A program made the translations under genes and the position numbers. Under the pieces are notes generated by a model. It did not search any database and had not been told where the DNA came from. It saw only the letters and a program-made list of their open reading frames with translations. 64,000 nucleotides of DNA from assembly GCA_002189035.1 (NCBI GenBank), contig NEEC01000013.1:1736001-1800000 (forward strand), given 5' to 3'. Positions 1 through 64,000 of the stretch are shown one piece after another (positions within the stretch are counted from its first letter, which is position 1; every line of letters begins with the position of its first letter). Source of the DNA: Utricularia gibba. Lineage: Eukaryota; Plantae; Magnoliophyta.

Positions 1-9
1 GTGAATCAG

Positions 10-934
10 GAGGGGTGGTGTGATAGCGTTGGCTCCATTGAAGAAATCCAAGCCAAGTTGCTGAAGAGGAAGGAGGCTGCTGCTAAGCGCGAGAGAGCTA
101 TGGCTTATGCTCTTGCAAACCAGGTATCCCACATTGGTTCAAGCATTCTGCTTACCAAAAAAGATTTGCTGGCATGATCTCATACAATCTCGCTTGTTCT
201 CTCACTCAGTAACTCAACACTGTGATGCAGTGGCAGGCTGGGTCGAGGCAACAAGCGGTACCTGCTGGTTTTGAGCCAGATAAAACCACTTGGGGCTGGA
301 ATTGGTTGGAGAGATGGATGGCGGTTCGCCCCTGGGAAAACCGGTTTCTAGACATAAATCTGAAAGATGGGGTGAAGGTGAATGAAAGCGCTGAAAGAAA
401 GACAACCGAGCCATCAACAAGTCAGTCTACCTCAAAAGTAAGCAGACAGGCTGCTCTTAAACCTGCAAATGGAAATGGCCCTTCTCGTTCGAGCAACTCC
501 AATATATCCAATGAGAAGAGAGCAGCCTCGCAATCTGATGGAATCAGTTCCATGGTAGAAGCACCAGCGTCTGGAGCACATTCTAAACCTGTTTTTCGGG
601 ACATGGCTGAGGAAGCCACTTCAAGGCTGAATGTTATTACACGATCAAAGAGCAATCCGAGAGAGAGATCTAATGTTGTCAACAAGCAAGGAAAGCAGCG
701 ATTGTCGCTCCCTGGTAATGGTTAGTCTCTCCAGTTCACTTATCTATCGCATCTCAGCTATTTTTGTTGATGCATTTGACATGACTGCTAGGCCGTGCTG
801 CCCAAACAGCAAAGCAAGTGAACAGAAAGTCACCTAAACGATCTCCTTCAGCCCCGAGATCTGCAGATGTAAAAGCCAAAAGCAGTGAAAACGTTGGAAA
901 GGATGCAAAGCTTAGTCAAAAAACGGATCACTAA
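10..934 (+). CDS. IQ67-domain (IQD) protein, 3' part; the gene begins upstream of the window
   Basis: Exon 10-123 encodes EGWCDSVGSIEEIQAKLLKRKEAAAKRERAMAYALANQ, a typical IQD motif. Exon ~231-721 begins WQAGSRQ and includes WGWNWLERWMAVRPWENR. The last exon ~791-934 ends KTDH*. Borders are GT-AG. Confidence 0.9.
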
Positions 935-1441
935 ACCTTTCTATCACCCCGACAACCTCAGCCCCTTGTCACCAGAAGATTCTTCGGAATGTACATAATT
1001 TGCTGGGACTCATGGAGCAACTGCAGCTACCAAGACACAGCAGAGTTGTTTCTGATATAAGAGGGCTTCTGAATGTCTCCTGGTTTCTTTTAAAAACCAA
1101 AAACACAGCCATATGGTTCATGAGTAATTATTGTGCTGATTCCCTGTAATGTGTGCATTCTTCTTCAGTCAGTCAACCTGTTTTACCCATTACACCTTCC
1201 ATCTCGATTGTAGTTACTAGTTTAATGCTCGGAAGTTCACCAAAGTAATACATAGGTTCATGTAATAAGAAGAAACCTCCTTGTTCAAATTTGGAAGATG
1301 AAAAGTTAATCCAACATTAATTTTCACAATCACGTTTCTCCTCTTGATACATACAGGCAAGATTCTAGAAGTGAAAATAGGGGGTACGCCTCTGCGACTA
1401 GTGCTGGTGAATTCCTTTCCAACCATCAGGTGGAGGGCAGA

Positions 1442-2710
1442 CTACTCAAACTTCTTAATGAGGGAAAGATCGTTCAGCATTTTCTCAATTGCATCATCAT
1501 CATGTGCTCGCCCTTTAGCCTGCATAGTCAAACCACTCAAGATTGAAATAATTTTTGCATCATCACAAACACGAAGAACACAACCCTCATGGTCAAACAA
1601 ACAATAAACAAGCAATAAATGCATAAAACTATTGAAAAAGAACAGATGATGTTACTGCACTAGTGGACCAGAGTCCTGTTTTCCTTTCTTTAGGCAATAA
1701 GTGGTCTTTAGAAGGTGAAAGTCGAAACCTTAGGAGGCTGCAACATATCTTTACCAACTGGATCATGCGCCTACACTTTGATTGGAAGAATTAATGGAAA
1801 GGTACCTTGATGGACGGCACCATGGCTATGGCTTCTTCCACTGTTTCAGGACAAAGGTTCCCAAGCACGCATAGCTGTACATGTTTAACATGATATTTCA
1901 GGATTTGAAAATACACAAACACGATGAGAAGTTGAAATTGTAACAAAGGAGTACCTCGAATTCAGCCAATTTATATCTACTCAGGATTCTGTACTCTAGT
2001 CAAGGTAAACAAGAATTCCCAAATTTCACAAAAGAGACAGCCAAGCATACTCTACTTATCCTGCCTTAGCAACGAAAGGCAACAACACTCATAAAAAGCT
2101 GCACAGCACCAGTATTTTGACCCAATATTGCAATATCATATAAACAGTACACATACTTTAATAAATCTGCTGTACTGAATCTTAATATGCGAGTTTCATC
2201 AAGGATACTCCCGAACTTGTCTGACAGCATCAGGGTTCTTATATCGGCTGAAGCGTTTCACATACTGAAGAGATTTCTCAAAAACCCTGGAAAAATGCCA
2301 AGTTCAATGAATCCCAATGCAATTTTATATTTTTAAATTTCAGATTAAATTGAGACTTCAATACACACAGAAATTGGTCTAAAGAATACGCCTTGAATAA
2401 GATTAAAAAATGTAAGAAATCGGAAATCTAAACCCTAGAGAAATAGCCCTAATCTGTGAAAATCTTTACTTACTGCGAATTTTGGTTCATATAATCATCA
2501 GCCATCTGTTGAAGCTGGTCATTCTTGCGTTCAAGAATTAGGGCAACTTCACAATTCATGAGACATTTCGCCTTCAAAAATTCTGAAAACCAAAAAAACA
2601 GACTCCATCTGAGAATCTCATGTAACAATCCCTTAACCGCTCGACGCAAGAAGATTTGTACCGTCGGGGATTTTGAGCTCCGCCGCGTTTTCGTCTTCCT
2701 CAGCCGACAT
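1442..2710 (-). CDS. NRPB4: DNA-directed RNA polymerase II subunit 4 (6 exons)
   Basis: The spliced translation MSAEEDENAAELKIPD-EFLKAKCLMNCEVALILE...VFEKSLQYVKRFSRYKNPDAVRQVRE-ILSRYKLAEFE-LCVLGNLCPETVEEAIAMVPSIK-AKGRAHDDDAIEKMLNDLSLIKKFE* is near-identical to plant RPB4 as I recall it. Confidence 0.96.
1989..2208 (-). other. U12-type (minor spliceosome) GT-AG intron in RPB4
   Basis: The donor reads GTATCCTTGA, matching the U12 consensus RTATCCTT. A branch-like TACCTTGAC ends about 10 nt before the terminal AG, and there is no polypyrimidine tract. Confidence 0.8.
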
Positions 2711-2812
2711 ATCTTCGCCCGGGAAATCGCAAGACAAACGTTTCCTTACTGGCGTAACTGATCTGTATGGAGGAGTTCGGTATTTTAAGAATAATCAAAA
2801 CCCGACCCGCAC

Positions 2813-2824
2813 GGCCCATGGGCC
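2813..2824. promoter_or_regulatory. Palindromic site II (TCP-type) motif in the RPB4 promoter
   Basis: GGCCCATGGGCC, two head-to-head TGGGCC motifs about 100 nt upstream of the RPB4 ATG. Confidence 0.45.
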
Positions 2825-3284
2825 CGGATTTGTTCCTTTACCAATTTATTGGGTTGAGTCCGGTTTACTTTCGGGTTAACCAGCCTGTGTCTATAGGCCG
2901 GGACCCGTACCCGTACCCGTTGGGAATACCCGGGAAGGAGCAGCAAGACGTTACTACAGAGTACCTTCAACGCTGTGAAGGGTCCCGACAAGGAGAAAAC
3001 ACCCCCACAGGCCACATTTACATGCATAACTTTATACAGAAGAAGAAGACACTCTTCTTTCAGTTCCAGATTAAAACCAAGGTCAAATTCTGTAATGTTC
3101 TCCAGTACCAACCAGAAACGGGGCTGATTCTTTATGCCTACAACTGCTTGAAGCCCAGCCCCTGCTTCACAGAGATGACTAAACAGAGCTGAAGAGATCA
3201 ACATATGGATAAAATTGCCCACCTTTGCGAACAGAGAGATGGGTCCTTACCAGAAAAGAAGCGAATCGTGGAGTCATGGTGAGC

Positions 3285-5076
3285 TTATTGGGATACCATA
3301 GTGGGAGTAGTGTTTGGGGTTGCTCGTGCAGTTTCCTCGATCAACAAAGGTCTGGCAGAAGCAGGAGCCGTTACAGATGGTGCCTCTGTGGGATTGGTGG
3401 TTGTGCTCTGTTCTGTTGTACTCAATGGGGATGAAGAGCTGGAGATCGTTTCCTCTGTGATTTGAAGATGATCCATCATTCTTGAAAGAGTAGTAGTAGT
3501 TTGGGCATTGGGAATGCTTTGATTCCCCTCCCTGGTAACATCAGGGGTGCATCAGCAGAACTGTTTCGTGCAAAAAGTCGCTCCTTCCAACTCCTTGTAC
3601 TCTTTGAGATACTCTCCTTGTATCTGTTGATTTAATGAAACGAAGCTTAATGGTGGAAAGGAAACTAACTGTTTCCACACTATAAACACTTGTTACAGAA
3701 GATTTTCTTACCTTGTTGAGAGTGCAGTAAGGCGAGTCTTCAGGGTATCAGGGAATGAATGCAAATCAGAAGGCCCAGCTCTATCCTGACTACTAGGTGA
3801 AGTAGCAGCATTAGTCCTCCTAAATTAGAACATTCAGTCGACACGCAGAAGAACAGCCTTGATATGGATTTCTGAATCTCCAAAATCAAATGTTCATAAG
3901 TAGAAATAAATACCAATTGTTCGACATGTATCCATGTTGGCCTGCTCCTGCACTTGATACAGAACTTGCAGCCTCAGGCATGTCACCCTGTGTTGGAGGA
4001 GGCTGTTGGGTGAGATTTGAAGACTCCTCGGTAGCACCCATTCGAGAAGTATTCGGACCAGTTATCAGCACGGGGTTGTTGCCTTCCCTTTGAGGAAAAG
4101 GAAGGGGAGTTGTAGAAGCTTCAGACGCACTGTTAGCATGAGTTGAGAGAACCAGGTAATGAGGTCGGCCTTGAGACGATGACCTGGTTCGCCCTTCTCG
4201 ACTAGCAAGCTGGCGAGCTCTTCCCATGGCAGCTGCAGCAGCCAAGTGCTGAATTATGCGCTCTTCTAGCTCGGTCTCACTTGCATTAACTGGCAACTGA
4301 AAAAGAGCGGAGAGATGAAAAAACCATATGGAAACGTGTATGAAACAAGAAGTTTTTGAGTGGTGACAAACATGCTGCAACTCGAAGTCTCCCAGCGTCG
4401 GGTGGTGGAATATAGTTGTACTTCTCGGAGGATTCATCCGTAGGTTCCTTTCGTGCTCCACAGCCTCCAGCAACTCCTGGCTGAGAAAATAAAAAAGGGC
4501 AAGTAAGAGGGTGGATGTAATGAATCCTGAACAAGGAGAGCTAAGAAATAGAGAGATGGAATGATCCATATACCAGCCAGGATCCTTCAAGCTGATGTGC
4601 TGCCAACACATTGGGCATTGGGAGCTTCTCTGGCACCTAGAAACTCATTTCAAAGCATCAGAAACTTTTTAACAGGAGACTGGATTATGAAAACACTTTG
4701 TAATTAGAAAAGAAGAAACGTATCAGGCCCCAAAAACCAAGACGGTCAATGGAACAAAAAAACCACCTTGGTTTGTCTCAAGATCTACTCTTTATTCAGA
4801 ATCATAAAACAAGCACATACCATTCAAGAACACACTGAAGATGAAATTCATGCTTGCAACCGGTGAGCTGCAATTTATCAGAAACATGATTTGGCATTTG
4901 AAAACTGCGTTCCGTGAAAGCCAAATTAAGAATCCCAGGCATACCGTTGAAGGGTCACTGTCACAAAAGGGTTCGAGGCATATACTACATGCATCATCAC
5001 ATGCATCCTGGATCCCCCCTTCTACAAAAGCTGCAGCTGAAGTTAATTGGTTCTCGGACACCTTACTCTCATCCAT
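3285..5076 (-). CDS. RHF2A: RING-H2 E3 ubiquitin ligase RHF2A-like, with an apparent -1 frameshift in the last exon at 3544-3547
   Basis: Motifs TSAAAFVEGGIQDACDDACSICLEPFCDSDPST, CPMCWQHISLKDP, QELLEAVEHERN, HPTLGDFELQH, EERIIQHLAAAAAMGRAR and YKESISKSTRSWKERLF. The conserved SRMMD/ExL lies in a shifted frame. The 5' UTR exon is upstream (~5790-6060). Confidence 0.9.
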
Positions 5077-6437
5077 CTGATAGGGAAATCAAAGACAAAA
5101 TGCATCCCAAATCAAGTAAAGCGGATGCAGTTAGATAACTATAACACGTTGAACCCGTCCAAAAGAAATCAAAACCACTTTCAAAAAGCGAAGAACTATG
5201 ATTTTCATTAGCATAGAATGCATCTTCAAATTTTGACTTCCACCCGTGATTAGAGAATGACAAATGAAGTCAAAACACTTGAGGGGTGATCAGTAAGTTA
5301 ACGAAAACTTGAAAAAACGAATACTTTGCATGGGATCAACAGCAGAAGCAAGCAAGCCGCTGAAAAGATCATACAAAATCACGAAAACTTCATTCCATGC
5401 TAGGAATCTGATGATACTAGCAATTTATAGGATATCTGCGCTAAAAGATCTCCCACTACCATCAGCCAGAAGCTCACCAACCAGTACCAGTATGAGTTAT
5501 CCATAGAAAAACTCGCCTTTAGCGCAAACAAAGGCATAACACAGAAAAAGCATGAAAGCAATCAAAAGGATCATCAACCCAAAAAAGTGACTAAACCCAC
5601 AATTTTCCATTTCACAATCTCCCCGCTAAAAATATTAAACAAAAAAAAACCAGTAAAATCTCAACTTCCACCCCACCAGAAATTTCACACAATCATCGAC
5701 AATCTTCAAAACCCGGTACGCATAAACCTATCCACACCTCAAAAAAAAATTAAATTCCCAAAGAAATATCACCTCAACCAACGGAATTCATAAAGCCCTC
5801 TCTAAAGCCGCAGCAGGCTCCCACCCAGAACGGAGAAGAAACAGGGAAGAGCCAGCAGACCGGCGGTCAACAACGTAGCACAGAAAAGGGTTCTCAGAAG
5901 CATCAGCGCCTTCAGGGGTAGCCAGAATAGGCGAAAATAATGCAAGTACAAAGCAAAAAAAGAAGAAATTCTGTTGGGGGACTTTTGAGAATAATTTCAA
6001 TCTCTTCTCCTTTTTCCTCCCCTTCTCTTTTTATGACGGTATTAAGACTCCACCAACGTCACCGCGCCCACACTGACGAACAGCGCAGGACAGAACTCCC
6101 ACCCCGTTGCAGATAACTCCCTCCTCACAATTCTGACACGCAGAGGGTCCGTCGTTTACGGAAACCAATTGCCGTAATATCTTAATTTATTTCTTCTCAC
6201 TGTTGACTCAGAAATTTGATGAACACAAAGTTGACTCAACTCAAAATTAGATTAATTTATTCATTTTTATTTTATCTCATGCTTTCAAAATTATAACAAA
6301 TCCCACATTCGAAAATAAACGAAAAATATTCTAATTTATAAAAAATAAACTGCATGCATGCAGTATTTCAAAATGATGAGTCTAATTAATCATACACTTT
6401 TGATGATTCAAACTTCAGCTGGTTCCTGAAAGAGCAA

Positions 6438-7283
6438 CTAATTTGATGGATTTGAAGGAAAGAAGAAGGAAAAGGGATTGCACCTGTTCTGAGTATCACC
6501 ACGGCTGCTGTTGCCACTGGAGCCGCTTGGAATTCTGATTCTATGACTCGAGGTACTGCGAGCATTGCTGCTAGCTCGAGAAGGGAGCTCGACACGGCAA
6601 ACAGGGCATGAGTTGTGTTCCACCAGCCACGGGATGATGCAGTTGGAGTGGTAGATATGTTCGCATGGCATCTGTCTGGCTTTAGAACCCAACTCGAATT
6701 TGTCTTGGCACACAGGACAGTGAGCATCTGCGTTTATATGCCTCTGAGTGATCTTGATTGTCGGCATTGCTCTGATAGCGGATCGGGGAGCTGGAGGAGG
6801 GCCTCGTCTTTCGTTGATGCTAAGTTGTTCAAAGAGCTCCTGCAAACCATCTGCAAGGAAACCATCACTGACGTTAGTCGGCCTCGCCCCATTCCATGCT
6901 TATTGCTGAAAAAATGACTATGACTCTGTGACAGGGGCACCATTTGACTGACCATGAAATATCAGCAACCGAGATCTGGGACCAGGACCAACACTCCTTC
7001 GAGATTGCATCATCAATGACCTCGATCTGATGTCAAAATTGGGACGCCTTCCAGCCATTCTACGCCTCACGATTTCAGAGAATGCATCCATAATATCCAG
7101 TCCTGGGTCCTGGATTGGTTCCCCTATGCCAAGTACAGAAAGATGAGGAGCATTGCTGTCCACAATCCCATGCAGCTCTTCAACGAAACCTTCATCACAA
7201 TACGGGCAAGACAAAGGACGTCCTTGTGGTCGAATCGGTCCGCTGCAGTGATAGCACCAGTGTGTGTTTCCACCACTCGACAT
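6438..7283 (-). CDS. Zinc-ribbon plus RING-H2 E3 ligase (RZF1/RING1-like); two in-frame stops fall inside a predicted 102-nt intron (6851-6952)
   Basis: N-terminus THWCYHCSGPIRPQGRPLSCPYCDEGFVEEL. C-terminus GLQELFEQLS...RRGPPPAPRS...CPVCQDKFELGSKARQMPCEHIYHSNCIIPWLVEHNSCPVCR. Both halves are in the same frame, separated by TAG and TAA. Confidence 0.8.
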
Positions 7284-8371
7284 GCTTTATGTGACCAAAT
7301 TCTAGAATTGAAAGCTCCGTCTCTATCTCATCACACCCAATATGAACCTGCACCAAATCTCGTTCATTCGGAAGTAACAGCAAACAGGAAAAAAAAAACT
7401 CAAGAAACAGCTTATATAAAAACCACACGAGCTTCTTAATCTCATGCAATCATTATGCGTAATCCCAGTCAACAACAATTCCTTCCATGCGTTCCACAAT
7501 CACAAAAAATAGATAAATACTCTTCGATTTCCCGATAGACACCACGAAAAACACCTAAACCAATGGCAAAAACCAGTGCCTCAAAAAACAAAAAAAAACC
7601 AACAGAATACACGAAGCAAACATCAAACACCTCAGAAGAACTCGAGGAACAAATCGACAAGAAAGAAATCTTAGGAAATAGAGCTAAATTAACCAGATAA
7701 CAGCGCTGAATTGACTCCAAAACATCGAGAAATCTGCCATCCTCGAGATCAGGTACCCGGTTTCTGAAAATTCGTGATTTCACGGTGGCACATGGCGAGT
7801 AACGGGGACCGTCATTGCCTATTCAAATCACCCAGGGGCACAAACGTAATTATCTACAAACACGCACGCTCCTGGATCTGATCTCTCTTTACTTGCCGTT
7901 CGCATTGGAGGGTTTCACGATACTTTTCGAAATTAAAAATTCAAGCAAAATAATATATTTTTTTACGATTGAAATCCCAAAAAATATCATTCAAAATCAA
8001 TATTAATGTACAAATCATCATTTTAAAACTAAAAAAAACTATGAACTATGATTAAATCGTTTTAAATTTAATAATTGTTCATAGTTTTTTTTATGAATAA
8101 TTCATAATTTACAGTAATTTAACTATAGCAGACAGCACATCAAGGCACCTGATAACCATATAAAGATGGATTACACAAATGTATGTACTTCCGTACCATT
8201 GAAACAAATGTATATAATCTTACATAAAAAATCACAAATGAATCCTTTCCAAAAGCTACCAACATCACTCACTGATACAAAGACTGGGAAACTATGAGAG
8301 GGAATTTCAGAGGAGAAAAATGTGGCCTGGTTTACCAGTTTGTAGCAGCCAGTTTTTTGGTTCAAGCTTCA

Positions 8372-9725
8372 TCATTTTGTTGCCTGAGCAATGATGTTGG
8401 ATATTGAGCTCTCTTGCTCCTTTGCTGCCTCGACGAGGGAATCCTGGAGACGAAGAGCGATTCAGCGTCGTCGTAGATCAACAATAGTTCCAAGAATGTC
8501 CGGTGGAAACATACCTGTGCAGCCACTAGACGTGCTACGATTTTCTTACTGGATTCTTGAAGTTCACCAGCTATCAGAACTTCATCCAGTATATAATATG
8601 CCTGTAGCATTGCATCATAAACATGGATAGAAAATTGTTGGTTACAGAAGCCAGAGCGTATACATTGCCGGAGAATGACAGAAGCATACCTTGTGGAAGT
8701 TAAAGATCAAATCTAGTTCACAGACCTTCAGGCCAAAGGAAGAGAACAAAGAAGAATTATGATGTTGGACATGCAGCAAACAGCAGGGAATAAAGGGTAT
8801 TTGTTTCGGTGCTTACACTTCCAAAGTAGCGGTCTAATATCTCGACATAGTAATGGATGATTTCAAGGACTTCCAACTCATTGTCGTCTTGATCAATACA
8901 CATGCAGAAGTAAAGGCTTGCATACCTTCGGAATAGGCCATAACAAACACTTTTGAGCCGATGAAGGAGAACCAAAGATGATGGAAAGGGGGCCAATAGA
9001 TATTGACAAGTTTTGCTGAAGGCTGGAGGAGTGACGGTTACCTTTTGTACACAACTTTGTATCCTCTCCAATCCACAAAGTTGCATAACTTGGGGCCTCG
9101 AGTGAGTATCATACCACTGAGCTCCCGAATGACCTTTGGAAATCGGGTAGTTTTCAAGAACATAGGTTATGCATCAAAATCCGACAACAAGAATTTCTGT
9201 CGAAGTTTAAGTGATATTCTGATGCTATACCTTTGTCCTTTCCTTCTGTGTGTAAGGGGAATACCATTTTGTCAACCTTACTTTCCCTTGTCTGCTTACG
9301 AGGAGAACGAAATGAATCTGCGGCAAGCATACGATTCAAAAAATACACCAGAAAAGTAGTATCATATCAGCAGCACAATCAATCCCAGGGGGTGAAGCCA
9401 CTACAGTACAAAATTGAAAATAACGACCGTGTGCCGACATTCCGATGAGCATTTCTACATTTCACTTACAAACTTTGCGAGAACACAACAAATAACATCC
9501 GTTTAGGCAAGGAGTCACCCATGAAATTAACGGAAACCTAGAGAAAATAAACCAGATGGATCAATCCGACCATCGGTAACTCGTCCAGATCTGATTGATC
9601 AATCTAAATCGCGTGATGCGTCAAATCCTCAGAGAAAGTAAAAAGAAAAAACACAACCGCTGTAGAAACCTAAACTAATAAAACAGATTGCTGGAAAACC
9701 AGATAATCCAAAACACGCTTACCAT
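8372..9725 (-). CDS. AP1S: AP-1 adaptor complex sigma subunit
   Basis: An ATG-only first exon is followed by [36 protein letters not shown]...[85 protein letters not shown] and [10 protein letters not shown]...QATK*. Confidence 0.95.
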
Positions 9726-10144
9726 GGCGGCGGAGATCGGCGGCGCTGGAGATCGAAAACTGCTTTCTTTTTCGTCTCCGGTTATTGCCTCAACGGTCTT
9801 CTAACCTTATGGTTTTTGTAATATAGAATTACGATTGTACCCTTCGTTAAAAAAGGAACATGCGTCCCTTTCGAATTTCCGAATATTATTATGAGATCAA
9901 TAAATATTATAAAACTGCACAATAATTAATAATTATTGGCATTGAAGTCATTTTTTATTGGACGAAAAAGAATAAATTTACGGTATTGCGTATTTATTCA
10001 ATAAAAAAATAAAATAAAATTCAAGACCTCTCTTTGAAGAAGAACCATCTTCCTCAAAGCTTCAAGGATGAAAGAATACTTACAGGGGGGAAAAAGTAAA
10101 CCACTCGTAATTACACCATGAAGGATGATGCTTCTTGAGCCACT

Positions 10145-12814
10145 TCACTGAGCTAATTTCCAATGAATCACGTACCGGAAAGCCGTCGTCGGCTCGATCC
10201 AGTATATGTTCTTTTCGAGCCGGCCGGACTTCACAAGTTTCCTGATTGCCTTCTGTTGATCCTCTGAAATGCAGCTGTTGATCGTCTCTACAAGGTCAGC
10301 TGTGGTGAGAGACATGTCCTTGGCATAGTTTCTCAGCTTCTTGGGAAGATAAAGTTTGGTCTGGTTCTGAAGGTAGACTGTGGATCGTAAGAACTCTTCC
10401 TTGGCAACTTTGAGATCATCAAATATGGTCTTGGCGGAGTAAACTCGAACCTGCAGGTAGCCATTTCGTACTTCTGGTATTGAGATCGAATGAGAGGAAT
10501 GGAGTGAGTATGTCAGCTTACTGCAGGATCGGTTGCCATGCCGGAGCAAAGCGCGAAATGAACGAGTGGTTCAGGATACTCCATTGCGTATGGATGATCC
10601 ATCTTGAGCTTTCTCCCTGGTGGCAGCAACGTCTGAAGCCACTGCATTTGAGACAACAACGCAGTACAGTTCATGGGATCTCCAATGTACAATTTTACGT
10701 CACTTCCCTTCTGGAGCAGGTTGCACAGATGAAGAACTTGAGGAAGAAGAGAGATACCTGTGCGGATGAGTGAGCTTTGATTCTCAGAATGCAGCTTTGT
10801 ATGTCGCATGCGTTTAAACACTTCCCACCAATGATATATGAAGCCTGTAAGTTGTTGCAAATAGAGATGCTCAGAACCGGCCAAGATTTCACAAATATGC
10901 AGTGATACAGCAAAGCAACATTTCCTCTCCTGTACCTTCATTACTGAATTGTTTCTGATGTAGCCGTGAGTCCCATATGCTAGATATCCCTGCCAAAGAG
11001 CAAACTTTGTCATGCTCAAAAGGAAGAAACTGCATATCTGCGTAAACGGATCGCACTTTGAATTTTTCGATGCTTCGATCAACCAAAATGTAAAATTTAT
11101 GAAATGGGGTTCTTCAGTTAACACAAGATATCAAGATTGCATTGTGGATAGCATACATACATGCATCACCAATGCATTGTGGATATTAATCCAAAAGGCA
11201 AGTTTCTCCTCACGGCTCATCTTTGTCGGATTGACGAACTCAAGACTCTTTACTAAGGACCTGCATAGCTTTGAGACATCAGCAAAAAGAAAAACATTGC
11301 CTAAGCATGAATAAAACATTGGCTTAAATGCAAGGAGATGCTGAAAATACATTTTTCATAGACGTAACCAAAGATAACCTGAAGTTCTGAAGCATCTTAG
11401 CAGCATAGTTGTAGCTTTCCTTATCTAAAGCTAGCCTTGAAACTTCAAGCATTGATGAGTACGGCCCCTTTTCTCGTAGTAGGCACTCGGAGTTAGGGAG
11501 TTCATCTGCTTCATCAGTTAATTGAGGACTCCAACTATTTCTCGGTGAAAAAGTGCCAGAGGAGCAGTATGAGGAATTGGAAGAAATTGAATAGCCATTT
11601 CTTGTTTTTTTTGGATTGGATAACTTGCAGTAGATGGAAGCTATACATCTGATGATGTCCTCAGAAAGTCTATTAGGAGAAACCCGAGCAGCAGGATACT
11701 CAAGATGGTCTGCTAGACTCGCATGATGACCATGAGCACCCTTCATATCCTGCAGTTAGTCCTCATCTGAATAAGATTAGCTAAACCAAGGCCCTTACAA
11801 AAGGAAAACAAGAATATGGAGAAGAACCTCGAATAAGATTTTCAAGCTTAGAAAACACAATATAAAACCACAGTAATTTATTCATCATTTTGATATTACA
11901 TCAAAAAAGTAAAAACAGAGTTGAGATCTAGCATATCAAGAGCATGAAAATATAACCTTTTCTCTTGTTAATTCTGAAGAAACATCAAGAGAAATATCTT
12001 TTCGTGGTGTCAACAAGCTATTGACTTGAATGCCGCCATCTGTTTCTGAAATTTCTGATTTCCTTTGGACGAATGGTAGATCAGTGGAGCACCTTGGAGC
12101 AACCACGTTAACATGGTGCAGATGCTTAGTGTCATCTATAGCTGCAGATGGAAGGTACTGTTGAAAAGCTGTCCGGTAGAGAGTAAGCAGATGCCTTTCT
12201 AAATGCATAATCTCTTCTTCGAGAGTAGTGATTTCTTCCATCAGTTTTACAGAAGGCTGAAGCCAAAACCAATTAACAAGTCAAGCAAGGAAACAAACCG
12301 AAAAAATGGAAAAATAACAAAAGTTTATATAAGCAGCCCCACGTAGGCTTGGTTCTCCTATTGATTTTCCATGGAAATTCTACGATGAAATTTGGATTGA
12401 TACGAGCATGCACTACAAATTCACACAGAACTCCTAAGGGGTAGCTGATCCGTCACCCTCTTAACAGGATTCAAAATGAAAACAGAAAGCAAAGGAGACA
12501 ATCATCATCACTACGGATTTGTGCTGTGGCATCTGCATTTTCATTAATGATAAGAAAATCTATTCAAAATTTTAAACTCCTCGATAAATACTGATTTCAT
12601 GTTTGTAATCAGATTCCTAACAACAAAACACCGGAAATAACATACATGATGCAGCATAGAAATATGACGCTACATTCAGAAAGAAATATCAAATACAGAC
12701 GTGTTTCAAGCGAATAGGAAGCCTTGGCGTCATGTTAAGTATATTGTGATCCTCTGTCATCTCACTACTGCGCAGAGACGTAGAAGCACCCGAAGAAGGA
12801 GAGAAGCTACTCAT
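10145..12814 (-). CDS. DUF547 / MIP1 leucine-zipper family protein; 5' exons approximate
   Basis: Motifs EEITTLEEEIMHLERHLLTLYRTAF, SPNRLSEDIIRCIASIYCKLS, EEKLAFWINIHNALVMH, EPLVHFALCSG and VRVYSAKTIFDDLKVAKEEFL. The start is inferred from MSSFSPSSG...MTPR at 12814. Confidence 0.88.
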
Positions 12815-13922
12815 GGGGTTCGACACAAGACAATCCCAGAAAAATGCAATACACTCACAACACAACAAGAATCAAACCACCGACACTAAAAAACCAATAA
12901 AAACTGGTCCAAGAATCAATCAATCACAAAAGATACATCACCAATCAACTGGTTAGCAACAACAACCCACAAAACAACTACCAAGAAAACCAAAAAAAAA
13001 AAGGTCTAGGTTGGAGAAGGAGCATTTAATGCAGAAACCCACTAAGCCAAATGCTGTAGTGGGTGGCTAGAAAACATTAAATGATCAGAAATCATAAACA
13101 GCAATACGAAAAAAAGAAAACGAAATGTGTCCGTAACGTAGGGCCTGAAGAAGTATTGGGATGAAATGCAAGAGTTGGTAGTTGTAGGTGTTGCGTCCAT
13201 TGCCACTGAATGGAAGCAAAGACAAGGGCAGTAAATTTTGAGGAGAAGAAATTGATGGCGATGTGGGGAAGGGATGAATCAATGCAATTCGCCGACTGTG
13301 AAACACCACAGAGATTCAATTATTTCACGACAAACTGCTTCACAGTTTTCTCCATCATTATGATCATGTATCCCTTCCTGCTGGTAAAAACCATCATTTC
13401 CACGCTCCCTTCCACTCATTCCCACCCAGCATTCACCGCACACACACACACAGACTCGAGCTCTGTAACTTCATTGACCTATGCAGAACAGTGACACTGT
13501 AGCTCTCTTCATTCCACTCGAGTGGCAAGAGATTAACATATTAGGGTATTATAATATACTATTCTCAAATACTATCTTATATAAATAATGGTGAAGTTTG
13601 GGGATGCCAATACCCTAATTTTCAAGTTTCAAAATTATCCTAATTGTTTGGATATTTTTTATATATTTAATCTCTCATTTTTAAATTATCATTTTTGGAT
13701 ATTCGTCAGATACTTAATTTCTAATATTTGGTTCAATTTTTAAAATTTTGAAAATTGTTTGAGTTTTAGTTAAACCATTTCGACAACTTTATATGTATTT
13801 TTTACAATTTTAAAAATTAAATATTAGATTTTTTTATATTTACTTAAACTTGAAATGTTATTTTAAAATTTTTTTAATTACATAAATATAATTAAATATG
13901 TGATTATATAATTATATAATTA

Positions 13923-14184
13923 CCTACCCCCTTGGGTCAAACACTATCTTATACGTCATTTGTATATATAACATATAATAAATATATAAATGGTATAACT
14001 ATACAAGATCACCATATATATATTAATTAATCAAAAAACGATTTAGGTATAAATTTGAATATAAATATTTTATATTATACTATAAAACATTCTATAATAC
14101 CCAATTTAAGTATAAATCTTTTATATTATATTATCAAATATCATATAATAAATAGGTGGTCGGGTGGTGACCCAAGGGGGTTGG
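13923..14184. mobile_element. Putative Stowaway-like (Tc1/mariner) MITE, 262 bp
   Basis: 17-bp terminal inverted repeats CCTACCCCCTTGGGTCA and TGACCCAAGGGGGTTGG match at 16/17 positions. TA flanks both sides, and the interior is AT-rich and non-coding. Confidence 0.65.
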
Positions 14185-15009
14185 TAAAACCCGAGAAGAC
14201 ATTATAAAATTAATATTATTTGTACAAAAAATAATAATATATTTGACATGGTATTTGTGCGGGGCACCTCACACGTGATAGGTACAAGGTGTAGGTGTGA
14301 GGAAGCTCCAACTTGGTACCATCATAACGCATCACCAATGCAATTTGAAGCTTATTCAAATAATGATTGGGGCTACCTGTCCATGCACATGAAGATCCTT
14401 ATCCGATAGAATCCGATCGCTCGGAATTCCAGGAAATATATAATTAAAATAAATAGGCATAACTTTAACTTGATTATAATTTCTCCAAGATCTTCTTAAA
14501 TACTTATGAGGGTGTCTCGTAATTGGAATCAAATTACTAAATCATAGATTTAATGATGGTATTTCATATTGGTTACACACATAATAAATACATAATTAAA
14601 TTGAAATGATGACAATATTTCATATTGATTACAAATATAAGAAAATATATGATTAAATAAAAAGATTTCTTAATCTGATATCGAAAATTTTCCAAGGAGT
14701 TTATGTAAAATCATAAAATTTATTTATACAAGATAGATAATTTCGTATAAATAAATTATAAGTTTTGACAATGTGCATATATACACTACAGATCAAACTG
14801 ATCAATGCAAATCGAATTAGAGATGGATTCAATACTCACGCTGAAATCGGATTCAAAAACACATTTGAGAGGTGCAGATTGTGTTTTTTTTTTTTTTTTT
14901 TTGTAATTTGAAAATTTAATGTAATTTTATTTTATCATAACAAAAAATATAATAAAAAACTTAAATACTCTGCATATGCTGTTTTTTTTTTAATCTACAT
15001 TGAAAGAAC

Positions 15010-15249
15010 ATGGATGCAGCTCAATCTGAAATGGAAAGCATTCTTGAATTTTCTGGGGGAAAAGAAAGCATTTTTATTGAAAGGGTTATCATTGTGAATG
15101 CAGATGATGAAAGATTTGTGAACATTTTTAGAGAAAGCGAGTGCCCTTTTTCATTCCACCATGGAACTGTGCCTACTCCAAAAAGGGGTATCAGGCAAAA
15201 AGATGGAGAAAGTGGCCCTCGTTCAAGACGGCTCAGACCCAACAACTGA
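15010..15249 (+). mobile_element. Possible degenerate non-LTR (LINE) reverse transcriptase relic
   Basis: A more GC-rich island translates to ...PFSFHHGTVPTPKRGIRQKD, resembling the LINE RT motif (F)xPxRG(L/I)RQGDP. There is no other support. Confidence 0.3.
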
Positions 15250-15344
15250 GAATCACGTAGACCCATGTATTGTAAATATCATCATCAAAGACAAAAGACA
15301 ATCAAGACTTCAGCAGAGGATAATTCCATAATTTTCTGGGAGAT

Positions 15345-17369
15345 ATGATAGCACGCTCATTCAAGCTACTCCCTCTGCCTCTACCCAATTTCGAGACCTT
15401 CAAGCAGTCGGCTTCCATTGCATACGTTTCTACTGGTCATGGGGGTATTGCTGCTTCCACGCCGTGCCTTTGTCTTCCGGGGCCAGGAAAAGATTCGTGC
15501 TTTCGCCATTCTTTTGTTTACATGAAGATAAGGTAAGTTTTTTCGTCTTGTTTTATTGGGTTTAATCCGTATTTTTTGATATGGGTTGTTGGGTAAACTT
15601 GTTCGGTTCTGATGGGTTGTTTTGACTGTGATTTGGGAAGAATGGTGTTGGGTTTTTGTTGTATTAGTTCATTTTGGCTTTCGGACTATGGTTTTCGTGT
15701 GTAGATTCTTAATTACTCTGCGATGCTGTAGCTGAATTTCGGGTACAACTTACGCATGTATCTTGTTTTTCTTCATTGCATTGCTGTTTCCGGTTGGAGT
15801 TTTCTCGTTTCTGAAGAATGATACACTTCCCTTGGTATTCTGGAATAATGCTCTTATGAAATGATGTGGCTGTTCTTTGCCTACATATTTTCCTCCCGAA
15901 TTCATCAAACTTTGTGCATTGTTTGTTTAAATAGTAGAATCCGATAGCTTGCTGTTTTCTCCTCTATTCAATAACAACTGATCAATACGTGCTACATAAT
16001 CCTTTTGTGTGTTATAAGCACCTCCTTCAAAACTGTGCTTGTTTCCCTTCTGCATAATATGAATCTAACCAAGCCTTTATGTTCAAAGTTGATGATGCAA
16101 ACTTCCAGTTGTTTTTCTACTGTCTAAAACCATGGGCATCTGTTTTCATGTTTCTGTACAGTGTGCTTGCTCATGTGATAAAAAAGGAGGAGAAACAATG
16201 GAAACCATAAGAAACGGATCCAATGACGAAATCACAACCCGGATCCCATCCCAAGCACAGTCTTTAGTTGAAGGATCTGGAGCCGTTTTAGCAACCCAAT
16301 ATAAACCTGCCCCTGACGTGGACTATTTACAGGTTTGCTGATCTTTGACCCTTTCTAGTTGACATCCTTGTTCTGCTTCTTTCTTTCTGTTTTTGTAGCA
16401 TTCCCATTTGCAAAAAGCAATGAAAAATGTTGTCTTGATTTGGCATGTTTTCCCTGTTCTAGTACTGTCAGCTTCTTAGAATTCACTATTTTTTTCGATC
16501 GAAGTCACCTGCTAGTTCATTTGATTCATTCTGATTCAAGCCTTGACTAATCAAAGTTATCAGTTCTTGTAAGTGACTGACTGAAGGACTAGAAGTTCTA
16601 CTCTGCTGGACATTCTTCTTTGTATAAGGAATATCTCTGAAATGCATAATTTCAGGAGTTGCTAGCCATTCAGCAGCAAGGTCCTCGGGCAATTGGGTTT
16701 TTTGGGACCAGAAACATGGGGTTCATGCACCAAGAGCTCATTGAAATCTTGAGCTACGCATTAGTCATAACGGTAGTTCCTCATACAGCTGAACTAGAAC
16801 ACTACTGCTGTTCTTCATCTATGACTTCTGTTGGCAATTCCTCATTACACTTGGATTCTTGCAGAAAAACCACATCTTTACATCCGGAGCTTCAGGTACC
16901 AACGCCGCTGTAATCAGAGGGGCTCTTCGCGCTGAAAAACCCGAGTTACTTACAGTGATATTGCCACAGAGCTTGAGCAAGCAGCCCCCTGAAAGCCAAG
17001 AATTGCTTTCAAAAGTAAGGTTCTTCTTCTGAAACCTTCTTGCACTAGTGTCTGATATTTGATAGCCATGTGTAAGCCTTCGATTTCTCTTCTTTTCAGG
17101 TGAAGCATGTGATCGAAAAGCCTCACAACGATCATCTTCCTCTGATAGAAGCCAGCAGGTCTGTGGATCTTCGCATGCTTCTGGTCCTTGCTCTTTTAGT
17201 ACATGATGTTTTGCAACATGTATGTGAATGCAGGCTGTGCAACATGGACATAATCTCCCAAGTGCAGCAAGTGATTTGCTTTGCCTTCCACGACAGCCGG
17301 CTGCTCATGGAAACATGCCAGGAGGCAAAGAACATGCGTAAGATAGTTACTCTCTTCTATCTTGACTGA
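15345..17369 (+). CDS. Uncharacterised, probably plastid-targeted SLOG/DprA-like Rossmann-fold protein of the conserved plant/cyanobacterial family
   Basis: A transit-peptide-like first exon precedes DVDYLQELLAIQQQGPRAIGFFGTRNMGFMHQELIEILSYALVIT-KNHIFTSGASGTNAAVIRGALRAEKPELLTVILPQSL...CFAFHDSRLLMETCQEAKNMRKIVTLFYLD*. Confidence 0.88.
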
Positions 17370-17688
17370 TCATTCTTTTGCTAGCACTCCCTCCCCTGTT
17401 TGTTGTCGTGTCCATATGCCGTTCACGAAGCTGATAGGAAAGTGGAACCTTGGTATGCTTCTGTGTAACATGATAGGATTCATTCATCTGGGAAGGAGAA
17501 CAGTATGTTAGTTTAGGTGCATATCGGATGTAAATAATATCCGGACAGCACTAAATGGTCTCCGAGACACAGTCAGGAAACCCACAACAGCAAAACTAGT
17601 AATGAAGTGATCTTGAGAATAGAACTTCATCATCTACGCATACCAAAAACAGAATCTTAGGAAGCCTATAGAATGCGCAATCTTTGGA

Positions 17689-18175
17689 TCAGAGCTGCAC
17701 TTCCGGGTCATGCATCCAGCTGAAAGAAGGCCTTGGGGCTTGTTTTGCTCGACTTTGAGCTCCCTCTTCCAGTTTTCTGAATCGTGGAGCAAGCCCACCA
17801 CGCAGTCCTGTGCTTTCTGGGTCTCAGGTGACAACCCCGTTCAATCAGCCGCTTTCCAGTGGTTGACGGGGGCAAGGTCACTTGCTGGGTACACACCGAG
17901 TCTTTGTGCAACGGCTGAGTAATGATAAAAAATGTCATAAACTCGACCACTATACATCAAGTGTGCAGGCATGGAGATTTTCTTCCTCACCATGTCTGCA
18001 ATGGCAAGCACAGTTCCATTGGGGTCTGTTTCGAATAGCTTCCCCACTATCTTGGTCGGCGCTGTTTCATGGTGTTTCTCATCCGAGTTTTATTTGCAGT
18101 GACAGTGTGGGGGAGATGGTACGGTATCGCCTCATGGCTTCTCCGGCATGTTTGGTGTTGCTTAGGAGAATCAGA
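17689..18175 (-). pseudogene. Stearoyl-ACP desaturase (SAD/FAB2 family) last-exon remnant
   Basis: Fragments [66 protein letters not shown] and [12 protein letters not shown]. It carries frameshifts and deletions, and no upstream exons are present. Confidence 0.88.
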
Positions 18176-18441
18176 GAAACTGCAAGCTTGATGCAGCGTC
18201 TCCTTCCTCAGTTCATTTTTGCCTATATCATCAGCCACGTCATCGGGTCGTACCTGGGCCTTGGTTTTCGTGATGGGCTTTACGAGCCGGCCCATCCGTA
18301 CATTTCACTTGCTTTTATTTGTTTTCTTTTGACATCAGTCTATTTTTCCGGCCAAGTGCATGTATGTCCCCCAAAGCTCGGAATACGAAAAGATAACGAA
18401 AGCAGGACTGGGCCTGCGTTTGATTTCAAGGCTGGGGCTCA

Positions 18442-20536
18442 ATGGCGACGCTCAGATTCTCGGCTCCGCCGTCCTCGCGCTCCGTCGGGCTTCTGTTGCC
18501 GCGTTCGGAGAATGCCAGGTGTTGCAGACGTCGCCTGAAAACTAGTTCGGACTGTAGACGCCATCGCGCTGGGGTTTACTGCTCCTTCGTATCCACGGAA
18601 AGTGCTAGGATTAAGGTCGTCGGCGTCGGTGGTGGCGGTAATAATGCTGTTAACCGCATGATTGGTAGCGGCTTGAAGGTTTACTCGATTCTTTGGTGCT
18701 GTTGCATTTAATAGGCCGCCGTTTTGTTTGTGAGTTGCTGCAACTCTGTAATGGGATATAGGAAGATGAACTTCTGAGTTTCAATGAGAGGGTGAGGGCG
18801 GCTAGTTCAATCTCAAGTTGGTTTTAGTTCTTGAGGGTGATTAATTACGCGGGCCTCAAATTTGGAACTCATTTTTTTGTGCGTTTATTGGTTACCTTGG
18901 AGGTCAAGTCTACATAGAGATAGTGATTCTGTTTTCCTTGTCATTTCACATTGCTTATAAATGCAGCTCCTCATTTCATTGGTGTTCAGCGTCGAAGTTC
19001 GTTCTTCATCAATCATATTGTGTCACATGTCTGCCTATGACTGATTGCAGGGTGTGGACTTCTATGCAATAAACACAGATTCACAGGCTCTTCTGCAATC
19101 TGCAGCTAAGAATCCCATTCAAATTGGAGAGCTTTTGACTCGTGGCCTTGGTTAGTATCTTGTTTTCTCGACAATGATGGACACGTCTTGAGGCTCTGTG
19201 CTTTTTTTTTTTTTTTTGTATGCTAAAAAAGATTTATGGATGACTATACATGCTGCAGCACCTCAATTCAGGTACTGGTGGCAATCCGCTTCTAGGGGAA
19301 CAGGCTGCGGAGGAATCAAGGGAAGCTATTTCCAATGCTCTCATGGGATCAGACATGGTGTTTATAACAGCTGGGATGGGTGGGGGTACGGGTTCTGGAG
19401 CAGCTCCCGTTGTTGCCCAAATAGCAAAGGAATCTGGATTTTTGACTGTTGGTGTGGTCACTTATCCTTTCAGCTTCGAAGGCCGGAAAAGATCCACGCA
19501 GGTAGACTAGTTTTTATGTAATGAATTGCTTTATGTATATTTTTAGACAATCATTATCATGGAGCTGGTGCACTTGTATGTTTCATTTGGCGTGTAGATT
19601 TTTAGCCTGGTTATGGAACTGCATTTGGTGTCTATATTGGATATTCAATGAGTTTACAAAACCGGGTTCCCTGGGAGAGCATTATCTGTATCTAGTGTCT
19701 TTTCAGGCTCTTGAGGCAATTGAAAAGCTCCAGAAAAACGTTGACACACTTATTGTGATTCCCAATGATCGCCTCCTGGATATTGCTGATGCACATACTG
19801 CCCTTCAAGATGCCTTCCTTCTAGCCGATGATGTACTCCTTCAAGGAGTCCAAGGGATATCTGATATCATCACAGTGAGTGGCAATACAAATATGTTCTG
19901 CTTTATCTACTATGATCATGCGCCCGTTACACATTATATTCAGTCAATCCTCTCTTACAGATACCAGGCTTGGTAAATGTCGATTTTGCGGATGTGAAGG
20001 CAGTGATGAAAGACTCAGGCACCGCAATGCTTGGAGTAGGTGTCTCCTCGAGTAAAAACCGTGCAGAAGAAGCAGCAGAACAAGCTACTTTGGCTCCACT
20101 GATCGGCTCTTCTATTCAATCCGCCACCGGGGTGGTCTACAATATCACCGGCGGCAAGGATATAACACTACAAGAAGTAAACAGAGTATCCCAGGTACAA
20201 CTTCTTCACACTCCTCCCTTCCCCTCATCCTCGACATGATCACACATCATCCAGTGTTTTACTCTTGAATTCCAGGTAGTTACCAGCTTAGCAGACCCCT
20301 CTGCCAACATCATATTCGGTGCAGTGGTGGATGAGCGATACAACGGAGAGATCCACGTCACGATTATCGCAACCGGGTTCACACAGTCATTCCAGAAGAG
20401 CATTCTGGCTGATCCAAGAGGAGCCAAGGCGACTTCCAACAAGGCCACAGACGGTACTAAACCTCTTGCCACTGTTAATTCAAATGCATCCCCTGCCTCT
20501 GCTTCTTCTCAGAGACCTTCCCGGAGGCTGTTCTAG
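18442..20536 (+). CDS. FtsZ1: Plastid division protein FtsZ1
   Basis: A transit peptide precedes [37 protein letters not shown], the tubulin signature [30 protein letters not shown] and [11 protein letters not shown]. The C-terminus SQRPSRRLF* is short and FtsZ1-type. Confidence 0.96.
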
Positions 20537-22095
20537 CAACTTCCCACTTCCCCTGGAACATCCATCCATCCATCCACATCGTGTCCTTCACAACAAGTGT
20601 GAAGCATGTGGTTTGTCGGGTGACTTGGAGTGTCAATGTGTGACATCCAGCAAGGCGGGGCAGGGCAACTTATCTCGTATGCATCCCCACCAGCAGGCAA
20701 CGAGTGCTCGTGACCTGAATGAAGCCAGATCACAGAGTATCTCGCATGGTAAGTCTCCCTCTTGAAAAACAACTCTCCGCGACTGCTATGTTTGATTTCC
20801 AAATCCTCTAAACAGTGACTTGGGTTTCGTCACTTTTTTTTTTTATTCTAAAAAGTGGAATCAGAAAACCTAATTGTGCACCTGGCCTGCCCTAACCCTA
20901 ACCACCGACACCACTTATTTAAATCTTTTTTATATTAGGTGTAATTGTATTCAATTTATTATAAAATATTATAAAGTTTGAAATATAATTATTTAAATTA
21001 AATATTTTTGAGTTTCACCTTTTTAAAAAAATTTGTTTTATTGGAGCAAAAAAAATATGATTTGAGATTAAAAAATTATAAAATGGGGTTGGATCCAATA
21101 AAGAGTGTAAAGATTTAGGTGGATCAAGATATATTTTACATAAATATATTTTCTTTAATCTTGTATTTTAAAACGAATGTAAAATCGTAATAATTGAATA
21201 TTCTGCATAAACAATATTGTATAAAACTACAAATGATTGGCCCAACGGGCACAAAAAAGCTCTCTACTGCGGCGACGACTACACGCAGTATGTGGTGTGG
21301 TCTGGGCTGCGTTAAATGTGACAGAGATCTACTATTGCATTCCCTTGCTGTATACTTGTACTCCGGGGTACAGCCGGAGTAGTCGGTTGGGACTCCGGGG
21401 GGTGAGCGTAAAAGCTTGTTTCCATTAATATTTATGGAAAATCAAATCGTTCATTCAGCAGTTTTTTAAGTGAATCGAAGGTATTCGAGTAAAATGGGAG
21501 TGCTGGTGGCCCTGGCTTTGGCTCAGGCTGCAGCTGGAGAAAAATCTGTACGGGGTCATCTTTTGTGGTTTTGAGAAAGTGGGCAGTGCGAAAAGCAACA
21601 AAAAAAGGAGGAACCTTTAGCATTGGCCAAGAGCACACACTGTGGAAAAAAGTAGAAAGCCTGCTGATTTTTCGGTTACTGAAACCCATAACCCACCTTT
21701 GTGAAAAATGCTTCCCAAGAGCAGAAGTTGCGGTGCGTGCTCGGAAGGTACATTTCATGTTTCTGGTTAGGCTTCGACAGCTCAGTGAACCATTTTGTTT
21801 CACAGGTTTTGTCGTCTTCTGTGCTTGTGGGTTATGGTTTTCTTTGACTCTTGTAGCCTTGTTGTAGTTCCAGACGAACCAGATTTCGTGCAAGGGGATT
21901 CTGTATAGCGTCCTGATACACGGTTTTCTTTCTTCTGGTTTCTTTTTTGCTTTTTCATCAGTCCTTTTTGAATTGTGCTGTGGTTCTTGGTAATTTCTAG
22001 GGATTTTAACTTGAATTTGGGTGTTTTGAAGTTTATGGGTCTGTTTGAGATGAAAGCATAACTGCATTGCTGATAATTGCAGGGGGCAAGCTGAG

Positions 22096-24209
22096 ATGAT
22101 GGAGAAGAAAACGAAAAATGGCTTGTTTTCAGCAATCAAAAGGATTTTTAGTTCAAGGAAGGAAACAGACGTAAGATTCATTTCTGATGGCAACATTATG
22201 CGAAATGCCCAACTTTATGTATATGCTCTTGTTTTTTTTTTTTTTTTCACTTCAGTTGATAGTATACACAGTTTGGATCTTCTGCAAAACCGATTCAGGA
22301 CTATCGACCCTTCATAATGTACATGTTCTTGTTTGTTGCCTGGGTGCAGAGAAAGAAGGGGATATGGGGACATGGTGAAACCAGGTCTTTGTTTCCTCTG
22401 TTCAGACAACCAAGCAGTATCGAAAAAATTCTGGGTGAAGCTGATCAGCTGAACATCCGGCCTCGGTTGTTCTTAGAATCCCCCAAAACTCAAGAAAAGC
22501 TAGCCTTGCAGAAATCTGCGAGAGCATGTTCTTCAAGTGACCCCGGCCATTATCCTGAAACTTTTCCTCTGGAAGCAAATCCCTCTGATGGTGTAGGTCC
22601 TTCTGTTGCTCCCCAACCCCATGTGACAGAATGCAAAGATAAAATCGTAAGGAGGGCACGTCCTCCAAGTGACCCTGAACCTTATGTTCCGGAGTGCTCC
22701 TCTAATGGTGGAGATGCTTCCTACTATCCTGCGCCATGTGTGAAGAAAAGGACTTGCTCCCTCGACCGCTTTCGTGATCCTGATCCAGATACTTCTTCCC
22801 GTTATGGAGGCCCTTTTCCCCGTGTGATAGAAAGTAGGAAGGAAACCAGCACACCTGCATCAACTGCGAAGGATGAGCATGTCTCAGCTTCTAAGATTCA
22901 GGCAGCCTACCGACGGTATCTGGTAATCCCTCATTCTTCTCCATTGCCAGCACTGTGTTGTTCCACCCTCTGTGGATCCAATGAGCATTTTTTCCTGCGG
23001 TGATGCACAGGCGAGGAGGAGTTCTCGGGGCTCAAATGGGCTACCGAGGCTGCAAGAAGTGATGAGAGGGCAGAGCGTAAGGCGGCAGACGATGAGTGCC
23101 ATCAAGAAAATGCAGCTTTTTGTTAGAGTTCAGACGCATATTCAGTCCCAGCGAATGGTCGAAAGCCAGCCACCGTCACTGCAGCATCAGTCGACTCATA
23201 CAAGTAGAGATGTGGAGAGCAGGCCAAGCAGAAGAACATTGAGCCAAATTCTGGTGAGATGCTGCATTGTCTTCTTCTTCTTCTTCTTCCTCCGTGTGAT
23301 CATGTTTCTGATGCATGCTGCTTTTCTCTTCATCGTTTTCAGTCCGAATCCGCTCCAAACGGACAACATTGGAATGACAGCTTTCGAACAAAAGAGGAAG
23401 AAGAAGCACAGCTCCATAGAAAAGCGGAAGCAATCATGAAAAGGGAGAGAGCCATGGCGTATGCATGCTCTCACCAGGTAACTGCTTCCTCCTCTGGGAA
23501 ATCAATCTGCAAGATTACTCTTAGTGATGATCATTCCACCCCATGACAGCAGCAATGGAAGCCGAATCAAAGGCTGGTTCGCGTCACCCGGGATCTTCGG
23601 TTCGATCGATACCCCTGGTCGTGGAGCTGGTTCAGTCATACGCCGGCAGCAGATCCTCCCCAGAACCACACAACTGCAGAAAGTGTTGCATCAACTCCAA
23701 TTCAGGCGTCCTCAGAGAGCGGATCCAGTACTCGATTTCTTACTAGATTCTACAACCACAGGAACTTCCATTCGAAGAGCAGGGAGCCGGCCACACCACA
23801 ATCAACGAAGTCAGCAGCGCCATTCAGGCCAGCCGGAAGGAACCCCGGCTGGTCAAAAAGCCCGTTTGAGACCAGAAGCTTGATGACGAGAGCAAGCCCT
23901 GCTAGTTCAACTTGTGACACTCCACTGAAAGACGATGAAAGCCTCATGTCCTGCCCTCCCTCCACCCGTCCCCATTACATGACTCCCACAATCTCAGCAA
24001 TGGCAAAAGCTAGAACAAGTAGCAATCCGAGGGAGAGGCGTTTCTCGCTCCCCTTCACTCCAGACAGCAGAAACTCCAAAAGGGACTCCGGATTTCAGAC
24101 AGGAAGTCAGTATCATGGGTCCCCGAGATCGAGCAAAAGCTCAGTTGCGAACTCCACTCTCTCTCTGCCGGCGTTTGTAGGTAGAAAGCCTTTTAACAGG
24201 TTCGCGTGA
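22096..24209 (+). CDS. IQ67-domain protein, IQD13/14-like, with DUF4005 C-terminus
   Basis: Motifs GLFSAIKRIF, LFRQPSSIEKILGEA, ASKIQAAYRRYL|ARR..., WNDSFRTKEEEEA...AIMKRERAMAYA, DDESLMSCPP, PHYMTPTISAMAKAR and SLPAFVGRKPFNRFA*. Confidence 0.88.
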
Positions 24210-24321
24210 ATGATTTTTGTACCCGACCTTTAAAAAAAAGCAAGTCTTTTTAGAAAGATCATGCCTTTTTTTAGAACACAAATAATAAATAAAATCATTA
24301 ACCAGGTAACAAAACTGAAGA

Positions 24322-26326
24322 TTATCGTTGATTCTTGGACACAGTAAACCACTGGGCCATTTCATTGTCGGAATCTTCATCGTCATCGCCCTGCAGAAAC
24401 GAGGGGTACTTGCATTGGCCGCCGTCTTCCTCTTCATCGGCATCGTGAGAGGTTGCATTCCCATCAGCCGTTTGCATTTTAACATTCTGCGGCAGCTCCC
24501 TCTTCCCTCCAGCAATGGGAAACTCCATGAAGCTCGCCTGCACTCGACGATGATGATTCCGAGAGCTCAAGCTGCGTTCGTTTTCTTCCCACTCGTCCTC
24601 GACAAAGTTCAAGGATTGATGATCTCTGTTTGGCGTCTGTTTCGTTAGGAGAAACCATGGCCGTGCTGCACGATTGCTCCAGTTCATATTTGCGGGTTGA
24701 CAAGGAACGGCTGATGCTCTGGAGGCAATGGGTCTGGGGTGATCGCATTTCAAGCACAGCATGTTTCTTCGGAAGTTTATGTAGTTACACCTATCAATAC
24801 AAGCAAGATTTAAGATGTTTTTTTTTATTTTATGATGACAGCTGAAAAGTAGGATGGGGAGGAGAAAGATGTCTCACGAATCACATTCCCATTCTCCGAG
24901 GATAAGTTGCCGTTTTGGAGGCTTCGCCTCACACTGAAAACAACGAGTGTTTCTTGCAAAGTTCAGTAAGTTGCACCTGCAAAAAGCAGAATCAAGTGAA
25001 CTGGAGAGTTGCCTTGGAAGTATGCTTGCAGCTCAAGGTAAATAAATACTTGTCACATATCCAGTCTCCTTTCTTCAATGGGAGATCCTTCTGATCCATG
25101 GATAGTCTCCTTAATCGATCGAGGAACACATTGTTACACCTCAAGCATTTCATGTTCCTCGCAAAGTTTTGGAAGTTGCACCTGGGAATACAATAAATCA
25201 ACAAACTAGAAGAATATGGTTTCATGAGGAAGCAAGTTGTAACTTACTTGGGGCAAATCCAGTCGCCTGGCTTCATTGAAGAAGCATCTTTGCGCTGCAA
25301 ATCATCTTCATCTCCACGTTCGGACAACGTCTGCTCGTCTCCTAATGGTTCCATTTCATGCCCTTCAGACTTGATGTCTGCCATTGCTTTCAACAGCGCT
25401 CTTACAGACTCACTAACCCGTTTATTTAAGCAGGGCTTGTTTTCCACAGAACCAACGAAAGGATCAAGTCCATATGTCAACAAGATGCGCATAACATCAG
25501 TGGTTCGACCCCTTTCCTCCTCACGAGCCTTTACATAAGCTCGTTCGCAATCACCTCTTAACGCACAGGCTCTGCAGACCTACTATGATGACATCATTCC
25601 ATAGACAGTCAACATGAACTTTGTTCATCCTCAACAAAACATTGGATTAGGGACTCACATTTCCTTCTTCCACTTGCACATGTGCTCTCAGACGCTTCCC
25701 TGAGTTTACAACTTTCCTGTCTGTGCTGGGGCATCCAGCTTCCGCAATAACTTGAATATCTGTAAAGGGTAAGTACCTGAAAGCAAAGATGGGATTGAAC
25801 CCAAGAAAACTATAGCAACACTTACATGATGGAAACAAACAAAAACAGGGGTACATCATTCAGTCCCACTATCAAACAGATTACTGGCTCTCCCTCTCCC
25901 TCACTTGCGATCCTTCTTGTTGTACCTTAAAAGATGGTAGTGGTCGCGTGCAAAATTCAAGCAGGCAGTTCTTATCGATTTCGCCTCTTTATGACCCAGA
26001 GTCCCAGACTTCGAAAAGGGGTTTCCCATTTCATCGAAATAACCGTTCTTGAGCAATCTGCTCATCAAATCCACCCACTCACTCCACGGATGTAAAATCT
26101 TCCCATCATTCTGCTCATCGAGGGATGAAGCTTTCTCAAAGTTCAAATGACGGCCGGGTTTCGAGGATTTGTACTGCTCGACTTCATTACGACAGAACTC
26201 AATTGCAGGATTGTTGAGAGAAGGATTTCTTGAAGCACGGCCGTGAACCCCCGCACACCCAAGCCCAACATCACGCCTACCCCGGGATTTGAAGAATTTC
26301 TTCAAAGTTCTAGACAGAAACATCAT
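24322..26326 (-). CDS. Organellar RanBP2-type zinc-finger protein (OZ/VAR3 family) with three zinc fingers
   Basis: Family motifs HPWSEWVDLMSRLLKNGYF, IRTACLNFARD and GCPSTDRKVVNSGKRLRAHV. The fingers are GDWICPKCNFQNFARNMKCLRC, GDWICDKCNLLNFARNTRCFQC and GEWECDSCNYINFRRNMLCLKC. Confidence 0.9.
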
Positions 26327-26615
26327 TGCTACTCCATCGGAATAAGTTGCAGTTCTTCCAAGCGGGAAGGTATAACCAGGTGCCAGGCCCTATCCTTGAA
26401 TAGAGTTGGGCCTCTGGAGGGCCCACAGGCCCAATCCTGGTTTGGCTTCTCGTAAACTTTATTCATAAAATTTACTTAATGACGCTTTCTTTTACGGTGG
26501 ATGGGCATATTCGTCTTTTCACACAACAAACTAAGTGCTTTCTTATTTTATTTCTGACAGAGGCACAAACACAAACACCTTATGTGCACTATAATAATAT
26601 CTTCTTCTTCTTCCT

Positions 26616-27077
26616 CTAGCCGGAGATGCCAATCGTCTTGAGCTCCGGCTTCTTAACTTCCTCCTTGGGCACCGTAACAGTCAGAACGCCATTCTCCATA
26701 GCCGCCCTCACGTGATCCAGCTTCGCATTCTCCGGCAGCCTGAATCGGCGCAGGAATTTTCCGCTGCTCCGCTCCACACGGTGCCACCTATCGTTCTTCT
26801 CCTCCAGCTCCTTCTTCCTCTCCCCACTGATCTGCAGAATAGCCCCGTCTTCCACCTCCACTTTGACCTCCTCCTTCTTCAGTCCAGGAACATCCACTTT
26901 GAAGACATGCGCATCCGCCGTCTCCTTCCAATCGATCCGCGCATTCGCGATGGCTGTCGTTTCCGACGGAAAATTGGCGGCCGGGCTGAGATCCTGGAAG
27001 GGATCCCATAAGTCGAGCGCCAACGGATCGAAGACATTCCCGCGGCGGTTACCGAAGATGCTTGGAATCAGAGACAT
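26616..27077 (-). CDS. HSP17: Class I cytosolic small heat-shock protein (~17.5 kDa), intronless
   Basis: [18 protein letters not shown]...[33 protein letters not shown]...[17 protein letters not shown]...[13 protein letters not shown]...ISG*. Confidence 0.96.
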
Positions 27078-27166
27078 GTTGAGACCTTTTTTACCTCGCA
27101 ACTATGCCTTGAGTTGATACGCGAATTCTTCTGAAATTGTTGAGTGATGGCCGGAAGTAGCGATAC

Positions 27167-27272
27167 TTAAATACAGCGAACCTGGCTTTTCTCGAAGGAT
27201 CCAGAACGGCCCACCATTTGGGCCCGATGGACGCCTCTGGGCTCATCGTGAACCTGGAAGAACACTCTAGAG
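27167..27272 (-). promoter_or_regulatory. sHSP promoter: TATA-like box plus proximal and distal heat-shock elements
   Basis: TATTTAA on the minus strand at 27167-27173. The proximal HSE TTC-tc-GAA-gg-ATC-ca-GAA at 27189-27206 has four alternating nGAAn units. Weaker distal GAA/CTC/GAG units lie at 27250-27272. Confidence 0.8.
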
Positions 27273-27947
27273 ACGACGGTGGCCCAATTAATAATATTCC
27301 AATGGTAAAATTTATATTTTCATCTGCAGAATTGATACACTAAAATATTACAAAATTGAAAATTATCAAGATGAGAGTTTCACTAATTTTAAAAAATATT
27401 TTAAAAAATTATTCATTTAAATGAAATATATCTATATTCTTTTTTATTCATTCTTTTCTGAATTCTTCTTATTTTCAATGTTAACAACACAACTAACCTT
27501 TTACATTTGCTTCGTTACTAACAAATTATCATCAATTGTGGAATCGATTAAAAACAAATAATCCTACATTGAGAAATTCAAAATGAAATGATCAAATATA
27601 TAAAAAATTATAAATTATTAATAATCGATTGAATTTAATTTTTTAATATAATTTATATTTTTGTATAATTAAATTTTATATATATTAGATACTTAATTTT
27701 AATATGATATTAAAACACTTGTTTCAGACACGATTTAAATATATAAAATATATTTCTTTGTATAATAAAACTTCATATATAATTAATTCAACCCCTGTGA
27801 TATTTAATGTCAACAAAATCTTGATGAAGTCTCAAGTTTGGATGTAACCAAGCACAACAAACACGTATGTTTTTCTCTCACTCAGCTACTGCTTGAAATT
27901 CGAAAATATATACAGCACAATTCCCGGCACAAGCAGGGAAGGGGAAT

Positions 27948-30667
27948 CTACAGAATGGCCATCTGCTCCGCCACGGAGGCCAAAGCTTGCATCGTGCGCA
28001 CAATCTCCACCGTGTCGTCGAGGTAATACTTGGCCTTGCTCGGCTTCCGGCCGACGGTGCAGGCAAAAACTTCTGCGCTTGGGGCGATGGATGGGCCAGC
28101 CATTGAGCTCATAATGACTTCAAACATGTCTTCATCTGATCGATCGTCCCCGATGCAGAGCACAAAGTCTGGCGACAATTCCTTCTCCTTCATCGATGAC
28201 AGCAGCCGTTTTGCGACGAGTCCCTTGCTCACTCCCTGTTTGTGCACCAGAGCTAAGGCGTGATCATCACTGGATATGGGATATGTAAAAGGAGAAGTGT
28301 GGAAGCTGGCGCACCTGTGGCTTAACCTCAACGTAGTTGACGCCGCTCTTTACAGTAACGGGTTCGTTGGCGAGCACACTCTCGAGGTGATCAAGGAGCT
28401 CTTTTGCTTGACAGGATCCGAAATCGGGATCAGAATCCTCGTAGCTCCAAGCCATGGCTGTTTCCTTGAGCTCGATGACTGAGCCGTCGGTTGTCTCTGT
28501 GTAAAGGTGCATCACGGGCTCTGCAATCTGCTTCCAGTTGCATTCCGTGACAGGCCCCATGGCTTCCCATTCATCGTCGCGCTTCATCCTGAGACCAGTT
28601 TTCTGCTTCAGAAGCTGAAGACGAGGATACGAATGGGGAGAAGGAATTATGCATGTACCTCATGAAATAGCCATGCTCGGCAGCAATCCCCAGCTTGTCA
28701 CAAGTCAAAAACCATTCAGCCAGCTCGTCCCTGCGCCTGGCACTGACTATAAAAACCGTATTGTTCCTGTCTCTGCACAAGCTGTTGAGAATGCCTAATG
28801 TCTCCACGCTCGGTTTCTTGTCAATTGAGCTTTGAGGCATCAAAGTTCCATCGTAGTCGAGAAGAAGGGCTCTGGTGGTGCTTCTCTTGTAAGCTGAAAC
28901 AATATGCTCCATGGCTAACTTCCTGAAGTTTGGATCAAGAGCCACGACACGAAATCGCAGGCCGAACCCAATACCCCAGCATCTTCTATGTGAATGATCC
29001 TTGCAGGCTCGCTCTAAATCTTGCAAGAAACTACGTGACCAGTAGGCAACATCATGTGTGCTAACATACTTGTAATGTTTTTCATGTCTCAGCTGCTTCT
29101 CCGGCTCCGGCATTACGAGGGCGAGATCCATCGCTTCCGCCACCATGTCGATGTTCCAGGGGTTCACTCGCAGCGCACCACTTAAAGAAGGAGAACACCC
29201 AATGAACTCTGATACAACCAGCATGCTCTTCTTGGGAGCACCTTTATCCAATCCTGAAACACTGTCCAGTATTCCATTCCCTTGTCTGCTGATTATATAC
29301 TCATATGGAATGAGATTCATCCCATCCCTCACTGCAGTAACCAGGCAGCATTCAGCAACAACATAATATGCAATTCTCTCGTAAAACTTAAGGGGCCGGT
29401 CGATCAAGATAACAGGATCATATCCTGGTTCGCCAAACATGCTGTTTATTCGCTTCACTGCTGCATAAGTCTCATCCTGAACTTCCTTCACGTCCTTCCC
29501 TTTGCCTCGAGCAGGATTTGCTATCTGCACTAGAACAACCTTCCCCTTCTTCTCCGGGTGCTGCAGAAGGAGCTGCTCCATTGCCAATAACTTCAAGCTA
29601 ATACCCTTGAAGATATCCATGTCATCTACTCCAAGCAGCATCGTCCTCCCCTCCAAAGAAAACTGCTTCATCAGCTCTGCTACCTTTGCCTCTGTCTCGG
29701 GGAGGCTTAAGACAGATTGAAGCTGGCCCATATGAATTCCAACAGGAAGAATCTTGATGCTCACCGTTCGGCCGTAGTATTCAAGTCCTATATATCCTCT
29801 TTTCGACTCATAAGACAAACCTAGCATCCTACTGCAACAAGAAAGAAAATGGCGAGCGTAATCGAATGTGTGGAATCCGATCAAGTCTGAATTGAGCAAA
29901 GCACGCAAAAGCTCTTCCCTGATCGGCAATGTCTTGTAAATCTCAGATGATGGGAATGGACTGTGCAGGAAGAAACCAAGCTTCACTCTGTTGAACCTCT
30001 TTCTCAAGAAAGAAGGTAGAACCATAAGATGGTAGTCATGAATCCAAACATAATCGTCTTCAGGACTTATAACTTCCATGATTCTATCAGCAAATATTTT
30101 GTTCACAGATACATAAGCCTGCCAGAGTGATCGGTTAAACCGACCGCCGAGATCCGGAGACAATGGCAGCATGTAGTGAAACAAAGGCCACAGCTGCTGC
30201 TTACAGAATCCATGATAGTACCGTGTGAATAAATCCTGTGGCAGAAACGTAGGGACACACCTAAAGGTCTCCAGGAGTATCTGAGAAACTTCATCTTGAT
30301 CATTTGGATGAATATCTTCACTCAAACAACCAACGTATATAAACTCAACGTCTTCGTCTCCCAGCCCATCTTTGAGCTGGAGGAGAAGTGAATTCTCATC
30401 CCAACTGAAGCTCCAGCCTCGACTACCATCAGTTCTTCGATTCGCCTTCAATGGGAGCTGATTCGCCACAATTATAACCCGGTCCCTTTGCGCAGACGAA
30501 GATGAAGGATCAGACACGACACTGTCAGCTCCATCGTCTTCTATGTCAGAAATTATCCCAGGAACTGTCATCACACGAGGTAATCGCCGGCTTATCCGGC
30601 TGAAAGACGGTGCCGGAGCATCGCCAGAGACTAGCTCCAGCAAGTTTGAATATGAACGAGAAACCAT
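27948..30667 (-). CDS. TPS6: Class II trehalose-6-phosphate synthase/phosphatase (3 exons: 30667-28659, 28588-28315, 28235-27948)
   Basis: MVSRSYSNLLELVSG start, GT20 domain, and HAD motifs LLDYDGTLMP and CIGDDRSDEDMF. It is closest to Arabidopsis TPS6 as recalled (FSWDENSLLLQLKDGLGDE, KYYLDDTVEIVR). Confidence 0.93.
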
Positions 30668-31632
30668 TTACGCATACGCCTTCCAAAATCAACCACCACC
30701 CAAATCCAACATCTCTAAAACTGTACTACTTTCAAACACCAACTGCTCCGCCTCAACACGAAGAACAGTCCGTCAGTTAACAAGCCAAATATATAGCTGA
30801 TAAAACTCACCCCCGCAAACAAAAGATCAATAAAAATCCCAGACAGCACAAAATAGGACCGACCCACCTCAAAAAACAAAAACCACAAACCAGTTAGCTC
30901 TTCAAAAGCATACCTTCCCGGCGGCAACAGAAAAAACCCAGATCAAAAAATCAGTGAAAAAGATGAAAAAGAAAGCGGTCGCTGAGATCTGAAGATGCCG
31001 CGTTTGACCTCACGGTGCTTGCACAGAGTATAAATACAACACATGGACTCCCAAAAAAGGAGTAAACGCTACACCAGGAACCCAAGAATTTGTTGCAAAG
31101 TAGAATGAAACAGCCAAATCAGGATCCTGCACTCCTCTCACTCATGTGATCTCCACGAATATTAATATAAAATCATGCCCCCAGCTCCACTTGGGACTTT
31201 TCTATTTCCCCCCTAAAGCTCCTAGAGGCATCAATGGCATTCACATCTACGACGCCTTCAGCCCTGTTGCGCTGCTTTTCATCATTTAAATTTTTTTTTC
31301 AATGGCAATTGTTTTCATATTAATATTTTTTAGACAATTATTCTGAAAAATAAACATAGAGTAATTCCACGTAGGAAAATGGGCGCCAGGTGGCTCATTA
31401 TTCTCGGGAGATGTGAGGTGTGGGGACCACACCATTAACGCGCTGCCAATTAGACGACTAAATACGATAACAATAAATAATATTAAATGTCTTCGGTTTG
31501 TAGATAAGATTGAGAACCGGAATATTCGGAAAATCGAATATTCCAATTCTTGTCGGAACATGCAGATTTTTTCCGACGCGCACAAAAACGTGCGATCAAA
31601 TCAGAGACGCACTTTTCGCAGCAATCAAGGCC

Positions 31633-33428
31633 TCAGTTTCCGGAGAGCTGAGATGCAGCTTCCCTTCTCTCGATCAGCTTGATGAAGTTACGGACAATGG
31701 TCTTGCCTTCGGTGGTGATGATGCTTTCTGGATGGAACTGAACTCCCTGCATTCACCGGAAACAGAGATAGATTGTTTCCTCGAAGAGATAAAATATACA
31801 AGAATGACACTAACTAATATGAACTATCTGTCAATCAGTGAGTGTGCCTTCTTTCACTTAGCGGAGTCCAATGCATGGTAAAATCTCGATGAAACAAGCT
31901 TTTTACGGAAGAAAGATCAGGGGAAAGTATATCTTACCAGCAGATGCTTGTGGACTTTGTGGCGAGCAGCCATCACCAACCCATCTCCTGTTCGTGCAGT
32001 TACTTCAAGAACATCACTTGGGAAGCTTTCCTCTTCTATTACAAGGCTGTGGTATCGAGCGGCCGTGAAGGGGCTGGAGACAATACAGAAAAAAAAATCA
32101 GCAGCAGAGTATGTGCTTTTTCCGAGAAAATGGTAGAGCAAAAGCACCTGGTATACCAGATGATGTATCACAGGAAGAGAAAAAGAATCTTTCCGGGATT
32201 TATTCAAGGGGAAGCACACGTTACTTAAGTCAAACATGAGAGAGCTAGCTGAGCAAAGACCTATCTACATAGCATGCTGAAATAGATCAAGTAATGCAAC
32301 ACGTGTTCATGCAGTAAAAAAAAAATGGATGCAACGCGTATCTGGGCCTCCTTACTTTGATAGACCTGCAAACAGCCCATCTTCAGCACCTTCATCGTAG
32401 TACACAAGAGAACTTTTTCCATGAACAACACCATAAGGGGACCGCACAATTTTACCTGAAAATCTCAGTATTTGGTATTCCGGATAGCATTTCGTGACCA
32501 ACCATGGGAAATATAATTACCTCCAAAAGCTTCCCCAATGCATTGCAGTCCCATACACACACCAAACAATGGTACGATAGGCCCAAGTTCTTTCACCGTC
32601 TGCAAAGATATCCCTGAATCTTGAGGCGTACCTGTGATTAAGTAAACGAAGGAAACGCAATCAAGGGACATAAAACAAAACAAAGATTACATATTGGTAC
32701 AGAGAGTAGTACGATCACGATTTGTTACCTGGTCCAGGAGAAATTAAAATGCCTCTAGGTGCTTTCCTACACAGAACAACGGACCAAGGTTAATCTCGGG
32801 GATTGCTTACATCCCCAAACACTCAAAACGCCTGCATTCACATTTCTATTACAAGATGTGACTTGGATTCAGGATCCCAGTTTCAAGTTTACACATGGTA
32901 AACTGTCAAGTTTACACATGGTAAACTGTCAGGGTGATTTTCTCAAGCATTTGGCATCAAAATCCCTGAGTTCCAATGCGCAAGAAACCCAAAACATTTC
33001 TTACTCTTTGAGTTCGTCAACCGTGAGCTCGTCATTCCTGAATACCTCGAACTCACATCCCAGCTCCCCTAGGTACTGTAAAACCCAATAGCGTTTCCTT
33101 TTTCTACGCCATCCACATACGAAATTGGTCGACACGATAAAAATAAGCGAAAAGCAACCAACCTGGCAGAGATTATAAGTAAAACTGTCGTAATTATCAA
33201 TAACTACAATAGAACCGCCGCTACCCCTTTCGCCGCCACTGAATTGACTGATGAAATATTCTTTTCCGATATCGCTAGAGGCGTAGTGGGACAAATCGCA
33301 CACCGATTCTGATGTTTTAGGGCTTCGAAACGGAGATACTGTGATCTGGGAGGTGCGGCTCGTCCATACCGCGGAATTGGAGGTGAAACCATGTTGCCGG
33401 TAGCCGAGCGAACGGCAAGACTCGCCAT
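31633..33428 (-). CDS. ASB1: Anthranilate synthase beta subunit (glutamine amidotransferase), with an apparent -1 frameshift at 33224-33227
   Basis: Motifs [73 protein letters not shown] and [21 protein letters not shown]. The transit peptide from ATG 33428 joins the mature frame if one G is added. Confidence 0.92.
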
Positions 33429-33878
33429 GGTGGCTGGCGGCGGAACACGGCCTGGATAACGATATTACGTAAAATGACGGAGGAATCCATCACAAGAGAT
33501 TCAGAAGTAGAAATACACCGACTTCAATGGCAGCAATCCGGCACTGAATTTTGACTCATAATTAAAAAGCATTTACCTAAAATATTCGGTATTTTATTCA
33601 TGGAGAATTAAAATAAATCCTAAATATTTCAATAGAAAAAAATATTTTCAAATATCACTCATTAAATTGAAAATTAATTTTAATTTGATATGTGAAATAA
33701 TAATGAACAAAATTTCGATTTAAAAATTTAAAAAAAAAACCAACGTATTTTTGTTTATAGTGTACTTGTGTAGTGTTTGGAAATAGCATTGAAACTTATG
33801 GCTGATTGGTCGCCTACGTTGATGGAGTCGACGGATCGGTATGTGATAACTCTGTGAGGATTTCGCCGACGTAAGCCA

Positions 33879-36800
33879 ATGAGCGTTTCGTATCTCGCCG
33901 GATTCGGGATCCGTTTGTCTCCTGTTTTGGTCTGCCCTTGCGCGGACTTGTCTGGTTGCAGAACTAAAGGGCTCGCTGGAAAGACTTGAGGGGATGGAAT
34001 CTGAGTTCGGTGTCGGAGAAAACAACTCCCTGGCGCTTTTCCTGCAATGAGAATGCCGCTAGTGGTGTTGTTGAGAGTAGTGCACTCGAGAGGAGATCTG
34101 ATGATTGCGTGGAAGTGATAATGGTGGGAAGCAGGAGGGATTCTCTGATTGATTTCTGCTCAGCGTCGTCTTTTCTGTCGCCAATTTTGAGATTATGGTT
34201 GGTTTGATGCCCTAATAGCCATCGTTCTTAGTATTTCGCAGCAGTTGATTATTGGCATTGGCAGGTGCGTTTTTGGTGATGACTCCGGAGAAGCTCGGTT
34301 ACAAGAAAGGCTTACTAATAAAGGTATTCCATAGAACGGATTTCTGTTTTGGCAAGATTAAACTTTCATATTCTTGATTTCTGCAGAGTGATCTATTATC
34401 TTTTGAATGAAGGAATTCACGCAATCAGATTAAAAAAAAAAAAACTTATTCCTACTCCTCGTGTGAGCTACTGATTCAGTTTTCGTTTTTTTTTAACAGG
34501 CGGCACTGCAAATATTGAAAATATCCCAATGTGGCAGCCATCTTGTAAAGCTGTTATACTTGTTTGTTCATCGCCCGCCTTTTCCAATTCAAGCTCGCAT
34601 CTTTTGCATTTTCATGCGTTACTTTTGTTCTGAAATGCTAAATCCATTAGAAAGAAATTTAAGTTTCTGTGGGAACTGGGAAGTCTGGCACATTAAAGCA
34701 TTAATTTTCTTATACATGTCAGATGAAGTTGAATATCCTGCAACCGAAACATGGTTACTTTGCCTTTTCATGGAAGTTTGCTGAATTGAATCATGAAACT
34801 AGAATTAATGAGTATTATTACCACAGATGCAAAAATTAAACATCATTGGATGTTTTGATAGAGCTACCCTCATGTCAAAATCGACATTGTTTTGCTTCAG
34901 TTGCATTATATTTTTCTTCTTCTTTTTCCTTTGATTTTCGTTAGGTGGTTAGTGCTGCCTATGGGAATGATCATGTTGCATCCCTGGAGGTTCTTAGCAA
35001 TGTCAAGTCCAGGAAGGGGCTTGTGGTTGGTTTGATATTGAAACCATTTAGCTTTGAAGGAAAAAGAAGACTAGAAGAGGTATGCCATTTTCGTATGTTG
35101 ATAGACTGTGTTTGTGCTTGCTTGATTTCTGAAGATGCCTCGTTGCTCATCATTGCAAGGGAACTGATCTAATCCCGCTTGATATGTGACTACATTGAAT
35201 GTGTGTTTCTACATTTTGGTATAGGTGAATGCTTTGTCATATAAAATCGAAAAGCTGGCGAATTTTTGTATTGGTGAGTGACTGCTCTTTTAGGCATCTG
35301 ATTAACTTCAGTATGGAAGACGTGCAAAAACTTTCCATGTATCAACAATGTTCTAGTCCTACTAAACATGGCGCAGTTCATAACATGCTCAATAGTTATG
35401 ATCTCTATGAATGCTGGAAAGATGTAGTTGTGGGCGAGGAGAAATACAAGAATGAAAGATGTCCCAACTAAAGCAGGGGTGCTTAGGTCTCACCTGCTTA
35501 TTTGTTTTGGTGTATGATACAGCTCTTGATACTGATGCGCTCCTAGAAAATGACCTTGTGACCTTGGATGAGGCTTGGAGAACATCTAATAATTCTGCTC
35601 TAATGGTCATGAATGCCATCTCCTTTTTATTTTCCGTGAGTAAGCTTTAGCTGATCTTATTCCTTCAATTTTCTCGTTCAATTTCATTGTTTCTTTTTTA
35701 CCATGTATCTTCATCAGGACAAACACAAAAAAATCCTGAACACAAAAGCTAATATCAATAGAGACCTTCAGCTTCCTGAGCTACAGGAGGTAACTTCTTT
35801 GTAGAATCCATGTTCATTACCTTTTCTTTTCTAATGTAGCTGATCTCCCTCCTCCCTCCCTCTGTTAGTTTTGGCATTAATGAAAATTTATGCAGATTCT
35901 CAACAGCCATGGTGAAGCGAGAATTGCATTTGGGGCTGGCTACAACATAGAGACCTCACTTTTGCAAGCTGCGAATGGCTGTAATTTCCTTGATGTGGAC
36001 AAGGATGTGAGTTTTTTTTCTGATCTTTCTTTTTTGTTTGATAAAATGCTTAATCCCTAGCTTTTTTTTTAACACCTCTCTTGCGACACACCTTTTGGCT
36101 CTTCATAGATTTGTTTCCATATGATTTCAGCTCAGCTAATCTGCTCAAACTGGCATCTTTCTGTCATTATTTTGTTACCAGGATCTTGATGGTTTGATGC
36201 TATGTACAATTGGGACTTCAGCTTTCGAATGCTCCATGGACATGAATAGTGCTTTACTAACAGTTCGTTCCGCACTAAGATGGAAGGGCGAAATTATTTT
36301 AACTGTTGCCACTGTGCCCAGTTTGGAGCCTAATGTACTACAGTCTACAATCATATTTTGTGGGTAGGGTTCCTTCTCAGGAAATTCGAACTTGCTGTCC
36401 ATTCTCTGTTTCATGAAGCTTCATTATTAGCACTTTGTTGTCTCTATTCTTTTCCATATTCATTGCATAACTAGATTTATTTTAACTTGTTTGTGGTCGT
36501 TGCTTGCCTTGTATCTACAGAATCAGCAAGGAATGCTTGACACCTGCACCGAAAAATGGTCTATTCTTTAGGCTTGGACAGTATTTTCCATTCATATTTA
36601 ATATATTTAAGAATCCGAATGATCCAAAATCATCCCCTGATGAAACGTCACCTGAGGCTCTTCATACTCCATATATTTCAAGTGTTGATGATTCGCCAGC
36701 AAGCCATCCCGTTCCTGTCACAAGTTCATTTGGTGCTACAACTGATTATACAAATAGTTTATCTGATAACATCTTTTCATTGGTGGAATCAAGGTCATTT

Positions 36801-38280
36801 TTTATCTTCTATTTTAATGAACAAGTGTTTTTTCGCGTGGTATATTTCATAATTTAAACAGCTTCTTGTGTAGGCACGAAGATGATTCTGCAAACAACCA
36901 GATAGTATCAATGGAGTCATCTTCTTGCTATTCTACTTTTGAGTTGAACTCTGAAGGTAGAACTTTCACATGCTGTGATTCAGCTTGTTTTTCTTTTGAT
37001 TTATATTCTTATATATAAAATTTATGGTTGTTTATTAACCGGTAAAGACAGCCTATTTCTGTAAAATGATGGTCTCTGGGCTGAATCACAGGCGACCTTA
37101 TGTTGAAAGGGGAGCAACTTGCTAGAGGCACACTTCGACCAGGCTATACATCTGAAATTTCAAAATGCAGTAGTAGTTTCTCAGATGTAAATGCATTGGA
37201 TGGTACTGTCAACATCCACCAACAACCTGTGGGTGTCAAAAATTCCAAGTATTTTGGCGATGCTTCTATGACATCAAATACAAAAAGTGCAGACCTATGG
37301 GGAGTTTATGATCATAGGAACTGGCAGCATGGTGGTCTTGGTGTCTCTGATTCAACAGGCTATTTTCAAGAGGATGCTGCTTCCACTAACTTAGATACTA
37401 ATTCCAATGGATTTAAGAAGCAGGGGGTCTCTCAGTTCGTGCTGCATCTATGCTGGTAACCTTAATTTCTTTTCCATTGTTTTGACATGACAATGCATGC
37501 AACATATCTCATCCCATCTTCATGTCACACAAAGGAATCAGAAAGAGACACATACAAGAAATGGAGGCGTGTGGCAGAAATGAAATATCGTGGAGGAACA
37601 TACATTGGGCACATTGAAGGAGGACTTCCTGAAGGAAAAGTACTGCCTTCTAAAAAAAAAAAAAAACTACAACATATTCTCCCTCACATGGATGAGTAAT
37701 TTCCAACATATTGTTTTCCAGGGTCGCCTGTTGCTCACAGATGGAAGCATCTACGATGGCGCCTGGCGCTATGGTAAGAGATGTGGTATGGGAACATTTT
37801 ATTTCAACAATGGCGATGTCTTCAAAGGACTATGGAGAGATGATGTTATGCACGGAAAGGTACATCACTTCCCCCCTGCAAAGTTCACCTGCCATTTTAC
37901 ATAGATCCGTTCACTCTACAAACAACAGCATGTGCCTGCACTTGTGTTCTTAGGGATGGATTTACTTCCACACCGGAGACAGATGGTTTGTCAACTTCTG
38001 GAAGGGAAAGCCAAACGGGGAAGGCCGATTCTACTCTCGTCTGGGAGACATTTTCTTTGGCAACTTCAAAGACGGATGGCGCCACGGCCACTTCCTTCGC
38101 ATCGATTCCGACGGATCAAGGTGTGTCTCCTCTTCTATTCCGGCTGTTTTGCTGTAACTCAGGGAGGCTCTTTACATGAGATTTGTGGTGATCATCTGCA
38201 CCAGGTATCAGGAAGTGTGGGAAGAAGGTGTGCTTGTTACTGAGAAGAAGTTGGATCCTGATGATGCTGAGATTGGGTGA
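33879..38280 (+). CDS. ARC3: Plastid division protein ARC3 (FtsZ-like N-terminus plus MORN repeats), with an apparent -1 frameshift near 33985
   Basis: Motifs VEVIMVGSRRDSLIDFC, GLILKPFSFEGKRRLEEV, LLENDLVTLDEAWR, EMKYRGGTYIGHIEGGLPEGK, GRLLLTDGSIYDGAWRYGKRCGMGTFYFNNGDVF, WFVNFWKGKANGEGRFYS and EVWEEGVL. Confidence 0.92.
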
Positions 38281-38285
38281 ACCCG

Positions 38286-38307
38286 CTCTCTCTCTCTCTC
38301 TCTCTCT
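38286..38307. repeat. (CT)11 microsatellite immediately after the ARC3 stop
   Basis: Read directly from the sequence. Confidence 0.9.
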
Positions 38308-38831
38308 CCATGTTTTCTATGAATTTTTTATATTTCATTATATATTATGTATAATTGAAATTTCTAGGCTTTTCCGATATTATGATAAATTTTATTCATT
38401 ATTTTTCTCGGAATAATCAGGAGTGTTGTAAACAATTAATTTATCTTCGAATATTTATTTTTTATGTATTTTATAATAAGAAAATCATATTTTAAAATGT
38501 TAATTATATGGTTTAAGTTAATATTCAATTTGGATTTAAATTTGAAATATATGTGTTAGGTAAATTTAAGTATGTCAATAAATATGTATAATAAATTTAG
38601 TATAAAATATATATCTTTCATCATTTTAGTAAATATTATAAAATATTTAAATTTATTTATAATTTAACGATTAATTTTTTATATATAATATTGATCATTT
38701 TGAATATTTTATTTTTATAATTTTTTATATGTTACTTTTTTTTTTGAAAAAATATCTTATAAAAAATTAGACAAGGTACTTTTATATAAATTATTTTTGT
38801 ATCCCATGTAATGGATGTGGAATTAGATTAA

Positions 38832-39146
38832 AAGTATGCTCTAGAAAATTTTTAGAAATATTTTTGTTTTTGAAAAAGTAAAAAGTAAAAATAAAAATAG
38901 TTTATAAAAATAAAAGTAAAAATGGGTGTTCTAGAAAATTGTAAAATTTTTATGGATTTATGTTGAAAAATAGAAATAGAATACAAAATTAGTTCACTTT
39001 TACTTTTTCAAAAACTATTTTTGAAGTGTAATACCAAAAGTATTTTTATTAAAAGTAGAAGTAAAAATAAGTGGTATTCTGAATTAAAATTATTTTTACT
39101 TTTTCAAAAATAAAAATAGGTTGTAAAAATTTTATAGAACACACTT
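38832..39146. mobile_element. Putative MITE/foldback element with ~54-bp imperfect terminal inverted repeats
   Basis: 38832-38885 (AAGTATGCTCTAGAAAATTTTTAGAAATATTTTTGTTTTTGAAAAAGTAAAAA) matches the reverse complement of 39091-39146 with about six mismatches and one gap by hand alignment. A partial third copy starts near 38924. No clear TSD. Confidence 0.55.
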
Positions 39147-40022
39147 TAATATTCTTTTTAAAAATTTATTAGCAAATACTTATATTTAATTTATATCAGT
39201 TTATGAAAAAGACGTGTGAGCACTTTAACTGCCATAACCGTTGACAGTTTTGACCTCCGCGTTGACTCGGATGTTCATTACAAAATTCTTGTTTGTCGGT
39301 TTGATTATTCGATGCATTTGACTGTTTCCAGTCAAACAAACAAAAAAAAAGAACTCAAAATACTGGAAATCGTCACGGTTACGGGTAGTGGCCCTCGAGG
39401 AGCAGTTGATGCAGATCGTGGAAAAAAGAGTATGGCTGGAAAGACGCCATCTTTCTGCTGTTTTTCAAAGAAGTCTACTGTTTCGTCTCTGCCTCCGCGT
39501 TCTGTGTAGAGTTAACGACACTGTTACGTACGCATATATATATATACACTGCACACCATTTTTGAGTTCTGGACGCCAATTGATTCTTGAATTACAATAA
39601 GCATCTCTCAATCAGTCTCTTGCTTTACAAGGAAAACCAGCTTTTTCTAGGCTTTGGGATATCCGAATTCCTGGTGTGTAAGTCTCCTCTTCACCACCCC
39701 TTTTCGTATATTCTTTCGAATGCCTCTTCCTGTTTCGTATCTGGGTAAAGATTGCTTAACTATGTGGGCTGTGTCATTTGTAGGAAAGAAGCTTATCTGG
39801 CGAAAGATTGCTTCTTTCCTACAAATTTCGATGTGGGTTGTGTCGTTTGCTTGTTGGGGTGATGCTTTTCATTGGGCGTCATCTTCGTTGTTGGCTGTTA
39901 TATACTGTTCTGCGATCGATTTATCTCGAAAGATCTCACCTTTAAATTCTTTATTCCTATCTTTACAGATTGACAGCTTCTTAATCCCTTTCTAGAACCG
40001 GGAGCTCCTGAAATTCTTTTTC

Positions 40023-41160
40023 ATGGGGGATCACTTCGTCTTGCTAGTTGATCGTTTGCTCACAGAATCAACTCTAGAGGCTGCGTTCCAAAATGCGAAC
40101 CAACTAAAACACGTCAATCCCACCACAATCAATGATTCGGGTGTCCAACTTTCGGACAATTGTTCATCTCCCAGGAAGGTAGGTGAGTGCAGGATATGCC
40201 TTGATGAAGATGTGGTTTCACGCATGGAAGCTCCTTGTTCCTGCTCTGGGAGCTTAAAGGTGTGTTTTTTTTTTCGCTTTCTCCTTCGGCTGGGGCGGAG
40301 TTTTGTTACCGAGCTTGATGCTCTTCTGTTTCTGCTTTCAGTTTGCTCACAGGAGATGTGTCCAGAAGTGGTGCAACGAGAAGGGGGATACAACCTGTGA
40401 AATATGCCATCAGGTCCACCGTGTTTTTGAACTTTCCCTCTCCTGGAAATGCTCGATTGTTCTCCTGATTCCTATATTTGCAGCAATTCAAGCCTGGATA
40501 TTCTGCTCCTCCATCTGTTTTCCGGTATCCCATGGAATTCAGGAGGAACTGGAGAATCGTTCGGAGAAATCTCCACAACCACGAGATATTCGCGATGGAA
40601 TCAGCTGACCCGACTGACGACGGCAGCTACGCCGTTTCTGCATCATCACACAACGCAGTTTTATGCCGTGCAGTTGCCACCATAGTAAGCTTACTTCTTT
40701 AGCCTTCACTGATAGCTCTGAGGATGGTGACCGCCCTGCAATTTATGTCATCGGTTTTCTTCAGTTTATGGCTCTGCTAATCCTGGGACATACTCTTCTT
40801 GCTGCGGATCCAGCCGAGAGCTACACCTTTGCGTTGTACATGGTAAGAATCCAGCTTCTGCAACAATGGAAGTTTTGAGAGCTTTTCTTGAGTTGAGTTG
40901 AAATACAGATCTCGATGCTTGGAATTGCTGGGATTCTTCTGTCTGTTTGCATAATTCTGAAAACTGTGAGCTCCCTTCTAGAGCAACGGCATCAACAGGT
41001 AATATCTAACACTTCTTCTCCCTGAACTCAAAGATCGACCCCAATGGTGGGGATGCTCTGCAAAAAGGTGATAATGTGCGCTTGTGACTCACAGGTGACT
41101 CTGTATGCACCTGCATCTGCTGAAGAAGCTGACTTGCAGCCCGTTATTGCGATACTATGA
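40023..41160 (+). CDS. RING-CH (RINGv/MARCH-type) E3 ligase with DUF3675 and C-terminal transmembrane segments
   Basis: MGDHFVLLVDRLLTESTLEAA, ECRICLDED...MEAPCSCSGSLK|FAHRRCVQKWCNEKGDTTCEICHQ|QFKPGYSAPP, CRAVATI|FMALLILGHTL, and a stop at 41158-41160. Confidence 0.92.
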
Positions 41161-41515
41161 CAGGGGAAAAGAAGCTCAAGAAAATGGAGTTACCCGAATG
41201 GTGATCGGGCCGTTACACCCTAAAAAACCAAACAAAACAGAAGAAAGTACAGAAAAGAGCCAAGGATAGACAGGGTAAGCATGGTTGTCAAACAAGGTGC
41301 ATGTTTCACCACTGCCTTGTCATATCAAAGCATATTCACTGAACTTAGGTATCTACTAATGTGTTTGAAGCACCCTTCGTAATGAAGGGGTGAGAACTAA
41401 AACCTCCAGAAGCAATAAACTCTACATAACTGATGAATGCAGCCCAAGAATAAGCAAAATTTTCAGATACCATTTCTTGATGCAATGGATGGTGATGATA
41501 ATAAAGCTTTAGATG

Positions 41516-42366
41516 TCAGATTCCATTCCTCAAGTCATTGTAACAGAAGGAGTCTACCTGGGATCCATTCCCAACTTTGGTCTTCACAGTGATGCCATCA
41601 ACACCAGCAACGATCAAGGAGGTGGCCAAGCCGATAAACATACCATGCTCCACAATTCCAGGGAGTCTCAAGATTGCATCACTTGCTGCATTAAGATCAC
41701 CAATATCTCTCTCAAAGTACAAATCAATGATGTAGTTCCCGTTATCAGTCACATATGGTTTCCCAGTATCAGGAGAGTTTCTCAACATTGCAACGCAGCC
41801 TGCATCACAAAACAGAGCTGCAAGTCTATTCAAGGAATGGTTCCAACAGAAGGGAATAACCTCCACGGGCATGGCCAATCTGCTTCCCCCAACATAGTTG
41901 ACTAGCTTGGATTCATCAACTATGACGATGAATCTCTTGCTTGCTGACTCCACCATTTTCTCCCGCAACAGAGAACCCCCACGCCCTTAACCAAATTCAT
42001 AAAAGGGTCAACTTCATCTGCTCCATCGATGGCTAAATCAACCACAGGATGTGAATCAAGATCAGACAACGGGATACCCAAGGAGACAGCTTGCTGGTGA
42101 GTTATCGTCGAAGTGGGTATGCCCACGATATCCTTCAGCTTCCCCTGTTTCAAAAGCTGCCCAATTCTGTCTACAGCATGTTTCGCTGTCGAACCTGTGC
42201 CCAGCCCCAGCACCATGCCGGATTCAACGTACTCAACAGCCTTGTGAGCGGCAATCTTCTTCAAATCATCCTGTGTCAGGCTCACGGCTAAACTATGGGA
42301 AGAAGAAACGGATGAGGAAACCATAAGCTTGGCCGGCTCGTGGCCCTCCGTGTAGGCGGCAGCCAT
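41516..42366 (-). CDS. RPI: Ribose-5-phosphate isomerase A, cytosolic type, intronless, with an apparent -1 frameshift at 41984-41986
   Basis: LTQDDLKKIAAHKAVEYVESGMVLGLGTGST, DGADEVDPFMNLVKG[RGGS]LLREKMVE, VTDNGNYIIDL and PGIVEHGMF. One missing base splits the KGRGGSLLREK motif. Confidence 0.92.
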
Positions 42367-42672
42367 GTTCAATCCAACTACTTGGTTGCATAAAACCAGT
42401 AATCCGCAAGATAAGAACTGGATGACCAACCGGTTTTCTGTATCATGAAGAAGTGGTGTTCGACGCTTTGCCTGAGAGAATATAAATAAAATAATGGAGT
42501 AAGTACGGAAAAAATCTTGTCCACTAGCAGCCGTATCATGCCAAATGTCAGACCAAGAACGTGGATGACTGCCTGATGGCTTATCCCTGGCAATCCAAAT
42601 GACAGTTTGCTTTCTCCTCATGAGAGTTCCGCAATTCGCTCGAGTAGCATGCAGAAGAAGCGAAATTGGATA

Positions 42673-43599
42673 ATGGGGATTCAGGGAAGTGTCGACCCAC
42701 CCCAGGTTAAATTATTCGCTTCTGAGGGGTATTTGGTGCTGGAACCTTTCGCCGGTGGGGAGGAAGTGAACTTGTTGAGGTCGAAAATGGATGAAATACC
42801 CAGTCGATTTGATTGTTCAAGTTTGTATCTTCTCCACAAAAAACCCAGGTGAATATGCAATAACAGGGTTTTTTTCGTATGTATTTCCTGTTCGCTGGAG
42901 TTGATTTGGTTACCTCAATTCTGTGCTGCTGGTCTTTACTAGGTTCAGATATTGAATGTGGATGATTATGTTTTTGAAAGTGCTGAGGAGATCTCCTTCT
43001 TCCTTGAAGGTGTGTGCAGCTTTGTAACTCAACTGCAGTTGGGTAAGGGGATGCTTTGTTCCAATCTGGTTCACTTTCTCTGCATTGAAACTTCACATTT
43101 CTTATGGAGTCCTTATGTGTAGTGCTGCCTGGTTTTGGCAGAAAATGCATTTGATGATGATGGGAAACTGAAGCAACCAAAGCAACTATCCATTAACACA
43201 ATTGGACATGGTTCGCTTCCACATCTGTTGGCTTATTTCTCTGAAGATTGGTTCAGATGGACTGGTGAGGAGATTCATCAGAGACGAAGCAGGGTTTCAC
43301 TTTGATAAGACATCTCCTTCTTATTACAAGAAAGATTTCATCCCAATTGAACTCAAACCTGGATCCTTGATTATCATCCACCAGAGGCATGTCTCTAAAA
43401 TATTGATATCCTTCACAACATTCGAAAAGTACCATCAATGGCTGCAAATGGCTTGAGGATGACTGGTAAGTCCATAGATCAGAGGGGAAAAAATGACTTT
43501 TCCCTTGTACATGCTTCTCAGTAGTAACTAGAATCATCCATTTCTTGCGCTTCTAGAATTCCAGGAGCTGTGAACCCTGAACCTCTCTATGCTTCATGA
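42673..43599 (+). pseudogene. Phytanoyl-CoA dioxygenase (PAHX family) pseudogene with its central exons deleted
   Basis: Exons QVKLFASEGYLVLEPFA, DDYVFESAEEISFFLE, AFDDDGKLKQPKQLSINTIGH, GLVRRFIRDE...IELKPGSLII and NPEPLYAS* remain. The exons carrying the HQD iron motif are missing, and exon 1 has a frameshift. Confidence 0.85.
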
Positions 43600-44192
43600 G
43601 TTATCTTTGAAAAACAGTTTGCTTCATGCATCATAGACTTGTTGATGGAACAGTATTCATCAGTTATGATTTGTCTCATTGATCTGTTCTGTAAGCCACA
43701 CTGCATATCCCCTGCTTACATTTCTCATAGAACTCAGACATTCAAGCCCATGACTGTAAATGCATTCTTGAAACTACCAGGAAATACATAGCTTTGCAAT
43801 GCTTATTCAATTAGATGTCTCTGACCCAAGTTTCAAATTTTGCTTGAAGTTTGGAAAAGCGGTGAATGATTATTTTTTTTATTAAATACTAATAATTTAT
43901 TATTTTATTTTAAAAAATGTATATATATATATATTAAGAAGTACCTTTTTCTAAATGTAATCAAATAAAATTTATACAATTTTTGTATGGAATTATACAA
44001 TAGATAAATTTTCATATTATTTTTTCTCTTAATTTAAAAAAATATAAATATGAATTAATTTTTTAAAATACTAAGAATATGTTCTCAAAATGTGATACAC
44101 ACACCCGGTTTTTTTATTACCCGAAGGCAACGACTAAATTACATGCACCTTCACAATCACCCAAACCGGCTACCGAGTTACAAACGAGTCAT

Positions 44193-45793
44193 TCAAAACT
44201 CTCGGCTCTCGCGGCCGGTCCACGCGGAGGCGGCGATAAGCGGGCGCATGTGCCACCCCAGCATCAAGCAACCGCCGTCCTCGGCCACGGTGTACCCATC
44301 ACCGCCGTCGACGGCGACGAGTTCCGTCGCCAACTTGTACACGTTGGAGCCGTGATGAACCGGGAGGAACCCGTGGGAACCGAACCGGGTTCTCCACTGT
44401 GACAGCGTCTCGTGTCTCTCGACGCGCTCCGGTCCTTCTCCGGCAACCACGTTGTGAATCTGCTGCCCCAGGTACACCTCGCTCATCAATTTATCCTCGT
44501 CGCCGCCGCGGCCGCCGCTTTCGAGGGAATCGAAGAGGGTTGAGTAGTGATGGAGCGCTTCAGTGAACCGGTCTAGGAAGATGCTGCTGTTGTGGTTGGC
44601 TTCTTGCTCCGCTATGGTGAAGATCAATGGATTCAACTGATGAACCAATTGCAGAACTTTGTCGATGGCGCCGGGATTGGCAAGCAACTGGTGCAAATCC
44701 AGGATGGAGTTTACTGCTAAGGCTTCGCCTTCTTGAATCTCGAGCATGGAGGGATTGAGGTCAGCCAAGGAATTGGTCACAAAGCTACGGAAACGGAATT
44801 CGATATTCATGGCACCGGCGAATTCAGCTAACGTTAGCCCCACTGTATTCAAATCATCATGCGAAGGAGGAGCGATTCCGGTGAGGCGGAAAGTGGGAGC
44901 CCCGCCGTCTTGGGTAGCCAGAGCGTATAGCAACGGCGGCCACTGCACACCGTGGTTGATGCTGAAATCAATGACATGAACACGTTTCTTACCGGAAAAA
45001 GCTTCTAGAATCGCTTGATTCGCAGTGAAATGAGCGAACTTGAGATACGGACACGTCTCGTAGAAATGCCTCTGCAACAAATTGGCATCGGAGAAAGCTG
45101 CAGAGCCCTGACTCATCATGGGATTCCAGCAGTAAATTCTCTGCGCCAAAGCTTCCACGAAATAGGTAGCAACTTTTCTCATAGCCCCGGCTTGAGAAAC
45201 AGCGAAGAAAACCACTTTCTTCAAGAAAGCTTCCGCCGCTGTAAAATTCTCCTCCTGCACAGCTTCCGCGCACGCCATTAGCGAATGAACGAGCCTTATC
45301 CCGTTCTCCTGCGAGTCCAGAACCACAGACCGCTTCTCCTGAAAGCAGCCCTTCTGAGACGGCGAGGTTTTGACTTTCTTCAGGGGTGGGTAAACAGCTT
45401 TCCCAGGTACAGAACCAAGATCCGACCCAAAATCAAGGTCAACAGAAGCGGTAACACTGCAATTATCAGGGGAGGGAAAACGGGGCATGGGATCGAGGCC
45501 AGAGAGCATAGATCCAAGCCAGGACGAGAGATCTGCCGGATTGTAATGAACAGTCTCATCGGACGCGAGTTGACAAAGACCCTCTTCGCTACCCATAGCC
45601 ATCTCAATCTGACCAATCTTCCGAGCAACATCCGCCATCTCCGATGACTTGAGGACGTACCCAAGCGCCGCGAAAAACTCGTCTTCCTCGGATTCAGAGA
45701 CATCATGAGCCCCCCACATGTTGGGTTTATCAGCTGATTCACAAACCCCTGTTTCTCTCGACCCTGCTTTTCAAAAACCCTCCTTTTCTTCAT
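44193..45793 (-). CDS. Divergent DELLA-type GRAS protein, intronless; main ORF 44193-45719, probable true start at 45793 across a -1 frameshift
   Basis: [94 protein letters not shown] and [16 protein letters not shown]. Confidence 0.93.
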
Positions 45794-47355
45794 CCTGAGC
45801 AGCAGACAACAGCCAAGAATCGGATTGGAGCAACGGTGCTTGGTTTTTCACAGACTGCAGCAACAGCAGCAGTAGCAGCATCTGTTTCCGTGCGTTTGTA
45901 TGGGAAATCGGAGAAGGAGAGAGAAGCGCACCCGCAGAGTGTGGGGTTGTGTGGCCATGGGATGGAGATGCCATTGGACCTTGGGAGGGTATAATATACT
46001 AATCCTGGTGGGTAGAATATACTACTCATCCCCTGATCAAAGTTATCCACAAAAATTCCCCAGTTTTCTTTTTATTCTCCTCATAAATCAAATACCCCAT
46101 TTATTATTTCTAATAAAACAATGATATTCAATATCTAGAAAAATATAAGTCACTAATATAATTACGATATTTTACATCAATTACCAATGAAATAGAAAAA
46201 ATATTTAAATATAAATATTTTTAATCTTTTATAATATATTTCTTTATAATAAAATATATATAAAATCATAATAATTGAATATTCAAAATAAACAATATTA
46301 TAGTTATTACAACTAAATTATAAATCATCTATCATCATATTTCACCATTTGTGCTTCGCCATTCCTAGACAACATAATAGTAGAGTCCACATGAACTAGT
46401 ATTTCATAAAAATATCGTTTGATATTATGATATTAATATATTTAAATATAATATAATTTGATATATATATATATATATAATCAATTATACAGTATATAAT
46501 AAATTAAGTGTTTGATATACGATAATAGAAATTTAAGGTATAATAGTCGAAGACTCACAAAAAAACACATCAGTTAGAATTTGAGAAAATATATATTAGT
46601 ATAGATATAATTAATACTTCATCCATTTATGTATATTATACATATATTTAAAAAATAGGTAGGTAAGACATATCTATTTTAGTTAAATAAATAAATAAAT
46701 ATATATATATATAAATTTTTTATACTATATTATACAACAAACTCAAATTGTATTGTAGTTTATTTGAAATACGCCCATGGTATCGATCGATCACCTTTTC
46801 CTTTGGTTGTTTCATGATTTTTTTTAATTGTTCGACGCCTTTAATGATTAGATGCCACTAGACATGACCCACAAACAGTGCAGTTGATTACAACCCTATC
46901 CATTGTAAGATTACGACAATTATTCGGACTCAAGTGTACTTTCTAGTTTATTACAAATCGTAACAACTTTCCCATTGGAGGAGGGGTTCCTGTACATTAT
47001 TAGTTCCTGATGGTGACTAATAAGTGTAATTAAATCTCAATAATTGAATCAACACACAAACAATTAATTATAATATGGTTCCCATGGTCCCCCTTACTTA
47101 TTTATTTATTTATGGCATTTTCCTTTTATTAAAGTATTTCTACTTTTGTGTCCTTAGCGTGTATGAGATACAAATTTAGGATCCTCCTTTTTGGGATCTT
47201 ATATTATCATCCTCTTGCTATTTAGTTAGTGTTTGATTGATTGTAATAAAATAAAATGGATTTAAAAAATGTAACATAGAAGTATTAACATATTACAACA
47301 TTTTTGCGGTAGTCAACATGAAGATTTCCTAAAGACTAAGATAAGTCCATCCTTT

Positions 47356-47609
47356 GAGATCTAACCTTCATCGAATGATCAGACTTTCATGAACCAATAT
47401 GATCTTTTCAGAACGAGTTTCGAAACAGTATTTTATGTGTAACCACAATATTCATATTTTTTAAAGTATCGTAATATTTATGTCATACTCATCATAGGTA
47501 ACATACTTATAAAGATAACATAAGACTATTATTCGAGATCCAACTTTCATCGAAAGACAGAACTTTCATGGACTAATGCAGCTACCTTAGAACATACTTC
47601 GAAACTGTA
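47356..47609. repeat. Degenerate direct repeat with 179-bp period (two copies)
   Basis: 75-nt segments starting at 47356 (GAGATCTAACCTTCATCGAA...) and 47535 (GAGATCCAACTTTCATCGAA...) match at 51/75 ungapped positions by hand count. Similarity extends upstream (TAAAGA..AA.ATAAG). Confidence 0.7.
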
Positions 47610-48704
47610 AGATATCACAACAAAAAAAGTGAAAGGTTTTATCAACGTTTGGATGTTTGTTACCACCACCCTAGTTTTGATTTATTCACCCTTTATAAGG
47701 GTACGCTATTGGTCACATGTCTACGTTATGTTTTTTTTTTATATAATTATCTGTATGAGATAAATGAAGATAAGTATTTTTTATTATATAATGTTTAATG
47801 TTTGTTGAGTGGAGAGAAGTAGGGGGCTGTACGCCATGATCATGGCGCACCACAAGGATTAGGTGGATTCAGATAGATGTTGGGGATAAGGAAGAAGCAG
47901 AAGCTAGGAAAGACAGAAAGCGAGTAAAGGCCCCAGGTGAACGCCTTGCCAGTTCATTCAACTTCAAGCCAACCCATGTTTCACCCAAGTGGAATTTCGT
48001 CCAGAAAAAAAAGAGGGGAGGACTTTAATCTTTCTACGAAGCAGGTAACATTAATGGAACTCAATCATTGGTTGCTTTGCTTTCACCCCTTTTTCACTTT
48101 TCGCTTTAAAGTTTCCTGAACTCTTTTACTCGTGACGCGAGTCGGGGCTTCTGTTCTTTTTCTTTGAATGTTGCGCGCAATGTGTTCGACGTATTGCTTG
48201 AACGAGAAGTGGGCTTTGGTCCGTGGACCGATTGGCTGCCTTTAACGGGCTGTATAGAAATGGGCCGATGGGCCGTGAGATTTAAATTACATTATTTGCA
48301 GAATTTCCTCATCATTCTGAACTGTCACGCACGCTGCCATTTTTTTTTCACATGGTCTCGTGCCACATTTTTATATAGCCTCCAAGAATCTTATCCTTCC
48401 TGCTAATTTTTTTATAGCCTTGTCGGGTTTTTGATACAATTTCAACCTATTCCCAAATGAAAAAGAAATTGGATCGATTTGATTAGTTTTTATGCTTTTA
48501 CAATATTTTCAGACTTTTGGTTGTATTTTTGAAATTTCGGTTTTTGGGTTTAATTTGAACGTTGATTCAGTTTACATGATATTATTCGTTTTAAGTATTT
48601 AATTATTACAATTTTAAGTTTTTTTTTATATGTGGCTAAAAAGATCACTCATCCAACATTGTCCAAAAGTATAGTTTTTTTTTTTTTTTTTTGTATTTGT
48701 TGGT

Positions 48705-49326
48705 TTATGAAATGATCACAACTTTTGCCACGAAGTTATTCACGAGAGCCAAGGCGTTGCTTGTGGCCTCCATCACCTTCACCGTCCGATTGCAGATATC
48801 GCGCTTCATCGGACCATCGGCGGCTCCCTGGAATCCATCCGTACACGTGTCCTCATCCGTCAGCGCAGCGCTCATCCACGTCTGCACGTTGCTGACCTGG
48901 AACCTCAGCTCCTCCCCGCGGCGCCGGTGAGATTCCTCATCTGCTTCAGGGAGTCCCTTATCTGATGCACCGCGCTATTGAACACGCTCCGGCAGTCGCG
49001 CAGCGCGGCGACGGAGCGTGGGTCGGGGGGTTGTCCATGGAAACGTAGACAGCTTCCAGGTACGAGGACATGCTCTTGGCTCCAGAAAGGCTGACGCCGA
49101 TGGCAACGACGGCGAGTCGAGCCGGGTCCCCGTTGATTCTGTTGGAGTAGTTGTAGAGGGAGCGGTAGCAGAGTTGTGGGTATAGGGTTGCAGAACAGCT
49201 CAGGCGGATGAACTCCGAGGAGTTTCGATCGGAAAGCGGCACTCCGGCAGACGCCGCGGCGGAGCAGGCCGTGAGAAAGAGCCCCAGCAGTAGTACTACC
49301 CTCATGTCTTTTACTACAAACTTCAT
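48705..49326 (-). CDS. PMEI: Pectin methylesterase inhibitor / invertase inhibitor (PMEI), intronless, with two apparent -1 frameshifts (49025-49030 and 48914-48917)
   Basis: A signal peptide precedes FIRLSCSATLYPQLCYRSL, AALRDCRSVF and SNVQTWMSAALTDEDTCTDGF...SNALALVN. All four conserved Cys are present across three frames. Confidence 0.88.
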
Positions 49327-50329
49327 GGAGGCCCATTAAATACGTGGAAGTATGGTGCGAATTTACCATTATACCCTCCAGCCCCCATTTGGCAATTTGC
49401 CCCTTGTGAACAACCGCATCCTGTCTAATCACCAAACCAATCACTCATCATACTCACAAAGCACCTTTTGATTTCTGTTTATTCGGTTCATTTACCTAAT
49501 AAATCATGTTTAAAAGACAATTCGTAAATATTAACGATTTTTTTAGAGCAGTTTTTAATTTTATTATTAATTACGAACAATATATGTTTTAAAAAGAAAA
49601 AAAATTCAAATTTTTATTTTATTAAAATTAATTACAATAGTCTAGGGCCCACAACAAAAATAAGACCGAGGAGGATCGGTATGGAAAAAGGAAGGAAAAT
49701 GACTGGAATTTATTAAAGACAGAAACAATATTAGATATACTCTTTTATTAAATATTTTAATTTTATTATAAAAAGATTCTTGAATTAGTATTTTTTTATT
49801 GGGTATACCTTCATGCATACAAAATGATTTAAAAAATAATATTGAAATTGATCATTTTTTAACAGATGACTTCACCCTGCTTTGAATGAGCAGCCCACAG
49901 GCATGTTGATCCTTGAAACAGTTTGAAGAGCAACTAACGGTCACGGTTGGTTGCAACTTGCATTCATCCGCCTAACTGTGTATTCCGTTAATAGTCAGTA
50001 ACCGCTAGGTAACGCCGTTTGTTTCCACATCCATCGCCCTCCTCCCGCCATCATTCCGACACCTTTCACACTCGACGTGTATAAAAATATGATTTCTTGT
50101 TTTTTTCTGAATACAAAATATTTCCATTTTGGTTTTCTGGTTAATTACTTTGTTTTTCTCATAGTTATTTAAATTATAATAAGTATATTGGGGTTGGATA
50201 TGCCAATAAATCCGCATCGTTCACATGTTGGCCGGAGCCCTGGCTGTGGCTGCGAGACTCCGGCACGGCACATGGAGACAGCGCCGGCAGGCTTCGTTTG
50301 GGAGCCACGCCTGACTGCGATGCGATTCA

Positions 50330-50700
50330 GGTCGCCTAAAATACACTACAGAAAGAGGGTGAAAGTGATGCCAAGAACCAGCACAGAGGCTGTTGCTTCT
50401 CGGATTTGGGAATTTATCCGACAGTTAACTCACAGAGGGTTTAACACCAAGTTGAGGTATAAGTGATACAGAGTGGAGTATCCGAATTTTCGACAATTTA
50501 GATAGAAAAAATGGCTTACCATAAGATCGAGATCAATGAGGCTTCCGGTGGATGTGCTGCGAGGAGCTTATCTCAGTTTAACAAGTTGCTTCCTATGGAT
50601 GAGCTACTTGGGAAGAATCATCAATTGGTGATTTCTTATCAGACTTCAAGAATGTCAAGTATAACAGGCTGGTGGTACTCACGCTTATACCAGTGGAAGG
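50330..50700 (+). mobile_element. Possible Ty3/gypsy integrase C-terminus / chromodomain relic
   Basis: Frame-broken fragments EAVASRI (cf. xVAYRL), GIYPT (cf. IHPxF), LDRK-M (cf. ILDRRM) and LP.DE-ATWE (cf. LPxEEATWE) occur in the expected order. Highly degenerate, with no LTR seen. Confidence 0.3.
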
Positions 50701-50787
50701 AAGCTCTGAGGATGGGGATTGCTCAACTAGCCCAAGAATCCAGCTGCTAAAGATGAATTAACAACATAACATGGAGATTTACGAGTT

Positions 50788-52893
50788 TCAGAAATTCTTC
50801 AGTATCTTTTGGCTCGAAACTCCGACGGCAACGAGGATTGAAGTCACCTCCTGCAAAAATAAGCATGTAGCGGATGTCAATCGCAAGTCTGGGGCAGCTA
50901 CATGTTCTACCATGCAGTGACTGCACCGGCAAGTATGCCAATGATGCTATGCATATGACACAGTTGAATGGCTCTGGACTTAAACCATTTTGAAGCAATC
51001 AAGAGATGGCCAATGGGAAAGTCGTGTGCCCCAAAGACATCTCATGCCCAATGAAGCAACAAAATAAACAAGTATCATGATTCAAGTGTAACAAGCCACT
51101 AAAAAATCATATCACCAACACTTATTTCAAGGAAATAAACGAACAGAGAAAAAAACCTCCTACTCTTTGGTGCAAGACAGGCATAAATATGCCACAAAAC
51201 CGGATTAGCCATGCATCCATGGCAACTCATGAACTATGCATGAAAAGTATTTTTTCACCGTCTTGTTCCTTAAGTTTTTAGTTCAACTGCTCTTTCAGTG
51301 AAATAGTGATACTATTCTCACTTCGCCCTGACAACTTCCACAATGAAATTAAAATCGAGCATGTTAAGTTCTCAAAGTCATTTGCTCGGGAAATCTCAGC
51401 TCCAGGCACAGTTAAACAAGGTCACATTTTTGTATGCTATACAAAAGTGTCTAATGTGGCGTTTGCTGATGTTCTTCTACTTTTAAAATTCAAGGAAGAA
51501 AGCACAGCGGGAAGAGTATCTTTTAAAGCTATCAAGAATGACTCCAATCATGAATATGAGTCACACCAGTTTAACAATAATAGGACTACCAACCTCAGCC
51601 ATTTGTTTCTGGCCACAGAGAACAGCACCAGTAGAAAGGGGATCAACAAGTCTTTTATCTCTAGAAAATGCAGCCTGCACAAAAAAAAAAAAGAGCCAAT
51701 AAAAAAACTGAATATGCATATGAAACCAAGAAGTGCCTCAACTACAAAATTACTTCTACCTGAACAAAACCTTTCTCCCCTAACCAGCTATTCTCGGGCT
51801 GGGAGAGAACTGGAATGATATCAAGACCAGTCGATCTCCAATCATTAAATTTCTCCTAGAAACCGTAGATTACAAAAATGCATCATTTAGAGGTTGCCGA
51901 ATCATTTGAAAAGAAGACACAAAAGGAAATCAACAAACAACACCTGATAGGCCATATAATTGAGATTTCTAGCACCATAATATAGTCTAACATCAGGCCG
52001 CTTATCGGCATCAAAGCCAGCCTCAATCAATGATCGAATGGGACTATCAAGGATGAAAGAGACTGTCAACAGAACAATTCAAATATAATCCAACTGCTTG
52101 AGAATTAATATATGAGAAAAGGATAAAGCTCAGGAGATCAAACTACCCTTGAAAAATGCTGATTGTTAAATGGCAGAAGAAGAAATGGGTGGTTTAAAGA
52201 TGTTAAATTTGAAACAATCAGGAATTGAAACCGCGATCATCCAGATGAATTCAAAAAAAAAAATTCTATAAGCTTCATAACTACCCCCAGCTAAAAAGAC
52301 TATCTGCAGAATGCATTCCAATTCAAAATTAGATTGGCATAGGCGTCAAGATACCTAATTCCAGATCCAGTTGCGAAAATTAATACCGTCTGATAACTAT
52401 GCGACGGGGAAATTTGGTCAATATCAAACCCCTTCCCCATGGCGGGGCTCAATTCGACCTCTTCACCTTTACTAAGACCACACAGAAGCTCAGCAGTGGA
52501 TCCAGGGACAGATTTCACTAAAAACTCAAATACACCACCCGACGCAGCGATCGACGGAGGCGAAGCGATAGCGAGAAACGTGGGCTTGATTGAGGGATCC
52601 TTGAGACGGAGCTGTAAATATTGACCGGCTCTGGTATAAGAAGCCGCCACATCTGGTGCCTCCGACACGTCGACGGTGATATGGAATAGGTGTTCGGCTG
52701 CGGGTGAGACTTTGACGAGCGGCGTTGGAGTCCAGACTGTAGTATCCTGGCGGACGGCGGCGGCAACGGAGTGGCGGCTGCGGCGTACTACTCGGGACAG
52801 GTGGCGGAGTGGCCGGAGTTTGGTGAGGGACATGGGGTGGCGGAGCCCAAATTGGGCATGGGAGTTCGGCAACTGAAGAACTACAACGGCCAT
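50788..52893 (-). CDS. Plastid FAD/NAD(P)-binding oxidoreductase (ferredoxin-NADP reductase-like, 'fruit protein pKIWI502' family)
   Basis: A transit peptide precedes AAVRQDTTVWTPTPL, GQYLQLRL, FLAIASPP, FEFLVKSVPGSTAELLC, LIFATGSGI|SPIRSLIE, VRLYYGARNL, GAVLCGQKQMAE and EVTSILVAVGVSSQKILKNF*. Confidence 0.92.
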
Positions 52894-53838
52894 TTCTTTG
52901 GCTCGCAAAATTGACGCCGAGCCGCGGTCGCCGGCTAGGTTTGCTCTAAAGTCCGCCGTAGCGAATCCACGTGTCGCACCATTATTTTTTCTATTATCCC
53001 TCAAATTCTTTTATTTTTTTAAAGCTGCATGTAATTGCCCTTGAGTTTTCTATAATTATCAATTTAATCCATTTTATATCGGAATTTTAAATTTGGAGGA
53101 ACAAAGGGGAGAAAATTGAATATAATTTGAAAAAGTGAGGGACTTTTATAATTTCAGGATTTGGAGGGACTGATCTGTGAATTTCCAATTACTTCACGGT
53201 GGTTCCTTTCCTTCCCAAGACTCCAAAGCCTCGAACTCCTCCGCCTTCGCGCGGCGTGTCTCTCTCGCTGTAGGCGCCGTCATATCCGCATCCTCTCACC
53301 CCCACCGTAACGTTCGCGCTGTGTCTATGTGTTGCTTGATATTTTGAAATTTTCCTCATCTGAAATTGTAGGGATTGCGCTTTGTCAGAAGTCCAAAACG
53401 CTTCACAAACAAGAAAGATAGCGGAGATATGGAAAAAAATACGTCGATTTGTGAGATGGGTTATCGTTCCTGTACACAATGAGTAGAATTATACTGCAAA
53501 GAGAGTGTATCCAGGAGAAAAGATTCATGAGAGAAGATTTCTTTTTCCATTTCTCTCTGGTTCGATTAGCTCATTTTCTTGTACTCAGTTCCAGATCATG
53601 TGTAATTTAATGAAAACCAAGGAAAAACTTCTTTCGTTGTTTTTAGATGATTGTGTAGTGCACTAGTAGCTGTTGAGATTCTTTGTAATTTGGGTTGCTT
53701 TTTGAGAGTTCATTGACTTCATGAAACTGAATTAAGGAAAAAAAAGGATCTTATGTTGAATTCTAGTTCTGCCCCTGTTTATCTTTCTCGGCTGGTGTGA
53801 GCGAGAGTGTAGCCCGGATTTTGTTGTGCTCATTGTTC

Positions 53839-57267
<3,429 letters not shown>

Positions 57268-57964
57268 AAACCAAGCTGTAAGAGGGCACTAAAATGCAGC
57301 AGGAGGGAGAATCAGTTCAAGGTACCCCCACCCACCCCAAATGTGATCTTGGGTTGTAATGCGGCATTTTTCCCTGGGAATTTGGTTTCTCGAGTTGCAA
57401 GGATCTCTGAATGTGTGTGAACAACCCATGGAGCTGCCTGTTGACATGCATTGAGTATGACCGCTTGAGCCTGGTGTGTGTCTATTTTCCCCACTAATGT
57501 TTTTTTTTTTTTCTGTCGTTTGGAGCGTAGCATGTGGTATAGAATTAGGACAGAGGAAGCGTGGGCATCTTTTTTTCAAAGGAAACTAAAAAAACCACTC
57601 AAGAATGAGCTTGAGAAAATGGATTGGGCTGGTGACACCGACGGGGAGGGGCCTGCGAGCAAAGCCCAGTTCTTTGTGCGCATTAAGACCCGGGATTTGG
57701 CCTGCTAGCGTGGCCCATGTAAGTTGGGCCCGGTGACACTACCATTAACTAGATATATGGGCTCAACAAATGATTCGCTATGGGGGTGGGCCAGTGGGAC
57801 CCACTCTTCTCTGATGATACCAGAGCTTGATGGGCTGGGTTTTAAATTGGGCTCATGCAAAATGCGATCATTGGTCCAATTGACAGTTATTCTCAAGAGA
57901 CGAATAAAACTGCTCTCTTCGTTGTCGCATTGTAATCACAACCGTGAAATCGAAGGACCTTCAG

Positions 57965-60290
57965 ATGGATGCTTCCGCACGACTTTTGGTGGAAGCTATT
58001 CATTCTAGTCCCACGCAGGCCGTGCTCTATCTCTCTGGAGGCGCATCGCAGGTGAACTTGGAAGCGTTGATGGGGGGCGTCTTATTATACGTTTTGTGGT
58101 ATCGCTCGAAATGAAGTTTTTTTTTTTTTTTATTGAAAATGGGCAGGCACTTGGATGGTTGCTATCGGTTCCTGGTGCTTCAAACACGCTGTTAGAAGCG
58201 GTGGTTCCGTATTCTAGAATGTCCATGATCCAATTGCTGAACAAGGTCCTGACTTCTTGTGTATCTTTTGTTGTTAAATTGGAAACCATTGTGGATGATT
58301 TCTTGCTTTGTCCCCTTTTTAATCTGTCGTCCAATTTCTAAGGTTCCAGCTCAATTCGCAAGCCGGCAAACAGCGGAGGACATGGCTTTATTGGCGTACA
58401 ACCGAGCTCTGCAGTTGTCTCACCCTGGTATGCATCAAATGTCGTGCTTCCACATTCTTGGAATTCCCCCTTTCTCTATGTTTCAGTAGGAATGTCATTC
58501 GTGTTGGCTATTGGAAGTTACATTTGGTCTTGTTTTGACTCAGGGTTCCCAGTTTTAGGTGTAGGCTTCACAGGTTCTATAGCCAGCGTTCGTCCTAAGG
58601 TTGGAGATCACAGGTATGCTTTTCTTATTGACATTTTCGAGATATCTGTAGTTCTCTGCGGTGTCATCAGATTATAATCTTTTTTTTTCTGAATTTGTGA
58701 TGAGTTCATTGCCTATGAAGTATTAATCATAGGCGCATCTCTTTCTATGATCCTCAGGTTTCATGTATCCACGAGAACATGTGACCGGTTATCGACAACT
58801 AGTGTTACTTTGTCAAAGGTTAACTGTCAGCCCACATAAGCTCATTTTCCAGATACATTTATGAAGTGTTTATTCTATTTGTTTCCCACTTTTTTTAGGG
58901 CCTGAGAACTCGTGAGCAGGAAGACAGAGTTTCTAGCCAGTTTTTACTCAATGTACAAACGTTGCTCTCTTTAGCTTAACTACTTGATGTATGAAGTTGT
59001 TGATAGGCAATCAATTTCTTTGTAATGCTGGAATCTCAGTTCTCTGTAGGGAGTAATTTTGATGAACTATTTGTAGGCAATCGCATGTGCCTGTAAGGTT
59101 CCCACAGCTTATACCTCCGAGCTTAGTGACTCAGAAGTTCCTGAGGAATATGAACAACACTTTGATGAAGACCAGCAACTGTTGCAGCTGATAAATTGTC
59201 AAATATGCTTTAAGATTTACCCCTTTTTAACAGGTATGGCATACACAGTGTGTAATCCAGAGTAAATTTCTGTAGGGTCTCTACCTTGTTAATACGTGAG
59301 TTGGGTGTTGTTCAGACATGTCTCCGGCAGAAAGGAAGATAATTCTTTCTGGATCTTTTAATCCTCTGCATGAGGGTCACCTAAAACTCTTGGATGTTGC
59401 CGCTGAGTAAATTTCAGTTGGACCGTAATCATATGATTCTGATTTTCATATTCATGGCGTCTTATATTCGAAACTCTTCTCTGCGCAGCATTCTTGGTGG
59501 AGGATATCCATGCTTTGAGCTGTCAGTTGTGAATGCAGATAAACCTCCATTAGCGGTGTCTCAAATCAAACAGCGCATTAGTCAGTTTGAAAACGTCGGT
59601 GAGCTTTACCATCTTTCAACTTTCGCATTGCAGTTAACTTTCTTGGGTGCGTTTATTTGTATCTTTAACGGTTGCTGCATTTTTCTGCCAAAACTTCTGA
59701 TGTCCATTTACTGCTAAGTGCAGGGAAGACGGTAATAATTTCCAACCAGCCATACTTCTACAAGAAAGCTGAACTGTTTCCAGGGAGTGCCTTCGTTGTT
59801 GGAGTAGACACCGCCGTAAGGTTAATCAATGTAAGGGAAAAAGTATAAGTGCCCGTGGTTAACGTTTACACTTTCAATTTATCTGAAATCATTACACTCT
59901 GTGGTTGTGGTCTCATGAACAATTTGTTCTATGCGTTGTTCTCCATGCTGCTTTTGCAAGAATCATTGACTAGATTTATATGAGCAGCCCAAGTACTACA
60001 ATGGCGACCGCGGTAGAATGCTGGAAGTTCTCTCTGCTTGCAAGGCCACAGGGTGTGTTTTTCTCGTTGGTGGCCGGAGCTTAGATGGTGATTTCAAGGT
60101 TTTGATTTCAAATTTCCATTGAGTTGCATATTCTTAGTTACATACATAAATCAACAACATTTTCTGGTAGGTTCTTGGTGACTTTGAGATCCCTGAGGAG
60201 TTGAGGGACATGTTCATTCCTATACCAGCAGACAAATTTCGAATGGACATTTCTTCCACAGAGATCAGGAAAAGCAAAGGAATTTCTTAA
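57965..60290 (+). CDS. CinA/PncC-like domain fused to an HxGH nucleotidyltransferase (NMNAT/NadD-like) domain
   Basis: N-terminal SGGASQ|ALGWLLSVPGASNTLLEAVVPYS, TAEDMALLAYNRAL and GVGFTGSIAS. C-terminal IILSGSFNPLHEGHLKLL, FELSVVNADKPPL, QPYFYKKAELFPGSAFVVGVDTAVRLIN and RMDISSTEIRK. Confidence 0.9.
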
Positions 60291-60427
60291 AGAAACAACC
60301 TTTTCGAACTTGTCCAAACATATGAGCTCTTGATGCAAAGGAATTCCATCCACTAATATAGACAGACAGTCCTGGTTTGGAAATCTGTCTCCAGCTTTAT
60401 GGGGTTTCAGTGTAATGTTTGCTAGAG

Positions 60428-61414
60428 TTACAATTTCTTCTTGTCCTTGAGGGGTCCCCTTGGGATTTTGGTAAGAAATTTAGAGTCAAGTGTATTGTAT
60501 AGTTTCCTCAGATCCTGGTTCCCTTTGCTTGCAAGATAATCCACGTCATTTTGGTATTGTTCGTAGACCACCGGCAGGATCATCGTACCAACAAAACCTT
60601 GACAAACCAGATGAGATGTTAGCCGATGACAGGAGAAATACTAAACAGACAAGGCTCTCTCCTCTTACAAATGTACAGCAGATTGAGGAAGCTGCAGTAT
60701 TTTCCGATTCCTGAGAGAATCCAGAGGAGGGCCAACGCCTGAATCCAAAAACACAGAAAGCTTAACCCAAAGAAAAATGTCCCAGGCTATGTAAAAGTAT
60801 CTGTAAGTCAAACCACGTACAATGAGGAAAGTTTTCAAGTCTTCCCCAGATGAAACTTTGTACACTTTGATCAGCCCCTGGTTGGTTTTATTGGACAGCC
60901 ACCGGAAAACAGAATCCGGTATCATCACAGCCCGTGGGTCTGGTAGATTCCTGTGATCAGAAGGGGTTGAGGTATATCGCAGTATCACCATGCTTTGTTC
61001 TTTCGTTTTGTTGGTAAAATCTGTGAAAATGTTAGTGGGGTACGACAAGGTTACCAGTTGATGATGTCTGCTCCAGTGGACCAGAGGAACAGGATCAGCA
61101 TCGAGGTGATGGAAATGTGGCAGGCGAGAGTCACAAAGTTGTAATCAAGGACTTCAAACAGGAACCATATGAGTGTGAATCCCATCAGTATGGCTGCTGA
61201 TGTGTTCTTGTTCCTCCACAGAAGTATATCAGCAACTGCAAAACATCATACATGACTTCTGTTCCATCAGCAGATTCCCTTTTATGAACCTGAGTTCTGA
61301 AGTTAGTTCCTTACCTGTCCCACCTCCGAGGGCTTGATGAAGAGGCTTTTCCCGGCCGAAGAGGTGCGCCGGAGGGAGATGGCTGCTGCCGGAATTTGAG
61401 GAAGAAGCCGACAT
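60428..61414 (-). CDS. Reticulon-like protein (RTNLB family)
   Basis: HLFGREKPLHQALGGG|VADILLWRNK, FLFEVLDYNFVTLACH, SSGEDLKTFLI|ALALLWILSGIG, and YNTLDSKFLTKIPRGPLKDKKKL* with a dilysine ER signal. Confidence 0.93.
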
Positions 61415-61839
61415 TTTTCAGGGTTCACAAATGATGAGAGACAAGAATTATCTTCAGAAATGAGGTGTCCATGATCAGTTGGTTATATAGCGAAGGCATT
61501 GCCTGAATTCAGAGGAAAGACCCCTCATGGAACAATGAAGAAAGGAATGGCTTGTGCATCAAAAATGAGATTGCTTCTTGCTGGAGATTTCAAATTTGGT
61601 ATCTTCCAACGAAGGAAACACCATCGAGCCTAATTCCATAAAAAGCTTCTCTATCAAAATTCAGATCCGCATCTACTCAGTCTGAGAAAGCAGCTCAACT
61701 TTCAAACCATGTTGCACATCGAACTCCTCAATGTCTAACTGCATTAAAACACCAGAACGCAGTTTTTTGTAGAAACTCTCAGGGAGGCAATATCGTACAA
61801 AAATACAGAAAGTATATTCGCTTTGGTCAAATTGTTACC

Positions 61840-63290
61840 TGTCCTTGTTTCAGGTTTCATCGTGTGGTTTCATTGCAAGGAAAAGCAAGACTTCCTGCAC
61901 CGAAAGAACACAAGAATAACACATGTCTTGAAACAAACGAAAAAAAAAAACATACTAAGTAAAAAGACAGGGTTCTCCACAATCATTGTGTCATAATGCA
62001 AATAGTTAAAATTTGAAAGAAGATATCATTCCATATTAAAGAAATTCACCTTGTCCCTCAATCTGGCTGTTGTCTGCGGAGGTGGGCATTTAATCTCAAA
62101 TCTTGAGCAATATTCTACAAGATGCTTGTTTTTTCTTCCCTGGTTAGGTCCCTGGGTATGTCAAGATTGGTCATCCTCTCTAATTCTCCTATCGTATCAA
62201 CCCGTCTGCAAGAGAAGAAGGAAGAAGTGAATGCCAGATAAAGGAAACCTGATGGGGCAGCTTTAGAATAGGAATGCATAATAGGCATAGTGTCAGCCAC
62301 AAAAACCTGAAAGGGGGGCGTGAAATCAATTTCACTAGGAACTTCACCCAACCCATTAGCATGGTATTTTATTTTATAGCCGCCTGTAATCTCCTTGACC
62401 ATCCTTTTTGATCGGTAATTTGCATGAGAAATATGAGATGAACAGCAAATAGAATTACGTAATCACCAACCGCTGAGCATTTCTTCAGTCATGGTATCAG
62501 CAAAAGCCATGCAGAACCGGGTATATCATCTTCATCATGGGAGTTTCAACCTTTTCGAGAAAGCAGTCAACAAAACACGCTGAAAAAATCCAAATAATGA
62601 ATAAAACACGTCAACAGCACAGCATTACCTCCAAGAAGTCACGTTTGTGAAGGAAATTCCAGATATATGAATGACTCTTGACCTGGTCCAAATAACTTTG
62701 TGAACCTCTGCATTTAGCATCAAATCCAAATAGCGCAGTCGGTAGAGAGTTTCCTAGCATAGCAATCTTTTCAGTACATAGGAATCAAATTTCTGACTGT
62801 TCTTGGAACCCACAAATCAGCCTCCAGCTGAATCATTACTATTATTATGGAATGAAATAAGGAAATGTGGGAAAAAAAAACTACCAATCTTGCTTCATTG
62901 CTCTCTGATCCCAGACCACTTTTCTCTCATGGCACCATGTGGAGACAGTGTGAGAGAGCGGTAAAAATCTTGGGAAAAATGCTGAGCTCGCCTCATTTAC
63001 TTTTTCCAATACATTGAAACAGGATACGTAATCACATACCTAAACCTCCATACCTACTCACATACTCCGGTATGCTCGATCCAGCCTCAAACTTATGAGG
63101 ATAAATATCATCTCCAGATTCCCTCTGAACAGCAAGTGCCCACACCCTATTTTCAAAGTATTGATGAGAGACAAATGAGAACATAGCCGAACGATGATAC
63201 CACCACACAATAGGTGGATCAAAGTCCCTCATCCTCAGCAGGCGCAGCCTTGGCTACCCAAGCACCTGGTTTTCCTGATGCCTGAAAAAT
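61840..63290 (-). pseudogene. Cytosolic lysyl-tRNA synthetase unprocessed pseudogene
   Basis: Fragments QYFENR...YPHKF, GELSIFP...LSHCLHM, ETLYRLRYLDLMLNAEV, VETPMMKMI, FCMAFAD, MVKEITGGYKIKYHANG...IDFTPPF, IKCPPPQTTARL and EVLLFLAMKP. It has stops and frameshifts, retains introns, and lacks large catalytic segments. Confidence 0.9.
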
Positions 63291-64000
63291 TCGCGCCATA
63301 CCAAAGAACATTACAACTCAAAAACCCATCCGCCACAACTTGCTCTCTTTACAACATGAACCGATCACAGAGATGACTTGTGTTCAATAAATGAACACAC
63401 TACCATTGAAGGAACCCGGCGCCAAGATAAGGTGGGATGGGACAGAAAACGACGAAGAAACGGTGAGAAGTGGACCAATGTTCGCTCCGGCCACGACACC
63501 ATGGCCCAAGAAATCAAACGTGTACATTCTTACCACATCATTTAGCCCAAGTCGAAGTAGAGGAAGGTGGGACTACTGTTCTATTTCGTAAACCCCTTGT
63601 TAACGATATCTCATATTAATTATAAATGTAACATGTAACGTGCTTTGATAAAATGATCTTATTAATCTTGCATGATACGTTTTTCTTGAAAAAGTAAAAC
63701 GTAAAAAATATTCAAAACAAACAATATCGTGTAAATAATGAATGAATACATCTAAAATTTAGAATATACTTTCAAATATAATATATATTTATTTAAATAT
63801 TAAAAATTACTATATATTATAGCATTAAAATTAAAAATATTGTTTAGTTATTTTATAAATTACTATATATTAGAGAATGTTATAAAATTTCCCTTAAGCA
63901 AGGGTGATCGCATCATTTTACATGAATCCTATATTGGTTTACGAAATAAAATAAAAAAAATGAAATAGAATAATCACGTAAATTTTGTGTAAAATTTTTT

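Follow-up and report, generated by a model that had tools for sequence, protein, structure and literature searches.

DELLA proteins are the central brake of plant growth, and small changes at their interfaces with GID1 and SLY1 gave the Green Revolution dwarfs. [quoted passage not shown] On the receptor side of Arabidopsis RGA, E67 forms an ionic bond to R13 of GID1A (bioRxiv 10.1101/2025.02.08.637281) and S94, at the last position of VHYNP[T/S], hydrogen-bonds R51 of GID1 (PMC13470054). On the side of the F-box protein, Q341 hydrogen-bonds S130 of SLY1, the Q341R substitution (that of Brrga1-d) abolishes SLY1 binding and yields a dominant GA-insensitive dwarf, and M545 and L345 are hydrophobic SLY1 contacts (PMC12358861); the salt bridges of K541 to D123/E124 of SLY1 are essential (PMC13470054). 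Natural DELLAs with degenerate motifs exist, such as plum PslRGA, which fails to bind GID1 and does not respond to GA (PMC5226729), and the GID1 and SLY1 interfaces are now engineered deliberately (PMC13470054).

Here we describe a DELLA gene of Utricularia gibba, a rootless aquatic carnivore, that lies in a window of 64,000 nucleotides (the whole stretch of DNA that was analysed; Table 1). Our literature search found no paper on the DELLAs of Utricularia or of Lentibulariaceae. A preliminary description of this sequence had read the N-terminal motifs of the gene as a remodelled GA-sensing domain and had proposed a GA-hyposensitive or SUMO-uncoupled paralog.

Table 1. Features of the DELLA gene and of its linked marker in the window (residues numbered from the window ATG; substitutions in RGA numbering)
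Feature	Positions	Strand	Remarks
DELLA coding sequence	44193..45719	(-)	508 codons + stop, intronless; X1 RNA contig identical across the whole CDS
Probable true N-terminal extension, including VCESADKPN	45720..45793	(-)	not in frame with the window ORF, as a C-run lacks one C after 45745
Transcript extent in RNA-derived contigs	44082..45953	(-)	~1.87 kb, unspliced
DEFFA (DELLA motif)	45669..45683	(-)	aa 13-17; fourth-position F normal for Lamiales, third-position F nearly private (2/120 others)
IGQIE (LExLE motif)	45603..45617	(-)	aa 35-39; first I is the clade norm, G at the variable site RGA E67, second I private
TVHYNPA	45534..45554	(-)	aa 56-62; TVHYNP fully canonical, following Ser/Thr is Ala (S94A; 1 other of 120)
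VHIID-region part of the SLY1/GID2 groove	44913..44954	(-)	aa 256-269; Q332H, M/L334V, A338P, Q341Y, L345T
SAW helix alpha-12, SLY1-contacting	44310..44336	(-)	aa 462-470; K541 kept; Q542L, M545E, L549V
Class II trehalose-6-phosphate synthase (TPS6-like), first exon	28571..30667	(-)	linked marker and rate control

The gene, its transcript and its relatives

The window protein carries a DELLA domain at residues 13-79 (Pfam PF12041, 81.4 bits against a cut-off of 23.8, positions 1-68 of the 69 in the profile) and a GRAS domain at residues 143-501 (Pfam PF03514, 406.8 bits, E=1e-121, full length over profile positions 1-374 of 374). It aligned with the solved RGA chain at E=2.7e-175, so the match is not due to chance, and its GRAS part covered RGA residues 180-581. 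The open frame of more than 500 codons reported in the preliminary description was borne out, and none of the RNA contigs across it contained a stop or a frameshift. Contigs from four runs, belonging to four studies, covered the DELLA gene, contrary to the lack of transcription that the preliminary description had named as a refutation of its proposal; the contigs of runs X1 and X9 spanned 44082-45953 and 44126-45956, respectively, and over the flanking intergenic DNA (46128-47300 and 43764-43960) there were no RNA contigs. In two of the runs the contigs also showed GT..AG joints in a neighbouring gene, which means that the contigs of those runs derive from RNA. The gene is a genuine, intact and transcribed DELLA.

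Over 1872 nt the X1 contig departed from the window only by one extra C behind 45745, which was also found in the X9 contig and which brings an upstream ATG at 45793 into frame. Because the RNA contigs of two runs contain this C, the real protein is probably 533 aa long, starting with MKKRR 25 codons upstream, and the ATG of the window is probably internal. At 41983, an absent C of the same kind breaks the neighbouring gene, for ribose-5-phosphate isomerase, in two. An assembly artefact as the source of the motifs was ruled out, as the X1 RNA contig equals the coding sequence at every base, and so was a retrocopy, as all relatives are intronless too and the linkage to TPS6 is conserved.

We compared the protein with its best 120 matches, all of them DELLA proteins. 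In the tree of the 121 DELLAs (the phylogeny that the preliminary description had called for), the window DELLA was nested in the Lamiales DELLAs as sister to Genlisea (SH-aLRT 93), and TPS6 of the same window was sister to Genlisea TPS6 (support 97). DELLA and TPS6 lie on one contig in Salvia, Buddleja, Andrographis, Orobanche, Castilleja, Lactuca and Actinidia. The exons of neighbouring genes were scanned singly; a DUF7054 gene followed each of the three Genlisea DELLAs, and tblastx of the Genlisea DELLA flanks against the window gave no match, hence we name no positional orthologue. The exact window protein was not found in sequence records, and a word search of 5.8 billion proteins gave no match closer than 64% and no congener orthologue among the matches.

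The receptor surface and the SLY1 groove

Residue by residue, the published GID1 contacts were largely preserved. In the DELLA motif (contact pattern D-e-L-L-a-phi-L-x-Y-x-V, with the consensus taken from PMC5226729) the residue class was kept at every contact position, the Leu at the last one being rare but seen elsewhere. In the LExLE pattern (M-A-x-V-A-x-x-L-E-x-L-E-x-phi) the M, A, V, A, second E and phi were kept, both Leu were replaced by Ile and the first E by Gly, while in the TVHYNP[T/S] motif and the L-x-x-W-x-x-x-M helix the TVHYNP, L, W and M were kept and the trailing Ser/Thr alone was Ala. On the GRAS side, the GID1 and bridge residues D213, E315, D478, E481, G536, S537 and E560 were kept and F540 was Tyr; the exception was the VVLV strand, which reads SVVL, its first-position Ser being shared with Genlisea. 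Among the GID1 and bridge residues that experiments have proven critical, all those that we checked were kept (PMC5226729, PMC12358861, PMC13470054). The private changes on this surface were only L46F, L69I, S94A and, at an already variable site, E67G; two polar contacts were lost (E67G and S94A) and all hydrophobic contact classes were retained. Altogether 9 of the 37 GID1 contact sites differed from the consensus, which is not above the background of ~28% and indicates that the GA-sensing surface is not specially remodelled. Judged by its residues, the GID1 docking surface is essentially intact, DEFFA and IGQIE being for the most part the usual Lamiales letters with conservative swaps added, and we infer that GID1 binding would persist. 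Since the docking surface appears essentially intact, the ordinary mechanism is the most likely one, and we favour, with moderate confidence, the reading that the gene encodes a fast-evolving Lamiales DELLA growth repressor, sister to Genlisea, which would act in the usual way.

Residues without a counterpart in the homologues were concentrated in the groove for SLY1, where the more unusual changes lie. Of its 16 sites (E297, F307, Q311, Q332, L334, P337, A338, Q341, L345, V372, K375, L376, K541, M545, L546 and V549), eight were kept, including F307, Q311, K541 and E297, and eight were changed, five of them to residues never seen in the 120 homologues (Q332H, Q341Y, L345T, K375T and M545E). 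Q341 is Gln in 117 of the 120, the exceptions being three Genlisea proteins with His, and both Q341 and M545 were replaced in all four Lentibulariaceae DELLAs sampled, the window copy having gone furthest (Tyr and Glu, together with L345T). The preliminary description had not mentioned Q341Y, M545E or L345T.

These residues raise a tentative and rather unlikely alternative, in which the degradation interface was re-tuned: GA-GID1 docking would be kept, and the altered groove (Q341Y, M545E, L345T, Q332H and A338P) would bind SLY1/GID2 less tightly, or would accept only a SLY1 that has co-evolved with it, making the protein more stable and GA-hyposensitive, a process that would have begun in the ancestor shared with Genlisea (Q341H, M545L). 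It is consistent with Tyr at the near-invariant glutamine whose change to Arg abolishes SLY1 binding in RGA (PMC12358861), with Glu and Thr at the hydrophobic contacts M545 and L345, with the location of M545E one helical turn past K541 on alpha-12, and with the frequency of never-seen residues, 5/16 at the SLY1-contact sites versus 29/347 at the remaining GRAS sites (Fisher p=0.011, in a test chosen after the data had been seen). However, the enrichment had p=0.085 when scored as any change, Tyr and His differ from Arg and may retain the hydrogen bond, the residues proven essential by mutation (F307, K541, E297, Q311, L376 and L546) are all kept, the SLY1 partner of the same species may compensate, and, with acceleration throughout the protein, some changes are expected on any surface. 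Ordinary GA-triggered turnover is not assured, given the never-seen groove residues including the change at Q341, and the SLY1-binding groove (Q341Y, M545E, L345T) is a better lead for a possibly less GA-degradable DELLA than the sensor motif. A wider version, which we regard as rather unlikely, is that the Lentibulariaceae DELLAs have collectively rewired the step from gibberellin perception to destruction; the window copy would then be either naturally stabilised or a member of a DELLA-SLY1 pair that has co-evolved.

The preliminary description had placed the cause in the sensor, so that LL to FF and LEQLE to IGQIE would themselves confer GA-hyposensitivity or SUMO uncoupling. We consider this decidedly doubtful. 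The letters DEFFA, IGQIE and TVHYNP were confirmed in the coding sequence and in the X9 allele, and QRIYC in place of RRIYR (R193Q) was confirmed in the window protein; the Gly at E67 and the Ala at S94 remove the partners of GID1A R13 and GID1 R51, the K-x-E around the SUMO lysine is lost, and PslRGA is a natural precedent for a DELLA without GID1 binding (PMC5226729). Half of the changes, however, are the normal Lamiales state. The second Leu of the DELLA motif is F in 62 and L in 58 of the 120 homologues, DELFA occurs in 55/120, including all named Lamiales sequences checked, and the first L-to-I change (KIxQLE) is found in 79/120, with KI[E/Q]QLE as the Lamiales norm. The E67 column is non-acidic (Gln, Lys or Val, with Gln in 18) in 21/120, including all three Genlisea aurea DELLAs. 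The occurrence of the motif in close relatives, which the preliminary description had named as a refutation, applies to half of it. The other changes are swaps among Leu, Phe, Ile and Val that preserve the hydrophobic contacts, where those of PslRGA are radical, and changes are no more frequent in the GID1 set than in the background. As to SUMO, the second Glu of IGQIE (RGA E70) and the preceding acceptor Lys (RGA K65) are retained, the latter in the context R-K-I-G, which does not fit the psi-K-x-E consensus; the K-x-E is equally absent in 21/120 homologues, among them all Genlisea copies, and its loss is therefore not special to the window copy. The preliminary description had used the Arabidopsis canon and not the relatives for comparison: the letters were right, and the term "remodelled" was an overstatement.

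Rate of evolution and selection

The protein as a whole has evolved unusually fast. The terminal branch of the window DELLA was 1.08, compared to a median of 0.11, and was the longest among the 121 DELLAs, and 36 of 245 near-invariant columns (conserved in at least 95%) were changed in the window protein against a median of 2. In Tajima relative-rate tests, the window DELLA had 109 unique changes versus 23 in Genlisea (p=7e-14), whereas for TPS6 the window was the slower lineage (24:47). As TPS6 is not accelerated while DELLA is, the acceleration is gene-specific. It was present in every domain (47-77% identity to the Lamiales consensus), and the window DELLA evolves ~5-10 times faster than its relatives over its whole length.

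Synonymous divergence from Genlisea and Salvia was saturated (NG86 dS 1.4-3.8 for DELLA, not computable for TPS6), so that at this depth only dN branch lengths and a ceiling on omega could be used; the pairwise omega to Genlisea was 0.154, which is an upper bound due to the saturation of dS. The window and X9 alleles differed at 1.2% of positions, none of them within 45500-45712, and their motifs were the same. With 11 synonymous differences at 348 sites and 7 non-synonymous differences at 1176 sites, pN/pS was ~0.19 (binomial p=5e-4 against neutrality), so that the dN/dS near 1 named in the preliminary description as the sign of a decaying copy was not what we found. Purifying selection is weakened but real, with omega at ~0.15-0.2 compared to ~0.05 in relatives. 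Each of the two alleles has derived residues at sites that are otherwise nearly invariant (A188V and R270Q in the window, G178R and G350D in X9), which would look like a progressive loss of constraint, and we infer that the acceleration reflects relaxed constraint following duplication. That the gene is a redundant copy, open and transcribed yet no longer needed and on its way to a pseudogene, would fit its longest branch and the radical derived changes in both alleles but is highly improbable, as the frame is open for 508 (probably 533) codons with RNA contigs free of stops and frameshifts, pN/pS is significantly below 1, long-term omega is at most ~0.15, and the structurally essential VHVID, LHR helices, PFYRE and SAW are gap-free against RGA.

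Comparison with described DELLA proteins

An expressed natural DELLA that keeps receptor docking and has unprecedented residues in the F-box groove, one of them precisely where a dominant GA-insensitive allele is known, would offer a ready-made test case, which could show how far the SLY1 interface can drift and whether its partner changes along with it. Should the protein behave normally, it would be no more than a rapidly evolving paralogue from a lineage whose molecular evolution is known to be fast, and the lesson would be to judge motif "anomalies" against the right clade and not against Arabidopsis.

With the GAI1-type DELLAs of Lamiales (Salvia, Perilla, Penstemon, Phtheirospermum and Genlisea aurea) the window protein shares the DELLA plus GRAS architecture, the intronless gene, the short N-terminus, the DELFA-type and KIxQLE-type motifs, Tyr at RGA F540 and the linkage to TPS6. 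It differs from them in being at most 64-69% identical to any, in its private L46F, L69I, S94A, R193Q, Q341Y, M545E and L345T, and in a C-terminal tail longer than the Lamiales SAWKLS ending; unlike all three Genlisea copies, it has no DUF7054 neighbour. With Arabidopsis RGA/GAI, known from the GA-GID1-DELLA-SLY1 complexes (PDB 2ZSH, 9O4J and 9LUM), it aligns over both domains and has in common D44, Y52, E70, H90-Y91-N92-P93, W99, D213, E315, D478, E481, G536, S537, E560, F307, Q311 and K541, while it departs from RGA at E67G, S94A, Q341Y, M545E, L345T, Q332H and A338P and has a much shorter poly-S/T linker. In rga-Q341R and Brassica rapa Brrga1-d the same SLY1-groove glutamine is substituted, but the window protein has Tyr in place of Arg, and its change is natural and tied to a family-wide one (His in Genlisea). 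Plum PslRGA and grape VvDELLA3 are likewise natural paralogues whose GID1-binding motifs are off canon; in both, contact residues are radically replaced (in PslRGA, Leu to Tyr/Ala, nonpolar to Asp, Ala to Arg, Trp to Glu), whereas in the window protein the swaps are conservative and TVHYNP is intact.

A divergent member of the DELLA subfamily

The intronless ORF encodes 508 residues with a full N-terminal DELLA domain (PF12041, 81.4 bits against a Pfam cut-off of 23.8) and a full-length GRAS domain (PF03514, E=1.1e-121). Solved chains of Arabidopsis RGA aligned to both domains with only small gaps (E=2.7e-175). The letters and placement in the preliminary description are correct, residues 1-73 corresponding to positions 45500-45719. 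The top database matches of the window protein were Lamiales DELLAs, at just 57-64% identity, and the protein collection searched contained no closer sequence. In a maximum-likelihood tree it grouped with three DELLAs of Genlisea aurea (SH-aLRT 93), a grouping also obtained in a 121-row FastTree, and the TPS6-like exon of the window was sister to Genlisea TPS6 (support 97). These placements assign the genome to a member of the Lentibulariaceae other than G. aurea, probably a bladderwort. Judged by these sequence tests, the window protein is a DELLA subfamily member, a highly divergent new one and no new kind.

Contigs from four public sequencing runs, belonging to four studies, lie on the DELLA gene. 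The contigs of two runs, X1 and X9 (the latter representing a second, divergent allele), contain GT..AG joints in the neighbouring gene at 42846/42941 and 43041/43141, and none of them covers the AT-rich positions 46128-47300, which identifies both sets as RNA-derived. In each set, one contig spans the DELLA gene (44082-45953 in X1, 44126-45956 in X9). X1 equals the window at every base of this span except for two single-base insertions, one after 45745 and one after 45821, both within homopolymer runs, and X9 shares the extra C after 45745. This C links an ATG at 45793 with the DELLA frame, and in relatives the DELLA proteins begin with MKRD, some 20-35 residues ahead of the DELLA motif, so the true product is probably 533 aa long. 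The C missing here from the window assembly would hide the DELLA start codon. Since a similar C, present as an insertion in the RNA contigs, is lost at 41983, which breaks the gene for ribose-5-phosphate isomerase into two ORFs, the assembly seems to carry homopolymer errors, with bases dropped in runs and ORFs broken.

DELLA and TPS6 genes are found on one contig in Salvia (two species), Buddleja, Andrographis, Orobanche, Castilleja, Lactuca and Actinidia, about 580 kb apart in Salvia divinorum. This linkage across relatives argues for an old chromosomal location of the DELLA gene and not for a stray copy. In Genlisea, a DUF7054 gene follows each of the three DELLA paralogues on the same strand (contigs L001, L005 and L006); the two genes form a conserved pair and were duplicated as a unit. 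The window contains no DUF7054 homologue. Gene density in the window is high, with a gene about every 5-7 kb, as is typical of highly compact plant genomes.

Features of the window around the DELLA gene
Feature	Position	Strand	Remarks
TPS6-like class II trehalose-6-phosphate synthase, first exon	28571-30667	-	698 codons; 86% identical to Lamiales TPS6; 14 kb from DELLA gene
Ribose-5-phosphate isomerase gene, split ORFs	41516-41968, 41920-42621		C lost at 41983
Three-exon gene, weak phytanoyl-CoA dioxygenase (PhyH) match	42574-43681	+	tail to tail with DELLA gene
Two introns of PhyH-like gene	42847-42940, 43042-43140	+	GT..AG, confirmed by contigs of two runs
DELLA gene, ORF	44193-45719	-	intronless
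AT-rich stretch upstream of DELLA gene	46000-48000		GC 0.28; no long ORFs, no RNA contigs; presumably promoter and intergenic region
ORF with pectin-methylesterase-inhibitor domain	48958-49326	-	signal-peptide-like start
Exon with poly(A) polymerase RNA-binding domain	56231-57193	+

Acceleration across the protein and the SLY1 groove

The truly unusual feature is an acceleration across the entire window protein. Its terminal branch has a length of 1.08 substitutions per site, where the median is 0.11 and the Genlisea copies have 0.12-0.48, and at the 245 columns conserved in at least 95% of 120 homologues it departs at 36, compared to a median of 2 and to 21, 19 and 10 for the Genlisea copies, which come next. 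Tajima's relative-rate test counted 109 unique changes in the window protein versus 23 in P0042, one of the Genlisea DELLAs (p=7e-14), and 88:48 and 86:54 against the two faster Genlisea copies, whereas for TPS6 the window lineage was the slower one (24:47). Non-synonymous branch lengths for window and Genlisea were 0.168 and 0.051 in DELLA, and 0.033 and 0.061 in TPS6. Identity to the Lamiales consensus was 68% in the DELLA domain, 47% in the linker, 73% in LHR1, 75% in VHIID, 64% in LHR2, 77% in PFYRE and 70% in SAW. As the TPS6 lineage is slow and all domains are affected, the acceleration is gene-specific, roughly five- to ten-fold, and the N-terminus is not its focus. The reading that we hold, with moderate confidence, to be the most likely is that of an ordinary-mechanism DELLA that would still dock GA-GID1 and, as part of a multi-copy family, would be under relaxed constraint and evolve rapidly.

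A live, if doubtful, alternative is that the interface with the F-box protein SLY1 was re-tuned or co-evolved. The GRAS residues that hold SLY1 are known from cryo-EM of RGA-SLY1 (PMC12358861, PMC13470054, bioRxiv 10.1101/2025.02.08.637281). Half of the 16 contact positions are retained (E297, F307, Q311, P337, V372, L376, K541 and L546, in RGA numbering) and half are altered (Q332H, M334V, A338P, Q341Y, L345T, K375T, M545E and L549V). Residues unseen in the 120 homologues occupy 5 of these 16 sites versus 29 of the 347 sites that make up the rest of the GRAS domain (Fisher p=0.011), an enrichment that falls to p=0.085 when any change is counted and that is a lead, the test having been picked after the data were seen. 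With Q341R, which is equivalent to the Brrga1-d mutation of Brassica rapa, SLY1 is no longer bound, and plants show dominant GA-insensitive dwarfism (PMC12358861). Among the homologues, only the three Genlisea proteins lack Gln at position 341 (His; Tyr in the window protein) and only they have Leu at 545 (Glu in the window protein). Because both residues are replaced in all Genlisea copies too, the groove change appears to have begun in the family ancestor and to have gone further in the window protein. Salt bridges between K541 and SLY1 D123/E124 are required for binding (PMC13470054), and M545E, an acidic residue a single helix turn past K541, would presumably weaken it.

The GID1-facing surface

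The preliminary description proposed a remodelled GA-sensing domain (DEFFA / IGQIE) and from these motifs a GA-hyposensitive or SUMO-uncoupled paralogue, which is unlikely as stated. Among the 120 best matches, the DELLA motif reads DELFA in 55, DELLA in 53, DEFLA in 2, DEHFA in 1 and DEAFA in 1 (a Genlisea copy), and the first position of LExLE is Ile in 79. Thus one L-to-F and one L-to-I change are the norm of the clade; the other two are L46F, shared with two of the matches, and L69I, which is private. Loss of the first acidic residue and of the K-x-E SUMO consensus is likewise a clade norm: E67 is replaced by Gln in 18 matches (including 3/3 Genlisea copies), Lys in 2 and Val in 1, and although the Gly of the window protein occurs in none, the site is variable. 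Two further changes in the GID1-contact set, V54L and S94A, recur in three matches and one match, respectively.

Compared to the contact consensus of the GAI-GID1A crystal (DeLLa-phi-LxYxV, MAxVAxxLExLEx-phi, TVhynPxxLxxWxxxM; quoted in PMC5226729), residue class is kept at all hydrophobic positions. E70, which hydrogen-bonds GID1A K28, is present, and E67, which forms an ionic bond with GID1A R13, is lost (bioRxiv 10.1101/2025.02.08.637281); Ala replaces the Ser/Thr that follows VHYNP and that hydrogen-bonds GID1 R51 (PMC13470054). All mutation-proven residues of the DELLA-GRAS bridge and the GRAS-GID1 contact are retained (Y91, G536, S537, E315, L211/D213, D478, E481, F540 and E560), with two sites spelled as in Lamiales or Genlisea (Tyr at F540, SVVL for VVLV). 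Altogether 9 of 37 GID1-related positions are off consensus, not above the GRAS-domain background of 28%; remodelling has not singled out the GA-sensing surface.

Selection and known systems

Synonymous sites are saturated between the window gene and its nearest relatives, so the pairwise omega of 0.154 between window and Genlisea is an upper bound only (Genlisea versus Salvia, 0.055). The X9 allele, an unsaturated comparison, differs from the window CDS at 1.2% of bases, with 11 synonymous and 7 non-synonymous differences (18 in total) over 348 and 1176 sites, giving a pN/pS of 0.19 (binomial p against neutrality 5e-4). Pseudogenisation, for which a dN/dS near 1 had been named as the mark, is thereby highly unlikely, even though derived changes at almost invariant sites occur in each allele: A188V and R270Q in the window allele (sites 98-99% conserved), and G350D, R311S and G178R in X9, the last in the SQAGAMRKV helix of LHR1 where all 120 homologues have Gly. 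The non-synonymous/synonymous ratio between alleles (0.64) is about equal to that between genera (at most about 0.5), a comparison in which nothing points to an adaptive burst. These data fit a DELLA gene that is still needed and has stayed under purifying selection, though of weakened force; they do not fit decay.

A literature search found no publications on DELLAs of the Lentibulariaceae. Degenerate receptor-binding domains have been described in other natural DELLAs, among them plum PslRGA and grape VvDELLA3 (PMC5226729); these carry radical replacements at contact sites, whereas the window protein does not.
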